64,000 nucleotides of DNA from Lama guanicoe (Eukaryota): the NCBI GenBank assembly GCA_013239625.1, contig MU053557.1, forward strand, positions 5,343,842-5,407,841. Reading direction: 5' to 3'. The position numbers were made by a program, and so were the translations under genes. The notes beneath the pieces are model-generated. The model worked only from the letters and a program-made list of their open reading frames with translations. It was not told the origin of the DNA and made no database searches. Positions 1 to 64,000 of the stretch are shown one piece after another (the first letter of the stretch is position 1; the number at the start of each line of letters is the position of its first letter).

Positions 1-45
1 GTGGCTGGCGGCAGCGCCCTCCCGTTAGCACGTTGTCTCTTGCAG

Positions 46-179
46 GCAATGGCAGTGCCCTGGTGAGGCTGCTCCAGGAGGGCGCCTGCAAGCTGGAGGA
101 GATCGGCTCCTACAGTGAGGAGGAGCTGCGGTGCCTGCTGAGGCAATGTGGCGTCCCTTTTGGGGCAGAAGACTCCAAG
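46..179 (+). CDS. HMGXB3: HMGXB3 internal coding exon (4th from last)
   Basis: ttgcag| acceptor, AAG|gtgagc donor; encodes GNGSALVRLLQEG...FGAEDSK; in phase with next exon. Confidence 0.9.
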
Positions 180-385
180 GTGAGCATCAGAGTGGCACTG
201 GAGTTAGGGACTTGGGGAGCAGGCTGGTGGGCCATTTTTCTGGGTAGGCCTATCAATATCTGTGCCAGGGTGCCTGTGCTGGGCAGAGAGTGCTAGTGGG
301 CAGGACGGCCTGGGAGATAGCAGCCTGGTCATGACCTGCAGGTGAGGCCATCCCTCCTGTCCAGTCAGTTCCTCTGCTGAAGGTG

Positions 386-490
386 GTGAGTCCAGACTCT
401 GGGTCCAGAATCCAGGCTCTCCCACCTACTGTGTGTGACCTTGGATAAGCTATGTCATATTTCTGAGCCTCATTTTCCTTGTTTATACAG
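386..490 (+). mobile_element. MIR SINE
   Basis: aatccaggctct...tgtgtgaccttggataag...tctgagcctcattttcctt core. Confidence 0.65.
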
Positions 491-909
491 TGTCTGATTA
501 TTACACATCCAGGCTCTTAGAAAATGAGTGCAGTTGCATCCAGAGAGAGAGAATGTGTTTTATGCATACATTATTTACTTCCCTTCATTCTGCTGTGCTC
601 TGAAAACTTTATGCTTCCTTCAGGTTCAGACTCAAACGTTAGCTCCTCTTTGAAGGTTTCCCTGCCTTGTGAAAAGTCGGGAGAACCCAGGCCTTAAGAG
701 TCCGACAGCTTGGTCAGGCTGGCTGGCTCTTTCTGTGACCTGGTCCTTTCAGGGCCTCTATCTCTACCTAGAGGATATTGGGCTGGTGTGGCTCCAAGGC
801 CCACTCTGGCCTTCACAGTTGATTGTCTTCCTTTGAGCGTTTGGTGGTGTGTACCAGGCCTCGTCCCTCAGCATTTACTGCTGTGTTTAATCTTGTCCTT
901 CTGCTCTAG

Positions 910-1026
910 GACCAGCTCTGCTTCTCCTTGTTGGCTCTCTATGAATCTGTACAGAATGGAGCCAGAGCTAGACAGCCCCCACCTCATCTCACAGGGGGTA
1001 AAATCTACAAGGTTTGCCCCCATCAG
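910..1026 (+). CDS. HMGXB3: HMGXB3 coding exon (3rd from last)
   Basis: ctctag| ... CAG|gtaaga; 117 nt, DQLCFSLLALYESVQNG...KIYKVCPHQ. Confidence 0.9.
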
Positions 1027-2164
1027 GTAAGAGGGTAATGAGGAGGAGCTCGGGGTGGACTTATTCATGTCGCTTTGCCCACACGCAGAGGATCTGATCT
1101 CGCTTGTTCTGGGAGTTGCACTTAGGTCAGTGGGCAGCTGTGGAGTAGCTCCTTATGGATTTTCTTCTGAGAGTGATGAGGGGCCCATTGGATGGTTTGA
1201 ATGGGAAGTGTCTGATTTTGGTTTTTTAGGCAGATCACTGCTTACATCTGTTGAATGCACAGTGTAGGAGCCAGGATAATTCTGGAAAGGGACAGAGTTG
1301 TCCTGACCTGGGGAGAGGCCAGGGTAGAAAAACCTCTGAACAAGTACTAAGCTGGGGAGATGGCTTCGCAGAGCCTTCAGTTCATGGAGGTGTGTGAGTG
1401 GGCAAGGCGACTGGCTGTCGAGAGTCAGGTGGTCAACCCCTTTACCAGAAGCTGAGTCTGAGGGTCATGCTTGATGCCTCTACCCTGGCAGGTCAGAGCG
1501 TGCTCTGAACATTGTGTTCATGTGACGGAAGTCCTGCTCATGCGAAGCACTTGACAACACAGGGACATGAGAGCTCTAGGACTTGGGGCTGTGCTGGGGT
1601 GGCAGTGTTACTTGGAGGCGACAGTCATGACTGGTAGATGTGGAGGAAGGTAGAGGCAGTTTTCCAGTGTCCACACAGCTACCCAGCATTTGAGTGGCGT
1701 TCTGTCAGTGGAGGTGTAGCCTACATCAGGGGTGCCCATGTGGACAGCACATCAGAGTCTGCTGGGGAGCTGCTTGGACTCCACCCCCAAAGCCTCATTC
1801 CTTAGATTTGGAATACCTCCATTTTTAACCTGATCTTAACTGCTGGTGCTGTGCACCTTGGGAACCACTGGGCTTAGATGGTGCAGGGTGGGGTTTGGAG
1901 CAGATTCCAGAGGTTGGGGAGCAGAGACTTTGAGACTCAGCTGAGGATTGGATGCTCCCAGCTCTTCTGGCTGGAGTGCAGAAATGAGCTGGCGACTTCG
2001 TTTAGTGAGAGAAGTAGGAGGGAAGCTGAATTCCATGGGCTCAGGTAGGATTGCCACAGCTTCAGTCATGAATCCTGCTTGTTCATCTTCGTAGTAACGA
2101 AGTAGTGAACTTAACTTTGAAGATTGGCTTCTCACTCTGTGCTGTGTGTACATCTCCCTGCCAG

Positions 2165-2374
2165 GTGGTCTGTGGCTCCAAGTATCTGGTGCGGGGCGAG
2201 AGTGCCCTCGACCACGTGGATCTGCTCGTCTCTTCCCGTCATTGGCCGCCTGTGTATGTGGTAGACATGGCCGCGCCAGTAGCCCTCTGTGCTGACCTCT
2301 GCTACCCAGAGCTGACCAACCAGATGTGGGGGAGGAATCAGGGCTGTTTCTCTAGCCCGACTGAGCCACCTGTG
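2165..2374 (+). CDS. HMGXB3: HMGXB3 penultimate coding exon
   Basis: ccag| ... GTG|gtgagt; 210 nt, VVCGSKYLVRGES...SSPTEPPV. Confidence 0.92.
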
Positions 2375-2387
2375 GTGAGTTCCTTTT

Positions 2388-5300
2388 GGAGGAAGAGAAG
2401 AGGGAGGAGAAGATATTTGAGGAGGGGATTTGATGAGAAATTTGAGGAGACAAAGAAAGGAGAGGAGATTGGAGGACTGGAGAGGAGATTTGAGATTTGA
2501 CTTGATTGGAGGGGAGAAGATTTGATGAGATTGGAGGGGATTGGAGGAGAGGAGAGGAGAGATTTCAGGAGTTTGGAGGAAAAGAGGAGAGGGGAGGAGA
2601 TTAGAAGACAGGACATTTGAGGAGACAATTGAAATTGAGAGGGGATTGGAGGAGGAGAGAGGAGATGAGAGGAACTGAAGGAGATTTCAGGGGAGAGGGG
2701 ATTTGAGGAAAAGANNNNNNNNNNNNNNNNNNNNNNNNNNNNNNNNNNNNNNNNNNNNNNNNNNNNNNNNNNNNNNNNNNNNNNNNNNNNNNNNNNNNNN
2801 NNNNNNNNNNNNNNNNNNNNNNNNNNNNNNNNNNNNNNNNNNNNNNNNNNNNNNNNNNNNNNNNNNNNNNNNNNNNNNNNNNNNNNNNNNNNNNNNNNNN
2901 NNNNNNNNNNNNNNNNNNNNNNNNNNNNNNNNNNNNNNNNNNNNNNNNNNNNNNNNNNNNNNNNNNNNNNNNNNNNNNNNNNNNNNNNNNNNNNNNNNNN
3001 NNNNNNNNNNNNNNAGACTGAGAGATTGGAGGGATTTGAGGAGAGGAGATTGGAGGAGAGGACGGGATTTCAAGAGGAGAGATTTCAGGAGAGGAGATTT
3101 GAGGAGTGAGTGGAGATTTGAGGGGCTTTGAGGAGAGGGGATTGGAGGAGAGGAGATTGAGAGAGGAGGTGAAAAGAGAGTAGAGGGGATTTAAGGAGAG
3201 AAGATGAGAGATTTAAGGAAAAGAGAGGATTTCAGGAGTGAGTGGAGATTTGAGGAAAAGAGACAGGAGATTGGAGGAGAAGGGATTTCAGGGGCTTTGA
3301 GGAGAGGAGATTGGAGGCGATTGGAGGAGAGGACGGGATTTGAGGAGAGGAGAGATTTCCGGAGAGGAGATTTGAGGGGTTTGAGGAGATTGGAGGAAAA
3401 GAGGAAAGGGGAGGAGATTTGAGGGGAGAGGAGATTTGCGGAAAAGAGGAGAGGGGAATTGAAGAGTGAGTGGAGGTTTGAGGAAAAGAGGATAGAATAG
3501 GAAATTGGAGGGGCTTTGAGGAGGAGATTGGAGATTTCAGGAGAGGAGATTTGATGGGTTTGAGGAGATTGGAGGAAAAGAGGAGAGGGGAGGAGATTAG
3601 ATGACAGGACATTTGAGGAGACAATTGAAATTGAGAGGGGATTGGAGGAGGGGAGAGGAGATTTGAGGATAAGAGGAGAGGGGAGAAGATTTGAAGTCAG
3701 CAGATTTGAGGAGACTTGATGGAAATTGAGGTGAGTGCAGATGTGATGAAAAGGATAGGAGAGAAGAGATTTGAGGGATTGGAGGAGATTTGAGGAAAAG
3801 AGGACAGGAAATTTCAGGAGATTAGAGGAGAGGGGCTTTGAGGAGAGGAGATTGGAGGAAATTTGAGAGACGAGATGATAGGAGATTAGAGGGGATTTGA
3901 AGGATAGGAGAGAAGAGATTTGAGGAGAGGGGATTGGAGGCGATTGGAGGAGAGGACGGGATGTGAGGAGAGATTAGAGGGGCTTTGAGGAGAGGAGTTT
4001 GGAGAGAGGAGAGGGGACTGGAGGAGATTTGATTGAAACTGAGGAGAGGGGATTGGAGGAGAGGAGACTGAGAGAGGAGATGAAAAGAGATTAGAGGGGA
4101 TTTAAGGAGAGAAGATAAGAGGAGACAGGAGAGGGGATTTGAAGACGAGATATGATTGAAACTGAGGAGAGGAGATTGAGAGAGGGGATTGGAGGGATTT
4201 GCGGAGAGGAGATTTCAGAGGGAGGAGGAGAGGAGATTGGAGGAGAGGACGGGATTTCAAGAGGAGAGATTTCAGGAGAGGAGATTTGAGGAGTGAGTGG
4301 AGATTTGAGGGGCTTTGAGGAGAGGGGATTGGAGGAGAGGAGATTGGAGGAAATTTGAGAGACGAGATGATAGGAGATTAGAGGGGATTTGAGAGAAGAT
4401 TTCAGAGGGAGGAGGAGAGAGGAGATGAGTGGAGATTTGAGGGGCTTTGAGGAGAGGGGATGTGAGGAGATTTGATTGAAACTGTGGAGAGGAGAGCAGA
4501 GGAGATTAGAGGGGTTTGGAGGAGAGGACGGGATTTGAGGTGAGGAGAGATTTCCAGAGAGGAGATTTGAATGGTTGGAGGAGATTTGAAGACAAGAGAT
4601 TTGAGGAGACTTGATGGAAATTGAGAGGGGATTGGAGGAGATTTGAGGAAAAGAGGAGAGGGGAATTGAGGAGCGAGTGGAGATTTGAAGAAAAGAGGAT
4701 AGAAGAGATTTGAGGAGCTTAGAGGAGAGGGGGTTTGAGGAGACTTGATTGAAACTGATGGGAGGGAATTGGAGGGGTTTGAGGAGATTGGAGGAGGGGA
4801 GATTTGAGGAGACTTGATGGAAATTTGAGAGGGGATTGGAGGAGATTTGAGGAAAAACGGACAGGAGGTTGGAGGAGAGGGGATTTGAGGGGCTTAAGGA
4901 GAGGAGATAGATATGATTGAAACTGAGGAGACGGGACTGGAGGAGAGAAGATGAGAAGAGATTGGAGGGGAATTGAGTGAGTGGAGATTTGAGGAAAAGA
5001 GGATAGAAGAGAAGAGAGTTGAGGAATTGGAGATTTGAGGAGATTGGAGAGAAGAAAGGGATTTGAGGAAATTTGATTGAAACTGAGGAGAGGGAATTGG
5101 AGAGGAGATTGGAGGAGAGGACGGGATTTGAGGAGAGGAGATTGGAGGAGATTTGAAGAGACTTGATGGAAATTGAGGGGATTGGAGGAGGGGAGAGGAG
5201 ATGAGAGGGAGTGGAGGAGATAGAACTTGAGTGAGTGGAGATTTGAGGAAAAGAGGACAGAAGATTTGAGGAGATTGGAGGAGAGGGGATTTGAGGGGCT

Positions 5301-7276
5301 TTGAGGAGATTTGAAGACAGGAGATTTGAGATTTGACTGAAACCGAGAAGAGGAGATTGGAGGAAATTTGAGAGAGGAGATGAGAGGAGATTGGAGGGGA
5401 TTTGAGGAGATTTGAAGACAGGAGATTTGAGATTTGACTGAAACCGAGAAGAGGAGATTGGAGGAAATTTGAGAGAGGAGATGAGAGGAGATTGGAGGGG
5501 ATTTGAGGAGAGAAGATTTCAGAGGGAGGAGGAGAGAGGAGACAGGAGAGGGGAGGAGATTTGGAGGAGCAAGTGGAGATTTGAGGAAAATAGGATAAGA
5601 GAGGAGATTTGATTGAAACTGAGGAGAGGGGATTGGAGGAGAGGACGGGATTAGAGGTGAGGAGAGATTTCCGGAGAGGAGATTTGAGGAGAGTAGAGGA
5701 TATTAGAGGAGATTGGAGGGGTTTGGAGGAGAGGACATGATTTCAAGAGGAGAGATTTCAGGAGAGGAGATTTGAGGAGTGAATGGAGATTTGAGGGGAT
5801 TGGAGGAGAGGAGATTGAGAGAGGAGATGAAAAGGGATTAGAGGGGATTTAACAGAAGGAGACAGGAGAGGAGAGATTTAAGGAAAAGAGGGGATTTCAG
5901 GAAAAGAGACAGGAGATTTGAGATTGGAGGAGAGGGTATTTCAGGGGCTTTGAGGAGAGGAGATTGGAAGAGAGAGGAGAGGGGATTTGAGGAGATATGA
6001 TTGAAACTGAGGAGAGGGGATTGGAGGGGTTTGAGGAGCAAGTGGAGATTTGAGGAAAAGAGGATAAAAGGAGATTTGAGGGGTTTTAGGAGATTGGAGA
6101 TTTGAAGACAGGAGATTTGAAGAGACTTGATGGAAATTGAGAGGAGATTGGAGGAAAAGAGAGGGAACGTGAGGAGTAAGTGGAGATTTGAGGAAAAGAG
6201 GATAGGAGAGAAGAGAGTTGAGGAATTGGAGATTGGAGAGAAGAAGGGGATTTGAGGAGATTTGATTGAAACTGAGGAGAGGGAATTGGAGGAGAGGAGA
6301 TTGGAGGTGATTGGAGGAGAGGACGGGATTTGAGGAGAGGAGATTGGAGGAGATTTGAAGAGACTTGATGGAAATTGAGGGGATTTGAGCTGGAGGAGAT
6401 GGAACTTAAGGAGTGAGTGGAGATTTGTGGAAAAGAGGACAGAAGATTTGAGGAGATTGGAGGAGAGGGGATTTGAGGAGAGTTGAAGACAGGAGATTTG
6501 AGATTTGATTGAAACCAAGGAGAGGAGATTGGAGGAAATTTGAGAGATGAGAGGAGATTGGAGGAGATTAGAGGGGATTTGAGGAGAGATGATTTCAGAG
6601 GGAGGAGGAGAGAGGAGATTGGAGGAGTGAGTGGAGATTTGAGGAAATTAGGAGAAGAGAAGAGATTTGAGATTTGATTGAAACTGAGGAGAGGAGATTG
6701 GAGGAAATTAGAGGGGAGATTTGAAGACAGGAGACTTGATGGAAATTGAGGGGGGATTGAAGGAGGAGAGGGAATTGAGTGAGTGGAGATTTGATTTGAG
6801 GAAAAGGACAGGAAGTTTGAGGAGATTGGAGGAGAGGGGATTTGAGGGGCTTTGAGGAGAGGGAATTTGAGATTTGATTGAAACTGAGGAGAGGGGATTT
6901 GAGGAGGAGATTTCAGAGGGAGGAGGAGAGAGGAGATAGGAAGAGACAGGAGAGGAGAGGAGATTGGAGGAGATTTGAGGAAGAGAGGCTAGAATAGGAG
7001 ATTTGAGGGGCTTTGAGGAGAGGAGATTGGAGAGGGGAGTTGAGGTTTGATTGAAACTGAGGAGAGGGAATTGGAGGAGAGGAGAGATTTCAGGAGAGGA
7101 GATTTGAGGAGACTTGATGGAAATTGAGAGGGGATTGGAGGAGGGGAGAGGAGATGAGAGGGATTGGAAATTTGAGGGGAGAGGGGATTTGAGGAGTGAG
7201 TGGAGATTTGAGGAAAAGAGGATAGGAGAGAAGAGATTTGAGGGATTGGAGATTTGAGGGGCTTTGAGGAGAGGAG
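2388..7276 (+). repeat. Purine-rich (GA/GGA) mosaic low-complexity tandem array in HMGXB3 last intron
   Basis: Built from recurring words GAGGAGA, GATTTGAGG, GATTGGAGG, TTGATTGAAACTGAGG, GAGTGAGTGGAGA, GACTTGATGGAAATTGAG; C is scarce. Confidence 0.95.
2715..3014. other. Assembly gap (300 N)
   Basis: Run of N inside the array. Confidence 0.99.
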
Positions 7277-7525
7277 CTCTTTCTGGAGTGGAAACCCGAA
7301 CCCAGCAGGCTTACCTTGGTCCATAGGGTTCCGGCACATGAGATTTTATTTGCTTTATGTATGTATGCTCTGTGGTGACAGCAAGTTTATACTTTATTGA
7401 TGCTTTATGCTGACAGGAAGGTTTAAACACCGCTGGCGTAGCCCATAGCCTTCACTCTCACCTACCACACAGCTCCTGTCTTAGCAGTTCCCTTGTGTCA
7501 CAGTGGCTTGTTACCTCCCTTCTAG

Positions 7526-7993
7526 AGCATGTCCTGCCCAGAACTCTCGGACCAGCATTATACCGTGGACATCACAGAGGCTGAACACTCTGTCCAGCAC
7601 CCAGTCACCAAGACTGCCACACGGCGCATTGTCCATGCAGGCACACAGCCCAGTCCTGGTGACCCCAGTGCTGGGCATCACTCCTTGGCCCTGTGTCCTG
7701 AGTTGGCACCCTATGCCACCATCTTGGCCTCCATTGCAGATAGCAGAACAAACAGCGTCCGCCGGCGGCCCATTGCCTTTGACAACGCGACCCACTATTA
7801 CCTCTACAACCGCCTCATGGACTTCCTCACCAGCCGTGAGATTGTCAACCGGCAGATCCACGACATTGTGCAGAGCTGCCAGCCTGGTGAGGTGGTCATC
7901 CGTGACACCCTCTACCGCCTTGGGGTTGCTCAGATCAAGACAGAGACGGAAGAGGATGGTGAGGAAGAGGAGGGGGCCACAGCCACAGAATAA
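7526..7993 (+). CDS. HMGXB3: HMGXB3 terminal coding exon
   Basis: ttctag| acceptor; SMSCPEL...FDNATHYYLYNRLMDFLTSRE...EEEGATATE*, recognisable HMGXB3 C-terminus. Confidence 0.93.
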   Translation, partial: SMSCPELSDQHYTVDITEAEHSVQHPVTKTATRRIVHAGTQPSPGDPSAGHHSLALCPELAPYATILASIADSRTNSVRRRPIAFDNATHYYLYNRLMDFLTSREIVNRQIHDIVQSCQPGEVVIRDTLYRLGVAQIKTETEEDGEEEEGATATE

Positions 7994-8860
7994 GCCAGGC
8001 TCTCGTACAGGAACCGCACCATCTCTCAAGCCATAGTGAGGCCCTTGCCCGAGTTAGATCTGTCTAGGGGACCGGCCTCTTACGCTGGGACTGACCAAAG
8101 AGCTTCCATTTCCTGAGCACTGTGGGGCCTGGGGTCCTTGGTCTCAACCTTCCGGGCGTCAGGAGAGGCACCGGGACACTCCTTACCCCGAGAGTGCACT
8201 TGAGGGGGCACCATACGTTCAGCAGAGGAGATTGGAGGAGAGGGGAGGCTGGGAGCTGCTGACTGCCTGGGGTGCAGTTGGGGTCGGGGTGGAGGTCCTG
8301 GGTGCACCAAGGTTGTGGAAGTTTCCCTTCCCACCCAGTTTCAAGCCCCTGTGGTCTCTTACCTTTGACTAAGGCAAGACTTGGGGGCTTTATTAGCCCA
8401 GGGGGGTCCCTTTGGGTTCTTGATTCTCCCAGAGGAGGATTGGATTTTCCTCCTGTTCCTCCTGCACCTACATCTGGGGGAAGTGGAGGTGGGAGAAACC
8501 GTGAGCTCAGGCTCTCTTCCAGGACTGTCCTCTCCGCCCTGAGCTTTGAGGAAGAGGATCCTCTCCTCCACTCCCTGGCCACTGCCGCCTACATCCTCTG
8601 GGCCCTGGACCCTCACCACAGAGGGGATGTGGCCCTTGAGTATGACATAACCTGGCGGCAGTAGGAGAAACTCCCTTCTGTGAAGGGGAAGCAGACTGGG
8701 CTGTAAGGAAACAGCGGGACTGGCTCAAGTGCCCAGGGTTTGCTTAGGGCACGGGAATTGGCCGTGTTATTTAATTTATTGAGAGGAGTGGAGTCGGTGG
8801 CTTTTTTCCCCTCCCTCTTCCCCCGACCAGAATAAAGTTTATTAAATTATCTGGTTGTGG
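7994..8860 (+). other. HMGXB3: HMGXB3 3' UTR (end approximate)
   Basis: Runs from stop codon to AATAAA at 8831, followed by a GT-rich tract. Confidence 0.7.
8831..8836 (+). terminator. HMGXB3 polyadenylation signal AATAAA
   Basis: Canonical hexamer; second ATTAAA at 8841-8846; downstream ggttgtggtg. Confidence 0.75.
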
Positions 8861-8979
8861 TGCAGCAAGAGTCAGTTCCATCCTTACTGAGTAGAGCTGT
8901 GTGCTGGGCCTCCTGTGGTCCTGGGACGGTCGGTCACAGGGAAGCCGCAGGCTCTCAGGTGGCACAAAAAACCAGAGGC

Positions 8980-9650
8980 CAGCTGAGTTAATGTGGTTAG
9001 TTTAATGCTGACAGACCTCCCACAGCGTGATTGTTAGTTATGATGAGTCTAAGTCAACGTGAGGGAGTGTGTGCTGCTTGCTTGGTGTGGCCAGCCACAT
9101 GGGTCCCCTGCCTTCCAGCTCAGAATGACAGGGGACCGGGCAGAACACCCCAAGCTTTTAGCTGCCACCTGGCTCATTGCAGTGGTACCAGACCCTGGGT
9201 GGGGCTGTGGAGAGAAGGGTAGAGGGCAGAGCGGGACAATTAGATTCTTACAAAGGAGGGTTTCTGCTCCAAGGCTGCTCCTGGGGACGTCATAGGCACA
9301 AAACCAGTCCTTTTCCATCGAGACAGGAGGGAAGTAGGGAAGGTTACTCCTGGAAGTGGGAACAGGTTAAGAGTGAGCTGGGTGTTACCCCAGTTGTCAT
9401 AGCAAACATGAGGCCACAGCATTGAGAACTGGGGGAAAGGGCGGGGCTCAGCCCCAGCCCCTGACTGGCAGTGATGGCTCAGGCCCTGGAAGTGGGATCC
9501 TCTCCCATCTCCCATGGATCCCGTGGCCCTGAGTTTCAGAACTGGGCTGAAATGATTAAGGGCAGAGTCTTTTTTCTCCACATGGTGCCCCATCCATGGA
9601 GGAGTTGAAGCTTGGAGGAGGGGAGAGGCAGTGCTTCCGTCGTCACCTCC
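8980..9650 (-). other. CSF1R: CSF1R 3' UTR (end approximate)
   Basis: Between TGA and ATTAAA; contains miR-34, miR-22 and miR-155 seed matches. Confidence 0.75.
9001..9006 (-). terminator. CSF1R polyadenylation signal ATTAAA
   Basis: Minus strand reads gtcagcATTAAActaac, about 645 nt after the stop codon. Confidence 0.7.
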
Positions 9651-9791
9651 TCAGCAGAACTGGTAGTTATTGGGCTGCAGCAGGGGCTGGGCAACATCCC
9701 CCTGCTCACAGCAGGCCAGGTGCTCACTGGAGCTCTCCTCCTCCGGCTCACTGCTGCCGCCACTGCTGCTGCTGGGCAGGTTACTGTAGTC
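9651..9791 (-). CDS. CSF1R: CSF1R exon 22 (terminal)
   Basis: ccag| acceptor; [21 protein letters not shown]...[10 protein letters not shown]. Confidence 0.95.
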
Positions 9792-9824
9792 CTGGGGTGG
9801 GGCGGGGAGGCCAGGGGATGGTCA

Positions 9825-10019
<195 letters not shown>

Positions 10020-10833
10020 TTACCCGTAAGTCTGGGACTCATTACCTGCACACACAGCCTACAGAGTCCTACCCAGCAGATACCAAAACCAAGTCAGAAG
10101 CGAACTTAGCACAAGATCTGTGCCAAATCCTTGGCCTGCATTATCTAATCTTCCCAGTAACCCTGGGTGGTCTCTTCATCATGCCCATTTTGACGATTGA
10201 GGAGGAAAAGCTCAGATGTTATCTTGCCCGAGCTCCTAGGATGAAGGGGCCCTCTTGCTGCTCTCAGGTAGGCTTGAGGTGAGTGGCTGGTGCCAGTGGG
10301 AGGACTGAAGTGTCTGAGGAGCTGGTTAGCCAGCTGGGTACATCAGCCTTGGCACGAAACAGCTGGGTGGCACAGGGAGCAGCGATGTGGAGAGAGTGGC
10401 TGAGGGAAGGTGCAGCGGGTGAGCCTGTGGCCAGCTTGCCCATGGAATGGCTGTGGTGAGGGCAGCAAGCCCGTGAGTAGCTGTGGTGGGCCGACTGTTG
10501 TCAGGTGGTTGGTTAAGAGGCTGCAGTGGCTGGGTGACACCACATACCACCAGGACAGATAAAAGAGAAGAGCCTTCCTTGAGGTCATAACAGTCTGACA
10601 AACATCCATCATGGTGTTAAGGGGCCCAGTTAAGAGCCCTCTTCTCTGAGAACATTCCCCCATGCTAACCAGTGGAAACCCTGAACTTGACCTAGAGGGA
10701 CTTGTCTTAGTCCACTGTTGGCGGGAAGCCTGGCCCTGGAATGCTGTGGACAGGAAGGACGGCCCACACACCTTTCAGTCCCCTCCGACCAAACCCTGGG
10801 CTCTCCTTCCTCTCTTGAGTCGTCCTTCACTTA

Positions 10834-11067
<234 letters not shown>

Positions 11068-11451
11068 TTAACTATGTGTCAGGCACTGCAGGCTTAGGAA
11101 CTCCTAGGAAGTTGAAAGCCTTTGCCTGGGCTCTGTCACACCCACAGGATTCTGGCACGGGGTTTGGAATAAAGTTGAAAGAGAAGTGCATTGAAGGGCT
11201 GAGCCCAAGTCCCTGTGCCTAGTGTTCCCAAGTGGGAGCTGCATCTTCAAGGGTGTGCATGTTTCAGACAATCTGGGGAAACGGCATTCTAGGAAGCAGC
11301 AACTGCACAAGCAGACAGGCAGAGGAGCTGCTTGGAGGGAGTGCCTGTTGGGGTGGAGGGTCTGCCCAGCCCACACAGGAGCTGCAACACTTTGCCCATC
11401 TGCCCACCCACCAGCCCTTGTCTACCCTGACCATGGAGCATCCTTAAACTA

Positions 11452-11870
<419 letters not shown>

Positions 11871-12288
11871 TTAGTCTCGGCCCCTCCCCACCTGAGCCCA
11901 AGGTGCACGAGGAACAACCAGGGCCCCAAAAGTCTTAGGGTCCTTGTTGACGGAGTGGGCATCAGTTTTGGTCCTGCATCCTGGTTTCTATCCCTACCTG
12001 CTACCAGGCCTGAGGAAGTTTAATGTGGTCAATCAGTGTTTAGAAACCACGACTCTGGCCCCCTGGCCCTGAGCAGCAGAAGCTGACTCGGAGCTAGGTG
12101 GTCTGCTCTGGCCCAGAAGCGATAAGCCCTGGAGCTGTCAGCAGCTTCTGGCCCACAGCGCTTCCTAATCGTACCAGCAGCTGCCACCGCCAGGGCCTTC
12201 CCTAAGCATGTGCACACACTGGAACCCTATTTCACCCTCTTGCCATCCTGGGATCGTGCCCCGGTGTAGAAACAGGCTCAGAGACTTA

Positions 12289-12880
<592 letters not shown>

Positions 12881-13104
12881 TTAGCTGTCCAGGGCCAAAG
12901 CTTAGAACCTGTTGTCTTTAGGCAGCTCTGCCTGTTAGAAAGTTCTTCACTATTTCTAATGCTAACCTGGCCCTGGGAAGTTCCTCCTCCTGGTCCTTGC
13001 TCTGCCCTCAAGACCCATCTCCCTCACCACAATAAAGGTGTTAAAAAAAATCCTAAATAAATAAAAATTAAGAAACACAAAACACAAAAACTCCCTCTCT
13101 GTCT

Positions 13105-13460
13105 ACACAGTGGCTCTCACTACTGGCTTCACGTTAAAATCGCCTGGGGACTGCCTGATACCCGGGCCACTAGATGAAAGTCTTCAGAAACTGTAGGGGC
13201 AAAACCCTGTCATTCTCACTTTTAAATCTCTCCAGGCAATTGCACCTTGCAGCCTGAGCTGAGGCCCGCTGGAGCAGAGTAGGACTTGAACTCATTCATG
13301 TGCATTAAATCACCTGGGGAATCTTACTGAAATGGAGGTGGTGATTTAGCTGGTCTGGCGGGGGGGTGGTGGGGAGAGGCTGAGGTTGTGCTGGTAACAG
13401 CTCAGAAGCCTATGAGCCTGTGCTTTGTGTAGTAGGTGACATTGAGAAGCACAGCTCTGT
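13105..13460. mobile_element. MER5-like hAT fossils (about two fragments)
   Basis: cagtggctctcac...aaaatcgcctgggg; cattaaatcacctggggaatctt...ttgagaagcac. Confidence 0.5.
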
Positions 13461-14770
13461 AGACTGAATATACTGCTCCAACCAGAGGGGAGCCTGGACT
13501 TCTCACCTCCCGTCTCCGCTGTGACAGAGACGTGTCCATGCTCTAGTGCTCCCAGAGAAAGAATCCAGTGTTTTACATATGGTCTAACCATCGGAAAACT
13601 AACCCCTCCCTCAGTCTAGAAACTATTCTTCCATTAATGCAGCCTCGGACCCCATAAGCAGGATCGGTTCACATGCCACCTGCCCTTGAAATCACCTGAC
13701 TCTGAATCCTTTCCCCAATCTGCAGATTTGAAGGTGGAAGCTGGTTCTCTTTCAGTTGATGTGGCCTCAGTGTCCAGCCTGTCGAGGCTCAGTGTGAGCC
13801 ACCCTCTCAGAGGGGTGTCAGAGAACCAGAAGAGGAAGCGGATCCTGCCAGCCCCCATATTTGAGGTCACTGGATGGAGTGAAATGGCCTCCTTCCCCTT
13901 TTCCTCCCCAGGCTTGGCAGCTGACAGTGTGCTAGGATGGGAGCCCCGTTCTCATCCTGCTGTGGCCCCCAGCAGCCCGACTCTGAGACCCCACAAGCCC
14001 CAAGAGCGAGACTTCCAAGAGAGCAGTGTGGCTCAGGTGAGCACTGGACCAGGAGTAACAGAGCAGAACTCCAGCCAGGCTCCACCTCTGCGCCCTACTC
14101 ACGGGGGACACGAAACTGGCCACTTCCTCTCTCTGGTTCCCCATGTGGCTCTTTCTGTCTGCCTCTGGGTGGCTTCCAGGAATCACAACGGTACAGAATG
14201 ACAGAGCGGAAAGACCCTGAGAGGCTCAATGCCCTGACGGCTTGCTGGGAAAACTGAGGCCCAGGTGGACCAGGGATTTGGTCGGAACTATGCCATTTTA
14301 CCTCTTCTCACCCAAAAAACCAACAGGCTCTGTCCCACTTCTCCACAGCGACGTGGGGGCCAGGTGTTGGCTATGCTCCAGCCCCCGGCAGCACGTGCTG
14401 TGGGACAAACAGGGCGCTCACCCCCGAGACCTGCCCAGCTCTGGCTAGGGCCCAAATGGATCCTGATGGATCTTTCATGTACATTTAAATGATGACGTCA
14501 TTAACCGCTGTCTCCACAGGACTGTGAACTCCCTCATCTTTGCCTTCAGTACTCCCGGAACAGCAGGGGCTCAAATTTTTGTTGGATGGTGGAAATAAGT
14601 AGGAAAAACACTGAGCTGCCTGTACAATGTGGGTGGCTACTCCCCACAGCACAGATGGGAAGGTGAGGGCCACACAGCTACCCAGCCCTGAGCTGGCTTT
14701 GGGGACAGACTCGGGGGCCCCACCTCCCCGTCCTGGCTGGACTCCTTACTGTCCTTGGCCAGAGTACTAC

Positions 14771-14933
14771 CTGTGGATGTATTTCTTTTCCAGGTGAATG
14801 TTCTTGTAGCCAGTGGTCACCTCAGGGTCCTGGCCTGGGCTCAGGCTGGGAACCAGCATAGCCTCAGCTTTCCTCCGCAGAAAGTTGAGCAGATCGCCGT
14901 AGCAGCAATACTCGGTGATGACCAGGACGGGGC
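14771..14933 (-). CDS. CSF1R: CSF1R exon 15
   Basis: 163 nt; [22 protein letters not shown]...[13 protein letters not shown]. Confidence 0.95.
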
Positions 14934-15516
14934 CTAGAGCAGCCGAGAGCAGGGTGAGTGCACCCCCTAACCCACTCCCCACATGCACAGAAACGTGGGG
15001 CAAGGGGGCGACAAGAACCTGGACTGGAACTCAGAAGCCCCAGGTTCTAATCCTGACTATCTGTGAGCAGCTTTCTGCTTCACTGGGCCTCAGCCAACCC
15101 ATCTGTCTAAAGCAGAACCACCTCCAAAAAACTAACTGAGGAATTCTTTCTTCAAAGGAAATCTCTGGCAGTTCCAGACTGGTCAAAGCTGCCGTAGGAA
15201 AAGAGGATGCGGGGGACTGGGAGTCCCATCAGGCCCTGGGGCACTTCTGTGGACCTCGTGGTGAGTGTCCAAGGGGCTTCTTAAAAGGTAGATTGGAAGG
15301 CGTCACTCCAGACCCACAGCATCAGACTCCCTAGAGCAGAGCCCAGGGATCTGCATGCACTCTTAGCTCCTTTTCCGGGTAACTCTGATGCCCACTATGT
15401 CTGACAGCCCCTGATAAGAGCTCAAAGAACTATTATCCATAAGCAACTTCTGACCAGTCCAGGCACCTGGCCTAGAAGTTTAAGGGATGCTGAGACAGAG
15501 ATCCTACCTTCACTTA

Positions 15517-15999
<483 letters not shown>

Positions 16000-16145
16000 T
16001 CACATAGGAAGCCTGGAGTCCTCGCCTCAGTCCTGGGCTCTGACAGGCTGAAAACGTGGGTGATGCCCTTGTGACAACAGGGCAGGCTCCCCTAGTATAC
16101 ACCGCCTCCCACCCACTCCCCTAAATTCCCCAAGCCCTTCCCTCA

Positions 16146-16740
<595 letters not shown>

Positions 16741-16854
16741 TTATTGAAAGACTTGCACAGGACCGCCTCTGAGGGCCTTGAGAGCTCTGATAATTTGGTA
16801 ATTCCTGAGCCAGGAAGGAGGGTGGAACTGTACATCTATCCATCCAAGTATTAT

Positions 16855-17212
16855 TATTTTCAATTGTGGTAAGACACATCGCAAAATTTACCGTCTCAAC
16901 CATTTTGGGGCATACTGTCAGCAGTGTTAAGTACATTCATATGGCTGTGCAATTAACCTTCAAATCCTTTTCACCTTGAAACACTGAAACCTTGTACTCA
17001 TTAAACAACTCCTCTCCATCCCCACCTCCCCAGAGCCCCTGGCCACTTATCTCATGAACCTGACAGTTCCAGGTACCTTGTACAATTGGAATCACGCAGT
17101 ATTTGTCCCTACGTGACTGGCTCATTTCATCTGCCATGACGTCAAGGTTCATCCATGCTGTAGTGTATGTTAGCACTCCCTTCCTTCCTTTTTAAGGCTG
17201 AATAATTTTCCC
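16855..17212 (-). mobile_element. LINE-1 3' end (L1MB-like)
   Basis: aattgtggtaa...aaaatttacc...ggaatcacgcagtatttgtcc...aaggttcatccatg...ctttttaaggctgaataat. Confidence 0.8.
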
Positions 17213-17214
17213 AT

Positions 17215-17650
17215 CCAGACACTTCCCTGAGTACCTATTTGTTTCGGGCACCGTTGATTCAGAGGAGAACAAGACAAAGTCCCTGTCCCAATGGAGTCTG
17301 GTCCTAGTGGCTAAGACAGGCATTTAACTCCCATAAATATATACGTGGGAAATTTTCAAACAGTGCTATGAAGAAAGTAAAGCAGGGTAACAGGATAAAG
17401 AACACCGGGTCGACTGAAGAGGAGTCAGGGAAGGCCCCTGAGGAGGTGAGAGGGTGTCAGCCATGGGGAACAGGGCACTTGGGGGATGCACTTGGCAGGT
17501 GCAGGGAAGAGGTGTGGAGGCCTGGAGGTGGGAAAGGTCCTGGAAGGTCTGAGGGGCTGGAAGGTGCTGTGTGGCTTGAGGGGAGCTGGGGAGGTTTTGG
17601 AGGCAGGAAGATCTCAAGGGCAAGGAGAAGCCCTTGAAACTTGACACAGG
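17215..17650 (-). mobile_element. L2 remnant
   Basis: gagtacctatt...aagacaaagtccctgtcc...gtgctatgaagaaa...agtcagggaaggcc. Confidence 0.55.
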
Positions 17651-19879
17651 TGAGTGAGGCATCTGCCCTTACACGGTTAAAGGACCGAGAGAGAGACAGT
17701 GTCCACAGGACAGTAGCATCTGGAGGACCCAAGTTCCTCCCAGGCCCTCCGTGCTGTTCCACCCAGCCATGTGGAGCCTGATCTGTGGAGGGGCAGCTGC
17801 CTCTCTTTCCTGCCCAGGGTGGCAGCTGCATGGGGGCATCATGCCAAGGGGTGCCCATGAGAAGTGCTGATGGAAGACCGAGTTTAGGTGGAAAGTGGAA
17901 GCTGGGCTAGGGTGGTGGAGGACATTGAGGCCCTGGGTCAGCAGTCCAACTCTTTCCGGACAGTCCTGGGGGACAGGGACCAGCTGGGTTGTGCTTAGCA
18001 GCTGGGCTTCTCTGTGGGGCACCCAGCTGGGGGTGGAAGGAGGTGGCCTGTGGCTGAAGTCTCGCCAGGTTAAGAGAAAAGACTCCAGAGAGCCACAGGG
18101 AGGAGCTTCCAGAGGCTAGTTAGGGGGGAAAGACCACAGTTAGACACAAGGAAGAACTTCCAACATCTGATTCAGGAGGGGAGACTGGGTAAACTTAAAG
18201 ACCTCCTTGTCACGGCTTGGACGGAGAGGCTGAAACAGGATAGGAAGAAGTTCCTGAGTGTCAGAGGATTCAAACCCTGCGTGTGGGCAACTTCCCAACC
18301 CAAACGATGGAGACAGAACCAGGAAGGGATTCTTTGACCTCCCCTGGCCACTTCCATCTCTAGGAACCACTGTGGCAAAGGCTGTTTTTGCTCCTCACCT
18401 CTTCTTCCTCTGGCCCTGCAGCTGGGCCTGAGTCAGCCCCCCCCCAACCCCATCCCCAGAAGGATAGGGGATACTGGGGGAAGAGGGGGGGATCGAGGGA
18501 GGGAGAGGTGGTCTGGCTGGAACCTGACCTCTGTGGATCTCAGACCCTATACTTGGAGGAGGACGCAGCTCTCTCCCACCTGCCTCAGGCATCGCCACTC
18601 CTCTTTCTGAAAGGTGGCCAGCAGCTCTGCTCAGCTTCTGCTCTGCTCAGCCTCTGCCATCCCTAGAAAGGGCTCCTGTGTGACTCCCTAGGGGCCTCTA
18701 CCCAGAAGGGCCAGTCCTCTGAAGGAGACCCCAACGGGGAGGCCGGGATGGGCCACCACAAGCGGTTTCCTGATCATGATAGTAGGAACAGTAATGCTAT
18801 CAGCGAGTGCTCCTTGAGCACTTCCTGTGAGTGGGCGCTGGGCTACACACTCAACTTGCGTCATGTTATTTATTCATCACCACAGGCCCAAGGAACTTCC
18901 CCTTGGTGACCGAGGGGCATGGAATCATTTAGGTCCCGCAACTCCTCATCTAGGCCTGCTGCTCTGGGCAGGCAGATGTTTTGTCTTAGGAAGATGGAGA
19001 CCTGAACAATTCCCAATGGAAATCTTGGGGACCCTTCTGGGCATCCCCAATATACCCCCAGCCCCCCCGAGCTCAGTTCTGACCCCCGGAAGCCCAGCCT
19101 CCTTGGCCCCTTCACTCCTCCCTGCCTCATACCTCCACACATCCCTCCTCCTTCCAGCCTGCTGACTCCTGCCCTTTTCTCTTCCTCCTTGGCGCCCCCG
19201 TCGTCTCTCTGGGGGCCAGAAAGGCGATGACTCAGCCCTGAGGCAGAAGCAACCCTTCCCTCAAATGGGGCTACTCCTCCCCCCAGGCCAGGGCAGCCAG
19301 GACGGGCCAGGCAGGGTCCCCAGTGAAGGGCAAGGCTCAGAACCCCACGGGGCAGAGCAGAGGACACTTGGACGGCAAGCCCTGAGGCAGGGCATGACCA
19401 TCCTGGCCCCTCATGGTCTTGTGCCATGGGATGCCCTCCTTCTCTTGGCCTTGGGTGGGCTCAGGGGCCAGTTGAATTTGCTGGATGGGACAAGAGATGA
19501 CTGGAGGACATGTTCCAGAAAAAGGTCCCATGGAGGGTAAGGTGTCCCGACACCATGGCTGGCCAAGGGGGCTGAGCAGCCTGAAGTAGAAAGGAACCTG
19601 GAAGGGGAACTGGGCCCTTTTCTGGAATCTCTGCAGGGCTGAGGAGGCAGCTCTGTGGGGCACTGGGAGGCAGTTTTCGGCTTCATATAAGGAAGAACTT
19701 TGCAACAGAGCTGCCCAGAGAAGGAACGGGTGGCCACGAGAATGAGTGAAGTCCTGTCCCTGGAGGTGGGCGAGCAGGGCCAACAACCACCATATGTAGT
19801 CAAAACGCCCAACCTCAGACACCCGTCCAGTCCCAAGAGTCATGCGCAAACTCGGGTTCCCCAGTCAACTTCCTGCAGG

Positions 19880-20120
19880 GATGAAGCTGAGCAGTTTCCA
19901 TGCTGAGCACTATCTGTGCCCAGCACCCTCCTACGTCCTACGACATGCATTACCTCATTGAATCTTCAGGACTGCCCGAGGTGGTAGGGGCTGCCATTAG
20001 CGACCCCATTTCACAGATGAAGAAACAGAGGCTTAGAAACACCAATTTTCCTAGAGTCTCAGAGACTGGCAAGGCAGAATTTGGGCCCAGATCCGTCTAA
20101 CTCCTTACCCCTGACTCTTA
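19880..20120 (-). mobile_element. MIR SINE
   Basis: cccatttcacagatgaagaaacagaggcttagaaa core. Confidence 0.65.
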
Positions 20121-21794
20121 AATTAGACCATCAGTAGGCTCCTGGCATGTCAGAGGAGGAGGGCTGTAAAAGGTCACCCCATCCCATGGTACAGGTGAGG
20201 AAACTGAGGCCCAGAGAGGTCAGTGGCAAGGTCGCATGGCAAAAGATTCTCAGAGCTGGGCCCAGATCCCTCAAGTCTTGACCTGGGGCCCTGGATTCTG
20301 GAGGCTGCGCTCAGCGCGGCCTCCTCATGCTGGAGCTGAATAGCAGACAGCCGACCCTGTGGGCCCCTGGGTACCTCCACCCCACCATCTACCTGTCAAC
20401 TCCGAGTCCTCTCCTCACACTACAACCCCCAAGGCAGGTATGGGGAAGAGAAGGCAGCAAAGGGGCCCACAAGGTGGGTTATTCACCCCTAACTCACATC
20501 ACTCCCTTGTTCACATTCACTGAGACTACAGGGCAGGGTTCAATCCATCGGACCACCACCCTGACCCCACCTGAGTTCTCTTCCAGGCATCAATATTTCT
20601 GGAACTCACCCTCATCTTCCCCTTGCCTGCCTCTTTGTACACATTGCCCTCCCCCCTACAGGCACCTTTCTCCTGAATCTTGTCTCTCCACTTGCTGCTA
20701 GCCCCATCCCTCCAAAGTCTGTTCCCCCAGTGCCAAGCCACCTCCTCCGAGAAGTCTCCCTTCCCTGCCAGCCTGAAGACATCCCTCCACATCTGGCCTC
20801 CCACAGCCTTCTGGCCCGGTCCTCTCAGTGCCTGATTGCACCAGACATGGTCTTCTGCGTAGGGAGGCAGTGAGGCCAAGTAGTGGAGGGGGACGAGGGG
20901 GGATGGGCTCTGGGGGACGAGGCAACGGGGCCCCCAGGGCAGGTACCGCAACCTTGCCAAGGCTGTTTTCTTACTGTAAGACACTGACTGCTCTAGTCCC
21001 TGTCTCCACACTGTTGTGAAAATAAGTATAATAAGATGATTGGATGTTTCGCAAAATGGTTAAAAACATGGCTTTTTAAAAACCAGCTTCTGCCATTGAC
21101 CAGCTGTAGACTAGGGCAACTGTCTCAACCTTTGGGAACCTCAGCGTCCAACCCTGTAAAATGGGGTTAGTGATACTACCTACGTGCCGTGGCAGTGGAG
21201 GGCAGTAAATGAGAGAATGCAGGTAACACACTTCATAAAAATGCCCCTAAAGTCACTATCGTAGAGCACTCAAACCAACAGGCCGTGCACTAAACCTCAA
21301 AATGCAAGGAACGGCAGGTTTGACTAATTGTATTACCATAATTAAGAGGATGATGGTGGACAGGCCTTCCCGTCCACTACCTCACCTGCCACCTGACAGA
21401 CAGGCCTGGCCCCGTCATGCCCTCTCTGTATGTCTGCAAGCCCCCAGCTAGGACTGGATCCATGTTCACTCTCCCGGAACCCACTGCTCTCCCCATTGCA
21501 TCTTTCCCTCTGTAACCCATACCCTCACTTTCATGGCCAACTGATAACCGTCTTTTGCACTAGACAGCGAGCCCTGTGAGGGCAGGACCTCAGAGTCCCC
21601 GAGTTCTGTCTCACCCAGCCACTCACAGTGGCATACAGGAGGTGCCCACTAAAGGGCCGCTGGCTGGCTGAATGACTGGCTGACAGATGAGTGGGTATTC
21701 AGGGGATGAGGGGTGGCTCCCCGCAGCCTGGTGGCGCTGCCCCAGGGCCTGGCTCACTGGGGTGCCTGGCTGCCCCTGCCCTGCCCGGGCTCAC

Positions 21795-21910
21795 CTGCTT
21801 GTACTTGTACAAAAGCAGCACGAGCAGCAGCAGCAGCAGCGCCATGATGCACAGACAGGCCATCAGCACCGGCGTGAAGAGGGGCTCATCCAAGGGCTGC
21901 GTGTGGGCTC
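21795..21910 (-). CDS. CSF1R: CSF1R exon 11 (transmembrane)
   Basis: 116 nt; ...[32 protein letters not shown]. Confidence 0.95.
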
Positions 21911-23519
21911 CTGGAAGGGGCGCAGCAGAGCAGTGAGCCGGCGGGAGGGGCCTCTGACACCCCCTGCCCCTACTGGAAACAGGCCAGCTGCCTGGAACAC
22001 AGTAGGTGCCCAGTCAACTCTTGGTGACTGGACAGTGTGTCCTCTTACCAGGAAGCCTGCAGACCCCTCCAGTTCTGCTCGTGCTCAGCCCCAAACCCTG
22101 CCCAGACTCACAGCCTCTGCGGCCGGGGGAGCCCCTCAGGTCACTGCACCCCTCCAGTGCAAGGAGCCTGCACGGCGGCCTGGCCTGGGGCTCAGCCATG
22201 ACTTGCACACCGACCCCAGCGGGGAGGCTCACCACTGACCCCTCTGAATAGCTTGCACGGAAAGACCTTCTAGAGGTCAGGCTGCAATCTGCCTCCCCAG
22301 CATTTCTCTGCAACTTCCCTGCGTGACCTTCGAAACCACACAGCGCTTCCGAGAGTCTGAAAGCCAGGCTCATGGACCCAGGGACTCCTCTTCCCAGATC
22401 AATAGCCTTAGTCCCCCTGATGTGTTTGGAAGGACATAACGTCCATCCCCTGGCCCAGATCAGCAGCGTGAGTCTGAGGCCCACCCGCACCTCTGCCACC
22501 TCTCCCAAAGCCTCAGGTCCGTCATACCCAAAGTGGGAAGGAAGACTGTCCTAACCGCCTAAGGTTAGGTGAGTTTATTGCAATAATGCCATGTAAAGAG
22601 CTTAACGTGATGCCTGGCACAGTGTAAGCCTTAAATAAAATATTGGCCTTATATTTATTTGTAATATACAACCGCCAGCTGCAGGATAGAGCAGCTGAGG
22701 CGGTGGCACATGTGGTCCGACCTCAGCCGCTCTTGCTCCAAGGCCGGCAGCTGGGGCACCTGGCGGGCTGCCTCTGAGCCAGGCAGAGGCTTCTGCTCTG
22801 TCCTGTCTGGGCCCAGAGAGCTTCACTGGGTCCTGGCACACAGTGGGGGTTGAACTTGCTTGTTAGAGGCCTGGGGTGGGCCTGTGCAGCCTCAGTCCTC
22901 TCAGAGGACTACCCCACATTCAACTTCTGTGCAGCGCAGAGAGATGCCGCTTCCTCGAGACAGACACTACTGCCTCTGTGCCAGGGCTGGACAGCAGCCC
23001 CACTCTCACACAGCGGCCCTGAATGGCACAGGAAGGGAGTCTGGGAGGGACAGAGAAGGCCATCAGTGTTGGCCCCGGGGTGGGGGTGGGGGCCTGTGTT
23101 CATTTACCACCTGTCCATATCACCAGACTCTAAGCTCCGTGGAGGCACTGCTCCCTTGCACCGAGCATGTGCCTGGCACGCAACAGATGCCAAACACACA
23201 CCTGTGAATTACTGAGTTAGTTAAGTGCAGGAACATGAGCAGAGGGAGGGGCCAGATGAGGCTGTGCCTGCTTCAGGCTGCTTGCTTTCTGGACCTCAAG
23301 TCTGCTTCCCCTCTGTTCTCCTCACTACTTCCATCCCCATGGGTTCTAGACTTCCCCATTTCGCCACTTCAGGAGAGCTCTGGTCAGGAGGGGCCTGGAA
23401 TCACACCCAGAGAGGTAGAACTCGTTTTGGCTGGGATCGGCCCTGACTCCTTAGGGGTAGGGTAGTTTCCTGGGCCCCCCCTCCCCTCCTGGCCTGGAGG
23501 AGGCAGGTCAAAGGCTCAC

Positions 23520-23707
23520 CTACAGAGATGGGCCAGAAGGCCTGGGAGCTGTTCCCCACGCTATTGTGGGCCCTGCATTCATACGTCCTGTTGTGTTCCA
23601 AGGTTCCCGTGGCCAGCAGGCTCTGGACAATCACCTTGTGGAAGGGCTCCTGGCTTAGGACTTCGGGGTTTGGGTCCTCCAGGACCAACATTTGGGTCTC
23701 ATCACAT
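23520..23707 (-). CDS. CSF1R: CSF1R exon 10 (Ig D5)
   Basis: 188 nt; [25 protein letters not shown]...[10 protein letters not shown]. Confidence 0.94.
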
Positions 23708-23802
23708 CTGGGAAAAACAGCATGTGGCTCAGAGTTTCCAGGGGCCCAGCCCCTGCCCCAGCCCATGAGCCTGGGTGATGAAGGCGGGTGGAGCCCACTT
23801 AC

Positions 23803-23923
23803 CTGTCAGTGTGGCCCCTGCACTGCACCCATGTCACACTGGGCTGGGGGTACCCAGAGGCCTCACAGAGCAGGGCTTTAGAGCCATTGATGAGGGTCCA
23901 CGTGACCTTCACCTCTGGGGGGT
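23803..23923 (-). CDS. CSF1R: CSF1R exon 9 (Ig D5)
   Basis: 121 nt; [39 protein letters not shown]. Confidence 0.94.
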
Positions 23924-24090
23924 CTGAGACAGAAAAGAGCAGAGGAGGGAGGGATCAGCCCCAGAGGCCCCAGGTTCCCTCGCCTGACTGCCCCAACCTG
24001 AGCCTGCTCTCCCCCGCCCCAGCCTCCCCTAGCTCTTCTCTTCAGCATCCCTGAGGACCCCATGTCCCCAAGCCCTGCTCCATCACTCAC

Positions 24091-24206
24091 ATAGAAGGGT
24101 GAGCTCAAAAGTCAAGGACTCCTCATGTCTGGCATTGCTGGCCAGGAAGGAGTAGCGGCCGGCCTCGGAGGGCTTCAGGCGAGGCAGGGTGAGGATGGAG
24201 GTGTAT
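24091..24206 (-). CDS. CSF1R: CSF1R exon 8 (Ig D4)
   Basis: 116 nt; [24 protein letters not shown]...FELTLL. Confidence 0.94.
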
Positions 24207-24619
24207 CTGTGTGAGAGGAAAAGCCCTGGTATGGCCCCTGTCAGGTAAGTGGGCTCAGACCACCACCTTCAAGGGCTTTGTTTCATTTTTGGTAAAGTGT
24301 CCAGGGCACAAAGGCATTGGCTGAGCCAGGTATCCAGGCTGGGTGCCGCTGAGACATGGAAAAACCACCAACCCAATTTCCTTAATTGCCTCTCTCATCT
24401 GTAAAGCAGTTTTGTTCTGAAGTTTAGTAGATGTAAGTCTGTAAAGTGTTGACACTGGGAAGCACGTCACAGGCCTAACTGAATGCACCTATTTTCACCA
24501 CCATCACTGAGTTGAACAATCCCTGCTAAAATGCCAGCTCTCAGGTCAGCTTCCATCCCTAAAGCGCCAACCCTGCCGAGAGGGACTATGAGAGGGAAGA
24601 GAGGCAAGAAGTAGCCATG

Positions 24620-24820
24620 GGGCTTCAGAGACCAGGTCTCAAGTCCTGATGTCGCCATTTCCTAGCTGTGTGACCTTAGACAAGTACTTAACCTCTCTGA
24701 TCCTTTGCTTCCTTTTCTGTGAGGGTGACACCTATGGTAATAATTCAGACTTGGCCAGAGGATTAAAGAGATATGTATTCAGACTGCTTGACAGAGAGCC
24801 TGCCTATGAGAACGCACACT
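24620..24820 (+). mobile_element. MIR SINE
   Basis: tagctgtgtgaccttagacaagtacttaacctctctg core. Confidence 0.65.
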
Positions 24821-25069
24821 CCCAAGATACGGTAGAATTATTGAGGATACAGGATCTCCCAAGAATATAGAGCAGAGGGACATACTAATTTGATCTACAT
24901 CTTAGACACAAATGAATGACATTGAGGTTCTACAAAGTCAAGGAAAATGAGACTCAGGAAAGGGAAGGGACTCACTCCAGGTCACACAGGACCCAAATGT
25001 CCTGACACGTGGCTGAAGCATTCTCCGGCTGGCTGTGGGGCTAAGCAGATGGGAGCTAATAGGTGGTAC

Positions 25070-25256
25070 CTGTATGTGTCTTTGATGGTTACAAAATTGA
25101 GCTTGGGCTGGTGGCCAAAGAAGGGTCCCTGATAGGTCCAGTTGAAACCTTTCAGGCTCGGGTAGGCTTCCACCTTGACTTTTAGTTCGAGCTTCTCACC
25201 CACGGTCACCTCCTGGAGGAGGTTCTGCTCAGAAGTCAAGTTCAAGTAGGCACTCT
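25070..25256 (-). CDS. CSF1R: CSF1R exon 7 (Ig D4)
   Basis: 187 nt; [20 protein letters not shown]...[14 protein letters not shown]...KDTYR. Confidence 0.94.
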
Positions 25257-25639
25257 CTGGAAAGGAGAACACAGAGCTCTGGCATTAGTGGGAAGATTCC
25301 CCAGTTTGTTTGTTCATTTGGTGATGTGCCCAGTAATCTAGTCTTTCAGCTAGACCCTCCCTCAGCACCTACCGTATGCCAGGCACACAGACCCCACCGC
25401 CAACCAAGACTTGCCCTCTGACATCTCTTTTCCCACTACCCACACCCCCAAAGCCCAGGGCTCCAAACTTTTCTGAGTTCCTGGGAGAACCTGGGCAAAT
25501 TCCTCTCTCCCTTGGTGCCTCTACCTCTTTACTTATAAGATGAAGAGAATGAATATATCTATGTTGCTGTAAGTTTTTGAAAATTTTTTCTAGCAGTTAA
25601 GAAAGCCTGCTTCCCCCACCCACATACCCTCACCCATTT

Positions 25640-26040
25640 CCCCTTTTTCTGATAGCTTATTCAATGCAGCTTCCATATTCAGCTCTGAAGTGGGCTTGTG
25701 ACCCAGGCCAGCCAATCAGGGTAATCTGTCCCCTTTGGACCAGTGATAGGTTTAGGGTAGGCACATGAGTCCATGACACTCATTTCCATGATTTTTGTTG
25801 GAACTGTGGGAAAAAAGAAGCCCTCATTCCACTGGAATCTCCAAGCTTGGTGCTGCCCCACAAGACAAACAGAGCTGAGAGCTGGGAAGCAACAGATCCT
25901 TGCCCACATCTGAACACCTAGATTCAACAATACCTGAAGCGCATATCCATGGGTTTTCTAACTATAAGGCCAATAAAATCCTCTTTGATTAGGTCAGTAT
26001 TAGTTCATTTCTGTTATCTATACCTGCAGGAGTCCTGACA
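25640..26040 (+). mobile_element. Old ERVL/MaLR-type solo LTR
   Basis: ccaggccagccaatcag...tctgaacacctagattcaacaatacctgaagc...ccaataaaatcc...tcctgaca end. Confidence 0.55.
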
Positions 26041-26630
26041 GGTGAATGAAATGTTGCATGAATGAAAATCAAGCTGCTCTGACTGAATCTCAGGCAAAGG
26101 AGTAGTGGCAAGAACCCCCATTCACTCAGCCTCTCTGTGCCTCTCATGGAAGTCCTGAAATGCCTTCTTAAAATCCCAAGGCTTTACAGAAATCCCTGGA
26201 CTAGATGATTTCTAACATCTCCTCTTCTTACTCCATTCTATGAAATCTAAAATTCACTCTTCTACCCTGTGACGTGCCTGCTCAGAAAACCCCCATGATT
26301 CTCCATCACCTCCACTATTCAGCTTGGCATTCAAGGCTCTTCTCAAGCAGGTATCCCTACGCCCATCTAGCCATCTCCCCTCTTCCTACATACACGCACA
26401 CACACACTCAGTTCTCCACCCATCTCGGTCTCCCAACGTCTCCTGAACACACCCACAGTCGTTCCAACCTTGGATGCTGTGCTCAAATCGTTTCCTCTAT
26501 CAGGAACCCTGTCTTCTTCCTCTCTTCTGCTTAGCTCCTTCTCATCCTTCAAGACTCATCCCCATCAGGGAGGCTCCACCCGTCAGTCCAGGCTACCAGG
26601 AGCTCTCTCGCCACTGGGATTCCTGTAGCC

Positions 26631-27002
26631 TTTTTTTCCTTTCTTTTTCTTTTTTAAATTGGGGTATGGTTGATGTACAATATTATGTGAGTTTCAGGTA
26701 TACAACAGTGATTCACAGGATTCAAAAGTTATACTCCATTTATAGTTATTATAAACTCTTGGCTATATGTACCCATGTTGTACAGTGTACGCTTGTAGCT
26801 TATCTTGTGCGTAACGGCTTGTACCTCTTTAGTTCCCCGCTCCTCTATTGCTCCTCCCCTTTCCCTCTCCCTACTGGTAACCACTAATTGTTCTCTATAT
26901 CCATGTGTCTGTTTTCTTTGTTATATTTGTCTTATTTTTCAGATTCCATCTCTAAGCGACAATATACAGTATTTGCCTTTGTGTCTGACTTAGTTCTCTC
27001 AG
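26631..27002 (-). mobile_element. Younger 5'-truncated LINE-1 3' end with poly(A)
   Basis: T-tract then ttgatgtacaatattatgtgagtttcaggtatacaa...cccctttccctctccctactggtaaccact...agattcca. Confidence 0.8.
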
Positions 27003-27129
27003 CACAGTGCCTTCTGCTGCCCTCTTGGATCACGCGTTCGTTAGGCTCCCTCTGCCTCATGCATCTGGTTCTCCCTTTAGATAGCTGTCTTCTCTGAGTT
27101 TGTCAGCTTTTAGGGCAAGGCCATTTTCT

Positions 27130-28450
27130 TGTTCTGTTTCCCCCTTAGCCATCTACTTATCTATCCACCCAGACTCCAACCACTTCCCACCATTACCACC
27201 CTAATCAAGCCACCGTCACCTCCAGCTCGGATGACTGCAGTGGCCTCCTTACTCGTCCCTCTGCTTCTACCCTGGTCTCCCTCTAAACAGTCCTCCTCAA
27301 AGCACCCGACAGCTGTGTTACATCTTGTTCCATCCATGTCAGATCATGTCACCCCCTCCTCAAACCCTCCGATGGCACTCTATCTCTGTCAAGAGGAAAA
27401 GCCCCGTTCCTGACCTTGGCCCGCAGGAGTCTTCCCCTTCCCCTCTCTGACCTCATCTTGTACCACTCTTCCTCTCCAGATCCACCCCAGCCACAGGGGC
27501 TGACTTGCTCCTTGCAAGTGGCGAACACAGTTCTGCCTGAAGAACTTCGCATGCCCTCTGCCTGGAGCTCTCTTCTCCAAGATGCTACATGGCTTTCTCC
27601 TTCACCAACTTCAAGTCTTTGCTCAAATGTCAGCTCTCTGGTAAGACCTTCCTTGATGACCACCCTAATTTTAAACTGAAAGCCCTATGAAAGTGATTTT
27701 TTAAAAATATTTTGCTTGTTGCTTACCTTCTCCAAACTAGAGTACAAACTTCACATGGGCAGGGATTTTTGTATCTGTTTCATTTGTAGCTGTAACCTCA
27801 GCATTTAGAAGTATCTGGCCAGTAGTGTGAAGGAAGACAAACATCTATTGAGTGACTACTGTTTGCCTGCACTAGGAAACAGCAGGACTGGAACCCGTAA
27901 CCGGGAGACAGTTCAGTGTTCTCTCCTCCCTTAGCCCTCAAAGCTCCTGGCATGGGTTGGGGCCCCCGGGAAAGCTTACACACTCCTGCAAACCTAGTGC
28001 ATTGCTTGTGCTATGAGGGTAGCAATTCTCATGCTCCCCCCTCCCTCTTCCCCTCAGTCTCCCATAACATTTATCACACAAGGTGTCGCCAGACTGTAAT
28101 GACTCCAAGCCTGTCCCCACTCTGAAGAAACTCCCCTCTACTTCTGGATTCTCAGCCCAGTGACTGGCACTGCCTCCCACCCAGTCACTCTAGCCAAAGA
28201 CCTGGAAGTCATCCTGGCTCCTTTCTCCTTCACCCCTGCATCCCCGCAGCCACCAATTTTCCATTATCCTCCTAAATCGTTTCGGGTAACAGACTCTTCT
28301 GGGCCCCCACCATGGTCCAGCACTCTTCACCATCTCTAGCCTGGACCACCACGTTAACTGCCCTGATGGGTCTCCAGCTGCTAGTCTCCCATCCTGTCCA
28401 CATGACGTTGGGCTGAGCCTTCTCAAATAACATCTCCTCACACACTCTTA
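27130..28450 (+). mobile_element. L2 remnants
   Basis: atccagactccaaccacttc-like start, gtcagatcatgtcacccc, ctttgctcaaatgtca, agacctggaagtcatcct. Confidence 0.55.
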
Positions 28451-28496
28451 GACACTAATTACTCTGCCAGGTCCTATTCTAAGCACTTCAAAAATA

Positions 28497-28498
<2 letters not shown>

Positions 28499-28544
<46 letters not shown>
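28499..28544. repeat. (TA)n microsatellite inside a MIR
   Basis: About 23 TA units with one CA interruption. Confidence 0.95.
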
Positions 28545-29464
28545 CACGCATACATATTTTCACTTAATTCTCACAAGAACCTCTCAGTTACTCTTAGTAT
28601 CCCCATTTTGCAGATGGGGAAACAGATTCCTCAACCTACGTAAGTCATTGGTGGAGCCAGGTTGGAATGTCATCCAGGACTGTGGCTCCTGGCCACCACA
28701 CAGTGGCCTTCTGTGCATTCTGATCTCATCATTCTCCTCTTGAAAACCTTCAATGACCTCCCAATGGATATGATGCAAACCACCTGCCCACCTTGCCATC
28801 GGACAGCACCTTCATCCCTGCTTCCCTGTGGCCATCCTCACACTGCTCCACATCTGGGCCGTTGTCAGCTTCTTTGATGTCTCAAATGTTCTTTGTTCTC
28901 TTTGCCTCTGAGCCTTGACTATGCTGTTCCCTCTGCCAGGAATGCTGTTCTCCTCGCTTTCCCACCCCTCTGCCTGGCTAACCCACCTCTATTCTTCTAG
29001 TCCTGGCTTAGAGACCACTTTGTCCAAGCCTGGATTGGGGGTCCCCCGTGGTGTTCCCAGGACAACCCATGATTCTCCTGTGGCCACAATGGGTGATCTG
29101 GTCACATATCCATGTGACCAGAGTATCCCAGGCATAAAGGAATGAATGAATGAGTGAACAGTGAAGCCCAGAAGGGAGCTACCAGACACCAATCCCCAAA
29201 GAGAACACAATGATGCTAGAATGAAATGCAGCCATGCAGCCATGCACTGTAGGAGCTTCAGGGCAGGAGAGGAGGATTCTGGGGGGAATCTGGGAAGGCT
29301 GCCAGAGATGTGGCTTCCCAGCCAGGCCCAGGTTAAGGGGATTCCTGTGAGCTATTCTAACAGTATCTCCCCCTTCTCCACTATCAGCTCCCTCCTTAAT
29401 CCCCTTGTACACCCTCCTCACCCCAGGATCCCTGTGAACCCTCCCCCACCACCCTGATGCTCAC

Positions 29465-29624
29465 CTACCACCCGGAAGACCATGGAGGTTGAGCGGACAC
29501 CCTGGGAATTGATGGCCACGCAGGTGTAGTTGCCAGCATCTTGGAAGCCTACGTGATCAAGGCCGAGGGTCAGGACTTTTTGGTACCGGTTCTCATGGAA
29601 GTCAGATTGTTGAGAGATGGCGAG
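29465..29624 (-). CDS. CSF1R: CSF1R exon 6 (Ig D3)
   Basis: 160 nt; [20 protein letters not shown]...DAGNYTCVA...FRVV. Confidence 0.94.
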
Positions 29625-30288
29625 CTGCAGCCAGAAGGAATGGAAATGGTATACTGAGGTTCAGATCTGGGTTCAGATTCTCAGCCTTTAAGGATTACTA
29701 TCTGCCTTTCCTTGGATGAGGGACTGAACTGAACCTCAGCTTCATCTGCCAAGTGGGGCTGACAGCAGCCCCATGCTCCTAGGGCTGTAATGAAGAGTGA
29801 GACACAGCCTGCAAATGGCAGAGGGCCAGGCTGGGCGCACAGTAGGCACAGTGCAGAGGGGCGGTGTTCTTAGAAGCAGCCTCATGTCATTTCCTCCTGA
29901 GAAAACTCCCTCTTCCTTCCTCACTCCAGAGTTTTTCTGAAATGACCTTTATATCCCTGGGCTTCAAGGGTGGCCGAGGAACCCCCTGCTAACTCAGAAG
30001 TGAGCTGACACGTGGCTCTCGTCTATGGCTGGGGCAAAGGTCATGGGTCAATGGGGTGGAATACTGTCCCCTCCCCACAAGATTCAGTGGCATGAGTCCG
30101 AGTCCTTTTTCTGAATCAGCTACTGACTGGCAGTGAGATACTGGGTGTGTCCACTCCTCACCCTGAGCCTTAGCTGTGCCTTCAGCCCAGAGAGCCAGCT
30201 TGAGGCGAGGCCAGGGGCTCTACCCTGCAGGGCCGGGCATGCGGGGGTGAGGGGCCGACTGCATCCTGCTGTCTCCCCAAGGACTGAC

Positions 30289-30425
30289 CTTGGTGTCTCC
30301 GCGCTGGAGGAAGACATCAAAGTTGACATCAACGTCACTGGCTGAGCACACGATCTGGGCAGCTTCTCCCTGAATCTGCACCAGCTCTGCAGGCTTCAGT
30401 GTCAAGGTCGGGGGCCCTGGGACGA
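30289..30425 (-). CDS. CSF1R: CSF1R exon 5 (Ig D3)
   Basis: 137 nt; [45 protein letters not shown]. Confidence 0.94.
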
Positions 30426-32043
30426 CTGAGATCAGGGGAAGACTGCCATGAACTCTCAGGCCAGAGCAGGCACTCTGCTTCCTGCCATGGCCCAGGCCCC
30501 CATCCCAAATCCTGGGAGGCAGCCCTGATGCCTCAATTTTCCCCACAACATGTCCTGTTTCCTCAAGAGAGCTTGAAAAGTTCTCTTCCCTCCGTCACCA
30601 CTGCCGCTGCCCTCTCCCCAGTCTCGCCATCACGCTATGCTCTGGACTCCCACAGCCACCGGGGAGGCCTCCCTGCTTCGTCCCTGGCTCCTCACAGCAG
30701 CCTAAGTGAGCTCTTTAGAATGAAAACTGGATCCTGCCCCTCTCCTGTGCCAGTACTCGAAGGCTTCCCATCACTCGCAGAATAGAAGCTGAAGTCTCTC
30801 CCCTCCCCAAGCCCTGTTCCCGACGCCTGCACACCTGCTAGCCTTGGCTCGCCACACCGCGGCCACCGCCTTTCCCACCCGGGCTTCGCACCTACCCTTC
30901 CCTCCGGGAAAGCTCCCTCCTGCACTTTGGTTGCCGTCAGATCTTTAGCTCAAATGTTCCTCAGAGGCCTCCTGGGACAGTTTAGCTGAATTTGTCCCAC
31001 CCCCCACCCCAGTTTCTCCAGCGTGGTTTCTTGTTCACAGTTGGTATTTACTTTCTCTCTAGTCCATCTTCCTGGTTAAACACTTAGCCCAGTGCCTGAC
31101 ACATAGTAGGCACTGAATTAATATTTGTGGCTGTGCTGTTGTTGAAAAATAATCTAATCCCATCTCTCAAGGTCCAGAGACACTAGGGAACTCACCCCTG
31201 GTCACTGAGAGGGTCACAGCAGAATTAAGGCCCAGGGCTGTTGGCTCCCAGCCAGCCCGGGGCTCCCTCTGCAAGATGAAGTGCAGGCAAAGAGCCCTCA
31301 TAACCTTCTCTGCACACAAAATAGGGGCCTGTGACTCTCCGCACAGGTTCCGTGGCCTCAGAGTGCAGGGCCTTGGGCCAGCCATGCCGCTCTGGCCCTG
31401 GCCTCATGACAGGCACCTGATTCCTGCCTGAAGCCCAGGTTCTGAGCCTGGGGCCCTGCTGACTCACACTAGCCCTTCCAGAAGCCAGAATCCCATCCAT
31501 CAGCCCAGCAGGGACAAGGGGGAGCATGAATGAGGCTTCACCACCAACGGCGCCCCCAAGTGAGAGTGTCCCATGCACCCACCACCCGCTGGCCTGTGCA
31601 CCAGGCGGGCGCTGAGTGGGAAATCCACATCTGAGGGTGTGGGAGAGCTTCAGGCCCTCCTTCTGTCCCTGAAACATTCAGTTCCCACCTCACAACTGTG
31701 TACCTGCTGTTCCCTCTGCTGAAGCAGATCTTGGCACAGCTACCTTCTTCTCATAATTCACATTTCTGCTCAAGAAAACTGTCACTCTCTCTGCAGGGCT
31801 CCCCCCACCCCAGTCTCTATTCCATCACCCATTTAATGATGTTCACAGCCTATCTGGTGATCTGAGATCACCTTGCCTACTGAGATACTGACTTGCATGT
31901 GGTCTGCCTCCCTGCACCCGACACCTTGATGTCTTGCCCCGTAGATGACTGTGGGGTAACTGGAAGGAAGAAGAGAAAGCAGGTGCCCCCGTTCCTTCCC
32001 GTCAGGCCAGGTGCCAGCTCTCCGTCCCTCCCCGCCCACGCAC

Positions 32044-32328
32044 CTCTCTGCACTTTAAGCCGGATGCCGATTGATGTCACTGTCCTGCCGCCTACCCGAG
32101 CGCTGCACTGGTAGTCCTGGCTTTCAATGAACTTGGCCTTGTGGATGGTGAAGCCATTCCAGGGCGAGAAGGAGTAGTTAGTTTGGCGCAAGACAGGCCG
32201 GCCACGCACCCGCACCAGTGAAACGCTCGCCTCCAGTTCCGGGTCAGTGAGCAGGCAGGGCAGCAGCGCATCCTGACCCTCCAACACCGTCACCTCCTGG
32301 GCCAGAATCTTCCAGGGCCGAACAGGGT
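32044..32328 (-). CDS. CSF1R: CSF1R exon 4 (Ig D2)
   Basis: 285 nt; [12 protein letters not shown]...LPCLLTDP...QDYQCSA...IRLKVQR. Confidence 0.95.
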
Positions 32329-32459
32329 CTGGGGTAGAAGGAGACAGGATTACTGCCCTCCCTTCACCAGGATAAGTGGTCTCTGGACAATGGTGATGAG
32401 GAGGCTCAGAAATACTGATCACTTGCTTGAAGTCACACAAAACCAAGGAAGCTCGGCTG

Positions 32460-32600
32460 ATGCTTGGGGCTCTGGACCCAGGTCCAGCCCCACTACTTGA
32501 TGCTGTGTGACCTTGGGCAAATGACTTAACCCTTCTGAGCCTCTGAAAAATGGGCATAATCACAGAATCACCTCACAGGGTTGTTGTGAAGACTGCCTCA
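32460..32600 (+). mobile_element. MIR SINE
   Basis: gctgtgtgaccttgggcaaatgacttaacccttctgagcct core. Confidence 0.65.
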
Positions 32601-32750
32601 GAAACACTGCCATAGGTCCTTGTTCGTGGCAGGCTCAGTAAACGTGGAGCTGGTATGTTATGACTGTTAAAATTACAGCCCAGCCCTCCAGCCCATTCCT
32701 GGTGGGCACTGCTTGGCTAGTCCTCCTGGGAGTGGCCTCAGAGTCCTTAC

Positions 32751-33008
32751 CTTTGACGTAGAGGTGGATGGTAGCACTGCCCCCCAGGGGGTCTCCAAGC
32801 TCAGTGCAGCGATACGTCCCCGTGTTTTGGAAGGTGGCATTGTTCGTGGTCAAGACACTGCTGGGGGCATCGGGGTCCAGGGTCCAGTAAGAAGAAATGG
32901 GGCCATCCCATTCCACACTGCCATTGCTCACACATCGCAGGGTCACAGTTGTGCCGGGCTCCACAACCAGCTCAGGGCCACTGGGTTCAATCACTGGGAC
33001 CCCCTGAC
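32751..33008 (-). CDS. CSF1R: CSF1R exon 3 (Ig D1)
   Basis: 258 nt; [25 protein letters not shown]...TGTYRCTE...IHLYVK. Confidence 0.95.
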
Positions 33009-33899
33009 CTGGTGATAGGTGGTGGCAAACAGAAGTGAGGCCTGAGGTCACAACCCCTGGTCCACACCCTGCCTCTGAGATGGGTGCTGCCCTAGCAGGG
33101 CTGGTTCTGGTTCTGGGGTCCAGCTGTGACTTGCAGGATCGCCTTGAACAAGCTGCTACCCTTCTCTGGTCATTTGATCAGCCCCCTACCCCAAACCTGC
33201 TGCTGATGCACTGATGGCTCTGATACTCACAGCAGTCCCCTTCTCTGCCAAGGGAGATTTCTTGGCCTTCCGCCTAGCCACCGTCCCATGGGGATCTCCC
33301 AGCCTCCAGCCTCCGTCTTCCCAGCTGCATCGATCCCCCCAGGAATGGACTCCCTTAGTCCTATGTATGAGTTGGGTGCAACCCTGATGCCAAGCCCAGG
33401 GCCTGCCTCAACACAGGAGCCTCAAGCAAGCAAAGGAAGCAACAGAACGTTCATGGCAAAGTCCTCCATGGGTGGAAGAAAATTCACATGGGGAGGAAGA
33501 AAAGGGGTGTAGGATCTTAGCCCAGCAGAGTTAGAAATGTTCAGGAGATTTCTGTGTGCCCACTCCCGTCACTGGACATCTGGTCTGTAGCATAGTGGGA
33601 TAGTTCAGAGGCTCTGTGCCTCAGTTTCCCCACTTATAAAATGGGCACCATAATTGCACCCATTTATTGGGATGTCAGGGGGTTTAAATGTATGGGAAGC
33701 CTTCAGAACATCACCTGTTCGCCTGTCACCAAACAAATGCTCAGTAAAGCCTAGCCTTTATGTTTATTATCTAGTTTACCCCCAGCAGCCCACCCTGATA
33801 CCCCAGCATGGCTGTGTTTAGTGGGGAGACGGTCTCTTTTAAGGAAAATTTTCTTGAAGGAGAAAAGAGAACTTGAAACTCATCCCAGGCCCTCCGGGA

Positions 33900-34200
33900 A
33901 GAAGGCCCACTGGCTCTGCAGCGTCAGCATTTCTCCAGGGCCTAAAATAGGGGCACAGGAGGGAAGTGAGAGCTGATTCAAGACCCTGGAGGGGCTGCCA
34001 GGCGCCCTCTGGCCTGCGCAGGCGGAAACACATTGCTGGCACCAGGCTCGGGTCCAGTTTCCGCTCAGCCTGCAGCCCTTCTCCCAGGGATGGTCTCACT
34101 TCTGCTTCCTGGCCACTGTCCCCTCTAGGGGAGAGACCCCTGCCCCAGGAGACGGAGTACCGCCTGCTGGACATCAGCACGTCCTGGCTTGTGGGACCTG
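33900..34200 (-). promoter_or_regulatory. FIRE (fms intronic regulatory element) enhancer, intron 2
   Basis: Recognisable blocks GGAAGCAGAAGTGAGA, GAGCGGAAAC, AATGTGTTTCCGCC, TGAATCA next to CACTTCCC (AP-1/PU.1); expected intron; boundaries approximate. Confidence 0.85.
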
Positions 34201-36212
34201 GCTCTGACACTGACCCACGAGGTACCTCTGGTTGAGTTCCAATGATGGGGACACAGACACCAGCCCTGAAGGCACCAGGTAAATTCATGGCTGCTCCAAT
34301 GTCCCGCACAAAAGCTCCTTAAATGAGTCTTTCCATCCCACCAACCTCTGCCATCATCATAGGCTCCAGAATTAGAAAGATCTGTCACGTGATTTCAGGG
34401 TGGCTTAATTTGTTTTGATTTTGTATCCATCTGAGGTGTGCAGCCTCTCCACCCGAGCTTCTGATCAGCATAAAGGATTGAATAAACTGGTGAATACAGC
34501 CTAGGCCAACACGGGGGGGGGCAGGGGGGAGTAGCCAGCCCTCCTGTGCTGTGTGACACCAGGGAGAGGCGCAAGCGGCATTTCTGACGGGCTCTTGGCA
34601 AATCCCAACAGAGCAGGTGCTGCAGCCATGCAGGTCCCCCGGCTGGGCTGTTACAGGGAAGAGCCGGGACTGTGGGGTCACACCGTCGAGGGTCTGAAAC
34701 TTGGTTCTCCGCTGCTAACTGGGTGGGTTGCTTAACCTCTGACCTTCAGGCTACTCTCCCTTCCAATGGGAATAATCTGAGTTCTCACCTCTGAGAAGTC
34801 TCAGGAGGATTCAATGAGGTGATACTCAACCACTAACTCAGTCAACTCTCCTGCCCTGGGTTACTGCTCCAACTGCTCCCTTCCTTCTGGTCCTAACACT
34901 CTGATAGCTGAAGTTTTTAACGTTTAAAGGTCACACAGTCTATGCTTTAACACCCCACGGTCTCGGATTCTGTGGCTCCGCGTACTGTTTCTGCTGCTGC
35001 CTGGTCTCACAAGCACCTTCTCCCTTCCCCTGCCCTGCCCTGTCCTCTGGCCCAGCCTTGGCCTCCTGGAAGTGTAGCCAGAGGCATCTGTCCTGTTTTG
35101 TATGTCCTTTTGTCTCAGATACTCACACAGGACAGGGCTGACACCCTCAACTTCGGCCCTAGTGCCCTGCTGCTGGCTTGGCTGGCAGAAGGGAAAGCCC
35201 GCTCAGGCCTGCCCTCCCTAGCCTGGTGCTGGACCCCTGCTGCCCCTCCACTCCACCACCTCGGCTGCCCCAACCTTCCCACCCGCTTTGACTTGCCTGG
35301 GAGACCCCTCCATCATCAGCTCTCAGGATGTGCTCCAACCTCCACTCCACTCACCCAGCACACACACACACACTGCACACCAAAACCTGGGGCAGTCCCC
35401 TCCCTCAGCCTAGGGTCTTAGCGAGCCTCTCCCGGTCTCTAGGGTGTTCTGACCCTGTCCCCTCTGCACTCCTCCTCACTCACCACTGGTCTACTGAGCT
35501 GAAAGCTTGTTTCCAGCCTACTGTCCCCATCTCTTCTTTCCTTTGGGGCTAGATGCTGGATAGCCACCCTCTCCTCCCAGCAGTGCTGCCCCGCAGGCAG
35601 GTTCTGGGCGTGAGGACAGGACGAGGCAGGGAAGTAAAACCCATGGAGCTTTTTAGGGTGAAGGGAATATTCTCTATCTAAATTGAGATGGTGTCAAACT
35701 CATCACTTGTCAAAACTCATCACTGGACACTTCAGAATGTGCTTTCTACTGTAGGTAAGTTACATCTCAGTAAAAAAGGAGACACACTCAGTGGGATTAA
35801 CTGGGCCAGAAAAAGATCTTCAGGGAGCCATCTCTTCATTTGGGACCAGATGCACCTACTCCCCAGGGTCCTGCAGCCTAGGACAGAGGGGAGGCCAGAG
35901 CAGAGGCTGCTGTCCCACTCCAACTCCAACCCCAGTCCCCACCCTTCTCCTCCAAACAAGCAATATAACGTGTGTTTGCTGGGCCAACTTGCACTACAAG
36001 CCAAGCACTCAGCCCCCCACCTCCCGTTAGACACCCTCTTAGAAGGAGATTCTGCATCACTGCCGCTGCCAGAGGGGCAGAGTTAGGGTGGGGTCTGCCC
36101 CACAGCTCTGTCCTGAGGCCCAGGAAACTGTGTTTAGGAAGGCTCTAGCCCCTGTCCTCCCCCAGGCAAGCCTCTACTCTGTACTCTCTCCTCCCAGATT
36201 TACTTCTCCTGA

Positions 36213-36363
36213 AGGTGCGGAGGGTACAGCTCAGTGGCAGAGCACATGCTTAGCATACATGGGGTCCTGGGCTCAATCCCCAGTACCTCCATTAAGAAAA
36301 ACAAATTAATAAAAATAAAATAAACCTAATTACCAAGTCCTTCAAAACTTTTTTTTTTTTTTA
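36213..36363 (+). mobile_element. tRNA-derived SINE, camelid Vic-1-like
   Basis: A box agctcagtggcagag, B box gggctcaatccc, aataaacctaattacc tail; 15-bp TSD at 36198-36212 and 36364-36378 (1 mismatch). Confidence 0.85.
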
Positions 36364-36539
36364 ATTTACCTCTCCTGAGCCCTGAGCCAGAGAGGCTAAA
36401 CTCTTACTTCTCCTTCTGAGCCCTTACCCAAGGCTTCCAAGGAAGGACCACTGTGTCTACAGACCTTTCCAAGTCAGATCCTTCCTAGGGAGTCACAGGC
36501 CAGCCGAGCCATCGGGGGTTCTCTGGGGGCCTCCCTACT

Positions 36540-36692
36540 CAGTGTAGATCTGGACCAGCAGCATTGGCATTTCCTAGAAGCTTGTTAGTAATGCAGAATC
36601 TCAGGCCACACCTGAGACCTACTGAGTCAGAATCTGCACAGATCCCCAGGGAATTTGCACACACAGTGAAGTCTGAAAAAGCATTTAGTTTA
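36540..36692. mobile_element. MER5A-like hAT DNA transposon fossil
   Basis: gaccagcagcattggcat...gcttgttagtaatgcagaatctcaggcc...cctactgagtcagaatctgca. Confidence 0.75.
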
Positions 36693-37028
36693 GTCCATCG
36701 CCATCCCCAACAACCTGCTATTGACCGAAGCCCTGAGATCATCAGAAACATGTTCAGCACACACGCAGAATCAACATTCGAGGTGGGACAGATCAGCAGC
36801 CCTGGCCAGGCCGGTTCCACCCCACTCACACCCTTTCTTTTTTTTTTACCCCCACTGCCTCTGCGAAGCAGACACCCACAATCCTGCAGTCCGAGGCTGG
36901 GGAGATGGAAGCGCAGACTGAGGACACCCAGTAAGGGGCAAAGGTTTACAGAGCCCTTCCACAGGGACCCTCTCCGTCACACCCCCACCACCCCCTGCCA
37001 CCCCCCAAAGCCCCAGCTCTGCTCTTAC

Positions 37029-37077
37029 CATGCCAGGTTGTGGCCACCAGCAGGATCAGCAGAGCCCCTGGGCCCAT
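37029..37077 (-). CDS. CSF1R: CSF1R exon 2 coding part (start codon, signal peptide)
   Basis: gccATGG Kozak context; MGPGALLILLVATTWH; G|gtaaga donor. Confidence 0.95.
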
Positions 37078-37330
37078 GGCCTCAGCAGGGAGGCGGCAGG
37101 TTGATGCAGGCTTGGGGGTAGGCAGGGAACTCGACTCCTGGCTACCAGCTCCGCAGGGACTAGCACCACTGGACACACGTTCCTCTCCACTGCACTGGCT
37201 GTTTTTCTTGTTTTCCTCTTCCTCCTTCTCCTTGGGCTGATCCCCCTCTTCCCCTTTTAGCTAGGCAAGGCAACCACAGAGTTTGGAAATCTTGGCTTAA
37301 AAAAAAAAAAAGACAACACATACACAAAGC
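37078..37330 (-). promoter_or_regulatory. CSF1R TATA-less purine-rich macrophage promoter / 5' UTR
   Basis: C/EBP-like ATTTCCAAA (37282-37290), RUNX1 TGTGGT (37273-37278), PU.1-type AAAAGGGGAA (37249-37258), several GGAA; acceptor ctag| at 37260. Confidence 0.85.
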
Positions 37331-37519
37331 CATGACCCCCAGGGGGAAGGGCTGGAGTCTGGGGCAGAACTGGCTAAGTATGGGGACTTTCTGAAGCCTC
37401 CACCAAGGGTCCCCTTGCCCAGGGTCAGACATTCTGTCAGTAGCACAAACAGGTGTCTTCAGAGGGGCCAGGTGGCTCTGGCTGAGCTGAAAGGGAAGTT
37501 GGGTTGGTTTGGGAGAGCC

Positions 37520-37770
37520 TGATAATAGCATCAAGACGCTTCCATTTACAAGACACTCAGAAACCAAGCCCTTTACATTCACTGTCTCTTTTGGTTTCCA
37601 CAAAAAAAGTTTTTATGGTAGGTACCATTGTCATTCCCATTTCACAGATGGGGAAACTGAGGTTCAGAGAGCTCAGATACTGTAAACTTGCCCACGGTTA
37701 CATGGCTACCAAATGGTTGAGCTGGAATGCGGATCCAGGTGGCCTGGATGTAGAACTGCCTTTCTGTGGA
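37520..37770 (-). mobile_element. MIR SINE just upstream of the CSF1R promoter
   Basis: cccatttcacagatggggaaactgaggttcagagag core. Confidence 0.65.
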
Positions 37771-38061
37771 TTAATTACATTTGTTTATTTTCAGAGCGAC
37801 TCTAGTTGTGCTACTATATTTCTTAAGAAAACTGGCATTTCTCTCTCCCCTCCTTTTCTAGAGGCAATTGCTTTCACCCCTTTCAGTTTATTCTTTTAGT
37901 GTTTTTCTTTGTATTTCTATTAACATGGTTGTCAGTTACTTCTTGAAACCAAAAAAATTCCAATAGAACATTGATCCAGAAAAATGATCATTCTTTCCAT
38001 CTGCTTAGATATATATTTTTTATAAACATTTTTTCAGGAAGTATTTTTAACCTTTAGTAAT

Positions 38062-40390
38062 CATAAATACCAACCAAAATTGACTCAAGAAACAAACTAA
38101 CTAGACCTATAACTAGCAAAGAGATTGAATCAATAATCAAAAGCTTCCCAAAAAAGAAAAGCCCAGGACCAAAGAGTTTCACTGGTGAATTCTCCCAGAT
38201 ATTTAAAGAATTAGCCCCAATCCTTCTCAAACTCATTCAAAAAATAGAAGATGAGGGAACATTTCTAAATTCATTCTATGAGGCCAGCATTATCTTGATA
38301 CCAACGGACAGACAAGAACATCACAAGAAAACTACAGACCAGTATCCTTTATGAACATAGACGCAAATGTATTCAATAAAATATTAGCAAACCCAACCCA
38401 ACAGTATATTAAAGTGATTATACACCATGACCAAGTGGGATTTACCCCAGAAATGCAAAGATGGTTCAACACATGAAAAATCAATCTAGTACACCACATC
38501 AGCAGAACAACAAAAATCCCACATGATCATCTTAATTGATGCAGAAAAAACCCTTTGACAAAGTCTAACATACTTTCATGATAAAACATGCAAAAGACTA
38601 GGAATAAGAAGGAACATTCTTGGGGGGAGGTTATAGCTCAAGTGGTAGAGCACATGCTTAGCATGCGTGCATGAGGTCCTGGATTCAATCCCCAGTACCT
38701 CTTTCTAAGAATAACTAAATAAATAAACCTACTTAAAAAAAAAAGGACATCTTCAACATGATCAAGGACATACATAAAAAAGCTCACAGCTAGCTCAATG
38801 ATAAAAGACTAAAAGCTTCCTCTTCCCACCTCCACCCTTAGATCAGTAATAAGGCAAGGATGCCTGCTCTCACCCATTATATTCAACATGGTACTGGAGG
38901 TTCTAGTCAGGGCAATCATGAAGAAAAAGAAATAAAAAGCATCCAAATTAAAAAGTCAAACTATTCTCTCTTCACAGATGACATAATCCTATATACAGAA
39001 AAATCCTAAAGAATCTATAAAACAAAACAAAAAAACCAATTAAAACCCCCAAATCTATTAGAGCTAATAAATGTATCCAGCAAAGGTACAGGATGTAAGA
39101 TCAACACACAAAGCTCAAGCTTATTTCTATACACTAGCAGTGAACAAGGAAATTAAAAAAACAAGGAAAAAGGAAATTAAAAAAATAATTTTATTTGCAA
39201 TGGCATCAAAATGAATCCAAGACATATACACTGAAAACCACAGCACATCGCTGAAAGAAATTAAGAAGACTCAACAAGTGGAAAGACATTTCTTTTCATA
39301 GATTGGAAGATTTATTATAAAAAAGGCAAAACTCCCCAAAGTGATCTATAGATTTAATACAGTACCTATCAAAACCCCAATAGCCTTCACTGCGGAAATG
39401 GAAAAGCTGATTCTCAAGATCATATGGAATTTCAAGAGATGCCCAATAACCAAATCAATCCTGAAAAAGAGCAAAATCGGGGTTACACTTCCTAATTTCA
39501 AAACTTACTACAAAGCTACAGAAATCGACCACAGCATGGTGTTGGCGTAAGCACAGATACATACATCAACAGAATAAACTTGAGACTGCAGAAATAAACC
39601 TTCATATCTAAGGTCAATTGACTTTCAACAAGGGAGTCAAAGCCATTCAATGGGGAAAAAGCAGTCTTTTCGACAACTGGTGTTAAGAGAACTGGATACC
39701 CGCATACAGAAGAATGAAGTTGGACCCTTACTTCACACCATACAAAAATTAAGTCAAAATGGATCAAAGATCTAAATATCAAGGCTAAAACTATAAGATG
39801 CATAGAAGAAAGCATAGGGGTAAATATTCATGACCACAACTTGGAAATGGTCTCATAGCTGTGTCACCGAAAGCACGAGCAACCAAAGGGAAAAAAAAGT
39901 AAATTGGACTTTATCAAAATTAAACATTTTGGTGCAAAGAACACTATCAAGAGAATAAAGACAGCACACAGAATGCAAGAAAATATTTGCAAACCATATA
40001 TACGAGAGTTAAGTATCTAGACTATATATACACATATCCTATAATTCAACAGAGACAAATACTCAATTTAAGAGTGAGTAAAAAAATGGAATAGGTATTT
40101 CTCCAAAAGAGACATACAAATGATCAACAAGCACATGAAAAGATGCTCAACATCATTAGTCATCAGGCAAAGGCGAATCAAAACTACAATGAGATACTGC
40201 CTCACACCAACTAGGTTAGCCATAATAAATAACCCAGAAAATACTAAGTGTCAGCAATGATGTGGAAAAATTGGAACCCTTGTACATTGCTGGTGAGAAG
40301 GTAAAATGATGCCGCTGCTGTGGTAATCAGTTTGATAGTTCTTCAAAAAGTTAAACACAGAATTACCCCGTGACCCAGTAATTCTCCTCC
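38062..40390 (+). mobile_element. Decayed LINE-1 ORF2 fragment (RT to C-terminal region)
   Basis: Typical L1 motifs aaagcccaggacca...ttcactggtgaattct, catgaccaagtgggattta, ttcacagatgaca; ORF remnant [13 protein letters not shown]; many stops. Confidence 0.9.
38622..38744 (+). mobile_element. tRNA-derived SINE, Vic-1-like, nested in L1
   Basis: ggggggaggttatagctcaagtggtagagcacatgcttagcatg...ggattcaatccccagtacctc, A-rich tail, degenerate TSD aaggaacattctt/aaggacatctt. Confidence 0.85.
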
Positions 40391-40394
40391 ACCA

Positions 40395-40831
40395 TGTGGC
40401 CGAGCAGGGCCTCGCTGCCAGGCAGGCATAGACTCCCACCAGCATGGCAGTGGTTTTGAGAAGAGAAAGAGCTTTACTGTGAGGTCAATCAGCAAAAAGA
40501 GGGAGGCTCTCAAATCTAGGGTTTAAACAGAAATTTAAAGGGTTAGGGAAATTTCCAACTTGGAAGCCGACTGGCTAGCCTTAAATCAGCCCCTAATAAA
40601 CTACTTATGCTGCTGGAAGCCAGATTTTCCTTATTGAAGGACTTCTCACTGTGTAAAGGGCTCTGACGGCCACATTTCCTCAGACTAAATATCCTTGGTT
40701 CCAGGGTCATCCTGGAGACGTGGGCTCCCATCTGGCACAGGCGCAGTGCTGTCTCCCTCAAGTAACCCGAGGTTTAATTAATCAACAGTCTATTTATGGA
40801 GGCAAAACCAGTTTAAGCTGGTGCTGTTTCA
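40395..40831 (-). mobile_element. ERV1-class 3' LTR (437 bp, TG...CA)
   Basis: Minus strand starts TGAAAC right after polypurine tract agaaaggagggagga (40833-40847), ends GCCACA; AGTAAA at 40473-40478. Confidence 0.8.
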
Positions 40832-43800
40832 ATCCTCCCTCCTTTCTCGTACATTCCTCAACCTTGATGGAAATAGGGGAGTGACCACTGTAGCTGCTCC
40901 CTGCTAATTAAGGGCATGGAATTTTATAAAAGGAATGAAACTGAAGTATTTGTGAGTCCCACCTGAGTCCTGGGCAATCATCATGAGAGTGGGGGAGGTC
41001 TTTTTAAACATATAAGGGTTACACTTAGGTTGCAGCTGATTCTTCCATCTTGAGGAGGACCCAATCCCCTATGCTTATGCAGAACAGGGGGACATCTGTG
41101 GGAAATGTTAGTCAGCTAGAAGCATTTTACATATAGCAGATAAAGTAACAGCAGAGACTACCTATTTTAGAGTATCTTATTCTTTTACAATATGATCATT
41201 TTCAAGACTGCAATAATACTTCGTCTTAAGGAAGGGTCTCGCACGTAACATTTCACAAAGGCTCAACTGGAGCTTGCTTCTAGGGTCAACTCTCACCCTA
41301 AGCCGGGCAACTGGCAGGGCCTTATCTCAGATTAAGTTGGTTTCTTGACCGATTTTGGCGATTGTCTTTTTCAAGGTATAATTCATCTTTCCAGTCTTTC
41401 CCAAAGACCGAGTCTCCATGAAGCATGTAACTTTCATTACGTTCCGAGGACCCCAGACACCCCCATGAGTTAGTTCCCTTGGCTGTGAAAGCTCTACTGT
41501 TGTCTCTCTGCATTGAAAGAGGCGACCCAAAACGAGAGATGATTGCTTTTAGTAAGGCCAGTAAGGCCGTTGTTAACCTCAGAAGCCTTCTCCGTTTCTG
41601 AATACTGAGGCTTAAAAGGAGTAGGAACACACTCCGAAAGAGTGCTTGGGCCTTGGGATCCGGGCCTTTGGTTCTGGCCACTTGCTTTGCGGCCAGCCAA
41701 ATTATTTACTTTAGCTATTTAACTAGCCGTCAGCTGTGTATCTTCTACAATTTGGCTAGTGCCTCAAATCCTGTACAAAACAACCTCCAGTCTGGTTTTT
41801 ATACTGGTGGGATTGCAATGTTATATGGAGATTGACAAGGCTGGATGAATTGGCATTAAGGAAGGTGGTTATCAAGGGGCTTCATACCTTCCTCTGCACG
41901 CCTCTTTAAAGGGAATTGCTTTTAATTTGGAGCCTTGGGGCCTGAACGGAGTCCTCTCACTATTGGGTCAGCTTTCTTGCTTCTTCCTGGCCTCCCATCA
42001 GCCCAAACGTCCACTCTTACCTTTGGCAGAATTCCTTCAGGTACTTCTGGTTGAGGCTTGTCTCCCAGTTGTAACAGTGTAGCTTGGAGGGTGGAGCCTT
42101 CATCTGGGAGTACTTGAATGTCTCCCTTTTCTGGTGAGAAATTCATTTAATTTTGTTAGCAGATGTCATCCCAACAAAGCAACAGGGCATTTAGGCATGT
42201 ACAGAAAGCCACTTTAAATATGTTTCTCCCCAACTACATAAATCAGAGAGAGAAAAGGGGGAGGGTACACATACGAAAACCCTGGGTGGACCCCGGTCAT
42301 CTAGACCTGTGGGAAATCGTCTCAGTGGATGTCGCCCTGCCTGAGGCAGGGCACCCCCTCGGCTGAATTGGGTACAGGCCTGGGGCTAGAGCTGTAGCTC
42401 CAGGGGAATTGTTGGAGGAATACTCCGGGGCGACTCACAGGGATCCCCCGCTTCACGGCGCATGGAGAATGGTGGGAGGCACCCACTGTAGTCAGTCAAA
42501 ATCATTAGGTTCTGACTCAGGCAAGACTGACTTTTCCTGAGGGTCTTCCCTCTGACCCATAATTGTACATCTCTTCTGCAAAATAACTTAGAAAAACAAG
42601 TCACGGTCAAACGTTGTACCTGACTACTCGATCTGACGAAAGTCAATGACCACAGCGTGAGACAGAGCTGACGGTAGGACAGTGAAGAGTTCTCCATCTG
42701 GGCGTCCATCCCCTGAAGAAAAACAAGCCCTTAGTGAAGCTGAGCTCTGCAGTTGGCTGACTGGGTTTCTCCCACTGCAGCGCTCAAGGTAAGTTTACTC
42801 CTTCGCCAGCAAAAACACAAAAAAGCCAGGAACAACTGCCTTTAGCAAGCTCCTGCTGCCTCTTCCCAGGCTTTATGGGTTGGGCCCGACGTCAACCAGC
42901 GCTCTTATCAGAAGCTCGGGGTTTGTGGGATGTGGCGATGTTGGCTGCGCCTGGAAACACTTGAGTTCCCGCGAGATGAAGGAAAGCACCAGGGTTTGCC
43001 AATCTGCGGCTCAGAGCGCACTTTGTTCCTTTGTAGGAAGCACCTGGACACACTAGCCACCTCCCCCCTCAACTACTCCACCTTAATGCTGGTTCTGAGG
43101 GGTTGGCTGCCCCCTCCCCCGCCCCGAGAATGGAGGTCTGGAGAGAGTGCAAGGAAGCAACCCCTAAGTCAAAGGCTTAGTCAATATCCCAGGTTTCAAA
43201 CCCAAGAGCTGAGAATAGTCTGTGGAGTGCGGATCCCTAGAAAACGGCCTTGCATCACCCCCCACCAAAAGCAGAGGGAAATCAAACAGACTTAAGACGC
43301 ATGAGAAAGCAAACCTAGGATGGTGGAACCAATTCCATCTCCTAAGTTTGCCTTCCGGAAGGATGCAAGCAAATGCAGTAGTGACTATCCACAACTTGGC
43401 TTTAAGGATTCCCCGGAGGAGCCATAGAGGAGAGCAGACAGTCTCAAAGATGACGAGCTTGGATTTAAAGGTTCCATTAGGGAACACCAAGAAGTTTCCC
43501 ATTAGAGAAGGTTGTCGAGAACCGTAGCCTGAAAGTCACTCATGCTGCCCAGCTGCCAAGACTGTAGCCAATTTGGTCAGAGGCTCCTGGTAGTTTTCCC
43601 CCGTGAGCTGAAGGCAGGCTTGCTATTGCAGAGGGCTTAGGGGAGTCCACGCCCTGTCTCGCTCACCATCTTGCAAAACTTACCTGCTGAGGAGGCAGGT
43701 GGAAGAAGAAACTCTATCACCTTGAAGAAATCAAAGTGTGGAGGCTGAGACGCAGTCAGAGCTCAGCTTGAGAGAGGAATTCAGGAGAAACGAGTTGAAA

Positions 43801-44800
43801 CACCCGGCCCTCACTACCTTTCTGAGCATGCTGGGGTTTAATCTTCCTGGCCGATGACCAAAATATTTGATCTTCCCAGCAGGTATCACAGACAAGCTGA
43901 TCTCAATGTCTAGGGAGTTTCCAGGCAGAATGCATTCGGCCCAAGCCCTGCACGTAGCCCATGGCCTTTAGCATCGCCACCAATGCTTGTTCCTCCCAGC
44001 AAACTTAAAAAAAATATATACACATATATACACACACACACACATACTTAAAAGCAGTTCAGTGCTAACTCCATGCTGCTTTGGCTCAAACAAAAGAGAG
44101 TTAAAATTCTCAATGAGGAAAAGCCAAAATGTGTCCAATTGTATAAAATTCCTTTAACCCAGGCAGGCGGTGTCCTTCTCTGGTGGAGAATTTTCTTGCT
44201 TTACCCTCTCACCCCAACACAGTAATCAGGGCTGGTTTCATTAATAGTACACACCTGTATCAATACCATCAAGTAATCATATTGGGCGCAGGTGAAAGAA
44301 AACTCCTGACACCTCTATAAGACAAGCTTCCTAGTCAGAGAGCAACGTCTTTTATCTCCTGAGTCAGAGGATCCTCATTAATATCAAGTTCCATAAAGCT
44401 CTGCTGCAGTCATCCAGGAACCAACCCGTATTAGCCAATCCTAACAAATGATACAGTAGACAAACATAGACGAAGAAAAAAATCCAAAGGCATAAGGCTC
44501 TAAGCCAGGATGTGGGATGCTAATCCAATCGTTTGAGCACCTCAGTGGCTATAACCTTTTATACTGTCTCCCTTAGGATGGGACTCTACAATCCTGATGA
44601 GATTATTAGAGGATTTAGACACAGGTGCATTGTAACAAGGTTATGCACCCCAAAGACACCTGATGTGTCTAAGGAGCACCAAGGAGCCTGGTGCGCTGTG
44701 GTGGGGAAGCAGGACCCTGACAGCTGACCCTCCACACAAGTAGGTCTAGGTGGCCACTCAGGGTCTGCGGCGAGGGTCCACACTCTGCCAGAGACTGCAG
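40832..44800 (-). mobile_element. Decayed ERV1 (gammaretrovirus-like) internal region: leader, gag-like, pro, RT start and integrase remnants
   Basis: Integrase remnants EKASEV, LLKAIISRFG, GKTGKMNYTLKKTIAK (41290-41620); VWADGRPGRSKKA (~41950-42020); FLYMPKCPVALLG*HLLTKL (~42150-42210). Confidence 0.85.
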
Positions 44801-44805
44801 GAAAA

Positions 44806-45148
44806 AATAATCCGTGATCTGAACTTCCGCCGTAAGAAACTAGAAAAAGAACAAATTAAACACATAGCAACTACGAGGAAGGAAATAAAGACAACAGCAG
44901 AAATGAATGAAATCCAGAAAATGTTAGAGAAAAAATTAGTAAAGCTAAGAGCTGTTTCATTGAAAAGTAAATAAAATATCCAAGGGAAAAAGAAAAGATG
45001 CAAGTTACAAATATCAGGAATGAAAGAGTGGACATCACCACCAACCCTATGGACATTAAAAGGATAATAAGGGAATGCCATGAACAACTCTAGGCACAGA
45101 ACTTAAACAAGTTGGATAAGATGGACAAATCCTTTGAAAGACACAAGA
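44806..45148 (+). mobile_element. LINE-1 ORF2 fragment (between endonuclease and RT)
   Basis: aagaaactagaaaaaga...caaatatcaggaatgaaagagtggacatcacc...atggacaaatcctttgaaagacacaa. Confidence 0.85.
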
Positions 45149-45189
45149 ATATGCTTCTAACATCACTGAGCTGGCTCGTTGGTCCTAAA

Positions 45190-45408
45190 AGGATGAAAAG
45201 CATGTGAAACAGCTGCGCCAGCCGAGGTACGTCTGCTAAACCCAGCCTGGAGCAGTCCCCCGCTGCCCTGTAGATGCATGAGTGAACCCTGCTGCGTCCA
45301 ACCAGATCAGCTGCATATGGGGTAGATGCGTGAGAAATAAATGTTTATTATTGTCTTGGTTTTGTGGGAGTTTTGTTTGTTTGCTATGCAGCAAAAGCTA
45401 AATAATAA
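45190..45408 (+). mobile_element. MaLR (MLT1-like) LTR 3' fragment
   Basis: gtgagaaataaatgttt...ttgctatgcagcaaaagctaa typical MLT1 end. Confidence 0.6.
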
Positions 45409-45859
45409 ATTGAGCTGGGGCAAGTGCCAGGCCTGGGGAGGGTTGGATTTTGCCAGGCAGAGGCAGGGAAGGAAAAGAGGGCATTTGGAAAGAAATGAAC
45501 AGCAGAGGCAATTCACAGGCTCTCTCGTCGGCCACCAGCAGTTACAGGACCCAGGCAGATGGCGGTAGTCGCAGGAATCCCCTCCCACCACCGTTCCTTT
45601 GTCCTCCTTGCTCCTGCAGTGCTCACTGTAAGATATTCATACATGAAGAAGGATCTGTTTTCCCCAAGTGGGAGTTCCCCCAAAATCCTCCCAACCACAC
45701 AGCCCCTTTCCCAACAAAAACCTCCAGGAAGAATTGTGGGTACAGTGTACCCTGCCCGACGTTTGCTCACGCACCTACATGCTCGTGTATCTATCCATCC
45801 GTCCATTCAGCCATACATTATGGTTCCTAAAGATAGTGTCATATGCTATTTATTGCACT

Positions 45860-46660
45860 AGGGGCTTGAGTTTTATCACTTGACCACACATCTTAGAAGT
45901 CTTTCCACGTGTGTACATGGAGACCTACCTCCTTGTTTTTTAATTGCTACGCTGTCTTCATGACAGGGATGTGCCACAATTTTTTCCTACCATCCCTCTA
46001 CTTATTGGACACTTTAGTTTCTTGATTTTTCTCCACTGTAAACAATGCTACGGTGAACATCCTCACACAAGCCATCGTGCATGTGTGCCCTCATGTGAGC
46101 GGAGTCCATTCCCAGAGGAGGGATTGCTGGGTCAAAGAGCAGGTACATCAAAATGTGGAGGTACTGTTAAACTGCCCTCCAAAAAAGGCTGTGCAAATGT
46201 GTGCTCCAGCCAACAGTGTGTGGGAAACCCAGCTTCACGAAATTCTTGCTGACACTGGCTATTGTTGATCTTTAAAAATATTCCTAGTCTAATATTTAAA
46301 AAATGTTATTTCACTGAGATTTTAATATGCATTTCCCAGAATGATGGTGAAATAAACTTTTTTTTCCCGCTTGTGTATTTCTACACTATTTCACTATTTG
46401 GATTTCTTCTACAGATATCCTTGGCCCATTTTTCCATTTGTTTCTTGTCTTTTATTGATTTATTGGCACCATTTATAGTCCGCATTACATCTATTAACCC
46501 TATTACCATCCATGTTGCAAATACTCTCCACCAGTCTACCACTTCTAACTTTTTTGTGGGGGTGTCCTTATTTACACAGAAGTTTTACTTTGAATGTTGT
46601 CTGATTAGTTGGTCTTTTCACTTCTGGCTTCTGGGTTTTGTGTCTTGCTTAGTTAGGAAG
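45860..46660 (-). mobile_element. Old LINE-1 (L1M-type) fragment
   Basis: ttggacacttt...taaacaatgctacggtgaacatcct...ggattgctgggtcaaag...tccttggcccatttttc. Confidence 0.7.
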
Positions 46661-48519
46661 GCTGAGCCATTTATTGTTTATAAGGCACTTTCATTTCCAT
46701 TTTCTCATACGGGCCTGGGCCACAAGGACTCAGTGAAGCGCATGTTATCTCCAATGTAGAGATAAGAAAAAGGAATGTCAGAGAGGGTAAGTGACTTATC
46801 TCAGGTCACACAGCTTCTTTAGGGAAGACTCTCCAAGCCGGAGCTGAGATTCTTGGAGTCTCAGGCCCAGGTGACTGCTCCCTGCTACCACGGTCAGTCG
46901 GCCAATACTACTTCCCACACGCTCACAGCACTCCTGACAGGTCACCTGCGTGCCTCTTGTTGTCAGAAAGCTGTAGCCCATGCTTCCCTCCCAGGGAATA
47001 GACAGACCTCTCTGAGGCACCCACCTGCTGCTTCTGGTGCTGCGTCCCGGACCCCGAGGCAACTCTGTTCCCTGTCCCTCGACAGGACTCCAGCGATAGG
47101 GAGGCAACCCCTGGGGCCTCCGGAGGCACCATGTCTCCAGGTTGAGCACTCTGGTCCCTTAGCAGTCCCACTGGGACCTGGTCTCCCTGCATATCTGGTC
47201 ATCCTCACCCTCATATACAATATACAAGGTCAGCAGCATGACATTAGCTTTTTCAAGTCCAACACGTTTGGAGGGAGTCCCTTTGCGTGGTGACAGGGGC
47301 ACATCAGGTGACATGGGGGACAGGATGGTGAGTCTCTGAGGGCTTCCAGAGCGGTGGCTTTAGAGCTGGTCCTTGGAGGAGTCCTCCAGGCAGAAAGGAA
47401 ATCCAGGAGAGTGACTGGCATGAGAGCAGAGAAGGTGAAAATTCGGGGCTCCCTGTGGCCAGTCAGAGGAGGGCGGCAGAGGCAGAGGTAGGAAAGGGCA
47501 GGGTCTAAGTGGAAAGGGTCCCTGACCACCTGGCTGGGGGCTCAGACTTTATCCTGTAGGCCAGGGGTTCTTCATGGGAGTCTCTAGAAGGGGGTACCTC
47601 CAAGTACAGTCCAGGAACCCCAGCTTCAGGACCACAGGAGTGAAAATGCAGCTTCCAGGGCCACCCCAGGCCTGCTGAATTAGGGGTGGGAGGTGGGAAC
47701 CTGCATGGGAAGCAGGCTCGCTAGGGGATTCTGATGCTACTCAGGCTCAGGCCTCTGCCCTCAAAAGCTCCAGGATAGCCTCGAGGAAACGTGAGAATCT
47801 CTAAGTTGTAAGTGAAATTTGAGTCTGATGTCAGGACATGGTACTCAGCTTCCATGCAGTTCCAAAAAATCCCTGACCCAGGCTGGCGAGGACCAGTCTC
47901 TGGTGGAGGGTGTTGAGGTGGAGAAGGGATGTGGCTGGCGAGAGGGGTGGGGGCCACAGTGGCCCTGAGGGGTGGTCTAGGCCACCTTAGCACAACCTGT
48001 CTCTGTCTCCTACGTAAACAATGCTACGTAGGAAGCTGCCTTACTCAGCTAGTTCTGTCCACCTGGCTAACTCTGACTCTGACAGCTCCTCGGCCTCCCT
48101 ACCTCCAGGCCTCCCTGTCCCTCCCAGGCCGGCAGGGGCCCCTCCTGTGCATCCCAGGCCTGCTGGCTCACCCCCATCCCAGTAATTTTCTCACTCATAG
48201 GCCTCCGAGGTTTATCAGGTGCTCACCATGTGGCAGGCAGTAGGTATGCCAAGCGGTCTTTGGAGTTTTCTCACTGAATCCTCAACCCTAGAAGGAGGTA
48301 TGGTTATTATCCCAAGATTCAGAGAAGTTAAGTCACTTTCCCAAGATCACACAGCGGGTGAGGGAATTTCTGTCTCTTGAGCCTATGGTAGACTTGACTC
48401 TTCTGATCCACTGATTTAGACACTTGAAGGATGAATGAATCAATGAGTGAATGCTGCGCTCCAAAGCTCTGCAAGCAGGAAGGTACTCAACCCTCGCACG
48501 AATACGACATTTGAAGGCT

Positions 48520-48720
48520 TCACATTTTCCACATGTTGTTTACGTACCAGGTACCATGCCAGGCTCTCTGTACATTTATCTCATTTAATCCTCTCAGCCA
48601 GGAGGCTGGTTCTGTTAATTATCCTCATTTTGCAGATGAGGAAACCAAGGCTCAGAGAGGTTAGGCACTTGCTCCAGGTCCCAGAGCCAGCAGATGACAG
48701 AGCTGGCTGCAGACCCTATG
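48520..48720 (-). mobile_element. MIR SINE
   Basis: tctcatttaatcctc...cattttgcagatgaggaaaccaaggctcagagagg. Confidence 0.65.
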
Positions 48721-49979
48721 CTAATGACCACCATGATGCACAGGGGGACCCTGGGTCCTTCCCAGCAGCAAGGGTGCTGACCACCAGTGGATGTGGGTGG
48801 GCTGGCTGAGGAAGCTGCTGGGAGGGTGACAAACAGGAATCCTGGACTGACATCACTCCTTCCTGTGGTTAGAGGAACTCTGAGACAGGTTTGCATGTCA
48901 GCCCAAACATTAGGAAATCCTGAAGTGACTGTGTGGGCCTGCCACCATCCTGCACACACCGAGGGCCTGATCCTCATCACTCTGCCTGGTTCCAGGCTCC
49001 TGGCACCTCCAGACCCCATGGCAGGGATAGCTTAGCCCTCACCTCCTGATTCAACCCCAGGCCCAGACCATGTGCTGGGATCCAGGAAGCGGAGGGGCCT
49101 GAGCCAGGAACCAGGAATGCAGCATCAGGACAGTTGGGTACCAGTCCTGCTTCAGCTCTGGGCCAGAGAATTTCCACCGCACCTCCCTCTAGGGTCGAGG
49201 ATTAAATGAGTTCCAGTATCTGGTTTGGGCTGCCGTGGGGTGTTTGTTCCCGTCTACTGTTTCAGCCCCGTAGCGCAGATCAAGTTCGCACTCAAGCAGG
49301 GCTAGACCAGCTGTCCCCTGCTGGCCTCTGCCCCTTCGCTCTCCCCACGCTCTCCCTGCTGTAATGAACACTGCGCTTTCAACTCCTGAGCTCACCACGC
49401 TCTTTCTTACTGGGCTACACACTCCTGCTCGCCCCTCCTCTGTCTTTGCCTGTCTTATACTCTCTCTGGCCCCCCGAGGTCACAGCAGTCCTCAGGGTTG
49501 GGATGTTCCCAGTTGAGGGGGTTATTGACATAGCGTTGTCCTGACCCCTCCATCCCCAACACGAGCTCCCTGGCAGGCCCTGCCTCTCTCCCAGTCTTGA
49601 CGCCCGCTGCCCTTGGCCCATGCCTGGCAGATGACGGGAGCCCAGTCAGTGCCAGATGCGTGAATAAATAAGTAAACATGTAAACAAATGAACAGAGAGT
49701 AAAAGGAATCCTTTGCTCTCGGAAACCAGTCCATTTGGTGAAGGCTTCTTGTGCCAGGACCTGTTCTGGGTCCAGGAAGGAGAAGGCTCAGAGCTCTTCC
49801 CTGCCTGCAAGGCCCTCCCTGACTTAAGTGGTGGTCCTATAATGCAGATCATAATACTGGCATCGATCTATATTAATGCAATTTACTATCCATATGGGGA
49901 CCTGTGACCTCAAAGGGGTGCCACTAACAACTGCACTAAAGCAGTTGCATAAAGAGGGGCCATCCTGAGTCCCCCTGTC

Positions 49980-50185
49980 CATTGGGCACTGTCTTTGTGC
50001 CAGTCTCTAAGCCCTTTGTACAGGTCATGTCACTTGATCCTCACAATCACTTATTCCATGTTACAAATGAGGAAAGACAAGCTCAGAGACGTTAAGTGTT
50101 CTGCCCAGGGTCACACAGCTGATAAGCAGCGGGGCTGGATTTAAACCCAGAAACTTGGCTCCAGCCCCCTTGTGCTTAACCACCT
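49980..50185 (-). mobile_element. MIR SINE
   Basis: tacaaatgaggaaa...gctcagagacgttaagt...cccagggtcacacagct...ggatttaaacccag. Confidence 0.65.
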
Positions 50186-50909
50186 GACTTCACAATGGCT
50201 GGTGCTCCCAGAAAGGTCAAGGGTAGAGGGAACCCACCTGGTTTTTGACGCCAGACAGACTAGGAATCACACTCTCTACTCATAGCTGTGTGACCACAGC
50301 CAGGTCCCTGGCTTCTCTGTCTTTTTATCTGCAAAACAGGGGAGGGGTTATTGACTCAGGTCCAGTGAGAATGCAGGTGAAGCACATTCAGCAAATATTT
50401 ATCAAGTGTTGACTCTCTGCTTGGTCCCAGGGACGGTGGTGAACACTCAGGCATCGTCCCTCCCTTTCTGGAGCTCATGGTCTGGCGGCGGAGCCAGAAG
50501 AGGAACCAGGACATCAGCGAAGTAGCAGGACATCCTGGGAGTGCTGGAGAACGGACAAGGGAGAGTCTGCCTAAAATGAGGACAAGCTAGAGGGAGGCAG
50601 GGAGGAGTAAGAAATGTTGCAGGAAGGAGAGAAGCATAGTAAAGTCCTGGATGTGAGAGAGCACACAGGACATCCAGGGACTGGAGGTGTCAAACAAACG
50701 CAAGGGCCCCTCAGTGGCACAAGCAAAGGACTGAGGAGAGAAACCTCTTCCACCTGAGTGATCAGGAAGGCTTCTTGGAGGAGGTGGCTTTGTGCTGGGC
50801 TGGAAGTTAGACCAAGACCTTGCCTTTCAGTCATAGAGGGCTAGGCATGCTAGGCATCCTAGGCAGTAAGGACAGCACCAACAGAGGTGCAGAGGGAGGG
50901 GCTTCTGCA

Positions 50910-51270
50910 CCACAAAAGAAACGGCCAACAGAGTGAAACAGTAACCTATGATGTGGGAGAAAGTATTTGCAAATTATGTATCTGATAAGGAGTTAATTTC
51001 CAAAATATAAGGAACTCGTGCAACTCAACAGCAACAAACAAACAATCTTTTTAAAACCTGGACCGAGGAACTGAATAGATGTTTTCAAAGATCTACAATT
51101 GGCCAACAAGCACATGAAAATATGCACGTCGCTAATCATCAGGGAAATCAAATCAAAACCACAATGAGGGATCACCTTACACCTGCCAGAATGGCTACCA
51201 CCAAAAAGACAAGCGATAACAAGTGTTGGTGACGATGTGGAGGAAAGGGACCCCTGTGCACTGTTGGGAG
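50910..51270 (+). mobile_element. LINE-1 fragment (ORF2 3' end)
   Basis: gggagaaagtatttgcaaat...atcagggaaatcaaatcaaaaccacaatgag...aaagggacccctgtgcactgttggg. Confidence 0.8.
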
Positions 51271-52329
51271 GTTGGAGAGCTTGTGGCCCACAAAGGTGCA
51301 GACGGGCCTTGGAGGGCAGATGTGGGAGAGGCAGCAGGAGAAGGAGCCAGGTCAGGGAGGGCCTTGAAGACCACACTAGGGTGTCTGCGCTTTGTTTGTT
51401 GGGCCATCGGGAGCCACTGATGATGTTTGAGCACAGGAGAGCCAAGATCATGGTATGCTTCAAGAAGATCAGGAAAGAAGAAGATAAACTTTCAGGCATG
51501 GAAACTGCCATCTTGTCCCTTCAGAAGGGAACAACTGCTCTGAGAATTCTGTGATTTTCCAGAAGCTTGGTTACTTCCCCATGTTTGTGACTTTCTGGTT
51601 CCTTGCAGTGATTACCCACGAAACCCCAAACCAGAAAGAGACTGCAGCTGCCCAACCCTGTTCAGAGGACTGGAGCCCTATCGGGGGCAGACACGTGAGC
51701 TCTAGGGGGCCCAGTGAGCCAGTGGGAGGGGGACCACAGGGAGACAGTCTGGCTTCTGTGCTATCCCCAAGTCCCTGCTGGACCCTGAGAAAAGGTGCTG
51801 CTCCCCTGCCTCAGGCCGGAGCCCCTTCATCAGGTCGCCAACTCTGTTGTGGCAGATTGTCTTCTGAGCTGTGGGAACCTGTCGTTGCCCAGAGCAGCCC
51901 CAGAAGCCCCCTCCAAAGGGGAGCCCACCCAGGGAGTTCCAGGAGCCACACCCTGAGTGGGCGGCCAGCACCCTGACCCCAGGGCCCAGTCTACTGTCCC
52001 CTCTGCATCCAGGAACTGGACTGCCTTCGCAGTGGCTGGGGCTCTGAGGAAGGTCATAGCAAGGACATGAGACTGGCAGGCAAGAACCTCCCCGGGTGTG
52101 ACCCTGGGCCAGCACTTCACGGCTCTGAGCCTCAGCTTCTAATCTGAATCTTCCCTTGGCTTGTCTCCTAGGTTTATGGTGAACGTCACATGGGCCCACT
52201 GACAGGAACCCACGGTGACGGATCGGGACAGAGCCAGCCGCTATTTAGAATTAAGCAGTTTGTTCTCATCATTTACATGTTTGGTTTTCTTTCTGGGTAT
52301 TTTCAGGAGAACTTTAAGACTCCAGTAAC

Positions 52330-52880
52330 ATTTGAAATGTTTAGTCTCTCTTAGTTTACTCAGCAACTCTGCACCTAGGAATCTATCTTATGGAAAAAGA
52401 CATAAAAATGTGCAAAGAGAAATATGCTTTACAAACAATGGTCATTCCAGACTAATTTACAACTCTGAAACATTAAATGGCCATCAGTAGGGAATTGGTT
52501 AAATAATTTAAGTCACAGGCAGGCTTTAAATTATGTGCAGCTCTCAAAATGAATGAATCTGTATGCAACACTGACCTGTGAGTGCATCTGTGATGTGTTG
52601 TTCAGTGAAAAGCAAAAAGCTGCAAAACAGTAGTGGCAGTTTTATTTAAAATTACAGTTTTATATATGTAGAGAGATAGGTACAGATACAAAATGAAAAT
52701 ATGAATATAGATGTGAGGGGGCAGAACCTAGAAGAAATAATTAAACTACGCACAGTGAGAGGCAGAATTTCCATAAGATAAATTCCTACACACACACTTG
52801 CTGAGTAAAGAAGATAAGCATTTAAAATGCTATTGGAGTTAAAAATACAAGATGTACAGAGAGATTTTCTCTCTATATTT
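52330..52880 (+). mobile_element. Old L1 (L1ME-like) 3' UTR remnant
   Basis: actcagcaactctgcacctaggaatctatc...catcagtagggaattggttaaataa; AT-rich. Confidence 0.55.
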
Positions 52881-54583
52881 TGGTAATTGGCATTTTTTAA
52901 GGCAGGCATATGTTACATAAGTACTTTTATAAAAGGAATTTTCAATTCTTATGAAGCTGAATGAGAAACTGAAATAAAAGAGGCCTTGGGGAGACACTGC
53001 CCTAATTCAAAGGGGCATTAATGGGGGCTGTGGGCCCCTCATCAGCTGAGGGTCAGGGCCCCGGGAGCAGAAGCTTTCAGTCCTTCGCTCTTTTTCCGGG
53101 AACAAGGACCCTGGCTGTGTATAGGGTGGTGGAAGAATTGTGTAGTCGAGTGGCTCATCGTCTGCGGGGAAAATTCCAGCTCACCCATTCCCATGGGCCC
53201 GCCTGAGTGGCGAGGCTGGGAGGCAGGAGCCAGCAGAGGCTGACCTATGGCTCCCAGTCCTCCATCTCCCACACCCCACCTGCACAGGGGCCTGTGGGTT
53301 CCAAGCGCTCCACCAGACTCTATTATGTTTACCGAGCCCTCAGATTCACTTCGCCCTTTCCCCTCCTCAGCACTTTCCCACCCTTTCCCGTGGGGACACA
53401 TAGCATGAGGTCTGGAGCTGGGAGACAGGGCTCCCTACTCCCCAGCCCTGCAGCCTGGGCTGACCTGCACCTCCCTGAGCCCTGACCCCAGAGTCAGCCA
53501 GGCCCAGCTCCCACCCATCCCTGCCACACCCACAGATGACCTTGGGCAAATCCCTTGACCCTCCTCCCGGAACCCGGTTTCCCCTTTGTAATACGAGGAT
53601 GATCATAGTCCCTGGTTCATAGGGTGGATGTGAGAGAACATGTGCGCGGCAACAGGTGGCCCTGGAACGTAGTAACCGTTCAGCAAGTGGAAGCCAGCGG
53701 TTTATCCTCCTTTCCCTCTTGTGGTGTCATCAGCCCCATTTATTGCTGGGAAAATGGAAACCAGAGGCGGTCTAATCCACCCAAGGCCCCACGAGGAGCA
53801 GGCCTGGGGGAGGGAGCCAAGGTCCCCTGACCCCCAGATGGAGGCCTTTCCCACTGACAAGGATAATCCCCACCCGGAATGTGGTTGTTTCATGTCTTTA
53901 CAGGGCAGATCACCTCCTACCATAGCCAGGAGAGGAGGGGCCACAGGCTCTGAGGCCAGGACCCCCAGGAGGGTGGGGTTTTCATGGCCAGGCCCTGCGG
54001 CGGGCAGGGTTTCCCCTGGTGTGGCTCAGCTGCCCCTGAGTTGGCGGCTGGGCCCATGAGTCAGAGCTGCCCCACATCTCTGTCCCTCTCCCCACTGGCA
54101 GCCATGACCTCAGACTTCTGGAGGCTGTCCAGGGAGGCCTGGGGCTCCAAAATGAGGTGCTGGTCCCCAGAAACAAACTGAGATGCCCCTTCCCCAGCTT
54201 AGAGAGAGTAAGGAATGGCCAAGGTCACTCAGCAAGGTGTGACAGATCTCAGGCTGAAACCCAATTCCACCTCAGGTGACCCCTCCCAAAGGGCCCAGGT
54301 GGGAGGGCCAGGAAGCCCCAGGCTGGCTTCGGGCAGCTCTGTTGCCCTGGCCCCATGCTGCTGCCAGGCCTCCCAGGCCCAGGCTGGGCAGTGGAGCCTA
54401 CAGCCTGCACCGAGCCGGCCAGTGGATATCAGACACCCGGCTCCTGCCAGCCCCACACCACTGAGCTGCTGCAGCCATGAGGGGCCGGCCTGCAGCCCCT
54501 CTGCCCAGCCTGGCTAGACTTCGCTCTCACAGCCACAGCCGGCCCCCCTTTCCCTCCCCTGGCCTTGCCCTGGCCACACTCAC

Positions 54584-54680
54584 CTCCCATCTTCCTCCGT
54601 TCCTCTTCCTCTCTCTCCTTCATCCTCTTCCTCATTGTTTCTGCACCCCGGGGTGCTCCATCCATCTGCCCTGCTCCTAC
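54584..54680 (-). other. CSF1R: Probable CSF1R upstream non-coding exon 1 (start approximate)
   Basis: Purine-rich segment about 0.5 kb past the PDGFRB poly(A) site, ending in GAG|gtgagt; GC boxes at 54787-54801; same position as the human trophoblast exon 1. Confidence 0.55.
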
Positions 54681-55154
54681 GTGAGACCCGACTGCTACTC
54701 ACCAAGGCCTGGGATCCGGGCTTTAGCAGCTGCCTCTCACTGAGCCACAGCAGCCTCAATCAGGGCCCTCGTGCAGAGTGGCTGCAGGGCGGGGGCGGGG
54801 GTGGCCCGGCTTAATAGTTAAAGCCAAAGCACATGGTGGAGCCGGGTGGGGGTGGGGGTAGGAGTCGGGGTGGGGTGAGGCTCAGGCTCCCATCCCAGAA
54901 CTGGGCACAGCAGAGCCAGAAGAGCCTTCTTTCACACCTTGGAAAAGCGAAGCCTAAGGTCCAGGTAGGTACCAGCAAGGTACCAGCAAAGGCCACAGGG
55001 AGCGTGAAAACCCCATCGTACAGATGGAAACGAGACTTGAACTGAAGGGGTCTGTGCCGGGATCCTACAGCTGGGGGAGCCTGTCTGTCCCACGCCACTT
55101 CTGCCACCTCCCGGGCCCAGGGACACAAACCCACGAGACACCACGAAGTCTGTG

Positions 55155-57010
55155 CGTGAGAAGCACCAGGTTTAATATTAAAATCTTTCTCTTAAAAAAA
55201 AAAGTACACAGAGAGGAAAACTTGATGGCATACAAAATAGCACTTCTGTTGTATAAATGTGAGTTAATGTGAGTCCTAAAAATACTTGTAAACCTAGGTG
55301 ATTACATCTTTGGTACCGTAGTGAGAACACACCTTCTCCTTGACCAGACTTCGGTGGTCCTAGGACAGGGAGGTGCGAACCAGCACAGGGGGCTGGTGCC
55401 CAGAGCCGCTGACCTTCTCTCATCCCCCTTCTGGCCCTTCCCCTGCCAGCGGTCTGGGCCACAGCCCTCACTCCCCTGGCACCTCCAGAGCCCACTGGAC
55501 TGGCAGTGACAGTGAGGTGAGCATCCTGGGGCAGTCAAAGCCATCTCCCATGGTTCCTGCCTCAGGGTAGGGCAGCTGTCCGGTGGGAAAGCAACTTCCA
55601 AAGTACCCACCTCTTGCGCCCCTTTCTTAGGTCCCTCATCCAAGGCTTCTTGTCCTTTCTCTGTCCTTTATGTCTGTGGCACAGGCCTGGACAGCAGATC
55701 CTGGCATGCTGGGCTGCACCAGATGGCCTGACCTGCGATCTCTGCCACCTCTGCCCAGGATAGCTCCAGAGGTCATGTAGGTGCTGAAAGGGGTCCCATG
55801 GTCTCCCCATGTCCATGGGGCAGCTGCTAGGGGATCTCCAGGACACTGGCTGTCACTTATAGTCAAGGCCTGGGCAGCTGGCCTTTTGGGACTAGCCAGG
55901 GGTCTGGGGAAGGGGCACAGTTCCTGAATGCCCAGAGTATGATCTGTGGTCTGGAATCTCCCCAGGCCCTGGCTGACCCCTAGGATAGAGGTTTGGGGTG
56001 TTTTGCTTTGCTTCATCCGAGCAAGTATGCAGCTCCTGGAATATTCTAGAATGCTAGTGCTGGCAGGGCACCAGAAGTCAGAGTCCAACCTGCTAATTTG
56101 TCAACAGGGAAAACAGGCCCCGGGAGGGTGAGGGATTCCTCCAAGGTCTCCTGGCGGGTCCAGTACACATACTGGTCCATATATAGGTCCACATGTGCGT
56201 ACACTTCTTGCAGGCACGTCAATACACTCAACAAAGACGTGGGGCTTGTCTGGCCCTGGGGACTCTGGTGAGTGGATTAAGACTGGCAGTGATGAAGAAA
56301 AAGGCCCCTAGACTCAAGGGGCCAAGAAGACACGGACACAGGCACTTTTATGGGGAGGTGTACCCCGAGTGCCCGGGGCAGGGGCTCCAGGCCAGGGTGT
56401 CCTGTACTTGGCTCAGCCCCCAGCACTAATTAAGCACAGAAGGCCCCAGACCAGCTTGGGCCTGGGGAAGCAAAGACTGGCATCGGTGGGAGGTGGCTTC
56501 TGGATGAGGAAATACTGTCCAAGGCCAGGCCCCAGCTCAGCCCGGAGCCAGGAATGCTAGGGTCCCCTCCCCAGCTCTTGGGGAGATAAAAGTGCAGGGA
56601 GAGAGCTGCAGCTCCTTGAGGGGCAGCTGGCTGAACAGAAAAAAAAAGTGAATTTACCACCTCATGAACCTTGAGAATCTCTGCAGGGATTCCCACCTCC
56701 ACATCTGCCAGCCAGGGAGAGAGTCCCAGATCGTGAGTCACCAGGCCCACCTTTCCCATCTTACAGATGGGGAAACTGAGTCCCCTGGGAGAATCCTGGC
56801 TCAGAGTCACATGGCCTCCCCAGAGGCAGAGGGCTGGTCCCGGCCCCTGCAGTCCTCTTCCCTCCTAAGCCAGCCCCAGGGGTTGGGGTGTGACATGCCA
56901 GGGGCAAAAGCTTTCCAGAAGGGGACAGCTGATGGAAGGCCAGGCCGGGAGGCGCAGGGTGCTGGGAGGTAGAGGGGGAGCTTCGGGCAGGGGAAGGTGG
57001 GGACCAGCCC
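55155..57010 (-). other. PDGFRB: PDGFRB 3' UTR (end approximate)
   Basis: Between TAG stop and ATTAAA; miR-9, miR-34 and miR-30 seed matches. Confidence 0.75.
55171..55176 (-). terminator. PDGFRB polyadenylation signal ATTAAA
   Basis: Minus strand ttttaatATTAAAcctggtgcttc after an AU-rich UTR end; GT-rich downstream. Confidence 0.75.
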
Positions 57011-57188
57011 CTACAGGAAGCTGTCTTCCGCCTCAGCCCGAGGCCCGGGGCAGCTTGAATCCGGCGACCGCTCTGGCTCTGGCTCTGGCCCCACCTGGCA
57101 CCCAGGCTGGGGCTCTGGTTCCTCTTGAGGCTCCAGGGGGCTGTCACAGGAGATGGTAGACGAGGTGTTGACTTCATTCAGGGTGGAG
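57011..57188 (-). CDS. PDGFRB: PDGFRB exon 23 (terminal, PDZ motif DSFL)
   Basis: [21 protein letters not shown]...AEAEDSFL*. Confidence 0.95.
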
Positions 57189-58493
57189 CTAGAGGGGGAA
57201 GGCAAGCGAGTGAGGGGCTAGGAGGGAACCACAGTGAAACAGTAACAGCACCGATGTAGAGTGTTTTATCTGTCCGACCTCACACCACGCACCTTACACA
57301 CTTGAGCTCACGGAACCCTTGTAAACACTACGCAAGGCAGGCACGACGAAGAAAGTACAGCTCAGAGAGGTTATGTCATTACCCTGCATCACACAGCAGG
57401 TAAGCATAGGAACTGGGACTCCAGAGCAGTCCCAGTTGACTCCAAAGTTCATTGTTCACCCATCAGTGTCTTCATCTCCCGTGTGCCTGAATGTGTAATG
57501 ATCTCAGTTAATCCCCACAACAACCTCCAAATAGAACTATTGTTTTCATCTGAGATGAGGAAACTGAGGTTCAGAGAGGGGAAGCAGCTTGTCTGAGGGC
57601 ACGGAACAGCACTAGCACTCACACCCTAAGCTGTTTGGATTCTGAGCTTAGTTCCACTGCACACTGGCTACCTGGAGCCTTGGAATATTAGCTTCTTAAA
57701 CAGAGTGGGGAGGGCCTTCTAAGTCCTGTGTGTGCACATGGAGAGGCTCGCAGCGAAGGTGCCTGGTGGGGTCCCGCAGCAGCTACTGGCAGAGCTGGAG
57801 CTGGAACCCAGGCTGGGGCCCCTGCCACCTCGCCACAGGGTGGACCTGGTTTTGGGTGTGGGTCTGGCCTCAAGGGGAACCCTTCTCTCCGGCTGAGGGC
57901 AGACCCTGTGTGAACATCAGCTCCACACGAGAGCCAGGCCGTCCTCTGTGACCCTCCCCACACTGTAACTCCACCACAACCCAAGGCAAAGGAAAAGCAT
58001 GGATCTCCTCCCTAGTCTGAATTCTGGCCTGAACTCCTGTAGACACCTCTGCCTCCTACAACTGTGCCAGGCTCCCTGGGAGCCTCAGGGCGTGGTGCTG
58101 AAGGACAGACCGCAGCCCTAGGGCTGGCGATGACTGCAGAGCAGGACGTGGGGTGCTGGGACGCCAACAAGATTTTCCTCTTGTCCTCCTTAGGGGTAGA
58201 TGGGGGCCTAGAGAGGGGACAGAGTAGATGACCTCTGGGGACTCCTTTAAAGGGAACAGCTACCTCGCAATTAAGTCCCAGCCCTTTTTCTCTCTTACCA
58301 GCCTGCCCCTTTCACCTGAGGTCATCAAAGTTCAAATGGATTCAATTCCCTCTTCTGATCGCTGGCGGAAATATGTACCTATCCTTGGTAACTTACTTCT
58401 AAGGCAGGCCCAATGGCAGGAAGACATGGACAGATACACACACACACATACGCCACACACACTACTGCTTCGGGCCACACGTCAGCGTGGCTA

Positions 58494-58763
<270 letters not shown>

Positions 58764-59448
58764 TCAGACCAGAAATGCCTTTAGGGATCATCTGACAGAT
58801 TCTGACCCAGCCCTTATAAATAAGGCAACTGGTGCTCAGACAGGAGGGAGAATTGCACAAAGCCACGTGGCTGAGCTGGCCTCCCACAAGGCAAGGTGCG
58901 TTCAGGGCCACCCAGGGAGGGGGCAGTGATCAGACCAGCACCTGCGACCCTAAATTTCCCCCATTTCGGGTAGACAGGTGTGGGCTCTTGGCCTGCCACG
59001 TCCTCCTTCGCTGGGGCCTCAGTTTCCCTTGCTACTGAATGGGGACAACTCCACTCCATCCACTGGTCCCAGGGCCGTAACCAGATGTGGCTGGGAGTGG
59101 GCTTAGGAACGGGCTGAGGGAAAGGGCCGAGTCTGGGCCAGAGGACATGTGCATTTCCTTACTGTAGCTTCATAGCTGGGCAGGGAGGGTTTTAAGGCCC
59201 TGCTGGCTCTATTTGCCTTGCACGAGCCTGCAACAGGCCCCTAGTGGTCAACTAGGCTGGGGTTATTCAGACTTATGAAGGAGGCACGGGATTTAGCCTG
59301 AGCGCAGAGGCCTGGGGAAGGATGCAGGAAGGAGGAGGGTGCAGGCTCCCTGCCCTCACTTTAAATCAATCAGCTTCCATTGAGGATTTCACTTTTAAAA
59401 ACTCCGTGCCTCGAAAATCAATTATTCACAGCTCTAGCCCATTTTTTA

Positions 59449-59736
<288 letters not shown>

Positions 59737-60237
59737 TCACGGTCCACCGCCTCCCAGCACAAGGTGAGTAGTGAGAGGAGCTGGGAGCGGAGGAGGGGAG
59801 GGTTGTCCCATCATTGTGCCTGGACGCTCCCTTGGGAAGCCCTCTCTCCTCCCCTAGTTCAGTGGCTCTGTGGGGTTGATCACACCTTGGTGACATGTGA
59901 CCCAGGTCTGGCCAGTAGGAGTTTTCATCCCCTCAGCTCAGGGGTGGGCTCTGGATGGGTGTGTGACCCCAGCTGAGCCTTGGCAATCAGCTCTGGGCCT
60001 TTCACTGGAGCTGTGGGGAAAGCAGCTGGGGCGTGGCCATTGGGATGGCTCCAGCCTGAACGTGAGGCTGGCAAGGAAGAAAGCAGAGCCCAGGAGTGGA
60101 AGGAGAGATTGTGGATGACCTCATCTGAACACCTGGATCTGGTTATACCTAGATTTTTCTAGATCTCTGAACTCAGTGGGTAAAGCTGGGTATCAGTGGC
60201 CTGCACCCAAAAAAAATCTTCCCAAACGGTCCACTCA

Positions 60238-60402
<165 letters not shown>

Positions 60403-60648
60403 TCAGCAGGACAGGGAGAGGCACACCAGCCCTGGCAGGGGTGAGGGGTGAGGGGTGAGGTGGCCTTGGCACTGGGCAATGTGGGTTCCCTCAAAGGCCC
60501 TGGACAGAGGCCACATCCCTCCCCAGAATCAGAGAACCAGAGAACATCCAAGCCAAGCAGGCTTTTTGACATAACTGTCCAAACCCATCTATATACTCAG
60601 ATAGGGAGGTAAAGAGTCCCAAAGAGGGCAAGAGACTTGCCAAGGTCA

Positions 60649-61167
<519 letters not shown>

Positions 61168-61616
61168 TCATGGAACAGGCCCCCTTCCTGACCCCAGGAG
61201 AAGCCTCTGGCTGAGGTGGTAGGCGTCGGGGAGGCAGGGACGTGGCAAAGTGCCACCCAGCTCTCACCTGGCTGCCTTGCATCCCTGCAGCTCTGGGTCA
61301 CTGACCCCATGTGGAAAGTGGGGATATGACCGGGAGGCAAGATGGTCACGTTTTAACCAAATACGGCCTCCCACCTACTCATCTGTCTTAGCCTGTCACT
61401 GAGACTTCTTCCTCTGCCCATCACCACTGCTGGGATGGCGCATTTGGCCTGTTCCCCCTCCAACCAGCCCAGGACCCATTACAGCTAGTCCCTCGCCCCC
61501 TGCCATGACCAGCAAACCTGAGCCCCCAGCCAACCCTACAACCCTCGGTGTCTCTCCCCTACCCCAACCCCGTGCACAGCTGCTGGCTCCCCTTCCTGTC
61601 CCTGCTGGGCAGGTCA

Positions 61617-62228
<612 letters not shown>

Positions 62229-62750
62229 CTATCTTTGGTTTGTGGAGGCTGAATGTCCCAAAGAGGTGACTCCTGATCCTCTAAGCCTCCCCAAAAAGGA
62301 AAACAATTTCCAAATATCTGACTTAAACTCTCCAACTTTATCAGAGCCCTCACTGGCCAGAAAAACTCTTGCCATTAGCCATGGCCATCTTTGCTCAGCC
62401 CAGCCTGTCGGCTCTGCAGGGGCTCTAGATTGGCCTGGGGCCGGCTCTGAGCGGACTGCTCTTCCCCAAGGCCCCAGGAGGCCAGGTACTTCCACCCTCT
62501 CCCCTCCCCTCCCCTCCCTGAGGGCTGTTTGCACATCTCTGGACCCAGAAACAGGGGTTCAGATTGCAGCTCCACACCACAGCAGCTTAGGCCGGGTGGC
62601 CAGCCTCAGTTTCTGCATCTATGAAGTGGGCACATGGCCATCTTCCTTGCAGGGTTGTTGCCAGGCTGGGCAGGATCAAGGTTTTGAAAAGGATGCACGA
62701 CTGCACAGGTGCAGGGGCCATGCAGGTGTGAGGAGCCCGTGCATACCTAC

Positions 62751-62911
62751 CAGAGGGGACGTAGTTATCGTAAGGAGCCATGTAGTTGGAGGACTCGATG
62801 TCTGCGTATTTGACATCCCCTTTCATGTCCAGCATGGGCACGTAGTCCACTGACTCATCCTTGCTCATGTCCATGTAGCCGCCGTCACTCTCCCCGGGCA
62901 GGGACACGTGG
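62751..62911 (-). CDS. PDGFRB: PDGFRB exon 16 (kinase insert, YMDM/YVPM)
   Basis: 161 nt; [30 protein letters not shown]...YDNYVPS. Confidence 0.96.
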
Positions 62912-63957
62912 CTGGGGGCAGAGGAGTATCACAGGAGAGGCACAGGCTCTCCCCTCTCCTCCCTCTCCTGCCCCTCTGCTCATCCCTGGGGCCTGCAAGG
63001 CTCTGTCACTCATGTATTTCTTCTCTCCCTCCCTCCCACCCCTAGTCTGTCACAATATGAATGACCAGGTAGAGAGCCCTTCCAGCCAACCTCAGACCCA
63101 CCCTGAGCTGGGCACTGGGGCTGCCAAGATGACATAAGTCCCAGGGCATGTCCTCAGAGAACTCACACCCAGGGGTGATTACAGCACCCCAGGACAAGGG
63201 TCACAAGAAGGGCCTGTACCCAGATGTCTTTCTGGGGCCTGTAAAGTACTGTGCAGCCATGATGCCCTGCGAGTGGGCAATGATTGCCTTAGTGCCTCTG
63301 CCTGCAGCTTCAGCTCCCCAGAGAGCTGCAGGACTATGTCCATATGTGCCTCTAGGGGGAGGGAAGGAAATCAGTCAAAATGTTGGGGAGGACATGGGTT
63401 AATGCTATTCTGAAGTTACTCTTATCTCTGCAATAAACATGTATTGCTTTTGTGATCAGCCAAAGAATGAAGAAATGTTATTTTTGGAAAAGAAGAAGAA
63501 AGGGGTTGAGCTGCCCTGGGGGCAGTGGAGAGACTGGTGTGTGGAGGGAGTGGGGAAGCCACGGTGAGGGAGCAGAAGAGTGTGGAGCCAGACAGTGAGG
63601 GTCGCCTGGGACAGGAGGGCGCTGGGTGCTCCCCATGGAGGGGGAGAAGGTAACAGGACACGAGATGGGGCAGGGTGAGGGGTCAAGAGGTCACATGTGC
63701 AGAGTGCTCAGCATGGAGCCTGGCACACCTTGGACAGTCAGTAGGTGGTCCCCCCCATCATCACGGTCATGACTGTCATGCCCTCATCTGGGGTGGCAGA
63801 GGCCCAGGTCTCAGGCTGACTGGGGAGACAAGTGAAACCTGGCTCCAGGAGTGACTCTGCCCACCCTGGTCTCAGCCTCCTGTCCTGGACAAGGAGGGAG
63901 TGAGCAGGCGCTCCTCAGGGCCCCCACGGACTCAGGTCCTGGCCCCCCTCCTGGCAC

Positions 63958-64000
63958 CTGAGCAGCGGGAGCCCGCCGGGCAGGGCGTTGCTGTAGAGCT
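63958..64000 (-). CDS. PDGFRB: PDGFRB exon 15, 3' part (cut by window edge)
   Basis: LYSNALPGGLPLL then AG|gtgcca; in phase with exon 16. Confidence 0.85.

Follow-up and report, generated by a model that had tools for sequence, protein, structure and literature searches.

A mosaic purine-rich array in the last intron of HMGXB3 in a South American camelid, possibly rewritten by long-range copying

What fills the last intron of HMGXB3 in Lama guanicoe, and how did it grow there? In the 64,000 nucleotides analyzed here (the window, from contig MU053557.1), a mosaic purine-rich array extends over 2388..7276 of the forward strand, on which all features below also lie. The host intron (2375..7525; GT..AG, phase 0) separates the penultimate coding exon of HMGXB3 (2165..2374, 70 codons, with the donor GTG|GTGAGT at its 3' end) from the last coding exon (7526..7993, 155 codons plus stop). 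Splicing produces the junction PTEPPV|SMSCPE, and the junction motif is shared with 91 of 120 HMGXB3 homologues, the motif search being empty in the remaining 29. The intron assigned to HMGXB3 in an earlier note on this DNA is thus borne out by its borders, its phase and this motif. Protein identity in the last exon is 86–94% across the 120 homologues listed. A search for the orthologous locus in metagenome contigs with the last-exon protein gave 587 pattern matches, 0 of them confirmed.

The array has sharp boundaries and leaves 13 nt of intron on its 5' side and 249 nt on its 3' side, matching the claimed margins of 13 nt after the donor and ~250 nt before the acceptor. The 3' margin (7277..7525) is a unique intron remnant with a pyrimidine-rich acceptor. 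The coordinates of the proposed ~4.9 kb array in a 5151-nt intron also hold, but a 300-base N run, unmentioned in the claim, sits inside the array, so neither 4.9 kb nor 5,151 nt is a measured length. Base counts are G 2018, A 1562, T 878, C 131 and N 300, so that the sense strand is G-rich, with a purine share of 78% and a GC skew of +0.84 to +0.91. The text consists of a core register of GAGGA / GATTT / GATTG / GAGGG with rarer landmark words. Its description as a text of reusable words proves apt: seven words singled out beforehand occur 56, 52, 7, 7, 6, 5 and 12 times in the array and 1, 1, 0, 0, 0, 0 and 0 times in the other 59 kb of the window, both strands included. No inverted self-matches are present in the array, and a 21-nt landmark word has 0 matches in viral contigs and 0 in metagenome contigs.

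The repetition of the array exceeds chance. Of the 4,262 bases that are not N, 65% lie in maximal exact repeats of at least 25 bp (n = 126), compared to 8% in Markov controls of order 5. Controls of order 9 attain the same coverage (64%), but none has a repeat longer than 66 bp, whereas the longest observed is 122 bp (20 controls per order). This longest repeat, at 3038..3159, has an exact second copy at 4225-4346, an offset of 1,187. The absence of a fixed period, as claimed earlier, stands for a single tandem unit: TRF reports many short overlapping rows, none array-wide (the longest ~420 bp with 66% match), and neither TRF nor the exact repeats, of which 1 in 126 is adjacent to its own copy, reveal a 6-100 bp unit that runs head to tail through the whole array. 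It does not stand at shorter and longer scales. Autocorrelation has maxima at 10, 15 and 5 nt (0.49, 0.45 and 0.45, mean 0.35) and four pentamers tile 57% of the array, compared to 33% in 200 controls; the register is a 5/10-nt GAGGA/GATTK. In addition, a collinear chain at an offset of 1.0-1.25 kb contains 820 nt of anchors and scores 0.261, above all 200 block shuffles, whose best scores over all bands were 0.184 and 0.226 (100 + 100). Repeats at a distance of 1.0-1.2 kb number 21 of 126, with 8.8 expected. The best-kept piece of this decayed 1.1-1.2-kb repeat lies at 4975..5432, collinear with 6174-6599 at an offset of about 1,199, with 49 substitutions per 420 columns and 7 gaps. A 5' block segment (2567..2666) is 97% identical to 3563-3662, and the only clear young tandem duplication, with a 101-bp period and 97% match, is found at 5281..5511.

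Growth had been attributed to slippage or template switching. Plain slippage fits poorly, because only one of the 126 repeats adjoins its copy; furthermore, none lies less than 100 bp from its copy, against 5.8 expected, although the binomial expectations given here are only rough because the repeats are not independent. Most repeats are off the higher-order diagonal: 15 of the 48 repeats of at least 30 bp fall in its bands, where chance predicts 29%, and the source distances of copies look like a uniform draw. The 15 best internal alignments contain 44 indel events per 262 substitutions. In a tandem-only toy model, at least 9.6% of repeats were less than 200 bp apart in all 32 runs and 3.8-4.9 tandem pairs occurred within the top 11, whereas under non-local copying the means were 6-10% and 0.2-1.1 pairs (29 of 32 runs scored). 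The real array has 4% and 1 pair. A further simulation that began with four copies of 1.15 kb gave noisy results and discriminated poorly (2 of 60 runs unscored): with non-local copying the short-distance fraction ranged from 0.02 to 1.0 and lengths drifted. As far as such models can tell, long-range copying within the array, by template switching or conversion, fits better than slippage.

A sequence of events can be suggested. The ground text is a degenerate 5/10-nt repeat of GAGGA alternating with GATTT/GATTG, with landmark words derived from point changes, and the decayed diagonal has the pattern of at least one duplication of about 1.1-1.2 kb. Shuffling would then have proceeded mostly by copying tracts of 20-120 bp out of register from one part of the array to another far away, perhaps guided by shared core words, through sister-chromatid gene conversion or template switching, together with small indels. 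Transcription of a G-rich, nearly C-free sense strand might give R-loops and breaks that lead to this kind of repair. The mechanism is inferred from one assembled allele with an N run, and short-read assembly could have merged neighbouring copies or changed the order of modules, mimicking non-local copying.

Public sequencing runs support the reality of the array. In 14 of the 24 runs listed (7 studies, three organism labels), 0.60-0.64 of the array words were found in each run. The array is real rather than an assembly invention, and both its host gene, HMGXB3, and its lineage, that of a South American camelid, are supported. At k=31 it fragments into about 100 unitigs (105 with flanks), and an identical array could after such fragmentation yield a word share of 0.43-0.63. 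Runs X15, X16, X18, X19 and X20 have a small share (0.05-0.15) and X22-X24 zero; these eight were left out of the depth analysis. Run X21, with a share of 0.00 and a single mapped record, is no proof of a short allele. The label 'hypervariable' is so far unsupported, as the share is narrow across the 14 runs and three organism labels, although this measure would miss changes in order or length. Some rearrangement is suggested by three short word junctions of runs X7 and X17 that do not occur in the readable part of the window.

Contig depth bears on copy number. Among the records listed, depths span about fourfold in the DNA runs X1 (11.8-52.2) and X7 (6.3-21.9), matching the highest 31-mer copy number in the window, 4, and summed depth peaks at 736 over 33 records in X1 and at 222 over 24 records in X7. 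These low, flat depths fit one locus, not a satellite, and give no sign of high copy number in the genome; X17, of uncertain library type, is the exception. Size, and depth in X1 and X7, are compatible with a single-locus repeat of 0.5 to several kb. The unique remnant is uncovered in X1, X7 and X21 and the array-flank junction is unbridged, a gap that record filtering robs of meaning.

Coding, insertional and structural roles were also considered. A coding role was rejected, since the antisense frames, which reach 475 codons, reflect base composition and match no Pfam family, and the longest finds no protein at E 1e-5 in a set of 8,000 candidates with 261-832 residues. A retrotransposed insertion finds no support either: no direct repeat of at least 6 nt spans the array ends, AATAAA and ATTAAA are absent from the array, and the longest antisense frame lacks a Pfam or protein hit. 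Canonical G-quadruplexes (four G3 runs, 1-7-nt loops) have 0 matches in the array, and G4Hunter scores of at least 1.2 occur in 16% of array windows compared to 5% elsewhere. Triplex potential is weak, because at 78% purine the longest purine run is 26 nt and the 10 purine mirror repeats are short, with arms of 10-14 nt; we therefore set aside an H-DNA element of the polypurine/polypyrimidine type known from PKD1.

At the RNA level, the sense strand is dense in purine-rich words of the kind expected in an element recognized by SAFB or TRA2, as judged from sequence: GGAGA and GAGGA reach about 54 per kb, compared to about 2 elsewhere in the window, while GAAGA occurs at 8.7 per kb against 54 for GAGGA. 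Predicted folding is weak, at -32 to -46 kcal per 500 nt, compared to -150 to -189 in three flank controls. The array contains 11 GTGAGT and 17 TTTCAG decoy splice motifs, none preceded by a pyrimidine run. Splicing would survive through the intact true donor and the pyrimidine-rich acceptor; decoy AG sites would lack a polypyrimidine tract, and SAFB-type proteins would mask the purine enhancers.

Rival readings of the array are less likely. Its length and module order could in part be products of assembly, with a true allele that is more regularly tandem, which we consider unlikely. The 300 N, the splitting into about 100 unitigs, a word share that never exceeds 0.64 in the runs listed and the lack of a listed contig spanning the mapped stretch all point that way, but fragmentation alone can account for a share of 0.60-0.64, the 101-bp tandem duplication has been preserved, and ~10% substitutions between distant copies with a coherent 1.2-kb diagonal are unexpected from random path-walking. 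It is more doubtful still that the camelid version is no new expansion but an old GA-rich tract common to distant mammals and turning over in each lineage. About 10% substitution between internal copies does imply real age, a matching word occurs in the HMGXB3 3' UTR, and the array vocabulary is also found in organisms D and F; nevertheless, positive evidence for a shared tract is lacking, array words are absent from the other HMGXB3 introns within the window, and the strong holders are all 2.0-2.1-Gb contig sets in a search that detects near-identical DNA only. We give very little credence to the insertion of a fragment from a dispersed satellite or retroelement of camelids. Sharp boundaries would suit it, the extreme X17 depth could mean high copy number in organism D, and 6 of the 20 alpaca satellite loci are without a consensus. 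Against it are the depths in X1 and X7 and the missing target-site repeat and polyA signal. In addition, neither of the two commonest array words occurs, on either strand, within the initial 400 nt of any of the 14 alpaca monomers compared.

A different possibility, to which we assign a low probability, makes the array a source of abundant, unstructured GA-rich RNA, either a stable intron product or a separate transcript. This RNA would be a multivalent ligand of SR, TRA2 or SAFB proteins, and it may assemble a nuclear body or adjust HMGXB3 output. Contigs with array words in run X17 (organism D, possibly RNA) have depths of 790 and 5,940 and the summed depth at 7250-7273 exceeds 30,000, while the sole contig on the unique remnant (7330-7447, 115/118 alike) has a depth of 3.3. 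X1 and X7 have no comparable excess, and a passive intron does not explain the X17 depth. The density of GGAGA and GAGGA suits this account, as do the binding of TRA2 proteins to GA-multivalent RNA in coding regions (PMC12629991) and the frequency of repeat-bearing lncRNAs in human cells (PMC11294396), as far as the available parts of these papers go. However, the signal comes from one run whose RNA label is a guess, none of the runs listed being recorded as RNA, which is no evidence either way. Contigs give neither strand nor ends, contig depth cannot rank parts of a gene, no Rfam family matches 1-9500, and the picture would be the same if the array of organism D were much larger or dispersed, if the library had been enriched or if amplification were biased. 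The boldest version, which we think improbable, is that a camelid-specific array built by long-range self-copying now gives rise to a highly abundant GA-rich RNA, exceeding the host intron by hundreds of times, that this RNA serves as a multivalent sponge for SR, TRA2 or SAFB proteins, and that array size is very different from one camelid species to another, being short in organism F. If this were true, a repeat RNA would have been caught at its origin within a conserved gene. Should the depth signal be real RNA, a young intronic repeat would be becoming an abundant nuclear RNA with a way to act on splicing factors.

On balance we lean, by little more than an even chance, towards a single-locus, non-coding mosaic repeat that expanded within the last intron of camelid HMGXB3 and persists there as a tolerated passenger, probably harmless and without function. 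As such it would be a clean natural record of a low-complexity array rewritten by long-range copying rather than slippage, at a locus that neither short-read assembly nor tandem-repeat finding describes well and that may be useful as a marker for camelids. The mechanism of growth is directly testable because several interfertile camelid species have long-read assemblies. Among the matches listed, we found no published description of the array in the literature on HMGXB3 (tandem repeat, intron, camel) or on camelid repeats, and the available part of PMC6675863 holds nothing relevant to it.

The passenger reading places the array near several known systems. Complex minisatellites or VNTRs with variant repeats (defined in the accessible part of PMC12771815) also occupy single loci of a few kb with interspersed variant words, and conversion or strand-annealing repair is the best account of both; conversion-driven turnover is described for MSY1 in the portion of PMC2599865 available. 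Unlike them, the camelid array has no array-wide 6-100 bp unit, its word lengths vary and its copies are mostly distant. It also resembles the intronic GA-rich repeats masked by SAFB in mouse: Safb1 binds such simple repeats in Cp, Tmx3, Vps13b and Uggt2 according to the available part of PMC10901741, and they too are purine-rich on the sense strand, dense in enhancer-like words and near potential cryptic splice sites. The camelid words, however, are GAGGA/GATTK rather than the A-biased GAAGAA motif. The pyrimidine-rich element of PKD1 intron 21 (2.5 kb, 23 perfect mirror repeats, from the accessible part of PMC11667243) is likewise a multi-kb, strand-biased low-complexity intronic tract with non-B DNA potential, but its strand bias relative to the gene is opposite and the triplex potential of the camelid array is weak. 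The alpaca satellites VpaSat01-20 and SAC-SAT, with 1.8-8.5-kb monomers in large, mostly pericentromeric arrays, are camelid tandem DNA too, some limited to South American camelids, as described in the available part of PMC13751797; the HMGXB3 array, in contrast, is about 5 kb, lies within a gene and has no word in common with them in the compared parts.

Immunoglobulin switch regions are intronic, several kb long and R-loop prone, with a degenerate pentamer-based repeat and a G-rich transcribed strand. The HMGXB3 array is not at an antibody locus, has another pentamer and contains almost no C, and we therefore propose no class-switching role. Downstream of the intron, a 17-nt match to an array word at 9612 does not stand out from the controls and was dismissed as a signal. 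In the HMGXB3 3' UTR, a 22-nt exact copy of an array word is found at 8225..8246; 0 of 120 Markov controls gave a match longer than 18 nt.

The array fills window 2388–7276 of the last HMGXB3 intron (2375–7525) with sharp edges; it is 78% purine and contains only 131 C. The words from which the earlier note had seen it assembled are plentiful there and nearly missing from the remaining window. A 300-base run of N inside the array, which may be a gap or withheld sequence, had been overlooked, so that the array length is nominal; the statistics below come from the N-free part of 4,262 bases unless stated otherwise. The array is more ordered than the "no fixed period" ascribed to it. Autocorrelation peaks at 10, 15 and 5 nt, the pentamers GAGGA, GATTT, GATTG and GAGGG tile 57% of the array compared to 33% in 200 dinucleotide controls, and 25 anchors (820 nt) form a collinear chain at an offset of 1.0–1.25 kb, which outscores the best band in every one of 200 block shuffles. 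These results imply a pentamer–decamer ground text with a decayed higher-order repeat of about 1.1–1.2 kb.

Among the 126 maximal exact repeats of at least 25 bp, one is adjacent to its own copy. None lies less than 100 bp from its copy, where 5.8 were expected, and there is an excess at 1.0–1.2 kb (21 versus 8.8), other distances looking uniform. Only 15 of the 48 repeats of at least 30 bp fall on the higher-order diagonals, a number expected by chance. A 122-bp block recurs without any change 1,187 bp away, and the 15 best internal alignments have a mean substitution of about 10% with 44 indel events. Conversion produces a patchwork of this kind, in which young tracts stand beside old ones. 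In a toy model, tandem-only growth gave at lowest 9.6% short-distance repeats in 32 runs and never reached the observed 4%; copying from any site sharing a 5-nt word came near it. A second toy model with a built-in 1.15-kb repeat gave the same direction, noisily. From repeat distances, tract patchwork and toy models, read chiefly with the caveat that they concern one assembled allele, we infer that the array was probably shuffled by out-of-register gene conversion or template switching. Of the slippage or template switching proposed in the earlier note, the latter is retained, with conversion as its alternative; slippage fits less well. This long-range copying signature is unusual. PMC2599865 proposes out-of-register conversion or template switching for the minisatellite MSY1. 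The G skew and weakly folding RNA would make an R-loop a plausible trigger.

The array would resemble a complex minisatellite in its conversion-driven behavior, but it fails the tandem-unit test as defined in PMC12771815. Nor does it qualify as a triplex tract of the type described in PKD1 (PMC11667243). The accessible part of an alpaca satellite catalogue (PMC13751797) contains no match, with monomers compared over their first 400 characters and six loci lacking a consensus. No published description was found in the HMGXB3 or camelid-repeat literature covered, mostly outside subscription papers. The array is a mosaic repeat whose general kind is known but which itself is apparently undescribed.

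The array is real: 14 of 24 listed public sequencing runs (seven studies, three coded organisms) carry 0.60–0.64 of 410 sampled array words, in a list biased toward the best carriers and possibly including the window's own source. This share is no evidence of hypervariability, since after fragmentation of an identical array, unitigs of at least 150 nt would contain 0.43 of the 31-mers and those of at least 100 nt 0.63, and 1.5% divergence would likewise yield 0.63. The Logan paper describes graph simplification and a 150-bp rule in two wordings. Contigs of four runs (X1, X7, X17 and X21) were compared over window 7190–7525 only. In the DNA runs X1 and X7, depth ranges about fourfold among the contigs listed, in agreement with the window's top 31-mer copy number of 4 and as expected of one locus. 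In neither run did a contig cover the unique remnant (7277–7525), which left its junction with the array unbridged. Three probes from loose ends in X7 and X17 are missing from the readable sequence of the window, which suggests word-sized differences between animals or species, though the probes could sit under N. X21 (organism F) has a single 546-nt record, at window 7198–7243, compared to 33 in X1 and 24 in X7. At its loose end is a 16-nt probe with a single match in the window, at 2671 in the 5' block, yet the run's share of words from the main part of the array is 0.00. Both would be consistent with a related camelid having a far shorter allele, although such blanks are no proof.

In X17 (organism D), an RNA run by guess only, array contigs reach depths of 790 and 5,940, with a sum of more than 30,000, against 3.3 for the contig on the unique remnant. 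Plain pre-mRNA would be expected to reach only a few times the flank depth. Abundant array RNA would give such an excess, but contig depth is no measure of expression and we consider this explanation quite improbable. A far larger array in organism D could also account for the depths, as could a library effect.

The array most likely has no function. Its open frames are compositional, which rules out a coding role, and it matches no Rfam family. As splice decoys it carries the donor hexamer GTGAGT 11 times and TTTCAG 17 times, never with a pyrimidine run, and the true splice sites of the intron are intact. The closest functional precedent (PMC10901741) is mouse Safb1, which binds intronic GA-rich repeats in four genes and whose depletion activates nearby cryptic sites. 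GA-multivalent mRNAs are kept in speckles by TRA2 proteins, which has been demonstrated for coding regions (PMC12629991), and repeat-bearing lncRNAs are treated in PMC11294396.

The last exon (7526–7993) matches mammalian HMG-box-containing protein 3 at 86–94% (best 120 of 495 matches), and the junction spanning 2375–7525 gives the PTEPPV-SVSCPEL motif of the homologues, found in 91 of the 120 proteins. Directly after the array-carrying intron, the exon start (7526–7560) reads SMSCPELSDQHY compared to SVSCPELLDQHY in most of the 120 listed homologues, a difference of two changes. The HMGXB3 3' UTR contains an array word copied exactly over 22 nt (8225–8246), about 950 bp past the array, whereas 18 nt was the most that any of 120 Markov controls reached; the word may have been copied out of the array or be left over from the array's seed. 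CSF1R follows downstream on the minus strand, with the 3' part of PDGFRB beyond it, also on the minus strand. The two genes HMGXB3 and CSF1R lie tail to tail, with AATAAA on the plus strand at 8831 and ATTAAA on the minus strand at 9001–9006, about 170 bp apart. Of 972 residues compared with alpaca CSF1R, the CSF1R exons of the window differ at 1, versus 6 of 958 for dromedary, 7 of 953 for Bactrian and 9 of 1,014 for wild camel, which places the window in a South American camelid. The sole difference from the alpaca RefSeq, at position 271, is Q for R (window 29466–29627, minus strand). An (AT)25 microsatellite lies in a CSF1R intron at 28494–28544, and an open frame at 38067–38351 resembles a LINE-1 ORF2 fragment.
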